Shown: piece by piece, positions 1-64,000 of the stretch
How positions within the stretch are numbered: position 1 is the first letter of the stretch
Layout: the number at the start of each line of letters is the position of its first letter
Assembly: GCA_963695345.1 (NCBI GenBank)
Contig: OY968769.1
Location: forward strand, 1,536,001-1,600,000
Length of the DNA stretch: 64,000 bases
Source: an uncultured Methanomassiliicoccales archaeon
Lineage (GTDB): Archaea; Thermoplasmatota; Thermoplasmata; Methanomassiliicoccales; UBA472
Reading direction: 5' to 3'
Translations under genes and position numbers: made by a program
The notes under the pieces: generated by a model
The model's database searches: none
Seen by the model: only the letters and a program-made list of their open reading frames with translations
Told to the model about the DNA's origin: nothing

Positions 1-15
1 TGGGGCCAGCGTCGT

Positions 16-513
16 TCATTGACCCGTCTTATTTCGGCGTTGCAGGAACCTGCTGAAGTCCTCCTCTTTGAGCCGGACCACCCGCCACTCCTGCAATATC
101 CGGGCCCCGGTGCTCTCATAGAAGCTGATGGCATCAGAGTTCCAATCCAGGACGTTCCACTCCATCCTGCCGCATCCTCTTCTTTCCGCCTCGGCCACGC
201 AGAACTCGAGCAGTGCGCTGCCTACTCCGTGCCTGCGATAACTGTCGATGACAAATATGTCCTCCAGGAACAGCGTAGGTCTTGCCAGGAATGTGGAATA
301 GGTGAAATAGTAGCAGGCATAGCCTGCCGGAACCCCCTCCATCATGGCGATATGGGCCACCAGATAAGGGTGTTCAGAGCCAATGTCCTGTTTCAATCTG
401 GAGATCGCTTCATCTGTAGGAGGCTCCAGGTGCTCATATCTAGCCAGTTCCTTGATCAGGTCCGCGAGCGTGTCGGCATTCTGTGCATCCACTCTTACAA
501 TAGAGATTTCCAT
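16..513 (-). CDS. GNAT family N-acetyltransferase (SSAT-like)
   Basis: 165 aa; LA.YE and FTYSTF..RPTLFLEDIFV...YRRHGVG motifs; WNVLDWN..AI.FY. Confidence 0.85.
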   Translation of the reverse strand: MEISIVRVDAQNADTLADLIKELARYEHLEPPTDEAISRLKQDIGSEHPYLVAHIAMMEGVPAGYACYYFTYSTFLARPTLFLEDIFVIDSYRRHGVGSALLEFCVAEAERRGCGRMEWNVLDWNSDAISFYESTGARILQEWRVVRLKEEDFSRFLQRRNKTGQ

Positions 514-625
514 TCTGAAGCCCCGGTCTTGGTGACCGAATCAAATCGAAATATTAAAAACAGGAAGTAACAAGGCATGCTCACGATGGGCAGGCCTTGA
601 TAAGATGTTTCCTGAATCAACAGAC

Positions 626-645
626 TATTCTGATTAATCAGAATA
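626..645. promoter_or_regulatory. Perfect 20-bp palindrome, candidate operator of the AbrB-hgcAB operon
   Basis: TATTCTGATT|AATCAGAATA is a perfect inverted repeat ending 36 nt before the ATG at 682. Confidence 0.6.
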
Positions 646-681
646 AACAAATACTTGGATCCCTTCTGATGTTCGACGAAC

Positions 682-945
682 ATGAAAGCGAGACCAGGTT
701 CCTGCAAGCCAGATTCAGCATGTGAGGAATACCACGTGGAGTCCATCGTCAGTATCGATGAAAGAGGTCAGATGGTCCTGCCCAAGGACATCAGGGAAAA
801 GGCCGGGATCAAGGCAGGGGACAAGCTGGCACTGGTCACTCTGGAGAAGAACGGCAAGATCTGCTGTATCCATATCATGAAGGCGAACGAACTGGCCGCA
901 AAGGCCAAAGAAGTGGCTACCGAAAACACCGCGCATCTGAGATGA
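682..945 (+). CDS. AbrB/MazE/SpoVT-family DNA-binding protein, hgcAB-associated
   Basis: SIDERGQMVLPKDIREKAGIKAGDKL AbrB signature; ends 4 nt before hgcA; four Cys. Confidence 0.85.
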   Translation: MKARPGSCKPDSACEEYHVESIVSIDERGQMVLPKDIREKAGIKAGDKLALVTLEKNGKICCIHIMKANELAAKAKEVATENTAHLR

Positions 946-949
946 TCAA

Positions 950-1930
950 ATGACCGATATCATGCTCACGGACTACAGCTTGAACAAGAAGGACAAGAGA
1001 GACCATTTGGCTGCGAGGTTGGGCTATCGTCGTTCCTCCCATTTGGTAAAGCCAGGACTATACGCCATTGGCAGTCCGGGTCCTGGATCCCCGGTGTTCG
1101 TCACCGCCAATTACACCCTCAGCTTCGATGCCCTCCGAACGTCGATCAGAGGCATCGATGGCTATATCCTGGTACTGGACACCAAAGGGATCAACGTCTG
1201 GTGTGCGGCCGGAAAAGGCACTTTCGGCACTGCCGAGGTCATCAGACGGGTCCAGGAAACGGAACTGGAAAAGGTGGTCACCCACCGGAGGCTGATCTTG
1301 CCCCAGTTGGGCGCCCCCGGCGTTTCAGCGCATGAGGTGCAGAAGCAGACGGGCTTCAAGGTGGACTATGGGCCAGTGCGCGCCTCAGACCTTCCCCGTT
1401 ATCTGGAAAAAGGACCGGACGCGGAGATGCGCAAGGTGAAGTTCCCATTGAAGGACCGGATCGTCCTTATCCCGGTGGAGATAGTTCATTCGATGATCAT
1501 CATGGCGGTCGCCGCTCTGGTGCTGTACTTGATGGGGGGGCTGATACCTGCCTTAATGGCCATAACCGTGGTACTATCCGGAACGGTCCTTTTCCCGATA
1601 CTCCTTCCTTTGATACCGACCAGGGACTTCAGTTCGAAGGGGATAGTGCTGGGAGTGTTGGTGTCGCTGCCGTTCATCGCCAACACGATCCTGAACCGAG
1701 GTTCGGACCCTTATTGGATCACCGCCCTGTTCGTGGCGGCCGATGCGTTGCTGATATCGCCTGGGGTCGGCTACCTGGCGCTGAACTTCACCGGTTCATC
1801 GACCTTCGCGTCGCGGACCGGGGTCAAGCGGGAGATATTCCGCTACATACCGATAATGGTGGCAATGTTCATTATCGGAGGAGCACTATTCGCTGTTGCT
1901 GCCTTATCGTCCTTTGCGGGGTGGAATTGA
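950..1930 (+). CDS. hgcA: Mercury methylation corrinoid protein HgcA
   Basis: Cap-helix motif GINVWCAAGKG, TANYTLSFD, C-terminal transmembrane helices. Confidence 0.97.
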   Translation: MTDIMLTDYSLNKKDKRDHLAARLGYRRSSHLVKPGLYAIGSPGPGSPVFVTANYTLSFDALRTSIRGIDGYILVLDTKGINVWCAAGKGTFGTAEVIRRVQETELEKVVTHRRLILPQLGAPGVSAHEVQKQTGFKVDYGPVRASDLPRYLEKGPDAEMRKVKFPLKDRIVLIPVEIVHSMIIMAVAALVLYLMGGLIPALMAITVVLSGTVLFPILLPLIPTRDFSSKGIVLGVLVSLPFIANTILNRGSDPYWITALFVAADALLISPGVGYLALNFTGSSTFASRTGVKREIFRYIPIMVAMFIIGGALFAVAALSSFAGWN

Positions 1931-2247
1931 TGGAAGGAAACCTGTTGGTCCAAACCAATAACCAGATAGATGTGAGGAAGGCCCGTAACACGTTGATGCT
2001 CATGCCCCATCGCTGTTCCGGATGCGGAAGGTGCGTCGAGGTCTGCCCGCACGGAGTCTTCGAGATCCAGAACCGGAAGGCCAAAATGGTCAATGCCGAT
2101 GACTGCATGGAGTGTGGTGCCTGCCAGGTCAACTGCGCAAGCGGGGCCATTAAGGTTGAGAGCGGTGTTGGCTGCGCCAAGGCGATGATACAGGCGGCTC
2201 TCACCGGAAAGGAGGTCTCGTGCGGCGGACCCGGTGGCTGTTGCTGA
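1930..2247 (+). CDS. hgcB: Mercury methylation ferredoxin HgcB
   Basis: ATG overlaps the hgcA TGA (TGATG); CSGCGRCVEVCP and CMECGACQVNC 2x[4Fe-4S] motifs; terminal CC. Confidence 0.95.
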   Translation: MEGNLLVQTNNQIDVRKARNTLMLMPHRCSGCGRCVEVCPHGVFEIQNRKAKMVNADDCMECGACQVNCASGAIKVESGVGCAKAMIQAALTGKEVSCGGPGGCC

Positions 2248-2343
2248 GGTCTACCTATCTCGTTTTCGTATCGACACTAGTTACACGTCGACCCGGTGGG
2301 ACAGCGAAAGGATTATGCCATTTGGCTTCGTGCCGGTATGTGC

Positions 2344-3633
2344 ATGGATGAAGTCAGGAGAGCGGCAGAGAGGGCCAATCTGGCATCGCTTCGGCTGCAA
2401 AGCATGTCGACTCAGGTGCGGAATTCGGCCCTGGAAGAAGTGGCGGAAGCCCTCAAACGCAACGAGACGGCCATCGTGGACGCCAATCGCACCGACCTGC
2501 GGAACGCAGAGAAGTCCAATCTTCCCATGCCATTGCTGAAGCGTCTCAATTATGATCATCACAAGATCGAGGAATCCATAGCTCAGATAAGATCATTGAT
2601 CCGGCAGGAAGACCCGATCGGAAGGTCCATCTCAAAGATGGAGCTTGACGACGGTCTGATGCTGGACAAGGTCACAACTCCGATCGGTGTTGTCGCGGTG
2701 ATATTCGAATCACGGCCAGATGCACTGGTGCAGATATCGACCCTGTGCCTGAAATCCGGCAACGCGGTCATCCTGAAGGGCGGCTCCGAGGCCAAGGAGA
2801 CCAACTCCGCGCTGGCCAAAGCCATCGAGGAGGGGATAATGCGCGCGGACCAAGGGTTCTTGGACGCGGTCCAGCTCCTGTCGACCAGGGAAGAGGTCAA
2901 GGAGCTTCTGGACCAGGACGACCTGGTGGACCTGATCATCCCGCGCGGATCGAACCAACTGGTCCGTTCTATCCAGGATTCCACCAGGATCCCGGTGCTG
3001 GGACATGCCGCCGGTGTCTGCCATACCTATGTGGACGAGGACGCGGACGTGGACATGGCGGTCAAGGTCGCTTTCGACGCAAAATGCCAGTATCCGGCCG
3101 TCTGCAACGCCATGGAGACCATGCTGGTCCATGAGAAGATAGCCTCTAGGTTCCTACCGATGATGGCCAAGAAGTACTCGGAGGCCAACGTCGAGATCAG
3201 GGGCGACGACAAGACCCGTCAGATTATCGATGCGAACAAAGCCACCGAGGAGGACTGGAATTCGGAGTATAACGATCTCATCCTCTCGGTCAAGGTAGTC
3301 AGATCGATGGATGAGGCGGTCGAGCACATCAACAGATATGGATCGCACCACACCGACGCGATCATAACCCAGGACGAGGTGAAGGCCCAGCGGTTCATGG
3401 ACTCTGTAGATTCAGCCTCAGTCCTCTGGAACTGCTCCACCCGATTCGCGGATGGCTTCCGCTATGGGCTAGGCGCGGAGGTGGGGATAAGCACCAACAA
3501 GACCCATGCCCGCGGACCGGTCGGGCTGGAGGGGCTGGTCATATACAAGTATCGATTATCCGGGAAAGGACATGTCGTTGCCGACTACGCCGGTGACGAT
3601 GCAAAACAGTTCACGCACAGGAAGATCAAATGA
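2344..3633 (+). CDS. proA: Glutamate-5-semialdehyde dehydrogenase
   Basis: IFESRPD, KSGNAVILKGGSEA, YPAVCNA, GAEVGISTNKTHARGPVG; start at 2344 chosen within ORF 2296..3633. Confidence 0.95.
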   Translation: MDEVRRAAERANLASLRLQSMSTQVRNSALEEVAEALKRNETAIVDANRTDLRNAEKSNLPMPLLKRLNYDHHKIEESIAQIRSLIRQEDPIGRSISKMELDDGLMLDKVTTPIGVVAVIFESRPDALVQISTLCLKSGNAVILKGGSEAKETNSALAKAIEEGIMRADQGFLDAVQLLSTREEVKELLDQDDLVDLIIPRGSNQLVRSIQDSTRIPVLGHAAGVCHTYVDEDADVDMAVKVAFDAKCQYPAVCNAMETMLVHEKIASRFLPMMAKKYSEANVEIRGDDKTRQIIDANKATEEDWNSEYNDLILSVKVVRSMDEAVEHINRYGSHHTDAIITQDEVKAQRFMDSVDSASVLWNCSTRFADGFRYGLGAEVGISTNKTHARGPVGLEGLVIYKYRLSGKGHVVADYAGDDAKQFTHRKIK

Positions 3634-4727
3634 GGACCTTGGAAGCGAAGCGAGTCGTCATCAAGATCGGCACCAATACCATCTGCAAGACCGACGGCAC
3701 GGTGGACATCTCATACCTTGAGGATGTTGCCAGGCAGGTAGTGCTTCTGGAAAAGAAAGGTGTCCAATGCATCATCGTGACATCGGGTGCCATCGGCTCT
3801 GGGGCGGCCGAGCTCGGGCTCGAGGACGCACGCAAGGACGTGGCCCGAAAGCAGGCCTGCGCGGCCGTAGGCCAGGCCATCCTCATGATGACCTGGAGGG
3901 ACGCCTTCAAGAAGTATGGCAAGAGCGTGGGCCAGGTCCTCCTGACCTACGGGGCGTTCTCCGACCGCAAGCGCTACCTCAACCTGAGGGCATCGATAGA
4001 CGAGCTGTTCCGTCTTGGGGCCATCCCGGTGGTCAACGAGAACGATGTCATCTCCACCGACGAGATCGAGGAGATATTCGGCGACAACGACAAACTTTCG
4101 GCACTGGTGGCGAGCAAGATCGACGCTGACCTGCTGATCCTGCTCACTGACGTCGACGGTCTCTACGACCGGAATCCGGACGCTGACCCGGACGCCAAGC
4201 TGATCCACACGGTGGACGAGATCACCAAGGACATCGAGCGCATGGCCGGATCCCACCGCAACGAACGCAGCGTGGGGGGCATGAAGACCAAGATCAACGC
4301 GGCCAAGATATCCATGGAATCCGGCTGCAACATGGTCATCGCCAACGGACGGGCGAAGAACATCATCGTGCGGGTGGTCGAGGGCGAGGATGTCGGCACG
4401 TTGTTCTCCTCCAAGGCGAAGTACAGCAACAAGGAACGCTGGATCCTGTTCGCCTGCCCCCGGGGCAAGATCAATGTCGATGCCGGCGCGCAGAAGGCGC
4501 TCCGTGATGGGGCCAGCCTGCTGCCCTGTGGCATCACGTCAGTGGAGGGTGAGTTCAGGGACGGCGATGTCGTACGGATTGGCGATTTTGCCAAGGGGAC
4601 GGCGAACTATGCGTCCGAAGCTATGTCCGAGCTGATCCAGCAGTGCAAGGCGGAGGACGGTGCCCGCCACAAGGTCGGCAACAGCAAGGTGGCAGTCGAC
4701 AGCCGTAACATCGTGGTATTCGACTGA
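3630..4727 (+). CDS. proB: Glutamate 5-kinase with PUA domain
   Basis: VVIKIGT, NENDV, GDNDKLSA, GGMKTKI; overlaps the proA stop. Confidence 0.95.
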   Translation: MRTLEAKRVVIKIGTNTICKTDGTVDISYLEDVARQVVLLEKKGVQCIIVTSGAIGSGAAELGLEDARKDVARKQACAAVGQAILMMTWRDAFKKYGKSVGQVLLTYGAFSDRKRYLNLRASIDELFRLGAIPVVNENDVISTDEIEEIFGDNDKLSALVASKIDADLLILLTDVDGLYDRNPDADPDAKLIHTVDEITKDIERMAGSHRNERSVGGMKTKINAAKISMESGCNMVIANGRAKNIIVRVVEGEDVGTLFSSKAKYSNKERWILFACPRGKINVDAGAQKALRDGASLLPCGITSVEGEFRDGDVVRIGDFAKGTANYASEAMSELIQQCKAEDGARHKVGNSKVAVDSRNIVVFD

Positions 4728-4763
4728 GGGTGCAATTCCAGATATCATGATTGGATAGGCAAG

Positions 4764-5069
4764 GTGGATTGGATGGACTTGAGCACATACTTCCTGATCG
4801 CGTTGGCGGTGTTCGTCACGATCAATATCCTGTCCTTCGGCGTCTACCGGAACGACAAGATGAAGGCGAGGCGCAACCAGTGGAGGACCTCGGAGGCGGC
4901 GTTGCTGGTTTGGGCTCTGTTCGGTCCTTACGGGGCCTATCTGGCGATGAAGCGTTACCGCCACAAGACCAGGCAGGCCAAGTTCCTTCTGGTCCCGATA
5001 TTCCTGATAGTGGAGACCGGGGCCATCACGTTCTTGGCCCTTCGCTATTTCTCCATACCCTTCCTCTGA
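4764..5069 (+). CDS. DUF1294 family small membrane protein
   Basis: DK.KA....WR.SE..L and RHKT...KF motifs. Confidence 0.8.
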   Translation: MDWMDLSTYFLIALAVFVTINILSFGVYRNDKMKARRNQWRTSEAALLVWALFGPYGAYLAMKRYRHKTRQAKFLLVPIFLIVETGAITFLALRYFSIPFL

Positions 5070-5073
5070 AAGG

Positions 5074-5382
5074 TCATTTCGTGTCGAACCCTTCCACGGC
5101 GGCAGGCAGGCTTTCCAGTACCGCGGCCAATCCCGACAGGTGAAGGTTCATTGCCACCGCACCGAGCACCTCTTTCCGGGTCGCCCCGGCATTCTTGGCC
5201 ATCATTGCGTGGAACATGACGCCCCGGGGATTGCGATTGGCCGTCTGAATGGCTATGTTGATCAATTGTTTCGTTTTCTGGTCGAGCCCCTCCAGCTGCC
5301 TTTGGGCGTCAACGAGCTGGTCGAATCTCTGGGCCAGGTCCGGGAATTCTTCCTTGAAAAGTTGCATCGGGTTCTTGTCCAT
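5074..5382 (-). CDS. Carboxymuconolactone decarboxylase (CMD/AhpD-like) family protein
   Basis: LD.KTKQLI.IA...A and H...A..AGATR.E patterns. Confidence 0.8.
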   Translation of the reverse strand: MDKNPMQLFKEEFPDLAQRFDQLVDAQRQLEGLDQKTKQLINIAIQTANRNPRGVMFHAMMAKNAGATRKEVLGAVAMNLHLSGLAAVLESLPAAVEGFDTK

Positions 5383-5428
5383 GGTCGGCGAACGTTGTTC
5401 AGGCGGATAACATCATTGATTGTGCCTT

Positions 5429-6586
5429 TCAAATCCGGCTGTTGCTGAGCGCCTGCCGCAGGTCCTCCCTCAGATCATCCTCGTGCTCGATGCCTACGGA
5501 AAGCCTGATCAGATTATCCCCGATGCCAGCTCTGAGCCGTTCTTCCTTTGGTATCATACGATGGGTCATTGAGGCGGGGTGCTCGACGAGGGATTCTACG
5601 CCTCCGAGGCTCTCGGCAAGAGAGAAGATATGGGTTGATTCCGAGAATCTCAGTGCCGACGCATTCTCCGCGAGCTCGAACGAGACCATCCCCGAATAAC
5701 CCCTCATCTGCCGCTTTGCCAATTCGTGGTCGGGGTGGGTGTCCAGGCCCGGGAACAGGACCCTCTCCACGAGTTCGTGCGAAGATAGGAAATCGGCCAC
5801 TGCCTTGGCGTTCTCCTCATGTCTCTGCATGCGCAGCGCCAGCGTTCTGATGCCTCTCAGCGCCAAGAACGAGTCGAAGGGTCCAGGGATGGGCCCTAGC
5901 GCTCTCTGGTAATTGCGCAGCCTCTCCAGGATGTTCGCGTCCTTTGCCACCAGTGCGCCGCCGATCAGGTCGCTGTGCCCGGATATGTACTTCGTGGTCG
6001 AATGGACCACGACATCCGCCCCCAGGTCAAGGGGGTTCTGAAAATAGGGGCTGGCGAAGGTATTGTCCACGACGACGATGGTGTTCGGGTCCAGGCGATG
6101 GGCCAAATCGGAAAGATACGATATGTCGTATACGCTCAAGGTCGGGTTCGTGGGGGTCTCGAGCCAAACCATGGCCGCACCGGCACGCAACTCCCTCTCG
6201 ACGGAAACGAGGTCATGAAAATCGATGAACGTCGACCTAATCCCGAACTGGGCAAAACATTCATGGAACATCCTGTAGGTGCCGCCGTAGAGGTCGTTGC
6301 AGGCCAGCACGCGGTCCCCCGCCTTGAGAAGGAATAGCGCGACCGTCTCAGCCGCCATGCCCGAACTGAACGCAAGCCCTCCGATACCATTTTCCAGTGC
6401 CGCCAGGCGTTCCTCCAATACCGCACGTGTCGGATTGCCTGCCCGGGAGTAATGATAGCCATTGGGAAGATTCTCCATCTTGCTGCGGGCAAAGGTACTG
6501 GATAGGTGGATAGGAACGACCACATCGCCGTTCTGGAACTTGTCTCGCTCCTCTCCGACATGTACCGCCTTGGTCTCGAAACGCAT
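5429..6586 (-). CDS. Cystathionine gamma-synthase/lyase (PLP transsulfuration family)
   Basis: YSRAGNPT, LYGGTY, DNTFASP, HSTTKYISGHSD, SLGGVESL. Confidence 0.92.
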   Translation of the reverse strand: MRFETKAVHVGEERDKFQNGDVVVPIHLSSTFARSKMENLPNGYHYSRAGNPTRAVLEERLAALENGIGGLAFSSGMAAETVALFLLKAGDRVLACNDLYGGTYRMFHECFAQFGIRSTFIDFHDLVSVERELRAGAAMVWLETPTNPTLSVYDISYLSDLAHRLDPNTIVVVDNTFASPYFQNPLDLGADVVVHSTTKYISGHSDLIGGALVAKDANILERLRNYQRALGPIPGPFDSFLALRGIRTLALRMQRHEENAKAVADFLSSHELVERVLFPGLDTHPDHELAKRQMRGYSGMVSFELAENASALRFSESTHIFSLAESLGGVESLVEHPASMTHRMIPKEERLRAGIGDNLIRLSVGIEHEDDLREDLRQALSNSRI

Positions 6587-6867
6587 GATACATCACTTTG
6601 TGATGAACAACCGATTCGAGTTGTTAATGTACTTTTCATATGGAGAGTCCATGTGAATTTCTTGCCGTCCGATCAGACCATTGCAGTGAAAGGAACGGAT
6701 AATCGGTCATCCGGCCGGTTGGGGGCATGATGGCGAGGGTCTTCGTTGCCAGGTTGGATCTACCGAGTGTATTTTTCGAGTTGTGACCGTTGTTCAATGA
6801 TGGGCGTGGACCAGGCCCCCTTAGGAAAGATATTAAGTGGGTCGGTGAATGACATCGACCGATTGCG

Positions 6868-7443
6868 ATGAATGTCCTCATCCTAGACGGGTCGCGGCAA
6901 GCTGTCCCTGCACTTGAAAATGTGAAAGCGGAGCTGAAACAACGGATCGAAGGTAAGGGCCACCAATTGGAGGAGGTCAATCTTCGGGATGGGGACATGA
7001 AGAGATGCACCGGCTGTTTCGGATGCTGGGTGAAGCGACCCGGCCTATGCGTCTTCGACGACGACGGCCAGAAGGTGGCCAGCTGCATCGCCAACGCACA
7101 GTTCCTGGTCATGCTCTCGCCGATCACGTTCGGGGGATACAGCAGTTTGCTGAAGGCCGCCCTCGACCGGCAGATGCCAGTGCTCCTGCCTTTCTTCGAG
7201 AAGGTGGAAGGGGAAGTGCACCACGCCCTCAGGTATGAATCCTATCCGACGATGCTGGTGGTCGGTTCGATCGAGAAGGAGGATAAGCTGCATGAGAACG
7301 TGTTCGCCCGCCTTGCGAAGCGCAACTCCATCAATGGCCATTCTCCCAAGTCAAATTCAATGGTGGTATACGAAAGGGATACGAGGGAGGACGTGGCGCG
7401 CAAACTTGACCATATCCTTGATGGCATGGGGGTGCTGCAATGA
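6868..7443 (+). CDS. Flavodoxin-like / iron-sulfur flavoprotein family protein
   Basis: LILDGS, CTGCFGCW...PG.C..DD, SPITFGGYS. Confidence 0.75.
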   Translation: MNVLILDGSRQAVPALENVKAELKQRIEGKGHQLEEVNLRDGDMKRCTGCFGCWVKRPGLCVFDDDGQKVASCIANAQFLVMLSPITFGGYSSLLKAALDRQMPVLLPFFEKVEGEVHHALRYESYPTMLVVGSIEKEDKLHENVFARLAKRNSINGHSPKSNSMVVYERDTREDVARKLDHILDGMGVLQ

Positions 7444-8114
7444 CCCTCAAGAGCGCCTTGCTACTGATCGGCAGCCCGAAGACCAACGGAGGGACATCCA
7501 TGGTCATGGCTGAACACCTAGCATCCAGGCTGAGGGATCTCAACGTGGAGACAGAGATCAGGCACATCCATCAGGCCATCGATGGTGGAAAGGAGGACGA
7601 TCTCTTCGACGCCATCGGTCGGGCGGACGCATTGGTACTGATCTCCCCGCTCTACGTGGACAGCCTCCCTTCCGGAGTGATCCGTTTCTTCGAACTGTTC
7701 CTGGAGCGCAAGGGAAAGAACGGCGGGAACGAGAAACCGTTCTACGCGATAATCAATTCCGGATTCCCCGAGTCACTCCAGAGCACCGTTGCTCTGGAAA
7801 TATGCGTTCTGTTCGCGCGGGACACCGGATTTACCTGGAACGGCGGGGGAGCGATAGGAGCCGGTCCCTTGCTGGAGGGCAAGACGCTTGAGGAGTCAGG
7901 GGGTCGCACCAAGAACCTCAGGGCGGGGCTGGCCCTTCTGGCGGTATCGATGTCGATGGGCGGCGGGCTCTCGAAGCAGGCGAGGGACCTGATCGGAAGG
8001 CCGCTGGTCCCCAAGTTCCTCTACGTCTACTTCAGCAACAAGCTGTGGCGCAAGGCGGCTGAGGCGCAAGGGGCGGGCCAGAAGATGTACGATAAACCGC
8101 TGGCAAGGAAGTGA
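7440..8114 (+). CDS. NAD(P)H-dependent FMN reductase / flavodoxin-like protein
   Basis: GSPK...GTS, SPLYVDSLPS, NSGFPE; coupled to the upstream gene. Confidence 0.7.
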   Translation: MTLKSALLLIGSPKTNGGTSMVMAEHLASRLRDLNVETEIRHIHQAIDGGKEDDLFDAIGRADALVLISPLYVDSLPSGVIRFFELFLERKGKNGGNEKPFYAIINSGFPESLQSTVALEICVLFARDTGFTWNGGGAIGAGPLLEGKTLEESGGRTKNLRAGLALLAVSMSMGGGLSKQARDLIGRPLVPKFLYVYFSNKLWRKAAEAQGAGQKMYDKPLARK

Positions 8115-8210
8115 TCACCTACGATACCTTCAAAAAGGCCTTGACATATTCTAACACGCTCCGTCACCGCCCGTGAAGGGCACTGGACGGGTATTGATCG
8201 AGGCATCAAA

Positions 8211-9140
8211 ATGGCAAACAAACCGATGGTCTGGATGGACGGCAAGATGGTCGAACAGGACAAGGCGTACGTGCCGCTCATGTCACACGCACTGCACTAT
8301 GGCAGCGGCGTCTTCGAAGGCATCCGTCTCTATGACACGAAGAAGGGACGGGCCATCTTCCGGCTGCAGGACCATATAGTCCGTCTTTTCAATTCCTCCA
8401 AGATACTGGACATGAAGATCCCCTACACCGTCGAGGAGATCTGCGAAGCGACCAGGGAGGTCGTCAGGAAGACCAAGACGGACATCGACTACATACGTCC
8501 CATAGCGTACTACGGGCTGGGAGAACCGGGAAAGATCGTCCTGAACCCGGCCAAGTTCAAGGTCAACGTTGCCGTCGCCACCGCGAAGATGGGGACCTAC
8601 ATGGGAGAGGAGCAGCTTCAGAAAGGCGCCAGCATAATGACGTCCTCATGGGAGAAGCCGTCGAACAAGTCGACGTCGCTTCAGGCGAAGATCTGCGGTA
8701 ACTATGTGAACTCGGTCATCGCCAAGATCGAGTCCAACCAGCACGGGGCCGATGAGGCGCTCATGCTGAATTCCAACGGGACCGTCGCCGAGGGGCCAGG
8801 AGAGAACATGTTCATTGTCAGGGGCGGCAAGCTGATCACCCCGCCGATATCCGCCGGTGTGCTCGAAGGCATCACCAAGGACTCGATCCTGACCATCGCC
8901 AGCGACCTGAAGATCGAGGTCATCGAGCGCGACATCACCAGGGGAGAGATATTTGTCGCCGACGAGTTCTTCATGACCGGCACGGCGGCCGAGGTAACGC
9001 CGTGCAGCTACCTTGACGGCCGGATGATAGGTGATGGCAAGGCCGGGCCGATCACCAAGAAACTGCAGACCGCCTTCTTCAAGGCCGCCCGGGGACAGGA
9101 CAAGAAGTATGACAAGTGGCTCGACTACGTCGACCAGTGA
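8211..9140 (+). CDS. ilvE: Branched-chain amino acid aminotransferase
   Basis: LHYGSGVFEGIR, AKICGNY, EGPGEN, LEGIT, GTAAEV. Confidence 0.95.
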   Translation: MANKPMVWMDGKMVEQDKAYVPLMSHALHYGSGVFEGIRLYDTKKGRAIFRLQDHIVRLFNSSKILDMKIPYTVEEICEATREVVRKTKTDIDYIRPIAYYGLGEPGKIVLNPAKFKVNVAVATAKMGTYMGEEQLQKGASIMTSSWEKPSNKSTSLQAKICGNYVNSVIAKIESNQHGADEALMLNSNGTVAEGPGENMFIVRGGKLITPPISAGVLEGITKDSILTIASDLKIEVIERDITRGEIFVADEFFMTGTAAEVTPCSYLDGRMIGDGKAGPITKKLQTAFFKAARGQDKKYDKWLDYVDQ

Positions 9141-9147
9141 GGAAAAC

Positions 9148-9177
9148 AAGGCGTCGGGGATCGCCCCGGACGGCCTT
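9148..9177. terminator. GC-rich hairpin between convergent ilvE and the ribD-like gene
   Basis: AAGGCGTCGGGG-ATCG-CCCCGGACGGCCTT imperfect inverted repeat. Confidence 0.45.
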
Positions 9178-9195
9178 CAAACGTCTTCTCGCTTT

Positions 9196-9876
9196 CTACC
9201 GATCCAGCTCCTCAGCATAATTGCGGACCTTATATCTCAGATACAACCGGCCACCATCGAACTTCCTGGTGCCGATCAATTCCAGGTCAGTCACCTTTCC
9301 TCCTTCTCCCAGATCGGGAGCGATGAACATGGAACGGTTGCTGGTCCCGCCCACCAGGAAAGGATGGACCAGGAGATGCACCTCGGAGACCAGGTTCTGC
9401 CTCAGAAGGATCCCGTTCAGCGTACCACCGCTGTCAACCCTGATGCGTTTGGCACCAAACTCCGTACCGACCCATTCCAGGGCCTTCGCCATGTCGACGT
9501 GTTCCTTTCCGAAGATCGCAAACCTGACATTCTTGACCTTAAGGTATTCCAGATAGTCTTTGGGCGTTGATTCGGAGACCAGCGCGACCATATCCCTCCA
9601 GTATGGTTGGTTCCTGAGCTTGTTCCAGCATCGGACTCTTCCCCTGCCGTCGACTATGGCGACGATGGGGCGTTTGTCCTTCGGGTCTTCGTTCGGGACA
9701 TAGGTATCTTCCTCAGTGTCCTCCAATCCCGATGAGACGACCGTTTCGCTCCCGAAGACGATGGCCTCGGCCTTCATCTTGGCGGCAAGTCCATAATACA
9801 GTTCCAGATCGAACTCGCCATGGTCCATCCTCCCATCGACGCTGACCGCGTTATAGATAATGACTATAGGTTTCAT
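9196..9876 (-). CDS. RibD C-terminal (pyrimidine reductase/DHFR-like) protein
   Basis: NAVSVDGR, IVDGRGR, RVDSGGTLNG, HPFLVGG; start at MKPIV chosen within ORF 9196..9960. Confidence 0.85.
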   Translation of the reverse strand: MKPIVIIYNAVSVDGRMDHGEFDLELYYGLAAKMKAEAIVFGSETVVSSGLEDTEEDTYVPNEDPKDKRPIVAIVDGRGRVRCWNKLRNQPYWRDMVALVSESTPKDYLEYLKVKNVRFAIFGKEHVDMAKALEWVGTEFGAKRIRVDSGGTLNGILLRQNLVSEVHLLVHPFLVGGTSNRSMFIAPDLGEGGKVTDLELIGTRKFDGGRLYLRYKVRNYAEELDR

Positions 9877-10037
9877 GAGATCTTCAAATAATACAGATCC
9901 CAAATTCAAATCCATTTCCCCCGCATGAGTGAAAGTACCGATCCGTTGGTCACAGGACATGTGTCATCGCTCTGATATGACCACCACGGTTTGGCGATAT
10001 TCAAGGCAAAAATGAATACTCCCCGTGCCATGCTCCC

Positions 10038-10724
10038 TTGGAAGTTGATGGTTTGGATGAGAATGAGATTTCCCCACTGTTCGATGGGGACGGTTTCGAC
10101 AATGTCAAGCTGGTGGTCCGACATGCCGAACGGCCGTTGTTCAAAGGTCTCAAAGCCCCGCACGATGTGAGCATCACAGAGAATGGGATGAGGCAGGCCG
10201 AGAGGCTGGGCAGGTCATTGGGGGAAAGAGGGCTCAAGATCAAGGGATGTTCCACCAGTCCGGTCCGCAGATGCATCCAGACGGCTGAGCTCATAGGGGC
10301 GGGGAACGGATATGAGGGCGATGTGGAGACATACCCTTCCCTGGGCGGGTCCGGTCTGTTCATGGATGACGGCGAAGCGCTGGACCACACATTCGATACC
10401 TACACCCTGGAGAGGATAATCGGTGATCAGCTCCAAGGCCGGAAGGTTCCCGGTATGAGGCCTTTGGAAGTTGGTCTGAGAATATTCATGGGACAGATAA
10501 TGTCCCGCCGGTCCATGGGTTTCGAGGTCTTCGTCAGCCACGACCTGTTCGTCTGCCCTGCCGCCCATTATCTTACCCAGACCGCCTATTCCGCGGCAGG
10601 CAACACTGGATTCCTGGAGGGTTTCTTCTTCGCGGAACGTGACGGACGGACCTGGATCCTATGGAGGTCCAGGGCCTATGACGTCACCGTTCGGCTCAGA
10701 ACGCTCTTTGAAAGGAATGATTGA
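10038..10724 (+). CDS. Histidine phosphatase family protein
   Basis: VRHAER, TSPVRRCIQTA, VSHD motifs. Confidence 0.85.
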   Translation: MEVDGLDENEISPLFDGDGFDNVKLVVRHAERPLFKGLKAPHDVSITENGMRQAERLGRSLGERGLKIKGCSTSPVRRCIQTAELIGAGNGYEGDVETYPSLGGSGLFMDDGEALDHTFDTYTLERIIGDQLQGRKVPGMRPLEVGLRIFMGQIMSRRSMGFEVFVSHDLFVCPAAHYLTQTAYSAAGNTGFLEGFFFAERDGRTWILWRSRAYDVTVRLRTLFERND

Positions 10725-10728
10725 GGCC

Positions 10729-12342
10729 TCAGGCGGCCTCGGTCTTCGCCCCATCCTCTTTCTTCCATTTGTTCCGGTCATAGAGCCAACCGATGGCCAG
10801 TGCCGCTATCGAGACCGGCATGGCGATGACCAGCGAGTCGATGACCTGCCAGGGCAGTCCGAGCAATGCGTCCGTGCCGGTCAGGGCCTTGCAGATCCCC
10901 AGGACGGCCGATTCCTTCTTGTGGACGAAAGCGGTCCAGAAGAACCAGGTGCTGGCTCCCATTATGAGGCTGGCCTTGGCACCGGATATCGACGGGCGCT
11001 TGGTGAACAACCCGTGGGTGAACATGGGCAGGAACGCCACCGCGCACAATCCCATGAACATCGCGGTGGCCCGGGCGATGATGTTGTCCGGCATAATGAA
11101 AGCCAACAGGATGCTTACCACTATCATTATCCCGGTCCCGGCCTTGGTGGCGTTCAGGGACGATTTGACCTGCGAGACCTTGTCGTAATTGTCCTTGACC
11201 TTGCGGTTCTTCAGATGGATCCATATGTCATGACCGGCCGCCGAACCCATGGTGTGGAATATCGAACTTAGAGTGGACATGGCCGCTGCCAGCAACGTCA
11301 GCATGAAGAGCACTACCACCAGTTCTGGCATGGCCGAATTGATGTAGAGCGGTATCACCGTGTCGAAGTTGCCGTTCGTTGCCACCTGCTGGGCTATCTT
11401 TCCCTGGGTGGTATTGAAGTAAACGTTGGTCAGGGATCCAACGGTGAATGCGACACCGGTCATCATCAGGATGAAGACGGCTCCGATGGGAACGGCGCGG
11501 TTGAGCGCCCTTCCGTCCTTGGCGGTCATGAACCGAACGACCAATTGCGGTTGGGCGAGCACCCCTATACCCACTCCCATGATGATCGTGGTCACCATGG
11601 TGTACCATATGGGCGACCCCAGGCTAGGCATGGAGGTCCACCCGGTCATTCCTTGGGACACCAGTCCTGCGGGGACCAGGCTGGACATGTTGGTGAGGGC
11701 GGTGTGCGCATGGGTTATCCCGCCCAGAGTGGCATAGGTGATTATCAGGACCGCCGACATGCCGAGCATCATCAGGAGCCCTTGGAAGGCATCGGTGTAC
11801 ATGACGCCCAGCAGACCGCCGAAGACCACGTATAGGGCGGTGATGGCGGCGAAACCGATGAGGGCCCAAGCGTAAGGTATACCAAGCGTCTGCTGTATGA
11901 ACAGAGCACCGCCGATCATGACCGCCGACGAATAAAGCGGCATGGCGATCAGGATAATGACACTGGTAGAGTATTGCAGGAACGGTGACCGGAACCTTTT
12001 CCCCAATAGGTCCGGGAAGGTGAACGCGTTCAGCCTCTTTCCGAGCCGCCTGGTCGGTTTTCCGTAGACCACGAAGGCGATCAGGACGCCGACGGCAACG
12101 GTGAGGAACGTGAGCCACATCAGGCCCATTCCGAGTTGCGCCGCCACTCCACCGAACCCGACTATGGCGGATGTGCTGATGAATGTCGCCCCGTAGGAAA
12201 GTCCGATTATCCAGGGACTGACCTCTCTGCCCGCCAGGAGGAAATGGTCCCCGCTCTTGGTCTTCTTATAGGCAAGATAGGCAAGGAACAGAGTTATTCC
12301 GATGTAGACCGCAGTGACCAGCCAGAAGACCAGTGTGTCCAT
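10729..12342 (-). CDS. Sodium:solute symporter (SSS family), copy 1
   Basis: LAGR, SYGATFISTSAIVGFGG, YTDAFQG, QPQLVVRFM, AAAMSTLSS; many TM helices. Confidence 0.92.
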   Translation of the reverse strand: MDTLVFWLVTAVYIGITLFLAYLAYKKTKSGDHFLLAGREVSPWIIGLSYGATFISTSAIVGFGGVAAQLGMGLMWLTFLTVAVGVLIAFVVYGKPTRRLGKRLNAFTFPDLLGKRFRSPFLQYSTSVIILIAMPLYSSAVMIGGALFIQQTLGIPYAWALIGFAAITALYVVFGGLLGVMYTDAFQGLLMMLGMSAVLIITYATLGGITHAHTALTNMSSLVPAGLVSQGMTGWTSMPSLGSPIWYTMVTTIIMGVGIGVLAQPQLVVRFMTAKDGRALNRAVPIGAVFILMMTGVAFTVGSLTNVYFNTTQGKIAQQVATNGNFDTVIPLYINSAMPELVVVLFMLTLLAAAMSTLSSIFHTMGSAAGHDIWIHLKNRKVKDNYDKVSQVKSSLNATKAGTGIMIVVSILLAFIMPDNIIARATAMFMGLCAVAFLPMFTHGLFTKRPSISGAKASLIMGASTWFFWTAFVHKKESAVLGICKALTGTDALLGLPWQVIDSLVIAMPVSIAALAIGWLYDRNKWKKEDGAKTEAA

Positions 12343-12450
12343 TTAGTCCACCTCATTCCATTTTGCCACACCGTATGCCACGCACAGCAATGTCGCCCCG
12401 ATCGCCAGAGCATATGCGAGCTGAATCTGAACGTCTTCTATTCCGAACAC
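12343..12450 (-). CDS. Symporter small accessory membrane protein (35 aa)
   Basis: GTG start, MFGIEDVQIQLAYALAIGATLLCVAYGVAKWNEVD; stop abuts the symporter ATG; paralog at 14275..14388; below the ORF-track cutoff. Confidence 0.85.
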   Translation of the reverse strand: MFGIEDVQIQLAYALAIGATLLCVAYGVAKWNEVD

Positions 12451-12557
12451 TGAAATTCCCCCCATGAGCTGGATGGCATGGACACCAAGCCACCCCTCTC
12501 AATCCTCCTTAAGGCGCGCGTTACGCCCCTCAAACTCAATTGATTGAGATTATTTAA

Positions 12558-12586
12558 ATGTTACATGCTAGAACGGAACATGATAC
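12558..12586. promoter_or_regulatory. ATGYTACATG motif (two CATG cores 15 bp apart) adjoining the TATA box of symporter 1
   Basis: ATGTTACATGCTA next to TATTTAAA; the motif recurs at 14503, 15969 and 17901. Confidence 0.55.
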
Positions 12587-12599
12587 TCCTTAGCAGGCG

Positions 12600-12630
12600 T
12601 AAAAATAAGACGGCCGCCCCTTTCGGGGCG
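12600..12630 (-). terminator. Hairpin plus T-tract after symporter 2
   Basis: CGCCCC-TTTC-GGGGCG followed on the minus strand by TTATTTTT. Confidence 0.5.
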
Positions 12631-12637
12631 AAATGGT

Positions 12638-14273
12638 TTATGCCAGTTCCGGCAGCAGATTGTTCCTTCTCTTATCGATGTACCATCCTATGAACAGCGC
12701 CAAGATCGACAGTGGTATGGCGATGACCAGGGAATCGACTACGGTCCATGGGGTGCCGACCAGGAGGGAGTCCTTGCCGAACAATGCCTTGCAGATCCCC
12801 AACGGCTGCGATTCCTTTGTGTGGACGAACGCGGTCCACGCGAACCAGGTGACCGCACCGACCAGCAAGCTCGACTTGGCCGCCAGCAGAGACACCTTCT
12901 TGGAGAACAATGCGTGGGTGAACAGCGGCAGGAACGCCGCGGCGCACAGACCCATGAACATTGCCGTTGCCCTGGCGATAATGCTTGGTGGCATAAGGAA
13001 CGCAAGACCTACGCTGGCCAAGATCATTATGCCCGCCCCGATCTTATTGGCTCTCAGGGATGAACACTTCTCTAGCTCGCAGCGCTGGCCCTTTGGCATC
13101 AGACGTGAGGTCTTGAAGTGCCTCCAGACATCGTGACCGGCCGCCGAGCCCATGGTGTGGAATATCGAGCTGAGGGTGGACATGGCCGCTGCCAGCAAGG
13201 TCAACATGAACAGAATGATGACTATGTCCGGCATGGCCTGGTTGATGTACAGCGGCATGATCTTGTCCGTGTTCAAAGCCCCGCCGTACGCGGCCACCTC
13301 TGCCGCCGTGGCGGTCGTTCCGTTTTGGTTCCAGAAGTAAACGTTGGTCAAGGCTCCTACCGTGTAAGCGACGCCGGTCGTGAGCAGGATGAAGACCGCC
13401 CCGATTGGAATTGCCCGGTTCAGCGCCTTAGAGTCCTTGGCCGTCATGAAGCGGACGATCAGCTGTGGTTGTGCCAGCACTCCCACTCCGACACCCATTA
13501 TGATGGTGGTGACCATGGTCAGCCAAATGGTCGAACCCAGGTCCGGCATGGCGGTCCATCCCGCCCATCCTCCGCCTCCCGGCGGAAGACCCAGCGGTGA
13601 GGCTGAATCCTTGAGGTTCGTCAATGCCGCAAACGAGCTGTCCACGCCCCCAAGCAGTGTGAAGGTGATGATCAGGATGAGGGACATGCCCACGATCATG
13701 ACTCCACCCTGGAATGCATCGGTGTACATGACCGCCAGCAGACCTCCGACCACCACGTACAATGCTGTGATCAGGGCGAATCCAAATAACGCCACATTAT
13801 AGTCGACGTTCAGCGTGACATTGATGAACTGTGAACCGCCGATCAGGACCGCCGACGAGTACAGCGGCATCGATACCAGGATCAGCACTCCCGTGGCATA
13901 TTGCATGAAATTCGAATTGTAGCGCTTTCCGATGAGGTCCGGGAACGTCATAGCCCTTAAGCTTCTGACCGAGCTTCCTGGTCGGTTTTCCGAACACCAC
14001 GAATGCTATGAGTATGCCCAAGGCAATGTTCAGGAAGACCAGCCACATCAATCCCATGCCCAATTGGGCTGCCACGCCGCCGAACCCGACGATCGCGGAC
14101 GTGGAAATGAATGTAGAACCATAGGACAAACCGATGATCCAGGGGCTGACGTTCTTGCCTGCCAGAAGGAAATCCTCAGAGCTCTTGGTCTTCTTCCAGC
14201 CATAGTAGGCAAGGAATAAGGTAATGGCCACATAGCCTGCGGTGAACACCCAGAATGTTGCGGTGTCTACCAT
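12638..14273 (-). pseudogene. Sodium:solute symporter copy 2, split by a +1 frameshift near 13955 (possibly a sequencing error)
   Basis: ORFs 13797..14273 and 12638..13951 align with copy 1; AAGGGCTATG has one extra G relative to K-A-M-T-F-P-D. Confidence 0.8.
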
Positions 14274-14274
14274 A

Positions 14275-14388
14275 CTAATCCACTTCCTTATTCCAATTCA
14301 ACCATCCATATACGACGCAAACTATCGTCACTCCGATCGCTAGCACATAAGCTAGGATTATCTGTGGGTCCTCTATCCCGAACACCAT
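14275..14388 (-). CDS. Symporter small accessory membrane protein (37 aa)
   Basis: MVFGIEDPQIILAYVLAIGVTIVCVVYGWLNWNKEVD; paralog of 12343..12450. Confidence 0.85.
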   Translation of the reverse strand: MVFGIEDPQIILAYVLAIGVTIVCVVYGWLNWNKEVD

Positions 14389-14502
14389 CGAAATCCCCCC
14401 GTTCACACTCATTCAAGGCCGTTTCCTCCGGCGGCCGAGGACCCGCGGCCGCAAGGCCGGAGTCAAACTGAGTTCTATAGGAATTGGAGTGGACGTATAT
14501 TA

Positions 14503-14533
14503 ATGTTACATGTTGTCTCGGTGCATGTTAGCA
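14503..14533. promoter_or_regulatory. ATGYTACATG motif (two CATG cores 15 bp apart) adjoining the TATA box of symporter 2
   Basis: TATATTA-ATGTTACATGTTG...GCATGTTAGCA. Confidence 0.55.
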
Positions 14534-14556
14534 CGTGACATTGATAACGTCCGGCA

Positions 14557-15858
14557 TCAATATTTGCGGTTGTCGATGACGCGCTTTGCCTTCCCTTCGA
14601 ACCGGGGCAGCGATCCAGGCTCGACCAGTTCGATGCAGGCGTTGACCATGAGGGTGGTCCTCAACTTGGAGGCGATCTTGTCCCGCAGGACCTCGATCTT
14701 GGCCATGTCGTCTACGAAGCCTTCCGGCCTCAGTTCCACTTTCACGGTCATCTCGTCCAAGGCGCCGGTCCTTTCCACGATAATCTGGAATTCATTCCCC
14801 AATTGCGGCATCGACAGGAGCACGTACTCGATCTGCGAAGGGAAGACGTTGATGCCCCTGATGATCAGCATATCATCGGACCTGCCGCTGATCCTTCCGA
14901 TCCTCGGGTGCGTCCGTCCGCATGCGCAGGGCGTCTCGTCCATGGTGGTGATGTCACCGGTGCGGTAGCGGATGATGGGCAGCGCTTCCTTCTGGAGCAT
15001 GGTGATGACCAGCTCGCCCTTCTCTCCCGGGCTGACCTTCTTGCCGGTCTTCGGGTCGAGGATCTCCACCAATGCCATGTCGGCCCATACGTGCATACCG
15101 TTCTGCTGCTCGCATTCGCACCAGAGCGGACCGGACAGCTCACTGGTGCCATAGATGTTGATGCCCTTGACCCCGAGCGAGTCGTATATGCGGTCCCTCA
15201 TACCGTCGGACCATGGTTCCGCTCCGAGCACTCCGATCCTCAGATTGGTGTCCTTCCTGATGTCGATGCCCATCCTTGCCGCCACCTCGCCCAGATGCAT
15301 CAGGTAGGACGGGGTGCAGGCGATGGCCTTGACATTCAGGGTCTTTATGAGGTCCAACTGGCGTTCGGAATTGCCGGTGCTGCTCGGGACCACCGTCGCC
15401 CCCATGCGCTCGGCGCCATAATGCAGGCCCAGCCCGCCGGTGAAAAGGCCGTAAGTATAGGCGACTTGGACCGTGTCTTCCTGAGTGATGCCGCAGGACA
15501 TCAGCCCCCGGGCGATCGACTCGGACCAGTTGTCCACGTCATGTTTGGTGTATCCGACGATGGTCGGTTTCCCGGTCGTTCCCGACGAGGCGTGGTATCG
15601 GACCAGTTCCCGATTTGAAGCGGTGAACAGCTTCTCCATCGGTATGTCCCTGAGGTCTCCCTTGACCATGAAGGGCAGCTTTTCCACGTCGTCGAGGGTC
15701 TTGATGTCATCGGGAGAGACATGGGCCGCGTCCATCCTCTCTCGGTAGAACGGCGAAAAACTGTACAGCCTGTAGACCAGTGACTTCAGGAGCTTCAGCT
15801 GCAGGCCGTGAAGCTCGTCTCCCGGCATCATTTCGACCCTTGGGTTCCAGCACGTCAT
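14557..15858 (-). CDS. paaK: Phenylacetate-CoA ligase family protein 1
   Basis: HASSGTTGKP, YGLFTGGLG.HY, YGTSE..GP, RYRTGD, GINVFPSQIE, GKAKRV.D. Confidence 0.9.
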   Translation of the reverse strand: MTCWNPRVEMMPGDELHGLQLKLLKSLVYRLYSFSPFYRERMDAAHVSPDDIKTLDDVEKLPFMVKGDLRDIPMEKLFTASNRELVRYHASSGTTGKPTIVGYTKHDVDNWSESIARGLMSCGITQEDTVQVAYTYGLFTGGLGLHYGAERMGATVVPSSTGNSERQLDLIKTLNVKAIACTPSYLMHLGEVAARMGIDIRKDTNLRIGVLGAEPWSDGMRDRIYDSLGVKGINIYGTSELSGPLWCECEQQNGMHVWADMALVEILDPKTGKKVSPGEKGELVITMLQKEALPIIRYRTGDITTMDETPCACGRTHPRIGRISGRSDDMLIIRGINVFPSQIEYVLLSMPQLGNEFQIIVERTGALDEMTVKVELRPEGFVDDMAKIEVLRDKIASKLRTTLMVNACIELVEPGSLPRFEGKAKRVIDNRKY

Positions 15859-15968
15859 ACCGATTCCTCTCCGCACACACCGAAATCAGGTCCGTTGGGC
15901 ACGCTTCCGCCCGTCGGCCGGCATAACCAGCACAGCCTCCGCCTGACCTCGGATAGGACAGTGTCAGG

Positions 15969-15990
15969 TGATATCATGTAGCATATATGA
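15969..15990. promoter_or_regulatory. Motif plus TATA-like element upstream of paaK1
   Basis: TGATATCATGTAGCATATAT, nearly identical to 17901..17920. Confidence 0.55.
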
Positions 15991-16034
15991 TTCTTTCAGG
16001 GAAGTAACGAAAAGAATGGAAATGATGTCGTCCT

Positions 16035-16475
16035 TCATTTGAAGGACGATGCATCCAGCAGCTTGGCGCCGCTCGCTTTTATGGTGCTGATCGCCCGGTC
16101 GATGTCCTCGACCCGGATGACCAGGATCGCTCCCGGCTCGTTGCGGTAGGCGTAGGCGTATTCGATGTTTATGCCTGCCTCCTTGAGCACCTTGGTAAGT
16201 TCGAACAGGCCTCCAGGTTTGTCCGCCATGTGGATCGCGATGACGTCGGTGTAACGTACTACGAAACCGTGCTCCTGCAGTCTTCTCAGCGCTTTCTCCG
16301 GGTCGGAGACGAATGCCCGGATAACGCCGTAACCGGCACCCTCGGCGATGCTGAACGCCAAGATGTTGATGTTCTCCTCGCCCATCGCCTTGCTGAAGTC
16401 CATGAGCCGGCCTGGCCTGTTCTCAGAGAATATCGAGAGCTGTTTGATCTTGTACATGTCCAAATCGTCCGCCAT
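16035..16475 (-). CDS. ACT-domain protein (two ACT repeats)
   Basis: QLSIFSENRPGRL, DKPGGL, INIEYAYA; coupled to paaK2. Confidence 0.88.
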   Translation of the reverse strand: MADDLDMYKIKQLSIFSENRPGRLMDFSKAMGEENINILAFSIAEGAGYGVIRAFVSDPEKALRRLQEHGFVVRYTDVIAIHMADKPGGLFELTKVLKEAGINIEYAYAYRNEPGAILVIRVEDIDRAISTIKASGAKLLDASSFK

Positions 16476-17776
16476 CAGATCTCCCTCCTGTCAATGACCC
16501 TTTTCGCTTTGCCTTCGAACCGGGGCAGGGTCCCTGGCCCCACAAGTTCGATCACCGGGTTGACGTTCAGAAGCGACCGCAGCTTGTGAGCGATGCGCTC
16601 CCGGATGCAGTTCAGTTCCAGGATATTGTCGGTGAATGCCTCCGGTTTCAACTCCACCCGGACCATCATCGTGTCCAGGGCGCCCTTGCGCTCGACCACG
16701 ATCTGGAACTCGTTCCCTACCTCCGGGTTAGTGTTGAGCGAATATTCGACCTGGGATGGGAACACATTGATTCCCCGGATAATGAGCATATCGTCCACCC
16801 GGCCGGTTATGCGGGTGATCCGGGGGTGCACGCGGCCGCAGGCGCAGACCTCGTCATCCATGACCGTCAGGTCGCCGATGCGGTACCGGATCAGGGGGAA
16901 GGCCTCCTTCTGCAGCATGGTCAGGACCATCTCCCCTCTCTCCCCGGCGCCTACCGGTTCGCCGGTCTTCGGGTCGACTATCTCCAGAAGGGCCATATCT
17001 CCCCAGAAGTGGATGCCCTGCTGATGCTCGCACTCGCTGAAAAGCGGTCCTGAGAGCTCGCTCGCGCCGAAGCAGTTGATGCCCTTGACCCCCAATGAAT
17101 CGTAGATCTTGTCCCTCATCTTGTCCGACCAGGGCTCAGCACCAAGCAGACCGTACCGCAGCTTGGTGTCGTTCTTCAGGCTGACCCCCATCTTGTCCGC
17201 GACCTCGCCGACATGGATCATGTAGGAGGGAGTGCAGGCCATCGCGGTGACGCCTAAATCCTGTATGAGCTCAACCTGTCTCTCGGTGTTGCCGGTACTG
17301 GCCGGAACGACCGCCGCTCCGATGCGCTCGGCGGCGTAATGAAATCCCAGCCCTCCGGTGAAAAGGCCGTAGGTATTGGCCACCTGGACCACGTCGTGCT
17401 TTCCCAGTCCGGCAGAGGTGATCGACCGAGCCAGCGATTCCGACCAATTATCGATGTCGTTGCGGGTGTAGCCGACCACGGTCGGCTTTCCGGTCGTTCC
17501 TGAAGATGCGTGATAGCGGACGATATCCTCCTTCGGGGCGATGAATATCTTGTCCGGGTAGTTCTCGCGGTAGTCCTTCTTGGACATGAATGGGAGCTTG
17601 GCAGCGTCCTCCAGCGACCTGATGTCGTCGGGCGTCACACCCTGACTCTCCATCCGGGTGCGGTAGAAACGGGACTGGTCGTAGAGCTTGTTCACCAGGT
17701 TCTTGAGAAGCTTGTACTGCAGGCTTTTCAATTCGCCTTTTGGCATCATCTCGATCTTAGGGTTCCAACATCCCAC
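16475..17776 (-). CDS. paaK: Phenylacetate-CoA ligase family protein 2
   Basis: Same motifs as the first paralog; GTG at 17776 aligns with the paralog start (ORF extends to 17842). Confidence 0.9.
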   Translation of the reverse strand: MGCWNPKIEMMPKGELKSLQYKLLKNLVNKLYDQSRFYRTRMESQGVTPDDIRSLEDAAKLPFMSKKDYRENYPDKIFIAPKEDIVRYHASSGTTGKPTVVGYTRNDIDNWSESLARSITSAGLGKHDVVQVANTYGLFTGGLGFHYAAERIGAAVVPASTGNTERQVELIQDLGVTAMACTPSYMIHVGEVADKMGVSLKNDTKLRYGLLGAEPWSDKMRDKIYDSLGVKGINCFGASELSGPLFSECEHQQGIHFWGDMALLEIVDPKTGEPVGAGERGEMVLTMLQKEAFPLIRYRIGDLTVMDDEVCACGRVHPRITRITGRVDDMLIIRGINVFPSQVEYSLNTNPEVGNEFQIVVERKGALDTMMVRVELKPEAFTDNILELNCIRERIAHKLRSLLNVNPVIELVGPGTLPRFEGKAKRVIDRREI

Positions 17777-17900
17777 GAAACCATCCTCCCGGTTCCCATT
17801 ACGTGAGCACGTGAGGAATCGCATCGCCAGGATGCCTCCCACCCAGGGTCAATCCGTCATAATGACAAACATGAGGGCTGACCCGACTCACTATGCAGGG

Positions 17901-17920
17901 TGATAGCATGTAGCATATAT
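17901..17920. promoter_or_regulatory. Motif plus TATA-like element upstream of paaK2
   Basis: TGATAGCATGTAGCATATAT. Confidence 0.55.
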
Positions 17921-17999
17921 CATTTTTCTGAGATTGTCCAATGGTGACCGTTCCTGCAATACCAGACGCTAAATATTGCTTAACATCCATCCTGCGTTG

Positions 18000-18782
18000 A
18001 TGCCCGAGCTGCCTGAGGTTGAGCACGCGAGGCGATATTTGGAGGCGAACGTCCTTAACCGCCGCATCGGGGCGGTCGAGATATTGGATGACAAGGTTCT
18101 CCGGGGCATCGATGCCGCTAGGTTCGGGCAGAGCGTCATCGGCCGGACGATCACCACTGCCGGGCGACGGGGGAAGCAGATGTTCATCGGTCTCGATGAC
18201 GCTTCTTTTCTGACCATCCATCTGGGCATGACCGGGAGCTTGGAGGTCAACGAACTAGGTGTGCCTCCCGACTATGCCAGGATCGCTTTTCACCTTGACG
18301 GTGGGATGCACCTCTATTACTCCGACCAGCGTAAGTTCGGGGCGCTGGGGATCGTTGGTTCGGTCGACAGTTTCGTGACCGAGCACCGGTTGGGGCCGGA
18401 CGCTCTCTGCCTAGGACTTTCTGATTTCATCGAACGGGTCTCCACGCACAAGAAGTCAATAAAATCTGTCCTGCTGGACCAAAGCGTGATCTCGGGCATC
18501 GGAAACCTGTATGCCGATGAGGTGCTGTTCCAGGCTCGCCTGCATCCTTCGACGAGGGCGGATTCGATCTCGCGCCGCAAGTTGGGCGAGTTGCATCGCC
18601 ATATCGGGACCGTACTCAGGCAATCAATCGCTGTCTCCACCGATTTCTCCGCACTTCCAGACCGGTACATGCTGAAGGTTCGGGCGGAAGGTGTTGTCTG
18701 CCCCAGGGGCAACGGTCGGATGGCGATGATCAAGGTTGGAGGGCGTACCACAATCTTCTGCCCCGCCTGCCAAAGGCTGTGA
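18000..18782 (+). CDS. mutM: Formamidopyrimidine-DNA glycosylase (Fpg/Nei family)
   Basis: N-terminal MPELPEVE, HLGMTG, GIGNLYADE, C-terminal zinc finger FCPACQ. Confidence 0.93.
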   Translation: MPELPEVEHARRYLEANVLNRRIGAVEILDDKVLRGIDAARFGQSVIGRTITTAGRRGKQMFIGLDDASFLTIHLGMTGSLEVNELGVPPDYARIAFHLDGGMHLYYSDQRKFGALGIVGSVDSFVTEHRLGPDALCLGLSDFIERVSTHKKSIKSVLLDQSVISGIGNLYADEVLFQARLHPSTRADSISRRKLGELHRHIGTVLRQSIAVSTDFSALPDRYMLKVRAEGVVCPRGNGRMAMIKVGGRTTIFCPACQRL

Positions 18783-18909
18783 TGGATGCCAAAGGCCGCG
18801 GTCGTGATCTCAACCTCTTTCGACCTTGTCCCTGATGTTCTCTAAATCAACAAGAGTTCAACAGATACGGATTTATCGAAAGTTGCCGTTGCATCGTTGG
18901 CGAGGTCAG

Positions 18910-19473
18910 ATGCAGCTCGACAAGAAGGACCGGATCATTGTCTCCATGTATGCCAAGGACCCGGGCGTGTCCCAGGAACAGATAGCCAAGGAGGTGGACC
19001 TTTCCCAACCCTCGGTGGCGGTGCGGATCAGGAAGCTCAAGGAGAATGGAGCCATTCAAACCATGACCGGCATCAACCCACTGAAGATGGGGTTGTATAT
19101 GGCCAAGGTGGACATCGCCTCCAACAATCCCAACGTGATCCTGGACATGTTCCGGAACTGTCCCTACTTCGCCAACGGTTTCACGATATCTGGCCGCAAC
19201 AATCTGATGCTGATGTTCGTCAGTGAGAACATCGCCACGCTGGAGTCGATCGTCAACGGACACCTGCGATCCAGCAAGTTCGTCAAGGAGCTCGACTTCA
19301 ATATCATCATCAGCGCCGAGCGCGACCTGGTGTTGCCGACGGTACTGACGCCAGAACATTCCAAGACCCCTCCCTGTGGTGTCGATATCCAATGCAGGGA
19401 CTGTCGGTCCTTCACCGAGAGGAAATGCATGGGCTGCCCCATCACCGGACAATACCAAGGCTGGTTCTATTGA
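18910..19473 (+). CDS. Lrp/AsnC-family transcriptional regulator with Cys-rich C-terminus
   Basis: LDKKDR.I...SQ..IA...LSQPSV..RIRKL HTH; tail C-x5-CxxC-x7-CxxC. Confidence 0.85.
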   Translation: MQLDKKDRIIVSMYAKDPGVSQEQIAKEVDLSQPSVAVRIRKLKENGAIQTMTGINPLKMGLYMAKVDIASNNPNVILDMFRNCPYFANGFTISGRNNLMLMFVSENIATLESIVNGHLRSSKFVKELDFNIIISAERDLVLPTVLTPEHSKTPPCGVDIQCRDCRSFTERKCMGCPITGQYQGWFY

Positions 19474-19877
19474 TCGTTAGTCATTGGTCAGCCATATCTT
19501 GTCTAACTTTCATCCGTCAGGTTTCTGTAAAGCCACGGCTCCCTTAAAGTGGGCGAACATCATTAGAATTGTTTGATCGCAATGTGCCTGCGATTCCAAA
19601 GCATTCCTTTGTTGTAACCGATCAATGCCCAAGTTTAATGGGACAACGAATCAATGATGCTGTGGGTCAGAAAAACCTAGGCAAGAACGCTGAGATCCGG
19701 GTCCTTATGGTGACACAATCGGGCGTCTGTCGGTAATGAAGAAGGCGAGCCATTCCCCGCTACATGCATAATATCAAGTTCCAGTCTGTAAGGGCGCCTT
19801 TTTATGTCGATCCCTAGGTGAAATTCGCTCGATTCAATGAATTCGACGTACTGGCTGTTACGATCATTCTCACATTT

Positions 19878-21443
19878 TCATCCAGCTCTGTATCTTAGGA
19901 GCTCCCTCCAGAAAACTGGCGTGAGAATGACAAACACGGCGATGAACTCGAGCCTGCCTGCCCACATCGTTATCGTAAGGGTTATCTTGCCGAGGTCAGG
20001 AACGCCTGCAAAGGAGCCCATGGGGCCCATTGCCCCCATGCCCGGACCCACGTTCGACAGGGTAGTGATGGCGGCCGACATGGAAGTAGTCGGATCGATA
20101 CCCAATATTACCAGCACGATCGTGCATGCAAGTGCTGATATCAAGTAGCAGATCAGAACAGCCATCAACGATGATAGCACATTCTGGCTCATCGGCTTTC
20201 CATCCATCTTCGTGGTATAGACAGACCTGGGATGTACGGTCTTGTACAGGCTGGAATAGACGAACTCTCGGGTCAGCATTAGCCTGGCCACCTTGAGCCC
20301 TCCTGCCGTCGATCCCGTGCATCCGCCAATGACCATCAATCCAAAGAGAATGAACAAGGCTGCTTTTCCCCACAGTGCGAAGTCCAAGGTGGCAAACCCG
20401 GTCGATGTCATGGATGAAGCGACCTGGAACATCGATGTTCGGATCCAGTACTCAACGTTTCCGAGCGTCCCGTCCCATAGAAGAAGAAAGATCATGGCCG
20501 AAGCGATTATCATGAGACCCAGGTAGGTGCAGAACTCGGAGCTTCTGAAATATGTGCGGATCCGCCGTGACGATATGGCCGTGTGGTGCAGGTAGAAATT
20601 TACGCCTGAGATAAACATGAACACGATGACAGTCCATTCGGTGACCGGATTACCGTAGTAGGCTATGCTTTCCGAGTGCGGGGAGAATCCCCCAGTGGAA
20701 ACGGTGGAGAACATGACCACCAACGAATCGTAGATTCCGATCCCACTAAGTAACAGAAGAAGCAGAAGTGCCGCAGACAGACCAAGATATATGTCCGTGA
20801 ATTTTCTGGCTTCATCCTTTATGCGGAGCGAGATGCTGCCCTGACCGCTGTTGCTTCCGGGTGATTCGTTTCGAGTCAGGTATCGCCCCCCAACGCCAAG
20901 CATGGGGAGGACCGCAACGAATAGCAGGATGATTCCCGCCCCTCCCAACCACTGGGTGAGGCTGCGCCAGAACAGGAGGCTCTCTGGCCACGATTCGATT
21001 TTGGTCATGATTGAGGCACCGGTGGTCGTGAACCCGCTCATGGTTTCAAAAACGGCATCGATAGGCCCCATGCCATACATTATGTAAGGTAGCGCACCGA
21101 CCACCGATGCCATGAGCCACACCATGGCCACGATGAACATCGCCTCCGTTGACCTCAGTCTGCCAGACGATTTGCACCGGGACAGAACCAATACCCCGAT
21201 TATTCCAGAGAGTAAGATGGGAAATAACCAAGGCCTGACATCCTCCCCGTAGATAACGGCAACGGAAAGCGGGAGCAGCATTGAGAGGGCGAGATACAAA
21301 GACAGCAGCCCGAACATATGTGGAACGGGCCTTTCCTTACGTGCCAGACCTTCCTTGATAAGATAGAGGTTGATGCCCTTGACCTTCAGGGTCCGCTTGA
21401 TCTCCCTCTTGAGGTGTTTGAGGTTCTTTCCCGTTTCCATCAC
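19878..21443 (-). CDS. trkH: Trk potassium uptake membrane protein
   Basis: FETMSGFTTTG, QWLGG.G, STGGFS, GSTAGGLK, NVGPG, GRLE. Confidence 0.93.
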   Translation of the reverse strand: MMETGKNLKHLKREIKRTLKVKGINLYLIKEGLARKERPVPHMFGLLSLYLALSMLLPLSVAVIYGEDVRPWLFPILLSGIIGVLVLSRCKSSGRLRSTEAMFIVAMVWLMASVVGALPYIMYGMGPIDAVFETMSGFTTTGASIMTKIESWPESLLFWRSLTQWLGGAGIILLFVAVLPMLGVGGRYLTRNESPGSNSGQGSISLRIKDEARKFTDIYLGLSAALLLLLLLSGIGIYDSLVVMFSTVSTGGFSPHSESIAYYGNPVTEWTVIVFMFISGVNFYLHHTAISSRRIRTYFRSSEFCTYLGLMIIASAMIFLLLWDGTLGNVEYWIRTSMFQVASSMTSTGFATLDFALWGKAALFILFGLMVIGGCTGSTAGGLKVARLMLTREFVYSSLYKTVHPRSVYTTKMDGKPMSQNVLSSLMAVLICYLISALACTIVLVILGIDPTTSMSAAITTLSNVGPGMGAMGPMGSFAGVPDLGKITLTITMWAGRLEFIAVFVILTPVFWRELLRYRAG

Positions 21444-21447
21444 CCCG

Positions 21448-22812
21448 TCATGGATTAACTGGAATCTGGATATTAAGAATCCGTTCCAGGGCCGGTATGT
21501 CCGCCCTCACAGTGTAGAACAACACCGTATCGCCCTTCTCCAGGACCACTCCAAGATAGGGAACCTGGGCCCTGCCGTTCCTCAGGATCATTGCTATCGT
21601 CGTCCTATCTGGAAGTTCGATCTGTTCAATTGTAAGCCCTTTGAACCCGCTTCCTTCGTCCACATCGAGGCTGAACAGCATTTCGGAGAACGTCTCTAGA
21701 AAGAGCAATGCCTTGAAACCGGGGTAAATTATCCTGATGATCTCGTTCGCGACAACATGGTAATAGCCAATGTCCGCATCGATCTCGGACATGCTGAACG
21801 CGTCCTCATAGTCGCGTTTTGAATAGGAGGCGATAACCTTGGGGATGCCCAACTGTTTGGCGATAAGAGAGGTGATGAGGTTCTTATCCTCGTTCTCAGT
21901 CACCGCGAACAGTACATCAGCCATGCCTACATTCTCAGCTTTGAGGATGGAAGGATCGGAGCCATTGCCAATAACCACTACGGTCCTTTTCGACCTCTTG
22001 GAAAGGAAATTGCACCTCTTCTCATCCTCCTCGATGACCTTGATGGAGGAGCCTTTTGTTTCAAGCATATTTACCAGATGCTCTCCGAGTATCCCACCCC
22101 CAACGATGACAAAATCATTCATCCTCATCTTCCTGCCCAGATACTGGTCGAAGCTGGAGAGGCAATCGCTCCTACCGATCACGGTGACCTCGTCGCCTGC
22201 CACGAGCCTGTAGTTCTCATCAGGAATGATGGAGGTTCGTTCACGGTGGATGGCGAGAATCTTGCATCCCTCTGGGATAGGGAGCTGCATTGCACAGGAG
22301 CAGAAAACATGACTGAACAATCCAGATATCTGGAACTTACCCATGCTGACATCTATGCCAGGCAATTCCTCCCAATCGACTAGGTTTTCCATTTCGGCGA
22401 GTTTGATCATTTTTTCGGCGACTATGCGCTCAGGGGAGATGATGAAATCGACATTCATCATCTTAGAGACAGCTGTATTCCCCTCATACTCTGGATTTCT
22501 GACCCTGGCAACGGTAATGATATCCGCCTTTACCTGTTTGGCCACGGCGCAGGCGAACATGTTCACCTCATCCCTCTCGGTGACCGCTATCACAAGTTTG
22601 GTCTGTTCATCGATGATTTCACGCAGTACCTTTGGGCTGGCCCCGTTGGCGTTCATCGCTGCGACATCTAGATAATCCAGGATGTAGCCGAACTTGTCCT
22701 CATCCCCTTCGATAAGCATGATCGAGTGTTTCTTAGATAGTGTTCTGGCAATGGTATAGCCAATATTTCCTGCCCCGATGATGACAATCTCCGATGGCAA
22801 TGTCCATCCCAA
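21448..22812 (-). CDS. trkA: Trk potassium uptake NAD-binding subunit
   Basis: Two RCK Rossmann motifs, IIGAGNIG and IVGGGILG. Confidence 0.9.
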   Translation of the reverse strand: MGWTLPSEIVIIGAGNIGYTIARTLSKKHSIMLIEGDEDKFGYILDYLDVAAMNANGASPKVLREIIDEQTKLVIAVTERDEVNMFACAVAKQVKADIITVARVRNPEYEGNTAVSKMMNVDFIISPERIVAEKMIKLAEMENLVDWEELPGIDVSMGKFQISGLFSHVFCSCAMQLPIPEGCKILAIHRERTSIIPDENYRLVAGDEVTVIGRSDCLSSFDQYLGRKMRMNDFVIVGGGILGEHLVNMLETKGSSIKVIEEDEKRCNFLSKRSKRTVVVIGNGSDPSILKAENVGMADVLFAVTENEDKNLITSLIAKQLGIPKVIASYSKRDYEDAFSMSEIDADIGYYHVVANEIIRIIYPGFKALLFLETFSEMLFSLDVDEGSGFKGLTIEQIELPDRTTIAMILRNGRAQVPYLGVVLEKGDTVLFYTVRADIPALERILNIQIPVNP

Positions 22813-23216
22813 CCCACCTATGAAATATCGACAGGCTTGAAATAATTTTGCAGGATATTTAAAAAACTGACCACATCAGAATACTCTGAGGCACGAATCA
22901 ATGGATCAACAATCTGACAGTTGTCGTTAATCGCTTCTACTCAGTAATTTGATTTTCAAAAAATATGCTTGATATAAACCGACTCCTTTTCTAAAACCTC
23001 TTTCTGATGAGCAGCACCCGGCCGGCACCATTAGAACGGCGACATGCCTCAAACCATCAGAACAGGTGTATTGCCAGGTATGACAAAGAATATGCAGGAT
23101 CGGGATAAGAATGAGGCAGCCCATACTTGAAACGGCTAAGTCCATTTTTCATCCCTCCACGACCGAGAGGATTCCAGCGAAGAATTATACCTTGTAGGAT
23201 ACAATGATGCACTCAC

Positions 23217-24173
23217 ATGGTTCTCCTTCCACTGCTGGTACTGTTGGCCAGCATCCCCATTATCTATCTCGGCGCTAGATGGTTAGTGGGAGGGGCTTCG
23301 GAACTAGCCGCCCATTTCCGGGTACCTCCATTGGTAATCGGCCTGACCATCGTGGCCTTCGGTACTTCAATCCCCGAGCTTATGATTGGCATCGTGTCGG
23401 GATTGGAAGGGGTCAGTTCCCTTTCGGTGGGCAATGTCATTGGCTCCAATATTTCAAACGCTACCTACATAATTGGCTCGTGTGCGATCCTTACTCCGAT
23501 CGTAGTACGATTCAACGAGATCAAGCGAGAGGCTTTGTTCATGCTGCTCGCCCTCTGTGTCGTGACGCTATTCGCTGCCGATGGTGGCGTCAATGGGATG
23601 GAAGGAGGAATATTGGTCCTCATCTTCATCGCCTACTCCGTCCTCCTGGTCAGGTCACTATATTGTTGTCGGCCAACGAAATCGGTTCAGAACGAATTCA
23701 GTGAGGCAATGCCTAAGGAGGCCCCACTCTTCAAGACATTGTTTTTCTTGGTGTTCGGAACGGCCGTCCTCATTACGGGGACCGAACTTGCGGTCAGTTC
23801 TGCTTCGGATATCGCATCCGAGCTTGGGATCAGCGCGTTCCTGATCGGTGTGACCATCGTGACCGTGGGAACGACAGTTCCGGAATTCGCCGCAAGCCTG
23901 ATCGCCGCATACGGGAAAAGACCCGATATCGCCGTCGGAAATATCATAGGCACCCTGATATTCAATTCCACGATGGTGCTCGGGAGCGGGGCGCTGATCC
24001 GCCCCCTGGCGATTACTGGAGGCCAGATGCTGCTAGGGATCCTTCCGATGCTTTTATTTGGGATTTTGTTGTCTGGAATCGCCTACCGAAGGCAGACCGT
24101 ATGGAAACGGACAGGAGTGATTTTTGTGGTCCTATACATCCTTTATCTGGGCATGATCATTTCTTTCACCTGA
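23217..24173 (+). CDS. Calcium/sodium antiporter (CaCA, YrbG-like)
   Basis: Alpha repeats GTSIPE...GNVIGSN and GTTVPE...GNIIGT. Confidence 0.9.
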   Translation: MVLLPLLVLLASIPIIYLGARWLVGGASELAAHFRVPPLVIGLTIVAFGTSIPELMIGIVSGLEGVSSLSVGNVIGSNISNATYIIGSCAILTPIVVRFNEIKREALFMLLALCVVTLFAADGGVNGMEGGILVLIFIAYSVLLVRSLYCCRPTKSVQNEFSEAMPKEAPLFKTLFFLVFGTAVLITGTELAVSSASDIASELGISAFLIGVTIVTVGTTVPEFAASLIAAYGKRPDIAVGNIIGTLIFNSTMVLGSGALIRPLAITGGQMLLGILPMLLFGILLSGIAYRRQTVWKRTGVIFVVLYILYLGMIISFT

Positions 24174-24174
24174 T

Positions 24175-25440
24175 TCATGCTTTGGGCTCGAGTCCCGGGC
24201 CGTCCTTTGATTGCATATCCACGGGGCAAATATCTCCAATCTTACGCCTGAACGCCCATGTCAGCAATGGCGGTGCAATGATCGTCGTGGCCATGGACAT
24301 GAAGACCACCACCGAGAACATGCTTTGGGATATGACCGCCATGCCGAATCCGATCGATGCGACGATTATACCGACCTCGCCCCTCGGGATCATTCCCACT
24401 CCGATGATGGTGGCCGATTTACCTCCCAGCTTCCTTGACCCCAGGCCGCAGCCGATGTACTTTGTGGCGACGGCGAGCAGTGTGACCAGAATGGCAACTA
24501 TCAGGACATCTCCGAACGAGCTTAGGTTCACCGATATGCCGACGAACAGGAAGAAGAACGGGACAAGGAACTCGTTGATTGGATGGAAGCCCTCTTCGCA
24601 AGGCCACTTGTCCTTGAACTCGGCGAATGCCATACCGGCAAGGAAGGCCCCGATGATCGCTGCCAGGCCGACGAACGATGCGGCGAATGACAATGCCAGG
24701 CAGACTATGATGGCCAACGGCAACGGTGAGATGCCGTGGCGTTTCTGTTTGACGCATTGATCCGCCCCTTTCTTGAGCCTGTTCCGGGTGGCTATCTTCT
24801 TCCTTGCATGAGGGAGAAGGATCGACCCGATGAAGATTACCATCAGCACGAATAGGATTCCCTCCACTGAGACTAGGATTATGTCCAGTGGACCCGACCC
24901 TCCAGAAGCTACTCCGACCACAATTGCCAGCACTATCATTCCGAGCACGTCGTCGATGACCGCTGCACCTATGATGATCCTCGACTCGATGGTCTGGGTC
25001 AGGTTCATGTCTTTAATGACCCGGGCGGTGATGCCGACGCTGGTAGCGACCAAGGCTGCGGCAATGAACAATGCCTCGGTCTGACCATGACCGAGGGCCA
25101 TGATGAGCGCGAATCCGCTTAGAAGCGGGACGATCACCCCGAGGACGGCGACCTGCATGGCGATCCTGCCGACCTTCCGCAACTCGCTGAACGGAGTCTC
25201 CAAGCCCACGGCGAACAACAGGAATATGACGCCCAGTTCGCTGAGGATCTCGAACAGGCTCATGTCGAGATCGAGGCTCAGCCACTGAAAGAGGATGGTG
25301 TTCCCAACCAGAACACCGGCAAAAATCTCACCGATGACCGGAGAGACCTTGACCCGCTCACAAAGAAGGCCGGCGACCTTGGCCAGCAGGAACAGCACTA
25401 GCAATTGTAACAGGACGGTCTCGATCGCAATATCATCCAT
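24175..25440 (-). CDS. Cation:proton antiporter (CPA2, NapA/KefB-like)
   Basis: LLFAVGLE, ATSVGI, AAVIDD, GAFLAG, MIPRGEV. Confidence 0.9.
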   Translation of the reverse strand: MDDIAIETVLLQLLVLFLLAKVAGLLCERVKVSPVIGEIFAGVLVGNTILFQWLSLDLDMSLFEILSELGVIFLLFAVGLETPFSELRKVGRIAMQVAVLGVIVPLLSGFALIMALGHGQTEALFIAAALVATSVGITARVIKDMNLTQTIESRIIIGAAVIDDVLGMIVLAIVVGVASGGSGPLDIILVSVEGILFVLMVIFIGSILLPHARKKIATRNRLKKGADQCVKQKRHGISPLPLAIIVCLALSFAASFVGLAAIIGAFLAGMAFAEFKDKWPCEEGFHPINEFLVPFFFLFVGISVNLSSFGDVLIVAILVTLLAVATKYIGCGLGSRKLGGKSATIIGVGMIPRGEVGIIVASIGFGMAVISQSMFSVVVFMSMATTIIAPPLLTWAFRRKIGDICPVDMQSKDGPGLEPKA

Positions 25441-25677
25441 GGCGCGTTCCCATTCACGAATCGTAATGGATTATTTAATACGAAAGGTAGGCTGCGACCG
25501 GCACGATAATATTGTTGAATGCATCAATTCTATCCCCGGGCACGAAGCCCTCCGTCCGACGTGTCTGGTTCGGCCAAATCCAAAAACTAACCAACAGGTC
25601 GATTCTCGCCTTGGCATAATTACAATTTATTGTTAGTAGTGTATAAAGACGGTTCATACTGAATCCCACCAAGCATA

Positions 25678-26025
25678 ATGCTTATCAAGGAGCGCCTCCG
25701 TAAAAACCGTCAAGACCTGGTGAAGACTACGGATAAGTTCGATCAATACATGGAACAGATGAAGGGGTTAGGTCCAGAACAGGTACGGAACCTCATCGAG
25801 GAATACAAGAAGAAATGCATTTGCGCCTCCTGCCCCACCTACAATGAATGCGCGGCCCGCAAAAGGGAGCTTCTATACTGCCTTCTGGGCCGGAGCAAGG
25901 AATGCCAGCTTGACGAGCTGGGCTGTGTGTGCCCGGACTGCCCGGTGACCATTGATCTTAACCTAACCAATACCTATTACTGTACCCGGGGTTCAGAGCG
26001 GGAGATGCGCCGTCCGAAACAATGA
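25678..26025 (+). CDS. DUF2769-like Cys-rich protein
   Basis: CICASCPTY..C...LYC..G.S.EC...GCVCPDCPV...YYC..G. Confidence 0.75.
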   Translation: MLIKERLRKNRQDLVKTTDKFDQYMEQMKGLGPEQVRNLIEEYKKKCICASCPTYNECAARKRELLYCLLGRSKECQLDELGCVCPDCPVTIDLNLTNTYYCTRGSEREMRRPKQ

Positions 26026-26027
26026 TA

Positions 26028-26327
26028 TCAGTACTTCGTTGTCGGATCATCCAGCCGGCCAAGTTCCCTGCCATCCCCGATCCGCGGATGGTCTGAAACG
26101 CTGAGGCCAGCGTCCGTGGGGTCGTCGTTCGCCTGCGAACCTGTCGGCCCATTGTCCCGGTTCATACCGGATACCATGAGAATGAACCCCACCACACCAA
26201 GGAACACTGAGATCAGGCCGACGGGGACCAGATAGGGGGAATCAGACGAGCTGGAATAGTTCAAACAGAGCGCCATGCCCAGAAATCCGGACACGCTCAA
26301 TGTCAGCCCGCGAACGAAAAGCCCCAA
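26028..26327 (-). CDS. Hypothetical small membrane protein
   Basis: Two hydrophobic segments; TTG start preceded by GAGGT. Confidence 0.55.
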   Translation of the reverse strand: MGLFVRGLTLSVSGFLGMALCLNYSSSSDSPYLVPVGLISVFLGVVGFILMVSGMNRDNGPTGSQANDDPTDAGLSVSDHPRIGDGRELGRLDDPTTKY

Positions 26328-26479
26328 GATTTTACCTCATCCTTACTATTCCCGGCAACCTTAAAGTGCCTTCGCATCCGGTTATCAAACGCGAAGAAAC
26401 ATGACTATCATCCAGTTCTTTGCCAGTAATGCTCCGGTTTCTTGTCCAGAACACCGAAATCTATTAGCGATGGAGGGTT

Positions 26480-27916
26480 GTGCCTAGACACAGCATGAGA
26501 ATCTCCGGCTCGATGGCGCAGGGCGATGAAAAGCGGAAGTACATCATACTCGCCATCGTCCTGACCGGGGTGTTCATGTCGGTGCTCGACTCCGTCGTGG
26601 TCAACATCGCACTGCCCAGCATCACCAGCGATTTCCTGGTCAAGATATCCGATTCGCAATGGGTCATCACCATCTACCTGGTGGTGCAGACCAGCCTCCT
26701 GATCTTCTTCGGCCGCATCGCCGAGTACACGGGTAAGGCGAAGATGTTCATCATGGGCTTGGGCCTGTTCACCGTCTCATCACTTCTCTGCGGTGTTTCC
26801 GCCGGTCTGGAACAGCTGATCGTCTTCCGTATCATGCAGGGCATCGGCGCCTCCATGCTTTTCAGCATCGCCGCGGCCATCAATTTTCAGATCTTCTCCC
26901 ACCAGGAGCGTGGCCGGGTCATGGGCTTCCTCGGATCGACAGTGGCCGCGGCCGCCATGGTAGGTCCGGTGCTGGGCGGTTTCATCGTAGGCGCGTTGGG
27001 ATGGCGATACATATTCCTTATCAACGTCCCCATCGGCATCATCGCCTTCATCGCGGCGGTCAGGATGCTGAAGCTGGAGGAGAGGTGCGAGGAGTGCCTG
27101 AAGATAGATTACCCAGGGGCGGCCCTGTGGATCACCTCGGTGGTCACCCTGATGCTGTTCCTCGGACAGGTGGCCAGCGAGGGCGCGGTGACCGCGGTGG
27201 GCGGGACCTATGCGTTGACCTTTGCGGTCATGCTCGCTGGATTCATCCTATGGGAAAAACGCGCCGCCCTCCCGATGCTGGACATAAGCGTGTTCCGGGT
27301 TAAGGGTTTCACCTTTGCCGGGATAAGCATGATGCTGTTCTTCGCATCCTCCATCATGGTCACGGCACTGGGCCCGTTCTATTTCGAAGGTGTCCTGGGA
27401 TACTCGCCGGAACAGGTGGGTCTGCTATTCATGGTCCTGCCGGCCGTGATGGTCTTCGGGGCGCCGATCACCGGCAGGATGTATGACAGAACGCATTCCC
27501 GGTTCTACAGTCCGGCGGGGCACCTGGTCCGGGGCGTCTCCCTCTTCCTGATGGCGTACGCCTTCGTCAGCACGAGCCTCTGGCTGGTTCTGGCGGCGTT
27601 CTTCCTCATGGGCATCGGAAGCGCCTTGTTCCAGAGCCCGAACAACACCGAGGTGATGGTCGCCCTTCCGCGGGAGAAGGCAGGCATAGCCTCCAGCATG
27701 TCGGCCACGCTGAGGAATCTGGGCATGGCTCTGGGGGTTTCTCTGGGGACCATACTGCTCACTCTCCAGATGGGGGCGGTGGGCATGGGCCAGATCGACG
27801 GCGGGGCGGGGGTCTCGGTCCTGGCCAACGCGGTGAGCGTAATCATGGTGGTCAGTGGAATAATTAGCCTGGTCGGGGCGGTCCTATCTCTGAAAGGAAA
27901 CACGGTCCGGCAGTGA
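26480..27916 (+). CDS. MFS transporter, DHA2 (EmrB/QacA) family
   Basis: LDSVVVNIALP, GPVLGG...GWRYIF.INVPIG; about 14 TM helices; the real start may be 26495 or 26513. Confidence 0.9.
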   Translation: MPRHSMRISGSMAQGDEKRKYIILAIVLTGVFMSVLDSVVVNIALPSITSDFLVKISDSQWVITIYLVVQTSLLIFFGRIAEYTGKAKMFIMGLGLFTVSSLLCGVSAGLEQLIVFRIMQGIGASMLFSIAAAINFQIFSHQERGRVMGFLGSTVAAAAMVGPVLGGFIVGALGWRYIFLINVPIGIIAFIAAVRMLKLEERCEECLKIDYPGAALWITSVVTLMLFLGQVASEGAVTAVGGTYALTFAVMLAGFILWEKRAALPMLDISVFRVKGFTFAGISMMLFFASSIMVTALGPFYFEGVLGYSPEQVGLLFMVLPAVMVFGAPITGRMYDRTHSRFYSPAGHLVRGVSLFLMAYAFVSTSLWLVLAAFFLMGIGSALFQSPNNTEVMVALPREKAGIASSMSATLRNLGMALGVSLGTILLTLQMGAVGMGQIDGGAGVSVLANAVSVIMVVSGIISLVGAVLSLKGNTVRQ

Positions 27917-27951
27917 CCGCCGCGCCATGATATCCAGGCGAGCCCTTCAGC

Positions 27952-29337
27952 TCATGGATATTTTTCCTGGGACATGCGCAGCGGGTCGAAGATCTCCTTC
28001 GCTTCCTTCCTGCCGAGCAGCTTCCTCTTCACCGCCAGCTCCGGGATCGAGATCCCGGTCTCCATCGATTCCTTGGCCAGTTCGGCCGCCCTGAGATATC
28101 CGATCCGGTCGCTGAGTAGTGTGGCCAGGATAGGATTCATGGCGATGTACGAGGAGCATTTCTCAGTGTTCGCGGCGATCCCTTCCAGGCACTTCTCTCG
28201 GAAGTCCGGGAGGTAACCGATCAGGAGGTTCAGCGATTCCAGTATGTTGTGCGTCATCACCGGCGTCATGACGTTCAGCTCGAGCTGACCGGCCTGAGCG
28301 GCCATGGCGGTGGCGCTGTCGTTTCCGACCACTTGGAAGCAGACCATATCGAGGCATTCGGCCATTACCGGGTTGACCTTCCCAGGCATCATAGAGGAGC
28401 CCGGTTGGACCGCCGGCATCGACAGCTCGGCCAGCCCGGTGGTCGGACCGGAGTTGAGGAGGCGGAGGTCATTGGCTATGCGTATCAGTTCTAGTGCCAG
28501 CTCCCGCAGCGAGGAGGAGAATGCGAGCATTTGGGAGCGGGACTGAAGCGCCTCGAAGGGGTCTCGCGCGGAGATGAACACGCGGTGGCACATCATCGAG
28601 AGGTTCTCGATCACCAGGTTCCGGTACCCGTTCCCGGTGTTCGCCCCGGTTCCCACCGCCGAACCTCCGATCGGCAGTTCCAACAGATCATCCTCCCGCT
28701 GCCCGATCCTGCCTCTTGACCTGCGCACCGCCGAGGCGTAGGCACGGAACTCGTTCCCCATCCTGATAGGTAGGGCGTCCATGAGATGGGTCCTTCCGGA
28801 CTTGGCCACTCCCATGAGTTCGTTCCCCTTGTTCTCCAAGGAGAAGGCCAACCGGTCCAGCTCCCGCTGCAGCTGGTCCGCCCGGTCAAGGATCGCGATG
28901 TGGGAAGCGGTAGGGAACGTGTCGTTGGTGCTCTGGGACATGTTCACGTGGTCATTGGGGCTGATGGCCTCGTAATCTCCCTTGGAACGGCCGGTGATCT
29001 CCAGGGCGAGATTGCATAGCACTTCGTTCACGTTCATGTTGAAGGAGGTCCCGGCTCCCGCCTGGAAGACATCGACCGGGAACTGGTCCAGGTGCCTTCC
29101 TTCAAGGACCTCGTCGCAGGCGGTCACGATGGCGATGCCGATATCCTCGTCCAGGTCGCCGGTCTCCATGTTCGCCATGGCCGCCGCCTTCTTCACCTTG
29201 ACGTAGGCATGTACCATCTCTACCCTCTCCCTTCTGCCGCTGGCCCGGAAATTGTCCATCGCCCGTTTGGTCTGGACGCCGTAGATCGCATCGTCTGGCA
29301 GCTCCATCTCCCCCAGTGAGTCCTTCTCTTTCCTCAT
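27952..29337 (-). CDS. Aspartate ammonia-lyase / class II fumarase family protein
   Basis: YGVQT.RA..NF, GTSFNMN, DHVNMSQSTND, GSSMMPGKVNP. Confidence 0.88.
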   Translation of the reverse strand: MRKEKDSLGEMELPDDAIYGVQTKRAMDNFRASGRRERVEMVHAYVKVKKAAAMANMETGDLDEDIGIAIVTACDEVLEGRHLDQFPVDVFQAGAGTSFNMNVNEVLCNLALEITGRSKGDYEAISPNDHVNMSQSTNDTFPTASHIAILDRADQLQRELDRLAFSLENKGNELMGVAKSGRTHLMDALPIRMGNEFRAYASAVRRSRGRIGQREDDLLELPIGGSAVGTGANTGNGYRNLVIENLSMMCHRVFISARDPFEALQSRSQMLAFSSSLRELALELIRIANDLRLLNSGPTTGLAELSMPAVQPGSSMMPGKVNPVMAECLDMVCFQVVGNDSATAMAAQAGQLELNVMTPVMTHNILESLNLLIGYLPDFREKCLEGIAANTEKCSSYIAMNPILATLLSDRIGYLRAAELAKESMETGISIPELAVKRKLLGRKEAKEIFDPLRMSQEKYP

Positions 29338-30101
29338 GGTCTGTCCTCCGTTCCTTTCCTGTCCTTCATCAGTTCCTGCCTGGCCCTTCCGATCGCGATG
29401 TTCGGAGGCACATCCCTGGGGCAGACCTTATTGCAGTTGGTGTAGAAACGACAGGCCCACCATCCATGCGGTTCGTCTTCCGCCATCAACCTTAGCCGGC
29501 CCTCTCTTTCCCGGGGGTCTATCGCGAAACGGAAGAGCTTCGCCAGTGCCGCCGGTCCGACATAGTCCGGATCGATGGCGTTTACCGGACAGGCACCGTA
29601 GCAGGCCGCGCACATGATGCAATTGGTGTAACGTTCCAGCTCCTTCACCGCATCGGAGCCCATCAACGATTCCCTTTCGCTGGAGCCCTTGGTCAGCAAC
29701 ATCGGCCTGACCTTCCGGTACTTGGCATAGAAGCTCTCCATGTCCACCACCAGGTCCTTGATCACTGGCATGTTCGGGAGGGGCTCTACCAATGCTTCGG
29801 TCACCGGGTCCCAGCCCGCCGTAGCGACGATCGAATCCGAATGGGTCAGTTCCATCGTCTTCTCCCCGATCAAGCCGGCCAGCTGAGTTCTGCAGGCCAA
29901 CCTCGGTATCTTGTTTATCAACATGGCGCAGCTTCCGCACACCGCCCCCCGGCATGAGTAACGGAACGAAAGTGAATCGTCCTGCCGGTCATGTATCTGG
30001 AAGAGGGCGTCAAGAACGGTCATGCCCTTCCTCTCCTCGACCTCATAGACCCGGTACACTGCCTCCTGATTCGGGGCTTTTCGGAAGATCCTAACCAGCA
30101 T
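29334..30101 (-). CDS. sdhB: Succinate dehydrogenase/fumarate reductase iron-sulfur subunit
   Basis: SCRGAVCGSC, CIMCAACYGACP, C.....CNKVCP. Confidence 0.92.
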   Translation of the reverse strand: MLVRIFRKAPNQEAVYRVYEVEERKGMTVLDALFQIHDRQDDSLSFRYSCRGAVCGSCAMLINKIPRLACRTQLAGLIGEKTMELTHSDSIVATAGWDPVTEALVEPLPNMPVIKDLVVDMESFYAKYRKVRPMLLTKGSSERESLMGSDAVKELERYTNCIMCAACYGACPVNAIDPDYVGPAALAKLFRFAIDPREREGRLRLMAEDEPHGWWACRFYTNCNKVCPRDVPPNIAIGRARQELMKDRKGTEDRP

Positions 30102-31837
30102 CAGTACTCACGCCCCTTGACCTCGAAAGTGCCCAGGCGAACGGGAGAAAGGGAGACCGACAATCCGCTTTCCCTGAACGAGACCATCGAGTGGCTCAGG
30201 AAATGGGCGTCGTCCCGCTTGGGAAAATCGGTCCGGAAATGAGAGCCCCTCGATTCCCAGCGATGAAGCGCGCACAAGCCGACCGATTCGGCGATCATGG
30301 CCATTCCTTCCAGTTCGAAGCGCTCCACCAGCGCCTGGTTGAATGATTTTCCTTTGTCCTCGATCGAGACTGCCTCTATCCTGTTACGAATGTCCCTTAT
30401 CTTGGCCAACCCCTTTTCCATCTGCTCCTTCCGACGGAAGATGCCGAAGCATGTCCACATGGTATCCTTCAGATCTTCCCGCAGACTGAATTGCCGATTT
30501 CCTCCTTCATTGCTGAGGATCGAATCGATCCGCTCCGACTCTTTGGCCATCTCTCCCTGGATCGAGGCGATGTCCGGTCCGGGAACATGCGGTTCGCTTT
30601 TCGACATGGTAACTCCCGCTAGCTTCCCGAAAACGAGTGTCTCCAGCAATGAGTTGCCGCCCAGCCGGTTAGCGCCATGAACGCTAACGCAGGCGCATTC
30701 CCCGGCGGCATATAATCCTGCCAGGCCGGTGGAGCCATCGTTCGCCACGTCCACACCTCCCATCGAGTAGTGCTGTCCCGGCTGGACCGGTATCGGTGCC
30801 GTCACCGGGTCGACCCCGGCGAAGTCCATCGATATCCGACGGATGCCCGGCAGCCTGGCTGCGATTTTTTCCTCTCCCAGCTGGGTGAGGTCCAGGTCCA
30901 CGAAACCGCCCTCCCGTCCGCGTCCCTCATCGATCTCCGTCTGGATGGCCCGAGCTACGATATCCCTTGGGGCCAGCTCCATGGCCTTCGCCGCGTATCT
31001 GGCCATGAACCTTTCGCCGGATGCGTTCATCAGGGTGCCGCCCTCTCCCCTTGCCCCCTCAGTTATCAGTATGTTGCTCCCGAACAGCGTGGTCGGATGG
31101 AACTGGACGAACTCCATGTCCTTCAACGGTAACCCTGCCCGCAGAGCCATTGCCGCCCCGTCCCCGGTGTTGATATGGGCGTTCGTGGAATGCGTGTAGA
31201 TCCTTCCGTATCCTCCGGTGGCCAGGAGAAGCGACCTCGATGTAAATGCCTCGATCTCCCCGCTGGCGATGTTCAAAGCCACGCAACCAACGCACTTGCC
31301 TTGAGCCCTGACCAGCCGGGTGACGAAGAACTCGTCATAGAATCCGATCTTCCTGGAAACGCACTGCTCATACAGGGTATGGAGGAGGTTATGACCGGTC
31401 CGATCGGCGGCGTAGCAGGTACGGGGAAACCCGGCCCCTCCGAACGGGCGTTGGGCGATCCGCCCCTCCTCGTTCCGGGAGAACACAGTACCAAGGTGCT
31501 CCATTTCGATGACCGCTTCTGGTGCTTCCCGGCATAAGATCGCCACAGCATCCTGGTCAGCCAGATAGTCCGCCCCCTTGACCGTGTCCAGTGAATGTGC
31601 CTCCCAGCTGTCCTTCCCTTTGGACAGGTTGTTGCTGAGCGCCGCGTTGATGCCGCCCTGGGCGGCCACGGAATGGGACCGGAGCGGATGGACCTTGGAT
31701 ATGACCGCAACGTCCTTGCTATGGTCGGCAGCGGATATGGCGGCCATGAGGCCGGTCAGGCCGCCCCCGACTATCACGACATCATGCTTGTGGATCAGAT
31801 CCGACATAGGAATGACCTGCGGCTCCTTCTGTTCCAA
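30101..31837 (-). CDS. sdhA: Succinate dehydrogenase/fumarate reductase flavoprotein subunit
   Basis: [10 protein letters not shown] (covalent-FAD His), [30 protein letters not shown]. Confidence 0.93.
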
Positions 31838-31969
31838 TGGTCTCCCTGGTTGTATAATCCTTTGCTATGGCCGCCGTGATCAGGAATAGATTATGTTGGA
31901 CCTCAAGGCCACATATAGAGAAGTCGAAGGTTCCAATGGACCCTATAGGGTCCGGATCTGGAACATTGC

Positions 31970-32236
31970 ATGATTCATCTCCAAGATAGTTGGCTAGGCA
32001 TAATCACCACCTTGGCCTTGATAATGGCCGGCGCGTTCGGGGCGATGATGCTATCCAGCAACTCGATGCTGCAGGAGTTCGGGTTCGCGTTGACCGTTGC
32101 GGTCCTGCTCGATGCGATGGTAGTAAGGACATATATCGTCCCGGCCGCCCTTTCCATCATGGGAAAGAAAGCATGGTGGGCACCGGGCATACTGCAACGT
32201 GAAGGCCGACGGGACAAGGGTGAGAAACAGGAGTGA
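31970..32236 (+). pseudogene. C-terminal fragment of an MMPL/RND transporter
   Basis: IMAGAF...EFGFAL.VAVLLDA.VVR...VPA...MG...WWAP matches the last TMs of MMPL proteins; only 88 aa. Confidence 0.7.
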
Positions 32237-32495
32237 TCCTCTCAACCATTTCTTTTTCTGGACCTCCTTTTTGGTCCATTTTTCTTAGTAATCGGTCATC
32301 CAGCTATTTCCGGACCTTTTTCCATTTCTCGAACGGATGTCAAAAAACTCATGGCGAGCTATGAACATCCTTCCAGATCAACAATTTGACCAATCCAGAC
32401 TATTTAGGATCATGAACGTCCGCTCGCTACCGATGGTTCATGAATCATGGGGCCAGCCGGGAGGCTGTGGAATCCGTCGGTTGTTGCCGGTTCGA

Positions 32496-33617
32496 TCAAC
32501 CTAGGTTGCCGACCGCGTCTCCCCGTAACCCCTTTCGGAACCGGGAACTCTGCTCGGCGATCTCGTTGAGATCTGATGGCAGCACCCTCCTGACCCGCGG
32601 CAGCTCTCCTGGATAGACCCGCACAAGCTCTCTCTGCAGATATTCGTGCACCAGGCCGGACGTTCTCAACCCTTCCACGCTCCAGTTATCCACAAGGTCC
32701 AGGACCGCGTCCCGTCCGGTACGGTAGAAGGCCTCCGCCAGCATCGAGGTGACGATGGTGTTCGTGGACATCACGGCAATGTCCGATTCCCGGACCGCCT
32801 GCTTGCTCCCGTTGAAGGATATCGCCAGGCCGCCGCCCTTTCTTACCAGATGCAATGCCCGGGCGTCTGTCCCGCTGTCGCCCACGTACATGCAGTCCTC
32901 GAGCGGAACGCCCATCTTCTTGCACACCTCGACGACCGATGAGGCTTTCTCCTCATCGCCGATCGTTTGGGTGTCCATCATGAGCTGGTAGCTCTGCATG
33001 TCGGTCATTTCGTTCCAGAAGATCTGGTCCAGTCTCTGGACCGTTCGTCTGGTGTCCTGAGATAGGTCGCGCACGCTCCGTGCCGTGCGGGCAACCTCCA
33101 TCAGCGGCATCCTGACTATGTCCTGCGCCATCCGTCTGAGCGATTCTGATTCCCAGTTGTCCATGCGCACCGTGTCCAGGGAGGCCTTTGTGCAGAAGGT
33201 GTTCTCGAAGGGGAACCCTATCTGGTCGCACACCGCGCTGACATAGTGTTCGTATGATGACGATACCATGAAAGGTGACATTATCTCCTGCACGAACCGC
33301 ATGGTCTTGTCCGCACCGGAGATGAGTTGAAGGTGGTTGCGGGAATATTCCACCAGCTTGGTATCGGTGCCGCCGTATGCCTTGAGGAACGGTAGCAGCA
33401 GCCGGATCTTGTCCCCGGACTTGTAGCCGTCCTTCTTGAATATGTTTGCCAGTATGTCATCATACTGGGTGAGGACATAGTACAGCTTCTCCCCGTTCTC
33501 GATGAACTCAGAGCAGAGCTCGAGGGCGATATCGTTCTTGGTGATCGGGCCCTCGCAGTCTGTAACGAATATCTTCCCGTCGAAGGGCATCATCTCTTCC
33601 AGTCCGTCAAATTCCAT
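32496..33617 (-). CDS. HAD-like hydrolase (EhaR-like family)
   Basis: FVTDCEGP..KND, SSSYE.Y, YVGDSGTD, AISFNG. Confidence 0.7.
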   Translation of the reverse strand: MEFDGLEEMMPFDGKIFVTDCEGPITKNDIALELCSEFIENGEKLYYVLTQYDDILANIFKKDGYKSGDKIRLLLPFLKAYGGTDTKLVEYSRNHLQLISGADKTMRFVQEIMSPFMVSSSYEHYVSAVCDQIGFPFENTFCTKASLDTVRMDNWESESLRRMAQDIVRMPLMEVARTARSVRDLSQDTRRTVQRLDQIFWNEMTDMQSYQLMMDTQTIGDEEKASSVVEVCKKMGVPLEDCMYVGDSGTDARALHLVRKGGGLAISFNGSKQAVRESDIAVMSTNTIVTSMLAEAFYRTGRDAVLDLVDNWSVEGLRTSGLVHEYLQRELVRVYPGELPRVRRVLPSDLNEIAEQSSRFRKGLRGDAVGNLG

Positions 33618-33691
33618 GTGTTACACCTCGAGGATGAAGTCGGCGTAGATCCGATCTTCCGGATGCGACCGATAGTCGGTCCCATTCCCTG

Positions 33692-34684
33692 TCATTGCTC
33701 TCCCCTCTCGAACCTTTCAAGCATCTTCCTGTCGGGATATCCATCCCGCCCGGCCATAACGACGCTTCGGGCCGCGGCCTGGGTCGCGAACTCCCCGCAA
33801 TCCTCCAGGTTCCATCCGCGGAGGATCCCCGCTAGGAATCCGGAGGCGTATACATCGCCCGCCCCGGTCTTGTCCAACACCTTTACTCGCTTGGCAGGGA
33901 TAAAATGGTTGCCGCCACCAGAGAACACGGTTGAACCGGCCGACCCCATCTTAAGGATTACCGTCTTCGGCCCCATGCGCATCAGGTCCCCCACGCCGGC
34001 CACCCCGTTCTGCCCGGTGAGCGAACGCAGTTCCCGTTCATTGACGAACATCACCGCCGAACGCTCTATTATCGGATGGACCGCGTCCAGACCCTTCTTG
34101 GCATACACCTCGCCCGGGTCGAAGGAGACCAGCACATCGTGGTCAAGTTTCTTCACCAGTCCGATCTGCTCCCTCAAGGCATGATCGCCGACGAACGATG
34201 AAATATGAACGATCGAAGAGCCATTGGCATACTCAACATCCTCCTGGGAGATGCCAAGGTCATCGTTGGCGTTGGGCAACAGTATCAACGACCGGTCCTG
34301 CTCGGCAATGAGGGAGATGCACGCGCCCGTCTCCGCGGTCCTCCTCACATGGGTGCAATCGACGTTCCCCATGGACCTTATCAGGAAATCTCCCTCCCGG
34401 TCGTTCCCGACCGTACCGATGAAACCGGCCGAGAACCCCATCAATGACATCGAGTAAACGGCATTGGCGGCCGAGCCTCCTCCGCTCCTCTGCAGAAGAT
34501 GTCCTTCCTTCTCCACCACCTCAAGGACCGAGCGGAACTGATCAGCGGTCCCGATGACCTCTCCGCCGGGAACGAAGGAACGGCCCGCTATATCGAGCTG
34601 CTCGACCTCGTAGATCAGGTCCTGGTTGAGTGAACCCACCCCGACGACATCCTTCATCCGTTCACCGAATGGCTCAATGGCCAA
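33692..34684 (-). CDS. PfkB-family carbohydrate/nucleoside kinase
   Basis: GGGSAAN, FDPG, NERE, DKTGAGD; the start may be 34657. Confidence 0.9.
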   Translation of the reverse strand: MAIEPFGERMKDVVGVGSLNQDLIYEVEQLDIAGRSFVPGGEVIGTADQFRSVLEVVEKEGHLLQRSGGGSAANAVYSMSLMGFSAGFIGTVGNDREGDFLIRSMGNVDCTHVRRTAETGACISLIAEQDRSLILLPNANDDLGISQEDVEYANGSSIVHISSFVGDHALREQIGLVKKLDHDVLVSFDPGEVYAKKGLDAVHPIIERSAVMFVNERELRSLTGQNGVAGVGDLMRMGPKTVILKMGSAGSTVFSGGGNHFIPAKRVKVLDKTGAGDVYASGFLAGILRGWNLEDCGEFATQAAARSVVMAGRDGYPDRKMLERFERGEQ

Positions 34685-34743
34685 TTAATGTATGCTAGGG
34701 GATGATGCAAATATACATCGATGTCGTTACTTCGATTGATAAC

Positions 34744-35235
34744 ATGCATCTTCACATCCGGGATGCCAAAGGATCGGATATCGAAGCGATCAATGACATC
34801 TACAACTATTATGTTCTTAACTCGACCTGCACCGCCCAGACCGAGCCGGAGTCGAGGGAGGGCCGGGAGAGGTGGCTCCAGGAGCATACCGGAAGGTACG
34901 CGGCCATCGTTGCCGAGGCGGATGGACAGGTCGTGGGTTGGGGATCGCTTTCCAAATATCATCAGCGTTACGCCTACTGGCCGACCTCTGAGGACTCAAT
35001 CTACGTCAAGCATGACCTGCTCCACCGGGGAATAGGCAAGATGCTCTTGGAGGCGCTGATCGGCAAGGCACGGGAGAACGGCTTCCACAGTGTCATGGGG
35101 GTCATATCCTCAGAACAGATGGCCAGCATCCGGTTGCACGCCCTTTTCGGCTTCGAGGAGGTCGGTCACCTGCGGGAGGTGGAGCTGAAGTTCAACCGCC
35201 GGCTGGACGTTACCTTCATGCAGTTGATGCTGTGA
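34744..35235 (+). CDS. GNAT family acetyltransferase (phosphinothricin acetyltransferase-like)
   Basis: I.DIYN.YV, R.AY....EDSIYV, RGIGK.LL, S.RLH..FGF..VG. Confidence 0.85.
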   Translation: MHLHIRDAKGSDIEAINDIYNYYVLNSTCTAQTEPESREGRERWLQEHTGRYAAIVAEADGQVVGWGSLSKYHQRYAYWPTSEDSIYVKHDLLHRGIGKMLLEALIGKARENGFHSVMGVISSEQMASIRLHALFGFEEVGHLREVELKFNRRLDVTFMQLML

Positions 35236-35236
35236 A

Positions 35237-36196
35237 CTAGAACAGATGGTCGTTGACCACTCTGGCTTCATTCCCGACCTGGCACCTGAGCGCTTCGATG
35301 CCCAGCCCGGCGATCCTTCTTGCGACCTCTCCGGTGTCCTCCAACCGGGAATTGATGTAGACCGTCGCACCAGTATCTATGGAGAAGTAGCATTGCAGGC
35401 CTTCCGCCCGCATCCTCTTCACCTCCAGTATGATGCTGACCGTTTCAGGCCGCCAGAGGAACAGCTCATCCACGCCGGTCATGGTGATCCCGTGCAGCAG
35501 TAGCGTATCCAGCTCGGCCAGTTTTCCGATCTGCTCCAGATCCCTGGAACGTATGGCCTCTTTCATCCGGGGTATGGCATCCTTGACATACTCCAGCCGG
35601 GCTTTGAAGAATGGCGAGGTGATCACCGTGCGATGCGCATCCTCAGTGGATTTGTAGGCGGGTACCAGTGCCGCCACGATGCCCATGTCCAGGTCCTTCG
35701 AGGATGCGATCTGGGCAGAGTAACTGCTCTGATCATCCCTTCCCGCATACCAGATGGAGAACCCGCCGGTCACCGCCCGGGACGCCGAACCCGCTCCTCT
35801 GCGTGCGAAACGCGAGACGCTCTCCAGGTTCAGGCCGAGGCTGAGAGCCGACGATGTGGCAAGCGCCAATGCCGCGAACCCGGAGGCACTGGCTCCCAGG
35901 CCGATGTTCGATCTGAAATTGTTTTGGGAGACCATCCTGAACCCTGACCTCTCTCCAGCCAGCTCCCTCATCGGGTTGACCACGTCCAGTATCCTTTGCG
36001 ATTCGTGAGGAGAGGCCGATTTGCCGTCGTACGCGCAGGTGTCCTCATCATATCCGAATTCGATCGTTGTGCGCGTCATCAACGGTGCGGTGCATACGGA
36101 GATCGAATCGTGATACGGTATCCTGAGCCGCTCATCCTTGAGCCCATGGTACTTTATCAGACCCTGGATCGGGTACGCTGTCGCCGTTGCTTTCGT
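35237..36196 (-). CDS. mvaD: Phosphomevalonate decarboxylase (haloarchaeal-type GHMP/MVD family); apparent ACG start
   Basis: Open frame upstream of the ORF-track start reads (T)KATATAYPIQGLIKYHG...IPYHDSISVCTAP; SNIGLGASASGFAA; YFSIDTGA. Confidence 0.85.
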   Translation of the reverse strand, partial: TKATATAYPIQGLIKYHGLKDERLRIPYHDSISVCTAPLMTRTTIEFGYDEDTCAYDGKSASPHESQRILDVVNPMRELAGERSGFRMVSQNNFRSNIGLGASASGFAALALATSSALSLGLNLESVSRFARRGAGSASRAVTGGFSIWYAGRDDQSSYSAQIASSKDLDMGIVAALVPAYKSTEDAHRTVITSPFFKARLEYVKDAIPRMKEAIRSRDLEQIGKLAELDTLLLHGITMTGVDELFLWRPETVSIILEVKRMRAEGLQCYFSIDTGATVYINSRLEDTGEVARRIAGLGIEALRCQVGNEARVVNDHLF

Positions 36197-36205
36197 CGGT
36201 CCACC

Positions 36206-36610
36206 TCATATGTCGAATATCACCGTGACCGAAGGTTCCTCCGTGTCCACCTTCAGCATATGGTACGTGATGGCCTTGATCTCGGTCTTCGGCTGGTGCT
36301 TCTCCAGGTCGAGCCGTTCTCCTCTGGCCTTACATCTGATCTTGAAACCGTCGATGGTCACGTCGAACTCGCTCAGCACCAGTCGGGTCACGTCGTGCAC
36401 GAACAGGAACTCAGAGAGGAAGTTGTAGAGAAGGGATTCGTGGTCATGCCCTTCCTGGACAATGTCGACCTCCTGCGTCGGAACGATCGTGGTGGCATCC
36501 ACCATCGTGTTGAAGAGCGCATAGGCGGCGTTGCCGTAACACTCCTCCAGTGTCCCGCCGTATGCTTTGATCATGACGTCGGCGGTGTGCTCCAGCTGTT
36601 CGTATCTCAT
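36206..36610 (-). CDS. Archease
   Basis: YE.LEHTAD, EIKAITYH, VIFDI. Confidence 0.93.
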   Translation of the reverse strand: MRYEQLEHTADVMIKAYGGTLEECYGNAAYALFNTMVDATTIVPTQEVDIVQEGHDHESLLYNFLSEFLFVHDVTRLVLSEFDVTIDGFKIRCKARGERLDLEKHQPKTEIKAITYHMLKVDTEEPSVTVIFDI

Positions 36611-36985
36611 ATCGTTGCGTGGTAGGCATGATGTCGATTATATAGGCTTTGATGCTCATATTGTGGGTCTGGACCCTTTGATGGACCCGCATTTATGATG
36701 TCCAGAGATGGCTCGCCAACTTTAAGATTTCATGTGTTGTCGTCCATATTCGACACAGTCCATTGCGATGGCCGCATCAGAAACGAAGGATAGGGTTCTT
36801 GCTTACTGGAAGACCTTACTCGTGGTGGTTCTCCTCAATATCATGTGCTCCATATTGATGGACGAATTTAGGAAGTTACCAAGGTCGGGTTACAATAATT
36901 ATTTAATTTTGCATATCTCCGATTATCAAATGTCGATGTTTCTCGAATAGAGTATAAATGGTCAAATCGTTGTTTTTTATCTACG

Positions 36986-38227
36986 ATGAGTCAAACATAT
37001 GACCGGGATAAGCTTCTGAGTGACACCCTTCATTTCATTGCCCAGCAAGGGTGGCTGGAGACGGGCAAGCCGTTCCCTGTCTCCCTTGTTGAATTCTTAG
37101 GAAAATCCCTGGATGTGGAATATGTGCTCATCGATGAATTGATGCCTTCAGGAACTAGGGCGAAGACGATAGCGCTCTTTGCCAACGGTTCTGTCGTTCA
37201 TGATATCGAGTATGATCTGGAAAATACTCCCTGCGAGAACGTCATGGACAAACGATTGTGCGTCTATTCACATGACCTGCAATCTTGCTTTCCCAACGAC
37301 GAGCTTCTGGTAACGATGAAGGCCGAATCTTATATGGGCATACCCCTCTGGGACTCCAAAGGAACTCCGTTGGGTCTGATCGCCATATTGGACAAACGAT
37401 CCTTCCATGGCGAAGATGTAATGAAAGAGGTTCTTCAGTTGGTGGCATTGCGCACCGCACACGAACTCGAACGTCGTCGTGACAGCGCGAAACTGACCGA
37501 ATACTACAGTCAGTTGGAGGCCACGGTCAAAGAGCGGACCACCGACCTTCAGAAAGCATATGACGGTTTGGCAGAGGCGAATGCCGAGATCAATATAATC
37601 AACGACAAATTGAACATCGTTTCCGGGATCACCCGACATGACATTTCAAACCAGATCATGGCGTTGAAGGGCAACCTTCTCCTGCTCCAACAATACCAGG
37701 CCGATAACAGGGTCAAAGAGCTCTGCTCGAGGATGGAACGGTCGGTTGACATAATCTCCAGAACGATCGAAATCGCTAGAGACTATGAGACCACCGGGGT
37801 GAACGCTCCTTGCTGGCAGGAGATCGCTCCACTTTTGTACAAGTTGCCTAGCTCCATAGTGTCCGTGGACCCAAGCCTGCACGGATTGTCGCTGTTCGCA
37901 GACCCATTGCTAGAGAAGGTATTCTTCAATCTTCTGAACAATTCGGAGAAACACGGCGGGAATGTTGACAGGATAGAAGTCCACTGCATTCGGGAAAAGG
38001 ATGGATTGCGACTGGTCTGGCAAGATAATGGGAAGGGTATACCGATTCATAAGGAGGGGACGCTCTTCAGATCCCCTTCCAATAATGATCGGGTCCACGG
38101 GCTCTTTCTGATCCATAAGATACTGAACTTGACCGGGATTGATATCGAGGAAACCGGCATTCCGGGTACAGGAGCTAGGTTCGAGATGATCATCCCCTCG
38201 AATGTGTTTAGATATTCCATCGAGTAA
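36986..38227 (+). CDS. GAF-domain sensor histidine kinase
   Basis: TPCE.V GAF region, ITRHDI H-box, NLLNNS.KHG, DNGKGI, GARFE. Confidence 0.85.
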   Translation: MSQTYDRDKLLSDTLHFIAQQGWLETGKPFPVSLVEFLGKSLDVEYVLIDELMPSGTRAKTIALFANGSVVHDIEYDLENTPCENVMDKRLCVYSHDLQSCFPNDELLVTMKAESYMGIPLWDSKGTPLGLIAILDKRSFHGEDVMKEVLQLVALRTAHELERRRDSAKLTEYYSQLEATVKERTTDLQKAYDGLAEANAEINIINDKLNIVSGITRHDISNQIMALKGNLLLLQQYQADNRVKELCSRMERSVDIISRTIEIARDYETTGVNAPCWQEIAPLLYKLPSSIVSVDPSLHGLSLFADPLLEKVFFNLLNNSEKHGGNVDRIEVHCIREKDGLRLVWQDNGKGIPIHKEGTLFRSPSNNDRVHGLFLIHKILNLTGIDIEETGIPGTGARFEMIIPSNVFRYSIE

Positions 38228-38764
38228 GGAATTGGCACCGCTCCAACAGTCAAGTTACTCCAAAGTGCTAACACCGATACGTCTCAGGAAAGGATCGGAT
38301 TTTAATGCTGGAACGGACACGCATAAAAACAGGAAACGTAGTGAGTTGTCCAGTGGGTTGAAGTCCTTCTGCCAATGATTTCGGGGTACAGTTCAAACCG
38401 GCCCCGTTCATAGAGCGGAACGCGTTCCCTATGAGCACAGGATCTTCTGTGCCGTCCGTTCCAGGTAGCCCTTCCTCACCAGATATTTACCATACTCGTT
38501 CTGTTTAGTGTTGATGGCGCTGTCCCATCCTGGCATTGCCATAGGACCATGCAAGCGCTGTGCTCGAGGTCAGACCTCATCATCCTGACTGGAGATGTGA
38601 ACGCTCGTTCCCTAGTATCGACGGCTTCAAACGTATCATGTAAGTCGACCAGGTACGGTTTGTTCAGTTTTCCTTTTCTATCATCTTAAGGGCATCTGGA
38701 ATAATGCATGATTCCATCTGTCGATACGTCATTGTTATATCTCCGCTCCACGATTGTGGTGGTC

Positions 38765-39583
38765 ATGCGTCTCCTCATCATCGGAAGCGGAGCCATAGGC
38801 GCGGCATTGGCGAAGGCGATAAACGACATGCCAGAGGTGGACTCGTTCTACATCACTGACAAGAACGAGGAACGTGCCATGAAGAGCGTCAAGGGTTTCG
38901 GCAAGGCCAAGTTCATTTCATCCACCGATGAGAGCGTCAGGGCCCATCTGAAGAATATCGATCTGGTGGTCGAGGCCGCCAGCCAAGATGCGGTAAAGCA
39001 TTACGTGCCATTGATCCTGGGACATGGAAACGATGTCCTGGTCATGAGCGTCGGTGCGTTCGCGGACGATGAGTTCCGGGAGAAATGCTACGGCCTTGCC
39101 AAGCGAAAGGGCGGCCGCCTCTACGTGCCTTCAGGCGCCGTCTGCGGTACCGATGCGCTGCATGCAGCCTCGGCCGACCGCATCGATTCCGTTGAGCTGC
39201 ACAGCATCAAGGGTCCGAAGAGCTTCAAGGACGTTCCCTACCTGAAGGAGGTAGGGATCGACGTCGATACGCTCACCGAGAGGACCGTCATCTATCAGGG
39301 ACCGGCCCGCGAAGCGGTGGTCCATTTTCCCAAGAACGTTAACGTCTCCGCCACCATCGCATTGCTCGGCCTCGGGCTGGACAAGACCATGGTGACCTTG
39401 ATCTGTGACCCCACATGCGACTGCAACTCACACCGCCTGATTGTCAAGGGGGTCTTCGGGGAGATCGATGCCGAGACGGACAATGTGCCGTTCCCCTCCA
39501 ATCCTGCCACATCATACCTTGCGGCTCTGTCGGCCATCGCCGCCATTAAGCGCATCGCCGGGAATGTGTGGATCGGGGTCTGA
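38765..39583 (+). CDS. nadX: L-aspartate dehydrogenase
   Basis: IIGSGAIG, VEAASQ, MSVGA, PSGA..G.D, FPKNVNV, NPATSYLA. Confidence 0.9.
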   Translation: MRLLIIGSGAIGAALAKAINDMPEVDSFYITDKNEERAMKSVKGFGKAKFISSTDESVRAHLKNIDLVVEAASQDAVKHYVPLILGHGNDVLVMSVGAFADDEFREKCYGLAKRKGGRLYVPSGAVCGTDALHAASADRIDSVELHSIKGPKSFKDVPYLKEVGIDVDTLTERTVIYQGPAREAVVHFPKNVNVSATIALLGLGLDKTMVTLICDPTCDCNSHRLIVKGVFGEIDAETDNVPFPSNPATSYLAALSAIAAIKRIAGNVWIGV

Positions 39584-39639
39584 GGCGTTCGATCGTTGAC
39601 CTGGCATAGGCCGGGTCCATCCGGAAGGAAGGTTTCGTC

Positions 39640-40728
39640 ATGACAGAAAGGGGAAAGAGGATATTCAGCAAGCTCGCGGAAGAGATCGATGCCATCGTTC
39701 TGATCAACGGCGACGAACCGAACCTGGACATGGCGTTCTCCTATGCCGCCTGCACCGAGGCTGGGCTTTTCGAGGGGTGCGTCGCCGTCATCGAGCCGGA
39801 CGGAAATGTCCGGATGTTTTCAAGCGCATTGGAGGAGACCAGCGCCAGAAGGTCAAAGGCGGAGATCGAGGTCTTCCAGGGGATGGAGGACAAGATGCAG
39901 TTGATGAGGGAATCCTTCGGCCACGCCTCGAGGATAGGCATCAACGGGCGCGGACTCACCTACGCCAACCTCATGGACATCAAGAAGGCCGCCCCCAAGG
40001 CGGAGATCGTCGATGTCTCCTCGGCCATAGCCGCCTCGCGATTGGTCAAGGACCACGACGAGGTGGAAAGGCTGAGAAAGGCCTGCCAGATCGCCTCTGT
40101 GGTGGGTGAGGAGCTGCCGACGATCGTCAAGGAAGGGATGACGGAATATGAGGCCGCGGCCGAGATCGGCTACCGCATGATGAAGTTGGGCGCATCGGCC
40201 ACCTCGTTCACGACCAATGCCTCGTGGGGTCCGAACAGTGCTGAGCCACACCACGAGCCAGACGACAGCAGACTGAAGATAGGGGACATGGTGCTGTTCG
40301 ACTACGGCGCCTTGTTTAACAAATACGGCTCCGACGTCACCCGGACGTTCGTCTTCGGCAAGGCGGAGAAATGGCAGAAGGAGATCTACGAGATCGTCCT
40401 CCAATCACAGCTGGAGGCGATAGACGCCATCCACGCCGGAGCCGAAGCCAAGGAGATCGATGCGGTGGCACGAAGGATAATCGATGCAACCCAGTACAAA
40501 GGGCGCTTCATCCACTCATTGGGCCACGGGATCGGCCTTTCGGTTCATGACGGGGGACGTTTCTCTCCCTCAGCCGAGATCATCCTGGAGGAGAACATGG
40601 TGATGACGGTTGAGCCCGGCATCTATCTACCGGGCAAAGGGGGCGTTCGGATCGAGGACGATATCCGGGTCACCAAGAAGGGATGTGAGGTCCTGACCAC
40701 CGCCAAGAAAGAGTTCATGGTGATCTGA
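39640..40728 (+). CDS. Xaa-Pro aminopeptidase (M24B)
   Basis: PHH, DYGA..Y.SD.TRT, HSLGHGIGL.VHD, TVEPG, GGVRIEDD. Confidence 0.92.
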   Translation: MTERGKRIFSKLAEEIDAIVLINGDEPNLDMAFSYAACTEAGLFEGCVAVIEPDGNVRMFSSALEETSARRSKAEIEVFQGMEDKMQLMRESFGHASRIGINGRGLTYANLMDIKKAAPKAEIVDVSSAIAASRLVKDHDEVERLRKACQIASVVGEELPTIVKEGMTEYEAAAEIGYRMMKLGASATSFTTNASWGPNSAEPHHEPDDSRLKIGDMVLFDYGALFNKYGSDVTRTFVFGKAEKWQKEIYEIVLQSQLEAIDAIHAGAEAKEIDAVARRIIDATQYKGRFIHSLGHGIGLSVHDGGRFSPSAEIILEENMVMTVEPGIYLPGKGGVRIEDDIRVTKKGCEVLTTAKKEFMVI

Positions 40729-42105
40729 ATGCAGGATATACTGGCAAAGGCTGTCCGCTCAATGCAGGACCAGGGCGCCGAGTTCTGCGATGCCCGTCAT
40801 CAGGCCATCGACAGGACGTTCATCGCCATGGTCGACGGTGGCGTGCGCACGATCGACAATGGAAGGCTGGAGGGAGTGGTCCTCCGCTCCCGGGCCAATG
40901 GCTCCTGGGGTTACGCCTCGACCGTGGACCTGGGCAACGAATCGGTCATGGATGCTTGCCTCCGGTCGGTAGTGAACGCCAAGCACGGTACCGCCAAGGG
41001 GAAAAGGATCCAAGAACGCAAGGCCAATCGCTCCAAGGTAACCGCCCAGGTAAGGATCCATCCTACCAAGGTGCCTATCGAGGAGAAGGTGGCGGTCATG
41101 AAGGACCTGGACCGGGCGCAGAAGATCGACGATCGTGTGGTAAACGTCAACTCGATCTACCGCGAGGAGATCAAGAATAACCTGCTGGTGTCCTCTTTCG
41201 GCGATTCGCTGCAATGGGAGGAGGTCAGGACCCGGCTCTTCGCTCAGCCAGTGGCGCACGAGGGCGACCGGACCGAGTACTACTTCGACCTTATCGACGG
41301 CACGAAAGGTTTCGAGATGGTCAAGGAGGCGGACATCATGGCCTTCGGCAAGCGCGCCGCTGAAGAGGCGGTCAAGATGCTTCAGGCGAAAAAGGCGCCT
41401 TCCGGTCTTCACACGGTGATCAGCGACCCCATGATCTCCGGATTGCTGGCCCATGAGGTGATGGGCCATGCCTCCGAGGCGGACGAGGTGGTCAAGAAGC
41501 GGTCTTTCCTCAGCGGCGTGGTGGGCAAGAAGGTCGCCAGCCCGCTGATCACCATGGTGGACGACGGCACCGTTCCCGGAGCCCACGGCTCCATCCCGTT
41601 CGATGACGAGGGCACGCCTTCGTCCCGGACCACGATCATCGAGGACGGCGTATACCACGGATACATGCACAGCCTGGAGACGGCGGCGGAGATGGGGGTC
41701 GAACCGACCGGCAACGGCCGGGCCCAGGACTTCGGCCACAGGGTGTGGGTCCGCATGACCAACACCTTCTTCGAGAAGGGCGACTCGACGCTGGAGGAGA
41801 TGCTGGAGGATGTCAAGTTCGGCGTCCTTACCGATCACATGATCAGCGGCATGGAGGACCCGGTGGCGGGCGGTTTCGAGGCCAAGGCGCTGCGGGGCTT
41901 CCTTATCGAGAACGGGAAGGTGACCGACATGCTGCGTTCCTTCACGCTCACCGGGAGCGCCTTGGAGATACTGAAGACCACCGACGCGGTGGGAAAGGAC
42001 GTGCTGCTGGATGGCGGCACCTGCGGCAAAGGTATCGAGGACTTCGTATCGGTCTCGTCCGGCGGGCCGTTTTGCCGTTCAAAGATCACCCTGGGAGGCG
42101 GTTGA
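40729..42105 (+). CDS. tldD: TldD metalloprotease
   Basis: HEVMGHASEAD, FDDEG, RMTNT, CGKG. Confidence 0.92.
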   Translation: MQDILAKAVRSMQDQGAEFCDARHQAIDRTFIAMVDGGVRTIDNGRLEGVVLRSRANGSWGYASTVDLGNESVMDACLRSVVNAKHGTAKGKRIQERKANRSKVTAQVRIHPTKVPIEEKVAVMKDLDRAQKIDDRVVNVNSIYREEIKNNLLVSSFGDSLQWEEVRTRLFAQPVAHEGDRTEYYFDLIDGTKGFEMVKEADIMAFGKRAAEEAVKMLQAKKAPSGLHTVISDPMISGLLAHEVMGHASEADEVVKKRSFLSGVVGKKVASPLITMVDDGTVPGAHGSIPFDDEGTPSSRTTIIEDGVYHGYMHSLETAAEMGVEPTGNGRAQDFGHRVWVRMTNTFFEKGDSTLEEMLEDVKFGVLTDHMISGMEDPVAGGFEAKALRGFLIENGKVTDMLRSFTLTGSALEILKTTDAVGKDVLLDGGTCGKGIEDFVSVSSGGPFCRSKITLGGG

Positions 42106-43467
42106 ATGCAACTCGAACCGATCATGAAGAAGGCCATCAAGACGGCATTGTCCGAGGGAGTGAACGACGCCGAGGTGTTCGCGGTGCGTTCCCGGACGCT
42201 CTCGGTCTACGTGGACGACAACTGCATCAAGAACGTGGAAGAGAAGGCGGACCAGGGGCTATCCGTCCGGGTGATCCGCGCCAAGAAGGTGGGCCAAGCC
42301 TCATCCACCTACTCTAATGTCCGGGACTCGGAAAGCTGCGCTGTGAAGGCGGTAAAGCTGGCGGGAGTATCCCACCCGGACCCGGCCTTCAAGAACTTCC
42401 CGGTCTCCGACAAAGGGGCGGAATCGCCGAACGTCTATGACAAGGCGGTTTCCGCCATGGAGGCCGAGACCATCACCGACCTGGCCAAGGCCATCGTGAC
42501 CGCTGCAACCGCGGTCGGCAACGTCAAGGTGCCCAGCGGTCTGATCCGGGTCGCCGCCATCCAGTCCATGCTGGTCAACACGAACGGAGTGGAGACGGAG
42601 AACCGCAACACTATGATATACGCCCACTTCACGTCGATGACGGCAGGGAAGGATCCCGGGGAAGGGGTGCGCAGCTTCTTCTCCCCGCACCTCGCCGGTT
42701 TCGACACCGCCGAGTTCGGCAGGCAGCTGGGCGAAGGAGCCGTCGATTCGATGAAGGCGGTGCCCTTCGAGGGGGAGAAGAAAATGACGGTGATCGTTCC
42801 GCCGATCGAGCTTCAGGAACTACTCCAGTCTACCGTTTCCTATTCTATCAGCGCGGAGAACGTGCACCGCCACCGTTCCTCCTGGGCAGGGGCGGCGGGC
42901 AAAGAGGTCGCCTCGCCGAGCATCACCATGATGGATGACCCTTTCGATCCGAAAGGGATGATGTCCTGCGGATACGATGATGAGGGAGTGCGGACCAGCC
43001 GCAAGGTATTGATCGACCGGGGAGTGCTGAAGACTTTCCTTTACGATTCGTACAACGCCCAGAAGGCAGGGGTCAAACCGACCGGCAACGCGATGCGCCG
43101 TTCCCCCATCGACTCCCAGAACCTCTACCGGAACGGGATCGATATCGACCCGGTGAACCTGGTGGTCAAACCCGGCACAAAGAGCCTGGAGCAGGTCATC
43201 GCCGGGATCGACGAGGGACTGATGATCGGCCGGCTGGCCTCGGCCGACGCGAGCGGAATCACCGGAGCATTCGGATTGGAGGTCCGCTGCGCGTACCTGA
43301 TCAAGAAAGGGGAGATCACCGGGACCGTCAATCACGCGCTGATCGCTGGCAACATGTACGATGCGCTGAAGAACGTGAGGGAGGTGGCCAACGACACCAC
43401 CGTCATCCGTTCCGGCATCTTGCCATCGGTGGCCTTCGAGGGAATTGAGATCATAGGATCGAAATGA
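42106..43467 (+). CDS. pmbA: PmbA/TldE protein
   Basis: DDP, YDDEG, FLYD.Y.A...TGNA; lacks HExxxH; follows tldD. Confidence 0.88.
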   Translation: MQLEPIMKKAIKTALSEGVNDAEVFAVRSRTLSVYVDDNCIKNVEEKADQGLSVRVIRAKKVGQASSTYSNVRDSESCAVKAVKLAGVSHPDPAFKNFPVSDKGAESPNVYDKAVSAMEAETITDLAKAIVTAATAVGNVKVPSGLIRVAAIQSMLVNTNGVETENRNTMIYAHFTSMTAGKDPGEGVRSFFSPHLAGFDTAEFGRQLGEGAVDSMKAVPFEGEKKMTVIVPPIELQELLQSTVSYSISAENVHRHRSSWAGAAGKEVASPSITMMDDPFDPKGMMSCGYDDEGVRTSRKVLIDRGVLKTFLYDSYNAQKAGVKPTGNAMRRSPIDSQNLYRNGIDIDPVNLVVKPGTKSLEQVIAGIDEGLMIGRLASADASGITGAFGLEVRCAYLIKKGEITGTVNHALIAGNMYDALKNVREVANDTTVIRSGILPSVAFEGIEIIGSK

Positions 43468-43509
43468 CGGCATGACAACGGCCCGAATGCAGGCCCCAAC
43501 CTTTATTAC

Positions 43510-43526
43510 TACTATCCGTTATAGTA
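43510..43526. promoter_or_regulatory. Candidate BlaI-family operator 1
   Basis: TACTAT-CCGTT-ATAGTA perfect inverted repeat immediately before the repressor start. Confidence 0.65.
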
Positions 43527-43530
43527 CCAA

Positions 43531-43932
43531 ATGGTACCAATGGAAGACAAGCCCTGTGAAATCCCCCAATACAACCTGAACGCGGCAGACCTGGAATCGT
43601 TCCTTGGTCCCCTGGAGGCAAGGGTGCTGCAGGCGGTGTGGGGCTTCGATAGCTATCCCATCACCGTGAGGGATTGCTATAAGATCTTGAACGAGCAGGG
43701 GAAGATCGCCTACACCACGGTGATGTCCACAATGGACCGTCTGCACGAAAAAGGATACCTCGAGCGTTCGATAGAGCGCGGAAAGGGCGGTCTCCTTTAC
43801 AAGTACTGGCCAAAGATGAGCAAGGACGAGTTCAATTCCCATGCCGTCCGTGAGATCATCGGCAGCCTGGTGAACAAGTTCGGCAAAGGAATGGTGGCCA
43901 GCTGTTTCACTGAAGAAGCCTCGAAGAAGTAA
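43531..43932 (+). CDS. BlaI/MecI/CopY family transcriptional repressor
   Basis: LGPLE..VL..VW, TVR, AYTTVM.T.DRL..KG.L.R. Confidence 0.9.
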   Translation: MVPMEDKPCEIPQYNLNAADLESFLGPLEARVLQAVWGFDSYPITVRDCYKILNEQGKIAYTTVMSTMDRLHEKGYLERSIERGKGGLLYKYWPKMSKDEFNSHAVREIIGSLVNKFGKGMVASCFTEEASKK

Positions 43933-43977
43933 GAAGGGGAAGGAACGAATGCACCGGTATGGGCGGGAGGAACGACC

Positions 43978-45246
43978 ATGGATGTTCTGAACTGGATAGC
44001 CCTGCAGCTATTCCAGCCCTATTTCTACTACTCTCTTGTGCTCAGTCTGGCCCTTTTTGTCGGTGTCAATCTGGCGGTCCGAATGACCCGGATCAAGGAC
44101 CACCGGCTGAGGTCCTACTTGTTCACCCTGCCGATGCTGTCCCCGATGTTCGTCTATTTTCTTTACCCTCCCCAATTGGACATAATAATGCTGGATACGG
44201 GTCTGTCCGCTTTCTCGTTCCCGCCGAATCCGATGAACTTCATGCAGCCACACCCTCTGCCTCCGGTAACTCAGTCTGTTCTCTCCGTCACCGGGTCTTT
44301 GTGCCTTTCCGGAATCCTGCTCGGCATATCTTTGCTGGCTATATGCCTGGTCCTAAACCGTTTCGGGACCAGGAGGGGGTTCATACCGCTTTCCGAGGAG
44401 GACTATCCCAAAGTGATCGGCATCGTGGCCAAGCGCTGCAAGCGTTTCGGCATCGATCTGCCTAACATCGGGCTCGCGGAGGACCTCCGTCCGAACGCGT
44501 TCGTCGGCGGCCATGGACGGTCGGCTGTCCTGGTGTTCAGCCTGGGCATGCTGGAGACCTTTGACCATGACGAGCTGACGGTGGCGATCGACCACGAACT
44601 GATGCACCTGAAGAACCGGGACACGCTGTTCCGCTCGGCATCGATCGGATTGATGGCATTGTCCTTTTTCAATCCCATAGTCTACCTTTCATACACCGCC
44701 ACGCTGCGTGAGAGGGAGCACCTGGCGGATGATGGATCGACCCGCACGAAGAGGTCCCAGGAAGCCCTCAGGAGAGCTTTGAGGAAGGCAGCCGAGACCA
44801 CCCGTTTCGTCGAGAGGATGGCATCGGCGAGCGGTCTAAGGCTGATAGGACTTCTCCCGCTGTTCCCACGGAACATGCTGGCGACACATCCTGCCGAGGA
44901 AAAAAGGCTGGAATCGATCAGCCGCCCGATCAGGGAGCGTAAGGCCAGCCCGAAGACGATATTCCTGACGATCATCTGTATCCTGGCGCTTTCCGGGGTC
45001 CTGCTGACGGTATTTGTCGACACCAGGGAGATGCTGGTCCAAGACTTGTCGGTCGGGATTAATGCGCTGGGGACGAACGGGCATCATTTCCTCGACCACG
45101 CCCTTCCAGGCAACATCAGCATGGTGCTGCCCGAAGCCTTCTCCCGGAACGTCACGCTACAGCCGCCTCCATGCCCCGAAAACCACACCGGTCATTCAAT
45201 GGCTGAGATGCTTATTATACGGAGTAATTCGTTGCTACTATCTTAG
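43978..45246 (+). CDS. M56/M48 family membrane zinc metallopeptidase (BlaR1-like, no penicillin-binding domain)
   Basis: N-terminal TMs, PNAF, HELMH, FFNP, RE..AD, THP..R. Confidence 0.85.
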   Translation: MDVLNWIALQLFQPYFYYSLVLSLALFVGVNLAVRMTRIKDHRLRSYLFTLPMLSPMFVYFLYPPQLDIIMLDTGLSAFSFPPNPMNFMQPHPLPPVTQSVLSVTGSLCLSGILLGISLLAICLVLNRFGTRRGFIPLSEEDYPKVIGIVAKRCKRFGIDLPNIGLAEDLRPNAFVGGHGRSAVLVFSLGMLETFDHDELTVAIDHELMHLKNRDTLFRSASIGLMALSFFNPIVYLSYTATLREREHLADDGSTRTKRSQEALRRALRKAAETTRFVERMASASGLRLIGLLPLFPRNMLATHPAEEKRLESISRPIRERKASPKTIFLTIICILALSGVLLTVFVDTREMLVQDLSVGINALGTNGHHFLDHALPGNISMVLPEAFSRNVTLQPPPCPENHTGHSMAEMLIIRSNSLLLS

Positions 45247-45252
45247 CTAGTA
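45236..45252. promoter_or_regulatory. Candidate BlaI-family operator 2, before the ABC genes
   Basis: TACTA-N7-TAGTA with the same spacing as operator 1, followed by AAATATATA. Confidence 0.6.
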
Positions 45253-45301
45253 ACAAATATATAGGACAGCGTCATTTGTCCTGCCCGTAGGAAGGTGCCC
45301 C

Positions 45302-46705
45302 ATGGGCTTAGCGAATCGGGCTTTCAAAAGTATCTGGAGAAGAAAATGGCGAACTGGCGTGGCTTTGATCGCCATCGCGATCGCCATGGCTATCATGATT
45401 TCAATCCCGGCCGGACTGAATTCCAATCAGGCGGCCGCGGTGAATGCCAGGGACAGCATACAATCGTCCCTTACCGCCATGAACAACGAGATCACCAATA
45501 TGTCCCTCGTCGTCGAGGTGTCCTACGGCCAGTCGGGGAGAGGTGTTCCGGGCGACCGCAACATGACCGTACCTATGACCAACACCGCTTCGACAACAAG
45601 CACGATCACCGCTAGTGACGTTTCGAACATAAGCTCGCTCGAGGGCGTGGTGAGCATTGTCGGGTACATTGAGAAGACGGAGGGGATGCCAGATATGAGC
45701 AGCTTCACTCCAGGGAGTTTCACCCCAGGAAGCAGCGCGACCCGCACCCAGATGAACTTCAGTTCGGTCTACAGCGTATGGGGAATACCGACCGATGCGA
45801 CCATCAGCGGGATAACGCCGACCATCGTCAGCGGAAGGACCATGGCCGCCAATGAGACCGGCGTCGCGGTGATAAGCCAATCCCTGGCGACCAGCTGGGG
45901 TTTGGGCGTTGGAGACACCAAGACGATCGAAGGTATCACGCTGACCATCGTCGGGATAAGCTCAACCGCGACATCCACGAGCTCGACCTCAAGCGCGCCC
46001 GGGGGTTCGACAATGTCCGATCGTGTCGTATATGTGGACCTGGCCCAGGCTCAGTCCATGTATTCGATGTCCGGCACATTCACCAATCTCTACGTCTATG
46101 CCAATTCCACGGCCTATGCGGAGACCATTGCGTTGGAGATCGAGACTCTGCTGTCCAGTTCTACGGTGACCACATCGACGGAGCGCATGGCCCAGTTAAG
46201 CACATCACAGGCACAGATGACCGCATCATTGGCCAGCCAGAATTCCACCTTGGCCCAGACCCAGGCAACTGCCAATCAGGAGACGGTCCTGGCCCTGGTC
46301 GCGACCAGCGCCATCATTCTGCTGATCATGGTGTTCTCTGTCCGGGAAAGGGTCCGTGAGATCGGGGTCATGAAGACCCTGGGCTTCAGCAACAGGAGCA
46401 TTGTCAGCCAGTTCATGGTCGAAGGGGTTTCGGTGACATTGCTTGGTTGCATCGTCGGTTCGATAGTGGGCATCATAGCATATCCCACTCTGTCCAGCCT
46501 ACTGATGCCAACGACCACGTCCAGCACCGGCGCGAACGGTATGCCGGCCGTCCAGACGGCGGCGGCCACGGTGTCCGCCAGTCCGGAGCTCAGCATGGTC
46601 CTGATCGCCTTCGCTGCGGTCCTGGCGATGGGAGCGCTCGGGAGCATATACCCGGCCTGGAAGGCCTCGAGGATCAAACCAGTGGAGGCGCTACGCAATG
46701 AGTGA
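45302..46705 (+). CDS. ABC transporter permease (MacB/FtsX family)
   Basis: R.WRT, SVRER.REIG..K.LG, YPAWKAS.I.PVEALR; Ser/Thr-rich extracellular domain. Confidence 0.9.
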   Translation: MGLANRAFKSIWRRKWRTGVALIAIAIAMAIMISIPAGLNSNQAAAVNARDSIQSSLTAMNNEITNMSLVVEVSYGQSGRGVPGDRNMTVPMTNTASTTSTITASDVSNISSLEGVVSIVGYIEKTEGMPDMSSFTPGSFTPGSSATRTQMNFSSVYSVWGIPTDATISGITPTIVSGRTMAANETGVAVISQSLATSWGLGVGDTKTIEGITLTIVGISSTATSTSSTSSAPGGSTMSDRVVYVDLAQAQSMYSMSGTFTNLYVYANSTAYAETIALEIETLLSSSTVTTSTERMAQLSTSQAQMTASLASQNSTLAQTQATANQETVLALVATSAIILLIMVFSVRERVREIGVMKTLGFSNRSIVSQFMVEGVSVTLLGCIVGSIVGIIAYPTLSSLLMPTTTSSTGANGMPAVQTAAATVSASPELSMVLIAFAAVLAMGALGSIYPAWKASRIKPVEALRNE

Positions 46706-47426
46706 TGACGTGCCAGGTCTGGCGATCAAGGCGGTCGGGATATCCAAGGAGTACGACCTGAAATCCCATAAGGTGCTGGCTTTGAGGAATACAAACTTCG
46801 AGGTCAAGCGGGGCGAGTCCATCGCTATAAAGGGACCGTCGGGTTCGGGCAAGACCACCCTGCTGACCCTGATCGGTCTGCTGGACTCTCCTACCGCGGG
46901 AAGCATCACCATCGACGGGATGGACCTTACCCAGATCCACGAGAGCAAGTTGCATGAGGTGCGTCAGAAGAAGATCGGGTTCGTGTTCCAGAGCTTCAAC
47001 CTGATGCCGTACCTCACGGCCCAGGAAAACGTCGAGCTGCCGATGGAATTGGGCGACCTGACCCGCAGCCAAAGGAAGGAACGGGCGCTCGAGCTGCTCG
47101 GTATCGTCGGTCTTTCAGAACGGGTCGGGCACCGGCCCACCAAGCTCAGCGCCGGGGAACAGCAGAGAGTAGCAATCGCCAGGGCTTTGGCCAACGGACC
47201 CTCGATTCTCCTGGCGGACGAACCGACAGGGAACCTGGACTCGAAATCCAAGAAGGAGATCGTGAAGTTGTTCAACCGCCTCAGGCGGGAACAGGGCATG
47301 ACGGTCATCATCGTAACCCATGATGACAAAGTGGCGAACGACATCGGGAAGGTGATCCGGATGCGCAACGGGAGGCTGCTGACAGAGAAGGACAAGGAGT
47401 TCCTGGAAGACGAAAATGAAGAATAA
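46698..47426 (+). CDS. ABC transporter ATP-binding protein (LolD/MacB-like)
   Basis: GPSGSGKT, GFVFQ, LSAGEQQRVAIARA, LADEPTGNLD. Confidence 0.95.
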   Translation: MSDDVPGLAIKAVGISKEYDLKSHKVLALRNTNFEVKRGESIAIKGPSGSGKTTLLTLIGLLDSPTAGSITIDGMDLTQIHESKLHEVRQKKIGFVFQSFNLMPYLTAQENVELPMELGDLTRSQRKERALELLGIVGLSERVGHRPTKLSAGEQQRVAIARALANGPSILLADEPTGNLDSKSKKEIVKLFNRLRREQGMTVIIVTHDDKVANDIGKVIRMRNGRLLTEKDKEFLEDENEE

Positions 47427-47563
47427 GAACCCTTTACGAGACTGGAACGTTTAGTCGTCTCTCCGACAACCGCCCCCTCCAGTCTCGGCCGACCCGCCGA
47501 TCGTAATTTTTCAAATATGCTTTCCTCTAGGTTTCGATCCGGTCGGCGGGGTCCAATCCCGGA

Positions 47564-47932
47564 TCACTGGGTATCAAGGGTCACGGTCGTCTTGTCAGCC
47601 AGTTCCTCAAGCTTTTCCAGGTTGGTTACTACCCTGCCCAACGGTGTCACTGGACTGTAAGCTTCGGGGGCCTCCCCCTTGCTTGCCGGGGTACGGCCAA
47701 AGAAAATACAGAGGGCGTTGCCTTCAGGCCAATAGGCCACCTCCCCCACGTCCATGATCTTCTTTCCCTGGTCGAGTTTATCGTGGACCGGGATCTCGAA
47801 GTATATCTCCCCGCCCCAGACGTTGATCTCCCGCTCCAACGGAAGCGCCAGGTACAGACCGTCGGCGGTGGTGGAATCGTTCAGCTCGATCTCGAACTCG
47901 TCATACCTGGTGCGCATCATTATTTTTGTCAA
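47564..47932 (-). CDS. Cyclophilin-like fold protein
   Basis: WGGEIYF, GEVAYWPEG.A.CIFFG.TP. Confidence 0.8.
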   Translation of the reverse strand: MTKIMMRTRYDEFEIELNDSTTADGLYLALPLEREINVWGGEIYFEIPVHDKLDQGKKIMDVGEVAYWPEGNALCIFFGRTPASKGEAPEAYSPVTPLGRVVTNLEKLEELADKTTVTLDTQ

Positions 47933-47941
47933 TCGAACACC

Positions 47942-48145
47942 TCACTTGATCTTGACGACTTTCACGGAATATTCGATATCTATGGTCAGAGGCCTCTTGC
48001 ACCTCGGGCAGGTCCTCTTCAAGGACGACATGGAAAGGGTCCAAAGAGGTAGGTCTTGGGAGCCCAGGGTCAGAGTATGTTGGCAGAATGGGCACATAAT
48101 GGAAATATTCTCGCCTGGCAAAGAATTCACCGTTGTATCATCCAA
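47942..48145 (-). CDS. Small zinc-ribbon protein
   Basis: CPFC...CPRC; codirectional with neighbours. Confidence 0.55.
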   Translation of the reverse strand: MDDTTVNSLPGENISIMCPFCQHTLTLGSQDLPLWTLSMSSLKRTCPRCKRPLTIDIEYSVKVVKIK

Positions 48146-48242
48146 TAGGCGATGGAAGCTAGTTATGATTTCGGTCGTTCAAGTGTTCCAGAAAATAGAA
48201 GGAAGGGGTTTGGGCTGCGGTGAACGATCACGCTTCGGACTT

Positions 48243-49367
48243 TCACTTGGCCGGGGCCTTCTTGGCAGCGGCCTTCTTCGCCACCGCCTTCTTTGCCGGA
48301 GATGACGTCTTCGCGGCTTCCTTCTTGGCAGCAGCCTTCTTTGCCGGGGCCTTCTTCTCTGCTTTCTTGGCCTTTGGTTCGCCCTTGATCTCGAACAGTG
48401 AGCGTATCTCCTTGCCAACGACCTCGATCTTGCTCTCGGCCTCCTTCTTCTCCATGGACTGGAGCTTCTTCATGCCTCCGTTGGCGTCTTTCATCCATTC
48501 CTTGGCGAACTTGCCGGCCAGGATGTCGTCCAGCAGCTTTTCCATGGCCTTCTTGGACTCCTCGTTGATGACCTTGTCGCGGGTGGACAATCCGCCGAAC
48601 TCGGCGGTGTTGGACACGCTGGTCCACATGTGCATCATGCCGCCCTTCTGGATCAGGTCCACGATGAGCTTGAGCTCGTGCAGGCATTCGAAGTAGGCGA
48701 TCTCCGGCTGGTATCCTCTCTTGACCAGGGTGTTGAAGCCCGCCTCGATCAATGCGGTCACTCCGCCGCACAGGACCGCCTGCTCTCCGAACAGGTCCGA
48801 CGTCGCCTCTTCCTTGAAGGTGGTCTCGATGACCCCCGCCTTGGTGGCGCCCAATCCCTTTGCCAGGCACAGCGCCACATTCTTGGCGTTGCCGGTGAAG
48901 TCCTGTTCCACGGCGATCAATGCGGGAACGCCGAACCCTTCGAGGTAGACCTGCCTTTCCATCGGTCCAGGAGACTTCGGGGCCATCATGATGACGTCCA
49001 CGTTCTTCGGGGGCTTGATGACGCCGAAAGTGATAGCGAATCCGTGCGCGAAATCGATGGCCACTCCCTCCTTGAGGTTCGGCAGGATCTCTTCCTTCCA
49101 GACCTGGCCTTGGACCTCGTCCGGGATGAGTATCATGACCACGTCCGCACCCTTGACCGCATCGGCCACTGGTGCTACCTTCATGCCGTTCTTCTTGGCG
49201 TCGTCCCAGGACTTGCCGCCCTTCCTCAGGCCGACGGTGACGTCCAGTCCGGAGTCGCGCATGCACATGGATTGCGCCTTCCCCTGACTTCCGAATCCGA
49301 TCACAGCCACCTTCTTTCCCTTCAGGACCTTCAGGTCCGCGTCAGCGTCATGGTAGATTTTTGCCAT
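48243..49367 (-). CDS. ilvC: Ketol-acid reductoisomerase with Lys/Ala-rich C-terminal tail
   Basis: IGFGSQG, FAHGF, APKSPG, DLFGEQ.VLCGG, AYFEC.HE, SNTAE. Confidence 0.96.
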   Translation of the reverse strand: MAKIYHDADADLKVLKGKKVAVIGFGSQGKAQSMCMRDSGLDVTVGLRKGGKSWDDAKKNGMKVAPVADAVKGADVVMILIPDEVQGQVWKEEILPNLKEGVAIDFAHGFAITFGVIKPPKNVDVIMMAPKSPGPMERQVYLEGFGVPALIAVEQDFTGNAKNVALCLAKGLGATKAGVIETTFKEEATSDLFGEQAVLCGGVTALIEAGFNTLVKRGYQPEIAYFECLHELKLIVDLIQKGGMMHMWTSVSNTAEFGGLSTRDKVINEESKKAMEKLLDDILAGKFAKEWMKDANGGMKKLQSMEKKEAESKIEVVGKEIRSLFEIKGEPKAKKAEKKAPAKKAAAKKEAAKTSSPAKKAVAKKAAAKKAPAK

Positions 49368-49443
49368 TTTATTTCACCTATTGCATTTTTCTATTTTTAT
49401 TCCAGATATCCAGTCAAATATAAACATTGTTTGAGCTTATTCC

Positions 49444-51172
49444 TCAGGCGGGGAAAACCCCTGGCGATTCTATCTTGGCTGGCGTATTGGGTTGGCATTC
49501 CTTCCCCCACTTGCACCGGCCCATGATAACGTCCTTGGACGGTTTTCCTCCCGGTTGCATGGGGAGAACGTCCTCCTCTGGGTCCACGTGGATGTCGATC
49601 AGGATGGGAACGTCCGATTTGAGCCCGGCCAGGAACGCCTCGCGGATCTCAGAGGGTCTCTCCACCTTGATGCCGCCTGCCCCGAAGGCCTTGGCCAGCG
49701 CCACGAAGTCAGGGTTTATGTGGAGGTCTGTTCCGGAATAACGCTTGTCATTGAACAGCTTCTGCCACTGCTTGACCATCCCCAGCCATCCGTTGTTTAG
49801 GAGGCAGATCATGACCGGCAGGTCCTCGTTCATGGCGGTGGCGAACTCATGGAAGTTCATCTGGATGCTCCCATCCCCGGCTATGTTAACGACCTGGTTC
49901 TCCCGGTGCGCGTACTTTACGCCAAGAGAGGCCGGGAATCCGAACCCCATGGTCCCGAAACCGCCGCTGGTGATGAAATGGTGCGCATGCTTGATCTTCA
50001 GCAGGTGGGCCGCCCACATCTGGTTCTGTCCCACCTCAGTGGTGACGTAGGCATGCTCGTTGAGCGCCTTTCCCAGCTCATGCATTACCTTCTGTGGCTT
50101 GATGGGCATCTCACTGATGTCATTGTTGCATTCGCAATGCTCGTGCATCTGCTTCATGCGCAGCGACCAGGCGTTGTCCCCCCTGGCCCGCCCCAGTCCC
50201 TTGATGATCTGCTGCAGACCCTTCTTCGCATCGCCGACCAGCCTGACCTTGGTATGGCTGTTCTTCCCCGCTTCCATCGGGTCGATGTCAAGGTGAATGA
50301 TCTTGACGGCCTCTGGCAGCTCCGACGGCAGACCGGAGGAGCGGTCTGAGAACCGGGTGCCTATGGCGACCATCACGTCGCACTCCAGGAACGCCCTCCT
50401 GGCGATCTCCCGTCCATGCATCCCGATCATGCCCATGCACAGTGGGTGCATCTCCGGGATGATGCCCTTGCCCATCATGGTGGTGGCCACTGGCGCCATG
50501 AGCATCTCCGCCAGTTTCATGACTTCATGACTGGCATTGGCCCACATCGCCCCCCCGCCGACCAGCAGCATCGGTCTTTCCGCGTCCTTAAGCAGCTTGA
50601 CCGCCTCTAGCATGCCGGATAGGTCCTCGAACGGAGCCGGGACCGGGAAATTCCTCCTCCATCGCCGTCTCTGTTATCTGGGCCTTCATGACGTCGGAGG
50701 GAAGGTCGATGTGTACTGGGCCCATTCTGCCGTTGAGCGCGATGGCCCAGCCTCTCTTGATCGCCTCTGGGATCTGCTTCACGTCGAGAAGCCGGAAATT
50801 GTGCTTGGTGACGGGCATCATCAACGAGAAGACGTCCGCCTCCTGGAATGCGTTGTTGCCGATCATGCCGGTGGGCACCTGGCCGGTGAGCACGATCATG
50901 GGGGCGGAATCGGCATAGGCGGTCGCCACCCCGGTGACCAGGTTGGTGGCGCCGGGTCCGGAGGTGGCCAGGCAGACGCCCGGTTTGAGCGTGGCCCGGG
51001 CATAGCCGTCGGCCATGTGAGCGGCGCATTGCTCGTGGCGTACCAGAACGTGGTGTATGCTAGAATCGATCAGGTCATCATAGATGGGCAATGCCTGCCC
51101 TCCGGGATAACCGAACATCACGTCCACGCCCTGCCTTTCGAGCAACGTTAAGACCGCTTTGGAGCCTTTCAT
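49444..51172 (-). pseudogene. ilvB: Acetolactate synthase large subunit, copy A; +1 frameshift near 50648 (possibly a sequencing error)
   Basis: RHEQ, TSGPGATN, VGQNQMW, GDGS, NNGWLGMV; GAATTTCCCGGT has one extra base relative to E-F-P-V. Confidence 0.85.
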
Positions 51173-51202
51173 GAACTAATCTCCCATAATCCAGCAATCA
51201 TC

Positions 51203-51230
51203 GAGGACATCCTTGGAAAAAGGATGCCTC
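51203..51230 (-). promoter_or_regulatory. U-tract hairpin after leader peptide A (candidate attenuator)
   Basis: mRNA GAGGCAUCCUU-UUUCC-AAGGAUGUCCUC. Confidence 0.55.
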
Positions 51231-51233
51231 TTT

Positions 51234-51302
51234 TTAAATGACAGTCATCACTACGCTTACACGCAAAATCAAGACGCCAGTCTCGCACGTGATGCCTGAC
51301 AC
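51234..51302 (-). CDS. Putative BCAA-rich leader peptide of ilvB copy A (22 aa)
   Basis: GTG start, MSGITCETGVLILRVSVVMTVI*; TATA TTATATAT at 51333..51326. Confidence 0.75.
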   Translation of the reverse strand: MSGITCETGVLILRVSVVMTVI

Positions 51303-51401
51303 AGTTTATCATGATAGAAGGAAGCATATATAACATTTCTTGAAATGAAATTAAGGTTCCCTGGACGGTGCCGCGTCGGACGTCCAGGTAAGAACATCCA
51401 A

Positions 51402-53135
51402 TCATGATGGGAACACCCTCGGCGCCTCTATCTGACTGGGCGCTTGATATCCGCATTCCTTCGACCAGTTGCATCTGGTCCCTTTGATCGACATCGCTGC
51501 AGCCAACTCCTCCCGGCTGCATCGGCAGGACATCCTCCTCGGGATCTGTATGGATGTCGATGATGATCGGTACCTCGGAATCCAGTCCGCGGCGGAACGC
51601 CTCCGCCAGTTCCGAAGGCCTTTCCACCCGCAGTGCCGTCGGCACCATAGGCTTTTGCCAAGGCGACGAAGTCCGGGTTCAGGCCCATGTCGGTACCCGA
51701 ATATCGCTTGTCGTTAAGCAGCTTCTGCCACTGCTTGACCATGCCCAGCCATCCATTGTTCAGGAGGCAGATCATGACCGGCAGGTCCTCGTTCATGGCG
51801 GTCGCTAGCTCATGGAAGTTCATCTGCAGGCTGCCGTCACCGGCGATGTTGACGACCTGTTCTTCGCGGAATGCGTACTTGACCCCTAGGGACGCGGGCA
51901 GGCCGAAGCCCATCGTCCCGAATCCGCCGGAGCTGATGAAGTGGTGCGGATGCTTGATCTTGAGGAAATGGGCCGCCCACATCTGGTTCTGGCCGACCTC
52001 GGTGGCGACATAGGCCTTTTCATCCAGTGCCCGGGCCAGTTCGAACATGACCTTCTGCGGCCGGATCGGTGTCTCGCCCATGTCCAGGTCGCATTCGCAC
52101 TGTTCGCGCATCTGCTTCATGCGGAGGGACCAGGCGCTCTCTCCCTTGGCCCGGCCCAGTCCCTTGATGATCTGCTGCAGTCCCTTCTTCGCGTCGCCGA
52201 CCAGCCGGACCTTGGTGCGGACGTTCTTGCCCGCCTCCATCGGGTCCACGTCCAGGTGGATGATCTTGACCGTTTCCGGAAGGTCGGAGGACAGGCCGGA
52301 CGAGCGGTCTGAGAACCTGGCACCGATCGCGAACATGACGTCGCACTCCAGGAACGCCCTCCTGGCGATCTCCCGTCCATGCATCCCGATCATGCCCATG
52401 CACAGCGGGTGCATCTCCGGGATGATGCCCTTGCCCATCATGGTGGTGGCCACCGGCGCCATCAGCATCTCCGCCAGCTTGGCCACCTCCGGCCCGGCGT
52501 TCGCCCACATGGCCCCTCCGCCGACCAGCAGCATCGGCCGTTCCGCCGCCTTGAGCAGTTTGACCGCCTCAAGGACCCCGAACAGGTCCTCGAACGGCTC
52601 TGGAACGGAGAACTCCTCATCCAGGGCCGATTCGGTCAACGTTCTCCCTCATGACGTCCGATGGGATGTCGATGTGGACCGGTCCCATCCTGCCGTTCAT
52701 GGCGATGCTGAAGCCGCGTTTGATCGCCTCCGGTATCTGAGCCGCGTCCAGAACTCGGAAGTTGTGCTTGCTGATCGGCATCATCAGCGAGAAGACGTCC
52801 GCCTCCTGGAACGCGTTGTTGCCGATCATGCCGGTGGGCACCTGGCCGGTGAGCACGATCATCGGGGATGAATCGGCATAGGCGGTCGCCACCCCGGTGA
52901 CCAGGTTGGTGGCTCCCGGACCTGACGTGGCCATGCAGACGCCCGGCCTGCCGGTCGCCCGGGCATAGCCGTCGGCCATGTGAGCGGCGCCCTGCTCGTG
53001 GCGTACCAGGACATGGTGTATGCTAGAATCGATCAGGTCATCATAGATCGGGATGGTCTGGGCGCCCGGATATCCGAACATCACGTCCACCCCTTGCTTT
53101 TCCAGCAACGTCAACACCGCTTTGGAGCCTTTCAT
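51402..53135 (-). pseudogene. ilvB: Acetolactate synthase large subunit, copy B; three +1 frameshifts (~52640, ~51637, ~51490)
   Basis: Fragments align to copy A through ...IEAPRVFPS* ending at 51402. Confidence 0.8.
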
Positions 53136-53170
53136 GGACTAACCCTCATTTTCCTGAAATGGTTGGAACA

Positions 53171-53188
53171 TCCTTTTCGAGAAAAGGA
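53171..53188 (-). promoter_or_regulatory. U-tract hairpin after leader peptide B (candidate attenuator)
   Basis: mRNA UCCUUUU-CUCG-AAAAGGA, same position as in copy A. Confidence 0.55.
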
Positions 53189-53195
53189 GCCTTTC

Positions 53196-53264
53196 TCACA
53201 ATACGAGCAACACTACGTCTACACGCAAAAGCAGGACGGCGTATCGGCATGTGGTGCTCGACAC
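53196..53264 (-). CDS. Putative BCAA-rich leader peptide of ilvB copy B (22 aa)
   Basis: GTG start, MSSTTCRYAVLLLRVDVVLLVL*; TATA TTAATATA at 53295..53288. Confidence 0.75.
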   Translation of the reverse strand: MSSTTCRYAVLLLRVDVVLLVL

Positions 53265-53344
53265 AAAAAGTGACAGGTCTTGGAGCATATATTAACGTTT
53301 CTTGATATTCTCCAAGGGCAGGCCGCCATCCGAAAAACTGTCAA

Positions 53345-53995
53345 ATGATTCATTGCATCCCGTCAGAAAAGAACGGCTTTAATACTCCGAAAAGCCTGCC
53401 ATCAGCGTTGTCGCAGTCTGGTCCTTCCGATGAGATCATCCTTGCGGACCATGACCCGGAATGGTCAAGGTCGTTCGAGGCCGAGGCAAGATTGATAGGG
53501 CGGGCATTGGCCGACCTGAATCCGACGATCATCCATATCGGCAGTACGGCGATTCCCGGGCTTTGCGCCAAACCGATCATTGACATCCTGGTGGGTGTGG
53601 GCGACATGAACGACCGCTCGGTCGTCCCGGGACTGGAGAAGATCGGTTATGCATTCCAACCGGAGGCGGGCGAATCGGACAGGCTCTTCTTCCGAAAGGG
53701 CGTCATACGAACCCACCACGTCCATGTGGTCAGGTTTCGCGGTTGGGCCTTCTGGAGACACGTATTTTTCCGGGACTACCTCGTGGCCCACCCGGCTCTA
53801 TGCTCGCAGTACAGCGATCTGAAACGCAGGAGCGCGGAGCAGTATCGATTCGACCGCGCAGGCTACACCGATTCCAAGTCTGGATTCATCGGGGAGGTGT
53901 TGAGGGCTGCGACACTCAGAGCATTTATTACTGTCACTGAGCAATATGCCCCGGGAGGGGGCTCCCCTCAATTGTGTGAATCCGATGTCCTTTGA
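53345..53995 (+). CDS. GrpB family protein
   Basis: W...F..EA, HIGSTAIPGL.AKPIIDI, FRDYL, Y..LK, YT..KS. Confidence 0.88.
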   Translation: MIHCIPSEKNGFNTPKSLPSALSQSGPSDEIILADHDPEWSRSFEAEARLIGRALADLNPTIIHIGSTAIPGLCAKPIIDILVGVGDMNDRSVVPGLEKIGYAFQPEAGESDRLFFRKGVIRTHHVHVVRFRGWAFWRHVFFRDYLVAHPALCSQYSDLKRRSAEQYRFDRAGYTDSKSGFIGEVLRAATLRAFITVTEQYAPGGGSPQLCESDVL

Positions 53996-55259
53996 CGTTA
54001 AGGGTATCTTTGATGCGGCGTCCAAGAGCACGATGCTCAATGACCCACACGTCCTCAGGATGTGGGAGCTGATGAACGACAGGTCATTGTTCTCGATGGC
54101 TCCCGAGAAGTTGGAAAGAATGCGTCTGGCCTGCATCCGGTCCTCCCTCGAGTTCTTCCAGAGAAGAAGCCCTCTGTATTCGAGGATGATGCATGAGGTC
54201 GGTGTTGACCCGAACAATGCGGACCTCAAGGATCTCGCCAGATTGGCGGTTCCCTCGGATGTGCTAAGAGGAAACGGACACCAGGAATTGCTGATCGAGG
54301 GGTATGAGACCGGCGGCCATGTATTGAGTTCGAGCGGGACTTCCCAAAGGGACCCCGTTCGGGTGTACCGCAGCCCCCTGGACCTGGCCATGATGGTCCT
54401 GGGAAACACCGCCGTGCTGGAGTATGTCTATGGCGGTCAGATCGAGCGGGATCAGGGTGTCAGCCTTTTCATGGGCCCGGAGCAGCTCAGCGGGAAACTG
54501 ACTTATGTCATCTTCGTGGAGACGGCCTTGGCCAGAAAGGGGATGGCCATCGTGTGGGGCATGGACATGAACGATGTAACCTCCGGTACCGCCTGGAGCA
54601 GGATGGTCCCGAACCGGGCCAGGATGGCTCGTTTCTTCAAGAGCAGGCTTTCCCCGAAAGGGTTCTTCACCGCACCGATAGGGCTCCATATCATGAACCA
54701 GAGATTCGGTTCTCTGGGCAGTGCGGAGTTGCTCTTCAGCAAGATGCGGTTCGGAGCGCCGCCCATCGATCTGGGGAGGGGAGGGTTCGTCATGACCGGG
54801 GGCGGGATGAAAGATTCCACCGACCTGCCAGAGCTAGACGAGATCATCAGATCGGCCAAACACCTCTTCATCTCCCAGGACGCAGGCGGGAATGCCGTCG
54901 AGACGCCATTCATCGATGGTCTCGGAATGACCGAGGCCGCCACATCCATGATGGACCGGCACGGCATGATGGACAAAGTGCCCCATCCGCTCTCCCAGGT
55001 CTTCCTGATGGATCCCCGGACATTCGAGGTGATCGAAGAGGATGGGAAGGAGGGTCTGTTGGGCATATTCAACCCCTTCATAACCTCGTGGATGGAATGC
55101 ATCTATCCCGGCGACATACTCCGCGCTCATCGGTCAGAAAGATACTACGGGAGGGAATTCGTGTTCGTTCGCCGGGTGCGCGCCTTCGACGCTGCCGGTT
55201 CGACCCGGGCCTGTGGCGGGGAACTGGAGGAGCATATCGAGCGTAACGAGATGGTCTGA
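53985..55259 (+). CDS. LuxE-like acyl-protein synthetase (ANL superfamily)
   Basis: SSSGTS, TGGG.K, GMTE, GD, C-terminal RAC; adjacent to a LuxC-like gene. Confidence 0.7.
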   Translation: MSFDVKGIFDAASKSTMLNDPHVLRMWELMNDRSLFSMAPEKLERMRLACIRSSLEFFQRRSPLYSRMMHEVGVDPNNADLKDLARLAVPSDVLRGNGHQELLIEGYETGGHVLSSSGTSQRDPVRVYRSPLDLAMMVLGNTAVLEYVYGGQIERDQGVSLFMGPEQLSGKLTYVIFVETALARKGMAIVWGMDMNDVTSGTAWSRMVPNRARMARFFKSRLSPKGFFTAPIGLHIMNQRFGSLGSAELLFSKMRFGAPPIDLGRGGFVMTGGGMKDSTDLPELDEIIRSAKHLFISQDAGGNAVETPFIDGLGMTEAATSMMDRHGMMDKVPHPLSQVFLMDPRTFEVIEEDGKEGLLGIFNPFITSWMECIYPGDILRAHRSERYYGREFVFVRRVRAFDAAGSTRACGGELEEHIERNEMV

Positions 55260-55430
55260 GGCCATTCTAGACATGTCTCTGCTATCCGTTCCTTCCGATA
55301 TTCTTATCCATCAAGACACAAATCACGCGTCGGAACGATTCCCGAAACAAAAGAGCATCTTGGGAACAGGGGCCATTTGAACGGACATCGGTTCGCTGGT
55401 TCTTCTGGAACGTCCAATCGAGGTATTCAC

Positions 55431-56909
55431 ATGGCAATAGAACCATACTCGGGCCAAGAACTGGAAACAAGCACGGAGGCTCCCGGCGGCGTCACGGTCA
55501 AAGTGATCAGCCGAATCGGTATGGACCGCTTTCTGGGATCTTCCCGATATATCCAGGAAAAGCTCACCTCCATACCGATCATGGAACGCATCCATGTCGT
55601 AGGCTTGTTGGGGGAGCGGCTGATGGATCGGATGGACCGGGGTGAGTTCCAAGATCTTATCGTCGACCTTTCCGCTTCCACTGGCTATTCAGAAAGGCTG
55701 CTCGAGGGTGAGCTCGGCTTCGTTCCCTCATTCTTGTCCCCAGAAAACCTGTTGAACAGCTTCAAGAGTTCTCTGATCGGGGCGCCATCGAGCCTGGACG
55801 GTTTCACTAATGTTAACAATAACGAATCGATCTGGCATTTGCCGGCCGGGCCGTCCGTGATCATCAGCTCAGGAAATTCGATCATCCCGACCATGGTGCC
55901 GACGGTGATTTCTCTAGTATCCGGGAACGCCACTTTTCTGAAACCTTCGCTATCCAACTGTAGTGGGGTCGTGGAGATATTCCGTACTCTTGATCGATTG
56001 CCGTTCAGCATCGCCCGGGACGCACTGAGAGAAGCATTGGCCATAAGTTACTATTCGCATGACAGCCCGATGCTGAAGCACGTGTTGGGCCAGGCAAAAG
56101 TGGGAGTGATCAACTTCTGGGGAGGCGGGATGGCCAGGTCATCGATCAAGAAACTGGTGACGGAGAATCCCAACCATCCGCGCTTCTTCGTCAATGGGCC
56201 GATGACCGGGGCCGTCGTGATTGATGCCGAATCCGCCTCGCCCCAAAACGCTGAGGGCCTGGCCTTGAACATCGCCCTGTACGACCAGCAATTGTGTTCT
56301 TCGCCTACGATGGTTATGTTCATCGGTCCAAATGATCAGGCATACGAATTCGCCAAGAAGGTCGCGGCCGGTCTGGAGGATATCGGGTCCACCATGCCGA
56401 TGAAAGAGAACACTATTGATGACTATTCTCTGCATGGTGCATGCAGATATGTTCAGATCAAAGGGTCCAAGGTGCTCAGTTCCGCCGACCGATCGAATCC
56501 CTGGACCATAGTCGTTTCCGATAAGGTAAGTGTCCTGGACGATATGGTCATGAGATTCCCATCCATGGTTTTCCATGGAAGGAAGAGATTCATCGAGATC
56601 GTGGCGGTCGATTCACCCGAAATATGCATAGACCTGCTCGGTTCATTGCCTGCCACAAAGGCGTTCGAGGGCATAGACAAGGTTCAGACGGTAGGCGTCG
56701 CACTGGCCGAAGGGAGATTGGAACATACGATACGCAGGTTGGCTTTGAAGGGCGTCTACCGGTGCATCCCGTTGAGGGGAATGGCCATAAGGTCCGCCGT
56801 CGAACCCTATGACGGCACCGGATTGCCCGCTCTATTCACTTACACCTCGTACTTGAGGAAAAAGGACATTTTTCCCAATGGTCAGGTCAATGAAATCCTT
56901 CAGGTGTGA
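55431..56909 (+). CDS. LuxC-like acyl-CoA reductase
   Basis: SSGN, GNA..LKPS, WGG, GP, YDQQLCSSP (catalytic Cys), PYDG. Confidence 0.8.
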   Translation: MAIEPYSGQELETSTEAPGGVTVKVISRIGMDRFLGSSRYIQEKLTSIPIMERIHVVGLLGERLMDRMDRGEFQDLIVDLSASTGYSERLLEGELGFVPSFLSPENLLNSFKSSLIGAPSSLDGFTNVNNNESIWHLPAGPSVIISSGNSIIPTMVPTVISLVSGNATFLKPSLSNCSGVVEIFRTLDRLPFSIARDALREALAISYYSHDSPMLKHVLGQAKVGVINFWGGGMARSSIKKLVTENPNHPRFFVNGPMTGAVVIDAESASPQNAEGLALNIALYDQQLCSSPTMVMFIGPNDQAYEFAKKVAAGLEDIGSTMPMKENTIDDYSLHGACRYVQIKGSKVLSSADRSNPWTIVVSDKVSVLDDMVMRFPSMVFHGRKRFIEIVAVDSPEICIDLLGSLPATKAFEGIDKVQTVGVALAEGRLEHTIRRLALKGVYRCIPLRGMAIRSAVEPYDGTGLPALFTYTSYLRKKDIFPNGQVNEILQV

Positions 56910-57039
56910 GGTCGATCGGTGGTCGGATAATTCTTCATTGACCCAATCTAAACAGATACCTCCGATGAAATTCTCTTCCAGCATTAAGGAATATGAATTC
57001 GGTCCCAATACTCGATATATTTATGTCTGAATTCGACGA

Positions 57040-57339
57040 ATGCTGGTTTCGGCACCGGAACAAGGTGTTTGGGGGAATGAATTGGCACAAGATATGGCTT
57101 TTAGGATTCAGGTAATGGATACGATAGCAGCCCTTATGACCGCGGCATTCGGATTGATCGCTGCACTGGCATGGAATGAAGCTATCAAATGGGCCGTGGA
57201 CCAAGTATTCACGAGCAGTCCCGGTGTTGGACTATTCATCTATGCGATACTGGTCACCATCCTGGCGGTTGTGGCTGTCCTGTTGATCGGAAGGTCGATA
57301 GCAAAGCTAAAAGGAAAGGTCGCCCCAGAAAAGAAGTGA
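57040..57339 (+). CDS. DUF5654 family small membrane protein
   Basis: LMTAAFGLIAALAWNEAIK...YAI.VT; the real start is probably 57082 or 57094. Confidence 0.75.
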   Translation: MLVSAPEQGVWGNELAQDMAFRIQVMDTIAALMTAAFGLIAALAWNEAIKWAVDQVFTSSPGVGLFIYAILVTILAVVAVLLIGRSIAKLKGKVAPEKK

Positions 57340-57533
57340 CCTATCAAATCAAATCCTTTCCTCTTTTTCTCATCTTTTGATTGAACCAGCGACCTTCTCA
57401 AGAATTCTATCTTTCTTCACCTCATTAAGTCCGAACTCCAATCAATGGTCATGAACTCAATCTCGTTCTCCCGGGACGCGCGATATACAAGGCAGATTTC
57501 CCTCCTTCCTACCGCAAACCAAAAATCCCTCCT

Positions 57534-57863
57534 ATGCTTGAGCTGTGGTGGTGTCAAATGATTTACCTTTCAATAATTAGCCTGATCATAGGCGGGGTCC
57601 TGATCCTCATCGGAGCGGCCACTCGCAAAGGCTCGGAGATATTGATCAAGTTCAACCAGGAGAAGATCGCTGACCTGGAAATGGCCCATCGCTACATAGG
57701 CAACAACATCATGGTCCTGGGGTTCATCGGCGTGATAGCCGGAGGTGCCACCTTGGCGAACGGGGAGGACAATTTCCTGGTCTTCCTGGCCTACTTGGGT
57801 TTCATAGCCCTGTTCATTCCATTGCTCAAGGTTGGTCTGAAGTACTTCGAGACGAAGATTTGA
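57534..57863 (+). CDS. Small membrane protein (DUF3784-like)
   Basis: Three hydrophobic segments. Confidence 0.55.
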   Translation: MLELWWCQMIYLSIISLIIGGVLILIGAATRKGSEILIKFNQEKIADLEMAHRYIGNNIMVLGFIGVIAGGATLANGEDNFLVFLAYLGFIALFIPLLKVGLKYFETKI

Positions 57864-57910
57864 GTGTCACCGCAAGGGTGATAAAAGATGACTGGGATGC
57901 AGGGACGTAG

Positions 57911-58936
57911 GTGGATCGAGTGAAAGTCAAGGTCGGTGTCAATGGATATGGTACGATCGGCAAGCGGGTAGCCTGGGCAGTCTCCAAGCAGGATGACATG
58001 GAGATCGTGGGGGTCACGAAGACCCGGCCCAGCTTTGAGGCTGATATAGCCGTCAGGGAAGGCCATCCGCTCTATGCCGCCTGCCAGGACGATGTTGCTA
58101 ACTTTGAGAAGGAAGGATACAAGGTCAACGGGACACTTGACGACCTCATGGGGAAGGTGGACATCATGGTCGACACCACTCCCGGCGGGATCGCCGAGAA
58201 CTACAAGAAGAAATACGAGGCGGCCGGGATCAAGGCGATCTTCCAGGGAGGGGAGGAGCATGGTCTGGCGGGCATCTCCTTCAATGCGTTGGCCAACTAT
58301 CACGAGGCATGGGGGGCCAAGTTCGCCCGGGTGGTTTCCTGCAACACCACCGGGCTGGTGCGCACCCTGTTCCCATTGGACCGCGCGTTCGGTGTTGACC
58401 GGGTGACCGCCTCGCTGATACGCAGAGGGGCGGACCCCGCGGACAAGAAAGGGGCCATGCTCAATTCCATCGAGCCATCGCTCAAGTTGCCGACACATCA
58501 CGGGCCGGATGTCCAGACGATCATGCCATGGATCAAGATCACCACCATGGCGGTGGTCACGCCCACGACCCTGATGCATGTTCACTGCATCGCAGCGGAG
58601 CTGAAGAAGAAGGTTAAGGAATCCGATGTCATCGATATCTGGAACTCCGCCCCCAGAGTCAAGCTGGTCTCCGGCAAGGACGGCATCAGATCCACCGGAC
58701 AGATAATGGAACTGGCGAAGGACCTGGGGCGCCCCCGCAGCGATTTCAACGAGATCATTGTCTGGAAGGACGGTATCAAGGTAGTGGAGAACACCCTTTA
58801 CTACTACCAGGCGGTCCATCAGGAAAGCGATGTCGTTCCGGAGAATGTCGACTGTATCCGTGCCATGATGAAACTTGAGAACGATCCCATGCGTTCCATC
58901 CACATGACGGATAAGGCGATCGGAATCGGTAAGTAA
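57911..58936 (+). CDS. gap: Archaeal type II glyceraldehyde-3-phosphate dehydrogenase
   Basis: NGYGTIGKRVA, FQGGE, VVSCNTTGL, HHGPDV, HQES.V.PEN.D. Confidence 0.96.
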   Translation: MDRVKVKVGVNGYGTIGKRVAWAVSKQDDMEIVGVTKTRPSFEADIAVREGHPLYAACQDDVANFEKEGYKVNGTLDDLMGKVDIMVDTTPGGIAENYKKKYEAAGIKAIFQGGEEHGLAGISFNALANYHEAWGAKFARVVSCNTTGLVRTLFPLDRAFGVDRVTASLIRRGADPADKKGAMLNSIEPSLKLPTHHGPDVQTIMPWIKITTMAVVTPTTLMHVHCIAAELKKKVKESDVIDIWNSAPRVKLVSGKDGIRSTGQIMELAKDLGRPRSDFNEIIVWKDGIKVVENTLYYYQAVHQESDVVPENVDCIRAMMKLENDPMRSIHMTDKAIGIGK

Positions 58937-58939
58937 ACT

Positions 58940-59986
58940 CTAAGGCCGTACAGGCCGGCGATATTTGCCGGCCGGTATCGTGATCTCGAAACGCGCGCCT
59001 TTGCCCGGGACGCCGTTCTCCACGATGGACAGACCGGTGATCCCGAGAACCTCAACGGTCATGTAAAGGCCGTATCCGGTGTTCTTTCCATAGCCGCGTT
59101 TGAAGATGAGCTCCTTCTCCTCCGCGTTGACTCCTTTACCGTCATCTTGGAAGATAAGCTTGGTATCCCGATCCAGCAGATGACTGCTGACGACCACCTT
59201 CTTCACCCGCTCACCATGCCGCAGCGAGTTCTCCAGCAGGTTATAGAACACCCTTTCGATCATCGGATCGGCATAGGCCTCTAGATCCTTGACCTCGATC
59301 TCTATGTCCACGTCGCTCCTGGAGAGCGAACCTAACGTCCCCCGGATGGTCTGCTCGACATTGATCCAGTCGGGTCGTTTTGACCCGATCTCCTGATAGA
59401 GCTTGGTGAATTCCATCTGTTTCTTGACCGTCTCGCTCGCCGCCCTGGCCTTCTGGATGTACCGGAGGATCTTCTCGTCATCGGTCTTGGTCTGGGCAAG
59501 TTCGAGATACCCAAACAGTCCGGTCAGTGAATTCAGGACGTCATGCCTGGTGGCCGAGCCTAGGATATTAAGCTTCTTGTTCGCCAGCTCCAGGGCCGAT
59601 TCTGATTCCTGGTGATCGGTGATGTCCGAGGCATGCACCACTAGCCTTTTTTGGCCTAGGGAGTCGACGACCAGGCTACCATGGCATTCTAGCCACCTCC
59701 AGCTGCCGTCCGAACGAACTACCCGGAGGATAGATGTCTTGGCTTTCCCACCGGCCAACACTATTGCCGTCGCATCCATAAGGATAGGAGAATCATCAGC
59801 GTGGATGAATTCCTGGATCTTCTTTCCGGTCAATGAATCAGGATCATATCCGAGCAGCGTTCTAAGTGTGGAATTAGCGAACAGGATGGTCATATCTGAG
59901 TCGACAATGATGATGATTCCTGGGGTGGTGTCCACTAGCGCCGAAAAATAGTGGTCATCCTTGCAGAAATCATTCTTCGAGGCCAA
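58940..59986 (-). CDS. PAS-domain sensor histidine kinase
   Basis: PAS (IH.DD, DGSWRW.E), TRHDV, NLLENS..HG, DDGKG, GKNTGYGL. Confidence 0.88.
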   Translation of the reverse strand: MASKNDFCKDDHYFSALVDTTPGIIIIVDSDMTILFANSTLRTLLGYDPDSLTGKKIQEFIHADDSPILMDATAIVLAGGKAKTSILRVVRSDGSWRWLECHGSLVVDSLGQKRLVVHASDITDHQESESALELANKKLNILGSATRHDVLNSLTGLFGYLELAQTKTDDEKILRYIQKARAASETVKKQMEFTKLYQEIGSKRPDWINVEQTIRGTLGSLSRSDVDIEIEVKDLEAYADPMIERVFYNLLENSLRHGERVKKVVVSSHLLDRDTKLIFQDDGKGVNAEEKELIFKRGYGKNTGYGLYMTVEVLGITGLSIVENGVPGKGARFEITIPAGKYRRPVRP

Positions 59987-60383
59987 GGTGGTGTTCCCCC
60001 TATTGGATAATTGATGTTTTTCCTTATTAATACAATTCGAATTGATTTACGTCTTTGAAATTATGGCGATGCCAGGCGTTTTCCCGAAAACGGTTTTTTT
60101 GATTCTTGGGACAGATTATTTTCAGTCGTTAACCAAAATCCTTCGATCGACATCAATATTCCATGACGGGCTAGTCCCTTCCGGTCCTGAGGACAATGTA
60201 ATGATACTAGCCGTTCCAAATCGACAGCTCGGGCTTTCAAATCCAAGGAATCGAAGAAAATGGTTGGGTACATCGGAGATATACCATCTCGAAAGAATAA
60301 TCTAGGTCAAGGTGATTGCTTCTCAAAGAATCGGCGTGGGGGTTGGCCACGTGTGCGCCCAACTCCTGTTCGGGGTATTTCCG

Positions 60384-61628
60384 ATGAAAGAATTTAACAC
60401 TCTCGACGATTTCAATTTCAGAGACAAGACCGTCATACTAAGGTTGGACATCAATTGTCCACTGAACAAGGAGGACTTGTCCCTGGAGGATGACAACCGC
60501 ATCGTCCAGGTACTGCCAACGATACGCGAGCTCTTGGAGAAGAGCGCCAAGGTAGTGATCATTGCCCATCAAGGCCGAATGGGAGATTGGGACTATTGCT
60601 CCCTGGACCAGCACGCCAAGGCTTTGAGCGATCACCTCGATCATAAAGTGCCCTACGTAGACGATCTGTATGGCGATGTGGCGAAGAATGCCATCCGGTC
60701 GATGCTGCCGGGAACCGCCATAGTTCTCAAGAACGTCAGGTCCATGGAGTGCGAACAGGAAAAAATGACCATGGAAGAGCATTCCAGGTCAGAACTGGTC
60801 CAGAACCTGGCACCGCTGGCGGACTATTATGTTTCGGACGCTTTCGGGGCGGCCCATCGGGCGCACTGTTCCCTGATCGGATTCCAGGCCCTCCTGCCCT
60901 CGGCCGCCGGCAGGCTGCTGGAGAAGGAGCTGAACGCGCTGGGAGAGGTATTCGAACAACCCAAGAGGCCGTGCGTCTTCGTCCTAGGGGGTTCCAAGTT
61001 CACCGATTCGATCAAGGTCATCGATCGGGTGCTGAACATGAAGATCGCCGACTGGGTGATATTGGTGGGGCTTTCGGCGAACGCGCTGCTGAAGGCAAGG
61101 GGAGTTGACCTCGGTCCGGCCAGCGAGGAGATCCTGATGAAGGAGTTCACCCAGGAGAATCTGGATTCGGCCAGGAAGCTCCTGCACGAGAAAGGTAGCA
61201 AGATCCTGCTGCCTCACGATGTGGCGGTGGATGCAGGAGGAAAACGTTCCGAGGTCAAGGTCGGGGACCTGCCCTCCGAATATCCGATAATGGATGTCGG
61301 TTCTCATTCCGTGGCAAAGTTCGCGAAGGTGGTGCACGGCGCCGGGACCGTTTTCATGTCTGGTCCGGCCGGTGTATTCGAACGCGAGGAGTTCTCCCTC
61401 GCTACCAGGGAACTTATGAACGCGGCAGTATCTGGACACGCTTTCACAGTGATCGGCGGCGGGCACACCGTGAGCGCCGCGGAGAAGTTCGGGCTGTTCG
61501 ACCGCTTTTCCTATGTCAGCACCGGAGGCGGGGCGCTGGAGACCTATCTGCTGGGCAAGCCGATGCCGGTGGTCGAGGCGCTCAAGGCAGCCTACGACCG
61601 CGAGCAGACCAAATGCAAGGTCGATTGA
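60384..61628 (+). CDS. pgk: Phosphoglycerate kinase
   Basis: RLDIN.P, AHQGR, DAFGAAHR.H.S, GGGHT, STGGGA. Confidence 0.96.
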   Translation: MKEFNTLDDFNFRDKTVILRLDINCPLNKEDLSLEDDNRIVQVLPTIRELLEKSAKVVIIAHQGRMGDWDYCSLDQHAKALSDHLDHKVPYVDDLYGDVAKNAIRSMLPGTAIVLKNVRSMECEQEKMTMEEHSRSELVQNLAPLADYYVSDAFGAAHRAHCSLIGFQALLPSAAGRLLEKELNALGEVFEQPKRPCVFVLGGSKFTDSIKVIDRVLNMKIADWVILVGLSANALLKARGVDLGPASEEILMKEFTQENLDSARKLLHEKGSKILLPHDVAVDAGGKRSEVKVGDLPSEYPIMDVGSHSVAKFAKVVHGAGTVFMSGPAGVFEREEFSLATRELMNAAVSGHAFTVIGGGHTVSAAEKFGLFDRFSYVSTGGGALETYLLGKPMPVVEALKAAYDREQTKCKVD

Positions 61629-61740
61629 ACCAAGCTCAGCCCCATGCTGGCGATCGCTATTGCCGCCGCGCGGTGATGTCTAAGGCTCTGACCTCAGATG
61701 ATCATCGGGATCGAAGGACCGAAGTCATCGTCACAGATCA

Positions 61741-61772
61741 ATAAAAAATGCGGCGGGGAGGTCCCCGCCATT
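61741..61772 (-). terminator. Hairpin plus T-tract after dapL
   Basis: GGCGGGGA/TCCCCGCC inverted repeat followed on the minus strand by TTTTTT. Confidence 0.6.
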
Positions 61773-61776
61773 TGCC

Positions 61777-62934
61777 TTACAGGACCTTTCTCATCCTCTC
61801 CAACGCCTCTTCGATGCGCTCCGCCGGTTGGGTCGTCGCCATGCGGATGTATCCCTCTCCGCCTTCCCCAAAGCCCACACCCGGGGTGACCACGACGCCG
61901 ACGCTGAGCATCTTCTCGGCGAACTTCATCGAGCTCCCCTCGATCTTGAGCCACAGGTAGAACGTTCCCAGGGGCGGGTCTACCTTGAAACCGAGCTTGC
62001 GCAGACCGCCGACCAATACGTCCCGGCGGTGCTGGTAGATCTCGATGTTCTTCTTGACGCACTCGGGCTTCTGGTTGTCGGCGTACATGTTCAGGGCCAT
62101 GACCATGGCCTTCTGGATGAACTTCGGCGCGCCGGAATCGATCTGGGACTTGGTCTTCTTCAGTCCGGCGATCAGGTTCGCGTCGCCTACTGCATAGCCG
62201 ATGCGGTAGCCGGTCATGTTGAAGGTCTTTGAGAGCGAACCGAACTCGATGGCCTCGTTGCTCTTGCAGCACTCCAGTACGCTGGGCGCCTCATAGCCGT
62301 CGAAGGTCATTTCCGAATAGGCGTTGTCGTAGCAGAAGATGGTGTCCGTCTCCAGCGCCCACGTCGCCGCCTTGCGGAGGAAATCCTTTCCGCAGGTGGC
62401 TCCGGTCGGGTTGTTCGGATAGTTCAGGTACAGCATCCTGGCGTCCGATGGCAGGTGGTCCAGATTGGGCAGGAACTTGTTCTCCGCCCGGAGCGGGAAC
62501 CGGACCGGAACGGCATCGCAGAGGGTGGCTGCTCCCTGCGCGTAGACTGGATAGGCCACATCCGGGCACAGGACCTTCTCGCCAGGGTTGACGAAAGCCC
62601 GGCAGATATTGGCCAGGCCTTCCTTCGAACCGATAAGGATGGCGACCTGCCCGTGCGGGTCCAGGTTCACCCCGAAGCGTCTTTCGTACCAGTCCGCCAC
62701 CGCCTGGCGTGCGTCCAATTCGCCGCTGCTCGACGGGTAGCGGTGGTTCTCTGGGTCATCCAGCTGTTTCTTGATCTCCTCTATGATGGGGCTCGGGGTC
62801 GGCAGATCGGGGTCCCCGATGCCGAAATCGATGATATCCAATCCCTCGTTCCTCTTGATCCTTACCTTTTCCTCTATCTCCGCGAAAAGATAAGATGGCA
62901 ACTTCTTCAATCTGGTAGCTTGTTCGAACGCCAT
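61777..62934 (-). CDS. dapL: LL-diaminopimelate aminotransferase (class I/II PLP)
   Basis: GIGDPD.PT, GSKEG, NYPNNPTG, D.AY, SLSKTFNMTGYR.G; in an operon with dapF and lysA. Confidence 0.85.
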   Translation of the reverse strand: MAFEQATRLKKLPSYLFAEIEEKVRIKRNEGLDIIDFGIGDPDLPTPSPIIEEIKKQLDDPENHRYPSSSGELDARQAVADWYERRFGVNLDPHGQVAILIGSKEGLANICRAFVNPGEKVLCPDVAYPVYAQGAATLCDAVPVRFPLRAENKFLPNLDHLPSDARMLYLNYPNNPTGATCGKDFLRKAATWALETDTIFCYDNAYSEMTFDGYEAPSVLECCKSNEAIEFGSLSKTFNMTGYRIGYAVGDANLIAGLKKTKSQIDSGAPKFIQKAMVMALNMYADNQKPECVKKNIEIYQHRRDVLVGGLRKLGFKVDPPLGTFYLWLKIEGSSMKFAEKMLSVGVVVTPGVGFGEGGEGYIRMATTQPAERIEEALERMRKVL

Positions 62935-62943
62935 TTCCCACAC

Positions 62944-63771
62944 CTACTCCATATCGCCCTGGAACACCCGGGCGGCCGGCCCTCGCATGGTGACAGAACC
63001 GAGGTCCTTGGCCACCGCGATCCACAGGCTGCCTCCCGGCAGTCTGACCTCGATCTCGCGGTCGTACGGCGCCAGTCCCTGAAGGGCGGCGGCGACCGCC
63101 GTCGCGCATGCACCGGTTCCGCAGGCCATGGTCCAGCCAGCGCCTCTCTCGAGCACTTTGACCGTCAATATTCCATTCGATGATTTAACAAATTCTACGT
63201 TCGTTCTCTTGGGGAACGACTCACTTGACTGGATGATCGGAGCGAGCCTTTCCTGCTCCTCTTCCGTGAACTCCTGGAAGGTGATGAAATGGGGGTTTCC
63301 CATGGAGACCGCGGTCCCTCTCACCTTTTTTCCGCCGACCTCGAGCACGGAATCGATGAACTTGCCCGGACATCTCATCGGGACCTTGGAGCACTCAAGT
63401 TCGGCTGCTCCCATGCCCACCTTGACATCCGTGACCTGATCCCCGCTTACGGTGCAGTCGATGGTCTTGATCCCCGCCAGGGTGTCGATGGTCATTTGCT
63501 TCTTCTTGACGATGCCGAAGTCGTGAAGGTGCTTTGCCACGCACCTGATCCCGTTTCCGCACATCTCCGCCACCGAACCATCGGAGTTCAGTATGCTCAT
63601 GGTGGCGTCAGCCCTTGCCGACCGTTCCACGTAGAGGATACCGTCGGCTCCGATGCCGAAGCGGCGATCGCACACCGAGGTGACCCAGGCGGCATCCTTG
63701 TTGGCTTTGCCATCAAAATTGTCCAACAGAACGAAATCGTTTCCGATCCCGTGATATTTCCAGAACTTCAC
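62944..63771 (-). CDS. dapF: Diaminopimelate epimerase
   Basis: KYHGIGNDF, MCGNGIRC, MGNPH, ERGAG.T.ACGTG. Confidence 0.96.
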   Translation of the reverse strand: MKFWKYHGIGNDFVLLDNFDGKANKDAAWVTSVCDRRFGIGADGILYVERSARADATMSILNSDGSVAEMCGNGIRCVAKHLHDFGIVKKKQMTIDTLAGIKTIDCTVSGDQVTDVKVGMGAAELECSKVPMRCPGKFIDSVLEVGGKKVRGTAVSMGNPHFITFQEFTEEEQERLAPIIQSSESFPKRTNVEFVKSSNGILTVKVLERGAGWTMACGTGACATAVAAALQGLAPYDREIEVRLPGGSLWIAVAKDLGSVTMRGPAARVFQGDME

Positions 63772-64000
63772 ACCATCAACCTTCCCGGTACCTTCTGGTG
63801 AGAAGTCAGGTCATCCAGCGTCTGGGCTTCCCGTATCAGGTTCATCTGGCCGTCCTTGACCAGGACCTCCGCCGGCAGCGGCCTCGAGTTGTAGTTGGAG
63901 GCCATCGTGAATCCGTAGGCCCCCGTGTCGTAGACCGCGATGAGGTCTCCCAGTTCGATCATGGGCAGCATCCGGTCGCGGGCGATGAAATCCCCGGTCT
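63768..64000 (-). CDS. lysA: Diaminopimelate decarboxylase, 3' end (truncated by the window edge)
   Basis: ETGDF.ARDR, DTGAYGF.MASNYNSRP.PAEV. Confidence 0.93.
   Translation of the reverse strand, partial: TGDFIARDRMLPMIELGDLIAVYDTGAYGFTMASNYNSRPLPAEVLVKDGQMNLIREAQTLDDLTSHQKVPGRLMV

What the first reader, a model, noticed from the sequence alone, without database searches (positions are those of the whole stretch)
51234..53264. Candidate archaeal ribosome-mediated attenuation: BCAA-rich leader peptides upstream of both ilvB genes
Seen: each ilvB is preceded by an unannotated 22-codon GTG-start uORF on the minus strand. These are 51302..51234 MSGITCETGVLILRVSVVMTVI* (9 of the last 13 codons Val/Leu/Ile) and 53264..53196 MSSTTCRYAVLLLRVDVVLLVL* (11 of the last 13). 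Length, frame, start and stop position are conserved although the nucleotides and stop codons (TAA versus TGA) differ, and substitutions mostly swap one BCAA for another. Each GTG lies 31 nt from the first base of a TATA box, i.e. at the expected TSS, implying a leaderless uORF. GTA, TTG and CGT codons, which appear uncommon in the surrounding genes, are retained. Established: bacterial ilv/leu operons use such leader peptides to sense charged tRNA, whereas this is not an established mechanism for archaeal ilv genes to my knowledge. Inference: a translation-coupled BCAA-sensing system in this archaeon.
Basis: partly seen in the sequence, partly recalled or inferred. Interest (0 to 1): 0.92.

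Follow-up and report, generated by a model that had tools for sequence, protein, structure and literature searches.

The report
Archaeal leader peptides before ilvB genes
Each of this archaeon's two acetolactate synthase genes is preceded by a tiny reading frame packed with valine, leucine and isoleucine codons inside a conserved RNA fold, which looks like an archaeal counterpart of bacterial leader-peptide control of amino-acid synthesis.

Summary
Both 22-codon GTG uORFs exist as described.

A covariance model of the leader finds it in 77 of 151 sampled genomes of the order Methanomassiliicoccales. It finds only these two copies in the window's own genome.

Every leader has the same layout:
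- TATA box, then about 30 nt, then the start codon.
- A 20-26 codon uORF whose last codons are 91-94% Val/Ile/Leu.
- A stop codon that abuts a conserved hairpin (P2).
- A Shine-Dalgarno site and the ilvB start.

The uORF lies inside a covarying stem (P1). P1 pairs the start region with the run of branched-chain amino acid (BCAA) codons.

Independent support:
- leuA in the same genomes carries a Leu-rich, Val-poor uORF.
- Other Thermoplasmata families carry different BCAA-rich uORFs before ilvB.
- hisG and trpE controls have none.

My best reading is a ribosome-mediated BCAA sensor (about 0.7). It is not a copy of the bacterial device. I found no antiterminator pairing, no conserved oligo-T terminator and no Rfam match.

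Whether the output acts on transcription or on translation is unresolved. Nothing here is experimental. Six literature searches found no archaeal precedent.

The parts
53287..53295 (-). TATA box (TTAATATAT) of the promoter of ilvB copy 1, preceded by a purine-rich stretch
   Evidence: The first T lies 31 nt upstream of the GTG at 53264. Relatives show a 29-31 nt spacing in most loci.
53196..53264 (-). Leader uORF of ilvB copy 1, 22 codons plus TGA: VSSTTCRYAVLLLRVDVVLLVL*
   Evidence: Orthologous versions occur in 6 genomes of the same genus.
53248..53260 (-). P1 5' arm (codons 2-6 of the uORF), copy 1
   Evidence: Minimum-energy fold. Covariation.
53204..53217 (-). P1 3' arm (Val/Leu codon run), copy 1
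53165..53191 (-). P2 hairpin region of copy 1, assigned by homology. It is weak in this copy. A competing hairpin at 53179-53197 includes the stop codon.
   Evidence: Alignment A2. Folds.
53143..53147 (-). Shine-Dalgarno site (GAGGG) of ilvB copy 1
51428..53135 (-). ilvB copy 1 (acetolactate synthase large subunit), read in pieces because of 1-nt indels near 52641 and 51633
51326..51333 (-). TATA box (TTATATAT) of the promoter of ilvB copy 2
   Evidence: It lies 31 nt upstream of the GTG at 51302.
51234..51302 (-). Leader uORF of ilvB copy 2, 22 codons plus TAA: VSGITCETGVLILRVSVVMTVI*
   Evidence: The peptide is identical in 6 of 7 other genomes of the genus and differs at two residues (VS to AN) in the seventh.
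51289..51302 (-). P1 5' arm, including the GTG start codon, copy 2
51238..51251 (-). P1 3' arm (last six codons, V V M T V I), copy 2
51203..51230 (-). P2 hairpin (GAGGCATCCTT / AAGGATGTCCTC, 11 bp). It starts 3 nt after the stop codon.
   Evidence: It is complementary in 20 of 20 representatives. Covariation.
51194..51202 (-). Conserved motif after P2 (GATGATTGC here; consensus CATTGT at fixed spacing)
   Evidence: Alignment A2.
51181..51185 (-). Shine-Dalgarno site (GGGAG) of ilvB copy 2
49444..51172 (-). ilvB copy 2, with a 1-nt insertion at about 50650 relative to the orthologue in a genome of the same genus

Best explanation
Each ilvB gene is transcribed from its own archaeal promoter as an mRNA that starts at, or within a base or two of, a GUG codon. 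That codon opens a leaderless leader peptide of 20-26 codons.

The last five or six codons, and a second cluster about ten codons before the stop, are Val, Ile and Leu codons. In this genome they are mostly rare ones. The time a ribosome needs to cross them should therefore report the supply of charged tRNA-Val, tRNA-Ile and tRNA-Leu.

The BCAA codon run is also the 3' arm of stem P1, whose 5' arm is the start-codon region. Once the uORF has been fully transcribed it shuts off its own initiation. I infer from this that the sensor works once per transcript, on the first ribosome that follows the polymerase.

The stop codon touches hairpin P2. A ribosome that reaches the stop must open P2. A ribosome held four or more codons upstream leaves P2 intact but keeps P1 open. 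I propose that this difference, read while the polymerase is still in the roughly 60-nt spacer, sets ilvB expression, with more expression when BCAAs are scarce.

Shown: the anatomy, its conservation, the covariation, and the match between each uORF's codons and the pathway it precedes.
Inferred: translation of the uORF, the transcription start site, stalling, and the direction of regulation.
Unresolved: the output step. Candidates are masking of the ilvB Shine-Dalgarno site by the CCUC-bearing 3' arm of P2 once its partner is covered, or factor-dependent termination or cleavage in the spacer.
For: (1) Conservation. Model R1 finds the leader in 77 of 151 genomes of the order: f1 43/46, f2 1/1, f3 4/4, f5 9/10, f6 19/24, f4 0/1, f7 0/64. 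Only the two ilvB leaders match in the window's own genome at E<=1. All 43 hits in genomes that were also searched with IlvB end at an ilvB-like start.

(2) Coding signal. The GTG is invariant in alignment A2. The frame is open in 35 of 35 distinct versions, against 5 of 35 and 18 of 35 for the other two frames. V+L+I make up 67% of the last 8 codons. The ILV fraction is 0.94, 0.91 and 0.91 at codons -2, -3 and -4 from the stop, and 0.06-0.14 at codons -14 to -18. Families switch between V-runs, I-runs and L-runs using different nucleotides.

(3) Structure. On 46 distinct sequences, 77.5% of cells pair, against 34-64% when partners are slid. 15 of 21 pairs show double changes, and 0 of 500 shuffles reach the observed covariation. 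Only A:B (mean z -2.4) and C:D (mean z -4.7) are complementary. P2 begins -3 to +5 nt from the end of the stop codon in 35 of 35.

(4) Codon match to pathway. leuA (NF002085, 675 bits) has a uORF in 30 of 30 loci. 28 of them have at least 3 Leu within 6 residues. Composition is L 31%, I 10%, V 2.4%. The ilvB uORFs are V 18%, L 14%, I 11.5%.

(5) Other Thermoplasmata. f10 (12 of 12) and f28 (2 of 2) have different BCAA-rich uORFs of 26-32 codons, 27-36 nt (17 nt in one locus) after a TATA box and upstream of ilvB.

(6) Controls. 0 of 20 hisG and 0 of 15 trpE upstream regions contain such an ORF.

(7) Rare codons.

(8) Promoter spacing matches a modest genome-wide peak of TATA-to-start distances at 28-31 nt.

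(9) With the stop codon occupied, modelled pairing of the ilvB SD with the P2 region rises from 0.17 to 0.45. The rise is at least 0.3 in 16 of 35 leaders.
Against: - There are no RNA, ribosome-profiling or reporter data. Translation, the start site and the regulatory response are all inferred.
- GUG is a weak start for a leaderless mRNA (recalled).
- No alternative pairing exists (B:C, A:D, D:SD and A:SD have mean z between -0.6 and +0.3), so the classical switch is absent.
- A T-run of 5 or more between the stop and ilvB occurs in only 5 of 35 leaders, so there is no conserved intrinsic archaeal terminator.
- The SD-masking trend fails for the window's own two leaders (0.00 to 0.10, and 0.60 to 0.51). 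The broader SD window changes only from 0.51 to 0.42.
- Single-sequence folding energies are only modestly better than shuffles (z -2.15 and -1.31).
- Blind RNAalifold on the MAFFT alignment recovered only part of P2.
- U/G-rich BCAA codons could partly be a by-product of a stem whose other arm is A/C-rich.
- Several simple models give the wrong sign, because they switch ilvB on when BCAAs are plentiful.
- The genomes compared are related, so the counts overstate independence.
Confidence: 0.7

Rival explanations
1. The leader is a structured cis-regulatory RNA (P1 plus P2) that binds a protein or small molecule. The ORF would be incidental: the U/G-rich 3' arm of P1 merely happens to read as Val/Ile/Leu.
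For: P1 and P2 covary. The P2 sequence and the CATTGT motif after it are conserved beyond what pairing needs. Within the genus, the whole leader from the TATA box to ilvB is far more conserved than the DNA upstream of it. The polar N-terminal half of the peptide looks dictated by complementarity to the BCAA codons.
Against: The frame is open in 35 of 35 versions, against 5 of 35 and 18 of 35 for the other frames, with an invariant GTG at promoter distance. Families exchange V, I and L runs with different nucleotides. leuA has a Leu-rich, Val-poor uORF in a different fold. Non-alignable BCAA-rich uORFs occur in f10 and f28. There is no Rfam match.
Confidence: 0.12
2. The uORF is translated but does not sense amino acids. 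It would act constitutively, for example as a ribosome-loading, coupling or mRNA-stabilising element for ilvB.
For: No alternative RNA switch was found. Leaderless uORFs at TATA+30 also precede ilvB in family f11, where BCAA content is only 25-33%.
Against: This does not explain why V/I/L codons fill positions -2 to -6 in 71-94% of versions. It does not explain why rare codons are used. It does not explain why the leuA uORF is Leu-rich and Val-poor.
Confidence: 0.08
3. The uORFs encode functional small hydrophobic peptides, for example membrane micro-proteins, that are co-expressed with ilvB.
For: The C-terminus is hydrophobic and the ORF is conserved.
Against: The hydrophobic run is only about 5-13 residues, too short for a membrane helix (by general knowledge). 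Beyond composition, the peptide sequence is not conserved between families. The gene association is strictly with ilvB, with one or two copies per genome. The same logic, with Leu, appears at leuA.
Confidence: 0.05

Closest known systems
Bacterial leader-peptide attenuators of BCAA operons (E. coli ilvBN, ilvGMEDA and leu leaders; recalled textbook knowledge)
   Same: A short ORF upstream of the biosynthetic gene is enriched in the codons of that pathway's amino acids. The ilv leader is rich in V/I/L and the leu leader is rich in L. Rare codons are used. The codons are embedded in RNA structure.
   Different: The domain is Archaea, with a TATA promoter. The start is a leaderless GUG. There is no 2:3 antiterminator. 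There is no terminator of hairpin plus U-run, or oligo-T. The regulatory codons sit in the 3' arm of a stem that sequesters the uORF start. The stop codon abuts a second hairpin.
Corynebacterium ilvBNC leader / ilvB-II motif, and the ilvB-OMG and Leptospira ilvB motifs. Sources: PMC10272879 (abstract and section 14 read); Morbach et al. 2000 (title only, as cited in PMC13158618); PMC11857589 (search listing only).
   Same: A conserved RNA motif before ilvB carries an in-frame start and stop and a BCAA-rich peptide. For Corynebacterium, the title of the 2000 paper says the leader peptide is made without a ribosome binding site.
   Different: Those are bacterial and are described as transcription attenuators with terminator hairpins. 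No Rfam family matches here, even at E<=1.
Mycobacterial polycysteine leaderless short ORFs (10.1101/834739, abstract read)
   Same: A leaderless sensory short ORF begins at the 5' end of the mRNA. A tract of cognate codons is present. The same device appears on several loci of one pathway.
   Different: In mycobacteria, the stalled ribosome blocks a structure that sequesters the downstream ribosome binding site. Here the BCAA tract is not complementary to the ilvB SD region (B:E mean z +0.1).
Factor-dependent leader control such as tna in E. coli, and FttA/aCPSF1-mediated termination in Archaea (both recalled; PMC13681488 passage read only for the general link between coupling and termination)
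   Same: A ribosome positioned at the end of a leader ORF could decide whether a termination factor can reach the nascent RNA. That would need neither an antiterminator nor a U-run.
   Different: This is purely hypothetical here. No factor site has been identified.

Membership tests
Classical ribosome-mediated transcription attenuator (trp/leu/ilv type) | Short leader ORF enriched in codons of the regulated pathway's amino acids | tested here: met
   The matching Leu version at leuA.
Classical ribosome-mediated transcription attenuator (trp/leu/ilv type) | Mutually exclusive hairpins (antiterminator 2:3 versus terminator 3:4) | tested here: not met
   Among 20 representatives only A:B and C:D are complementary. 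B:C and A:D have mean z +0.2 and +0.1, with 0 of 20 below -2.
Classical ribosome-mediated transcription attenuator (trp/leu/ilv type) | Intrinsic terminator between the leader ORF and the structural gene (hairpin plus U-run; in Archaea an oligo-T tract, recalled) | tested here: not met
   The longest T-run after the stop is 5 or more in 5 of 35 leaders and only 2 in 13 of 35.
Classical ribosome-mediated transcription attenuator (trp/leu/ilv type) | Expression responds to charged-tRNA supply through leader translation | not testable with these tools
   No RNA run was listed. There are no reporter data.
Leaderless sensory short ORF acting on translation (mycobacterial Cys type) | The short ORF starts at the transcript 5' end | tested here: inconclusive
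   The TATA-to-start spacing is 29-31 nt in most leaders. The genome shows a peak at 28-31 nt. There is no 5'-end mapping.
Leaderless sensory short ORF acting on translation (mycobacterial Cys type) | The codon tract pairs with, and so hides, the downstream ribosome binding site | tested here: not met
   B:E mean z +0.1, with 1 of 20 below -2.
Rfam leader and ilvB-associated RNA families | Match to a curated covariance model | tested here: not met
   0 matches at the gathering score in the whole window. 0 matches at E<=1 in 51100-53400.
Small membrane protein | A hydrophobic segment long enough to span a membrane, and a conserved peptide sequence | tested here: not met
   The hydrophobic run is about 5-13 residues. 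Only composition is conserved between families.

The most novel reading that the evidence does not exclude
Thermoplasmata archaea run a ribosome-read regulon for amino-acid supply. Leader peptides with pathway-matched codons (Val/Ile/Leu before ilvB, Leu before leuA) would be read once per transcript, because the uORF start is locked into a stem with or next to the sensory codons. The result would be passed on by a non-bacterial output that needs neither an antiterminator nor a U-tract terminator. That output might be a stop-codon-adjacent hairpin whose opening exposes an anti-SD-like arm or a site for the archaeal termination/cleavage factor. This would be the first archaeal ribosome-mediated attenuation system, and a new solution to its output step.
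Probability: 0.55. Interest if true: 0.9.

Novelty: new variant of a known kind. Interest (0 to 1): 0.82.

Why it matters
Transcription and translation are coupled in Archaea (recalled). Even so, six full-text searches found no report of an archaeal leader peptide that senses amino acids.

This leader gives a concrete, widely conserved test case with two matched examples (ilvB and leuA). Its anatomy differs from the bacterial one. It would let experimenters ask how a ribosome talks to an archaeal, eukaryote-like RNA polymerase, or to a downstream ribosome binding site.

It may also explain how these methanogens control acetolactate synthase. A canonical regulatory small subunit was not found above the cut-off in this genome.

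Tried and rejected
- **Blind consensus folding.** RNAalifold on the MAFFT alignment recovered only 10 pairs, most of them in P2. I therefore had to impose P1 from single-sequence folds and then test it.

- **Classical antiterminator.** Rejected.

- **Conserved oligo-T terminator.** Rejected.

- **SD accessibility modelling with a ribosome mask.** It gave a weak, inconsistent trend.

- **A second ORF starting at the conserved ATG/GTG in the 3' arm of P2.** Its frame relative to ilvB and its stop position are not conserved, so I do not claim it.

- **Genome-wide scans for other leader peptides.**
  - The TATA-anchored scan gave four ILV-rich hits. The three that are not ilvB lie at genome positions 2531421, 200640 and 40. 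They have no convincing downstream gene or context.
  - The unanchored scan was too noisy to use.

- **Other biosynthetic genes.**
  - Upstream of ilvD, ilvC and three other LEU1-type synthase genes in this genome I saw no such uORF.
  - hisG has no His-rich uORF in 20 loci.
  - trpE in the window's own family shows operator-like boxes instead.

- **RNA evidence.** No RNA holder was listed by the look-up of sequencing runs.

- **Closed or unused tools.**
  - Structure, complex, atlas and protein-database tools were not used, because the peptides are too short to be informative.
  - Archaeal phyla outside Thermoplasmatota could not be reached with the handles I had.
Full report
**What is in the window**

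On the minus strand, two acetolactate synthase large-subunit genes lie in tandem and are followed by ilvC (TIGR00118 and TIGR00465 matches). Each ilvB has its own promoter-like TATA box. 31 nt downstream of the first T of each TATA box is a GTG that opens a 22-codon ORF.

The two upstream regions align from the promoter onward and are unrelated further upstream.

Both ilvB genes are split by 1-nt indels. Three observations make assembly error the simplest reading, though I cannot prove it:
- Relatives have intact ORFs of 556-596 aa.
- The genome is one contig with only 85% marker completeness.
- Its leuA is also in three pieces.

**Who it is, and how far the element reaches**

Record titles of the closest relatives name uncultured Methanomassiliicoccales.

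I collected ilvB upstream regions from 40 relatives. The same layout appears in six of seven families of the order:
- a TATA box;
- 29-31 nt to a conserved GTG (ATG in two sub-types);
- an ORF of 20-26 codons;
- a stop codon;
- a hairpin;
- a spacer, a Shine-Dalgarno site and the ilvB start.

I built a covariance model from 31 of these leaders.
- In the window's own genome it finds only the two ilvB leaders at E<=1.
- It finds matches in 77 of 151 sampled genomes of the order: f1 43/46, f2 1/1, f3 4/4, f5 9/10, f6 19/24, f4 0/1, f7 0/64.
- Going by the titles, f7 is probably the host-associated Methanomethylophilaceae. Five of its ilvB upstream regions that I read have no such ORF.
- All 43 model hits in genomes also searched with IlvB end at the start of an ilvB-like ORF.
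- A more distant ilvB paralogue in families f2 and f5 has its own ATG-started version, for example MNAALLLVRNSLLVSVQVLVV.

**Is it coding?**

- The GTG is invariant in the alignment.
- Among 35 distinct peptide versions, the frame from that start stays open up to the hairpin in all of them. Over the same span the +1 frame is open in 5 of 35 and the +2 frame in 18 of 35. The versions are related, so I count roughly ten independent lineages.
- V, L and I make up 67% of the last eight codons.
- The ILV fraction is 0.94, 0.91 and 0.91 at the second, third and fourth codons before the stop. It is 0.43-0.86 in a second cluster nine to thirteen codons before the stop. It is only 0.06-0.14 at codons -14 to -18.
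- Families differ in which BCAA dominates (VVVVI, VIVVL, VLLVL, AVVIIIS, GIIIR), and they use different nucleotides. That is what selection on codon class predicts.
- In this genome the uORFs favour minor codons (GTA, TTG, ATT, CTT): 6 of 10 and 7 of 11 BCAA codons.
- The same TATA-anchored search finds such an ORF in 45 of 56 ilvB-type upstream regions. The 11 misses are five f7 regions, one downstream tandem copy, one shorter variant and four spurious short tblastn hits. It finds none in 0 of 20 hisG or 0 of 15 trpE regions.

**Is it also structured?**

Yes. In 20 representatives, the minimum-energy folds show two elements (the counts are mine, from the dot-brackets):
- a long-range stem, P1, between codons 1/2-7 and the final BCAA run, in 17 of 20;
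- a hairpin, P2, right after the stop, in 18 of 20.

I imposed this structure on the alignments and counted pairs.
- MAFFT alignment: 75.2% of cells pair, against 35-64% when partners are slid.
- Model-fitted alignment of 46 distinct sequences: 77.5% pair, against 34-64%. 15 of 21 pairs have changes on both sides. 0 of 500 shuffles reach the observed covariation. That alignment leans towards the model by construction.

P2 begins between -3 and +5 nt from the end of the stop codon in 35 of 35 versions.

Weaker points:
- Folding energies of the two window leaders are only modestly better than shuffles (z -2.15 and -1.31).
- Blind RNAalifold found only part of P2.
- P2 of copy 1 in the window is weak and has a competitor.

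**Independent corroboration**

*leuA.* In the window's own genome, one of four LEU1-type synthase genes is preceded by MSAINNSIYCLLRL*. The intact orthologue scores as 2-isopropylmalate synthase (NF002085, 675 bits, above its cut-off).
- All 30 loci fetched from relatives carry an SD-led uORF there.
- 28 of 30 have at least three Leu within six residues, typically LLLRLL.
- The 27 distinct peptides are 31% Leu, 10% Ile and 2.4% Val. The ilvB uORFs are 18% Val overall and 36% Val in the last eight codons.
- So the Leu gene has a Leu leader and the shared BCAA gene has a Val/Ile/Leu leader.
- In 9 of 12 folded leuA leaders, the uORF start region pairs with a segment just after its stop. This is the same enclosing principle as P1.

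*Other Thermoplasmata.* Other families carry uORFs before ilvB that do not align with this leader.
- f10 (12 of 12) and f28 (2 of 2) have ORFs of 26-32 codons, 27-36 nt after a TATA box (17 nt in one locus), with 7-9 ILV in the best ten residues.
- f11 (4 of 4) has a TATA+30 uORF with less BCAA.
- f29 has none, and f22 is doubtful.

**What it is not**

- No Rfam family matches, either at the gathering score or at E<=1.
- No pairing other than P1 and P2 is better than shuffled controls. BCAA run with P2 5' arm, start region with P2 3' arm, P2 3' arm with the SD region, and BCAA run with the SD region all have mean z between -0.6 and +0.3.
- So there is no antiterminator, and no mycobacterial-type sequestration of the ribosome binding site by the codon tract.
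- A T-run of five or more between the stop and ilvB occurs in 5 of 35 versions. The usual archaeal intrinsic terminator (recalled) is therefore not a conserved part.

**How it most likely works**

The sensing half is well supported. A ribosome that starts on the 5'-terminal GUG has to cross rare V/I/L codons. Its progress depends on charged tRNA.

Two design features are conserved and constrain the output:
- P1 locks the start codon against the sensory codons once they have been transcribed. The uORF can then be entered only during transcription. That argues for a once-per-transcript, co-transcriptional decision.
- The stop codon touches P2. With the usual geometry of about 8-12 nt unwound ahead of the A site (recalled), a ribosome at the stop opens P2. 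One stalled four or more codons upstream does not.

So plentiful BCAAs mean P2 is opened briefly and P1 then closes. Scarce BCAAs mean P2 stays intact and P1 is held open.

For the biologically sensible sign, opening P2 must repress, or open P1 must activate. I consider three outputs:
- **SD masking.** The freed 3' arm of P2 carries CCUC and could mask the ilvB Shine-Dalgarno site. In ribosome-masked partition-function folds, SD pairing with the P2 region rises from 0.17 to 0.45, with a rise of at least 0.3 in 16 of 35 leaders. It does not rise in the window's own two leaders. P2 (about -16 kcal/mol) should also quickly win back its arm from the SD pairing (about -7.5 kcal/mol).
- **Factor access.** Exposed spacer RNA could become accessible to the archaeal termination/cleavage factor. 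This is recalled biology with no evidence here.
- **Something else read on P1.**

I put the sensor at about 0.7 overall. The three outputs are roughly equal and all unproven.

**Novelty**

Six full-text searches found no archaeal leader-peptide attenuator.

What I read from the papers they returned:
- One archaeal valine paper mentions attenuation only for bacteria (PMC13158618, passages).
- Haloferax start-site and ribosome-profiling papers report uORFs without linking them to amino-acid sensing (PMC4983044 and PMC7261190, passages).
- A commentary on archaeal coupling lists attenuation only as a general role of coupling (PMC13681488, passage).

The nearest analogues are bacterial:
- ilvB uORF motifs (PMC10272879, abstract and section 14);
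- mycobacterial leaderless Cys short ORFs (10.1101/834739, abstract).

Noticed in passing
window 49444-53135 (-); also G000:C1 547241-548439: Both ilvB copies carry 1-nt indels, near 50650, 52641 and 51633. leuA elsewhere in the genome is in three pieces. The genome is a single contig with only 85% marker completeness. Together these suggest indel errors from long-read assembly rather than true pseudogenes.
   Followed up: partly
L186:1383-1427 (-), which is G000:C1 548482-548526, outside the window: A Leu-rich, SD-led uORF (MSAINNSIYCLLRL*) lies 42 nt upstream of leuA. It is conserved as LLLRLL-type uORFs in 30 of 30 loci of relatives. It shares the nucleotide motif CTTTTGCG with the ilvB leaders.
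   Followed up: yes
L166-L179 (families f10 and f28) and L181-L184 (f11): Other Thermoplasmata families have their own leaderless-type uORFs before ilvB. In f10 the stop codon lies inside the 5' arm of a strong hairpin that ends just before the SD.
   Followed up: partly
window 51203-51214 and 51194-51202 (-); alignment A2 columns 111-130: The 3' arm of P2 always contains an ATG or GTG (GGATG/GGGTG) followed by TCCTC. A CATTGT motif follows at fixed spacing, and in that frame it reads Ile-Val. The ORF from that start is not conserved in length or frame. The arm also resembles the 3' end of 16S rRNA (recalled).
   Followed up: partly
G000 whole genome: No acetolactate synthase small regulatory subunit was found above the family cut-off. 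The best TIGR00119 match is 37 bits, against a cut-off of 56.9. No ilvN lies next to either ilvB.
   Followed up: no
L244-L255, trpE upstream regions in family f1: Paired TGTACA-containing boxes flank the TATA box upstream of trpE. They resemble operators of the methanogen Trp repressor TrpY (recalled).
   Followed up: no
L242 and L243, trpE upstream regions in families f3 and f2: A conserved short uORF, M(T/K)LQRDLLW..., with a single Trp codon precedes trpE. L241 (f5) has a longer uORF with three Trp codons. This may be a Trp counterpart of the BCAA leader, but the evidence is thin.
   Followed up: no
window 49417-49424 (-): ilvC (48243-49367) has its own TATA-like box about 55 nt upstream of its start. 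Each ilvB leader therefore probably controls only its own ilvB gene.
   Followed up: no
L011 (G014:C1 about 1315665-1316100): In one genus of the same family, the downstream tandem ilvB copy has no leader or promoter-like region of its own, unlike in the window's genus.
   Followed up: no
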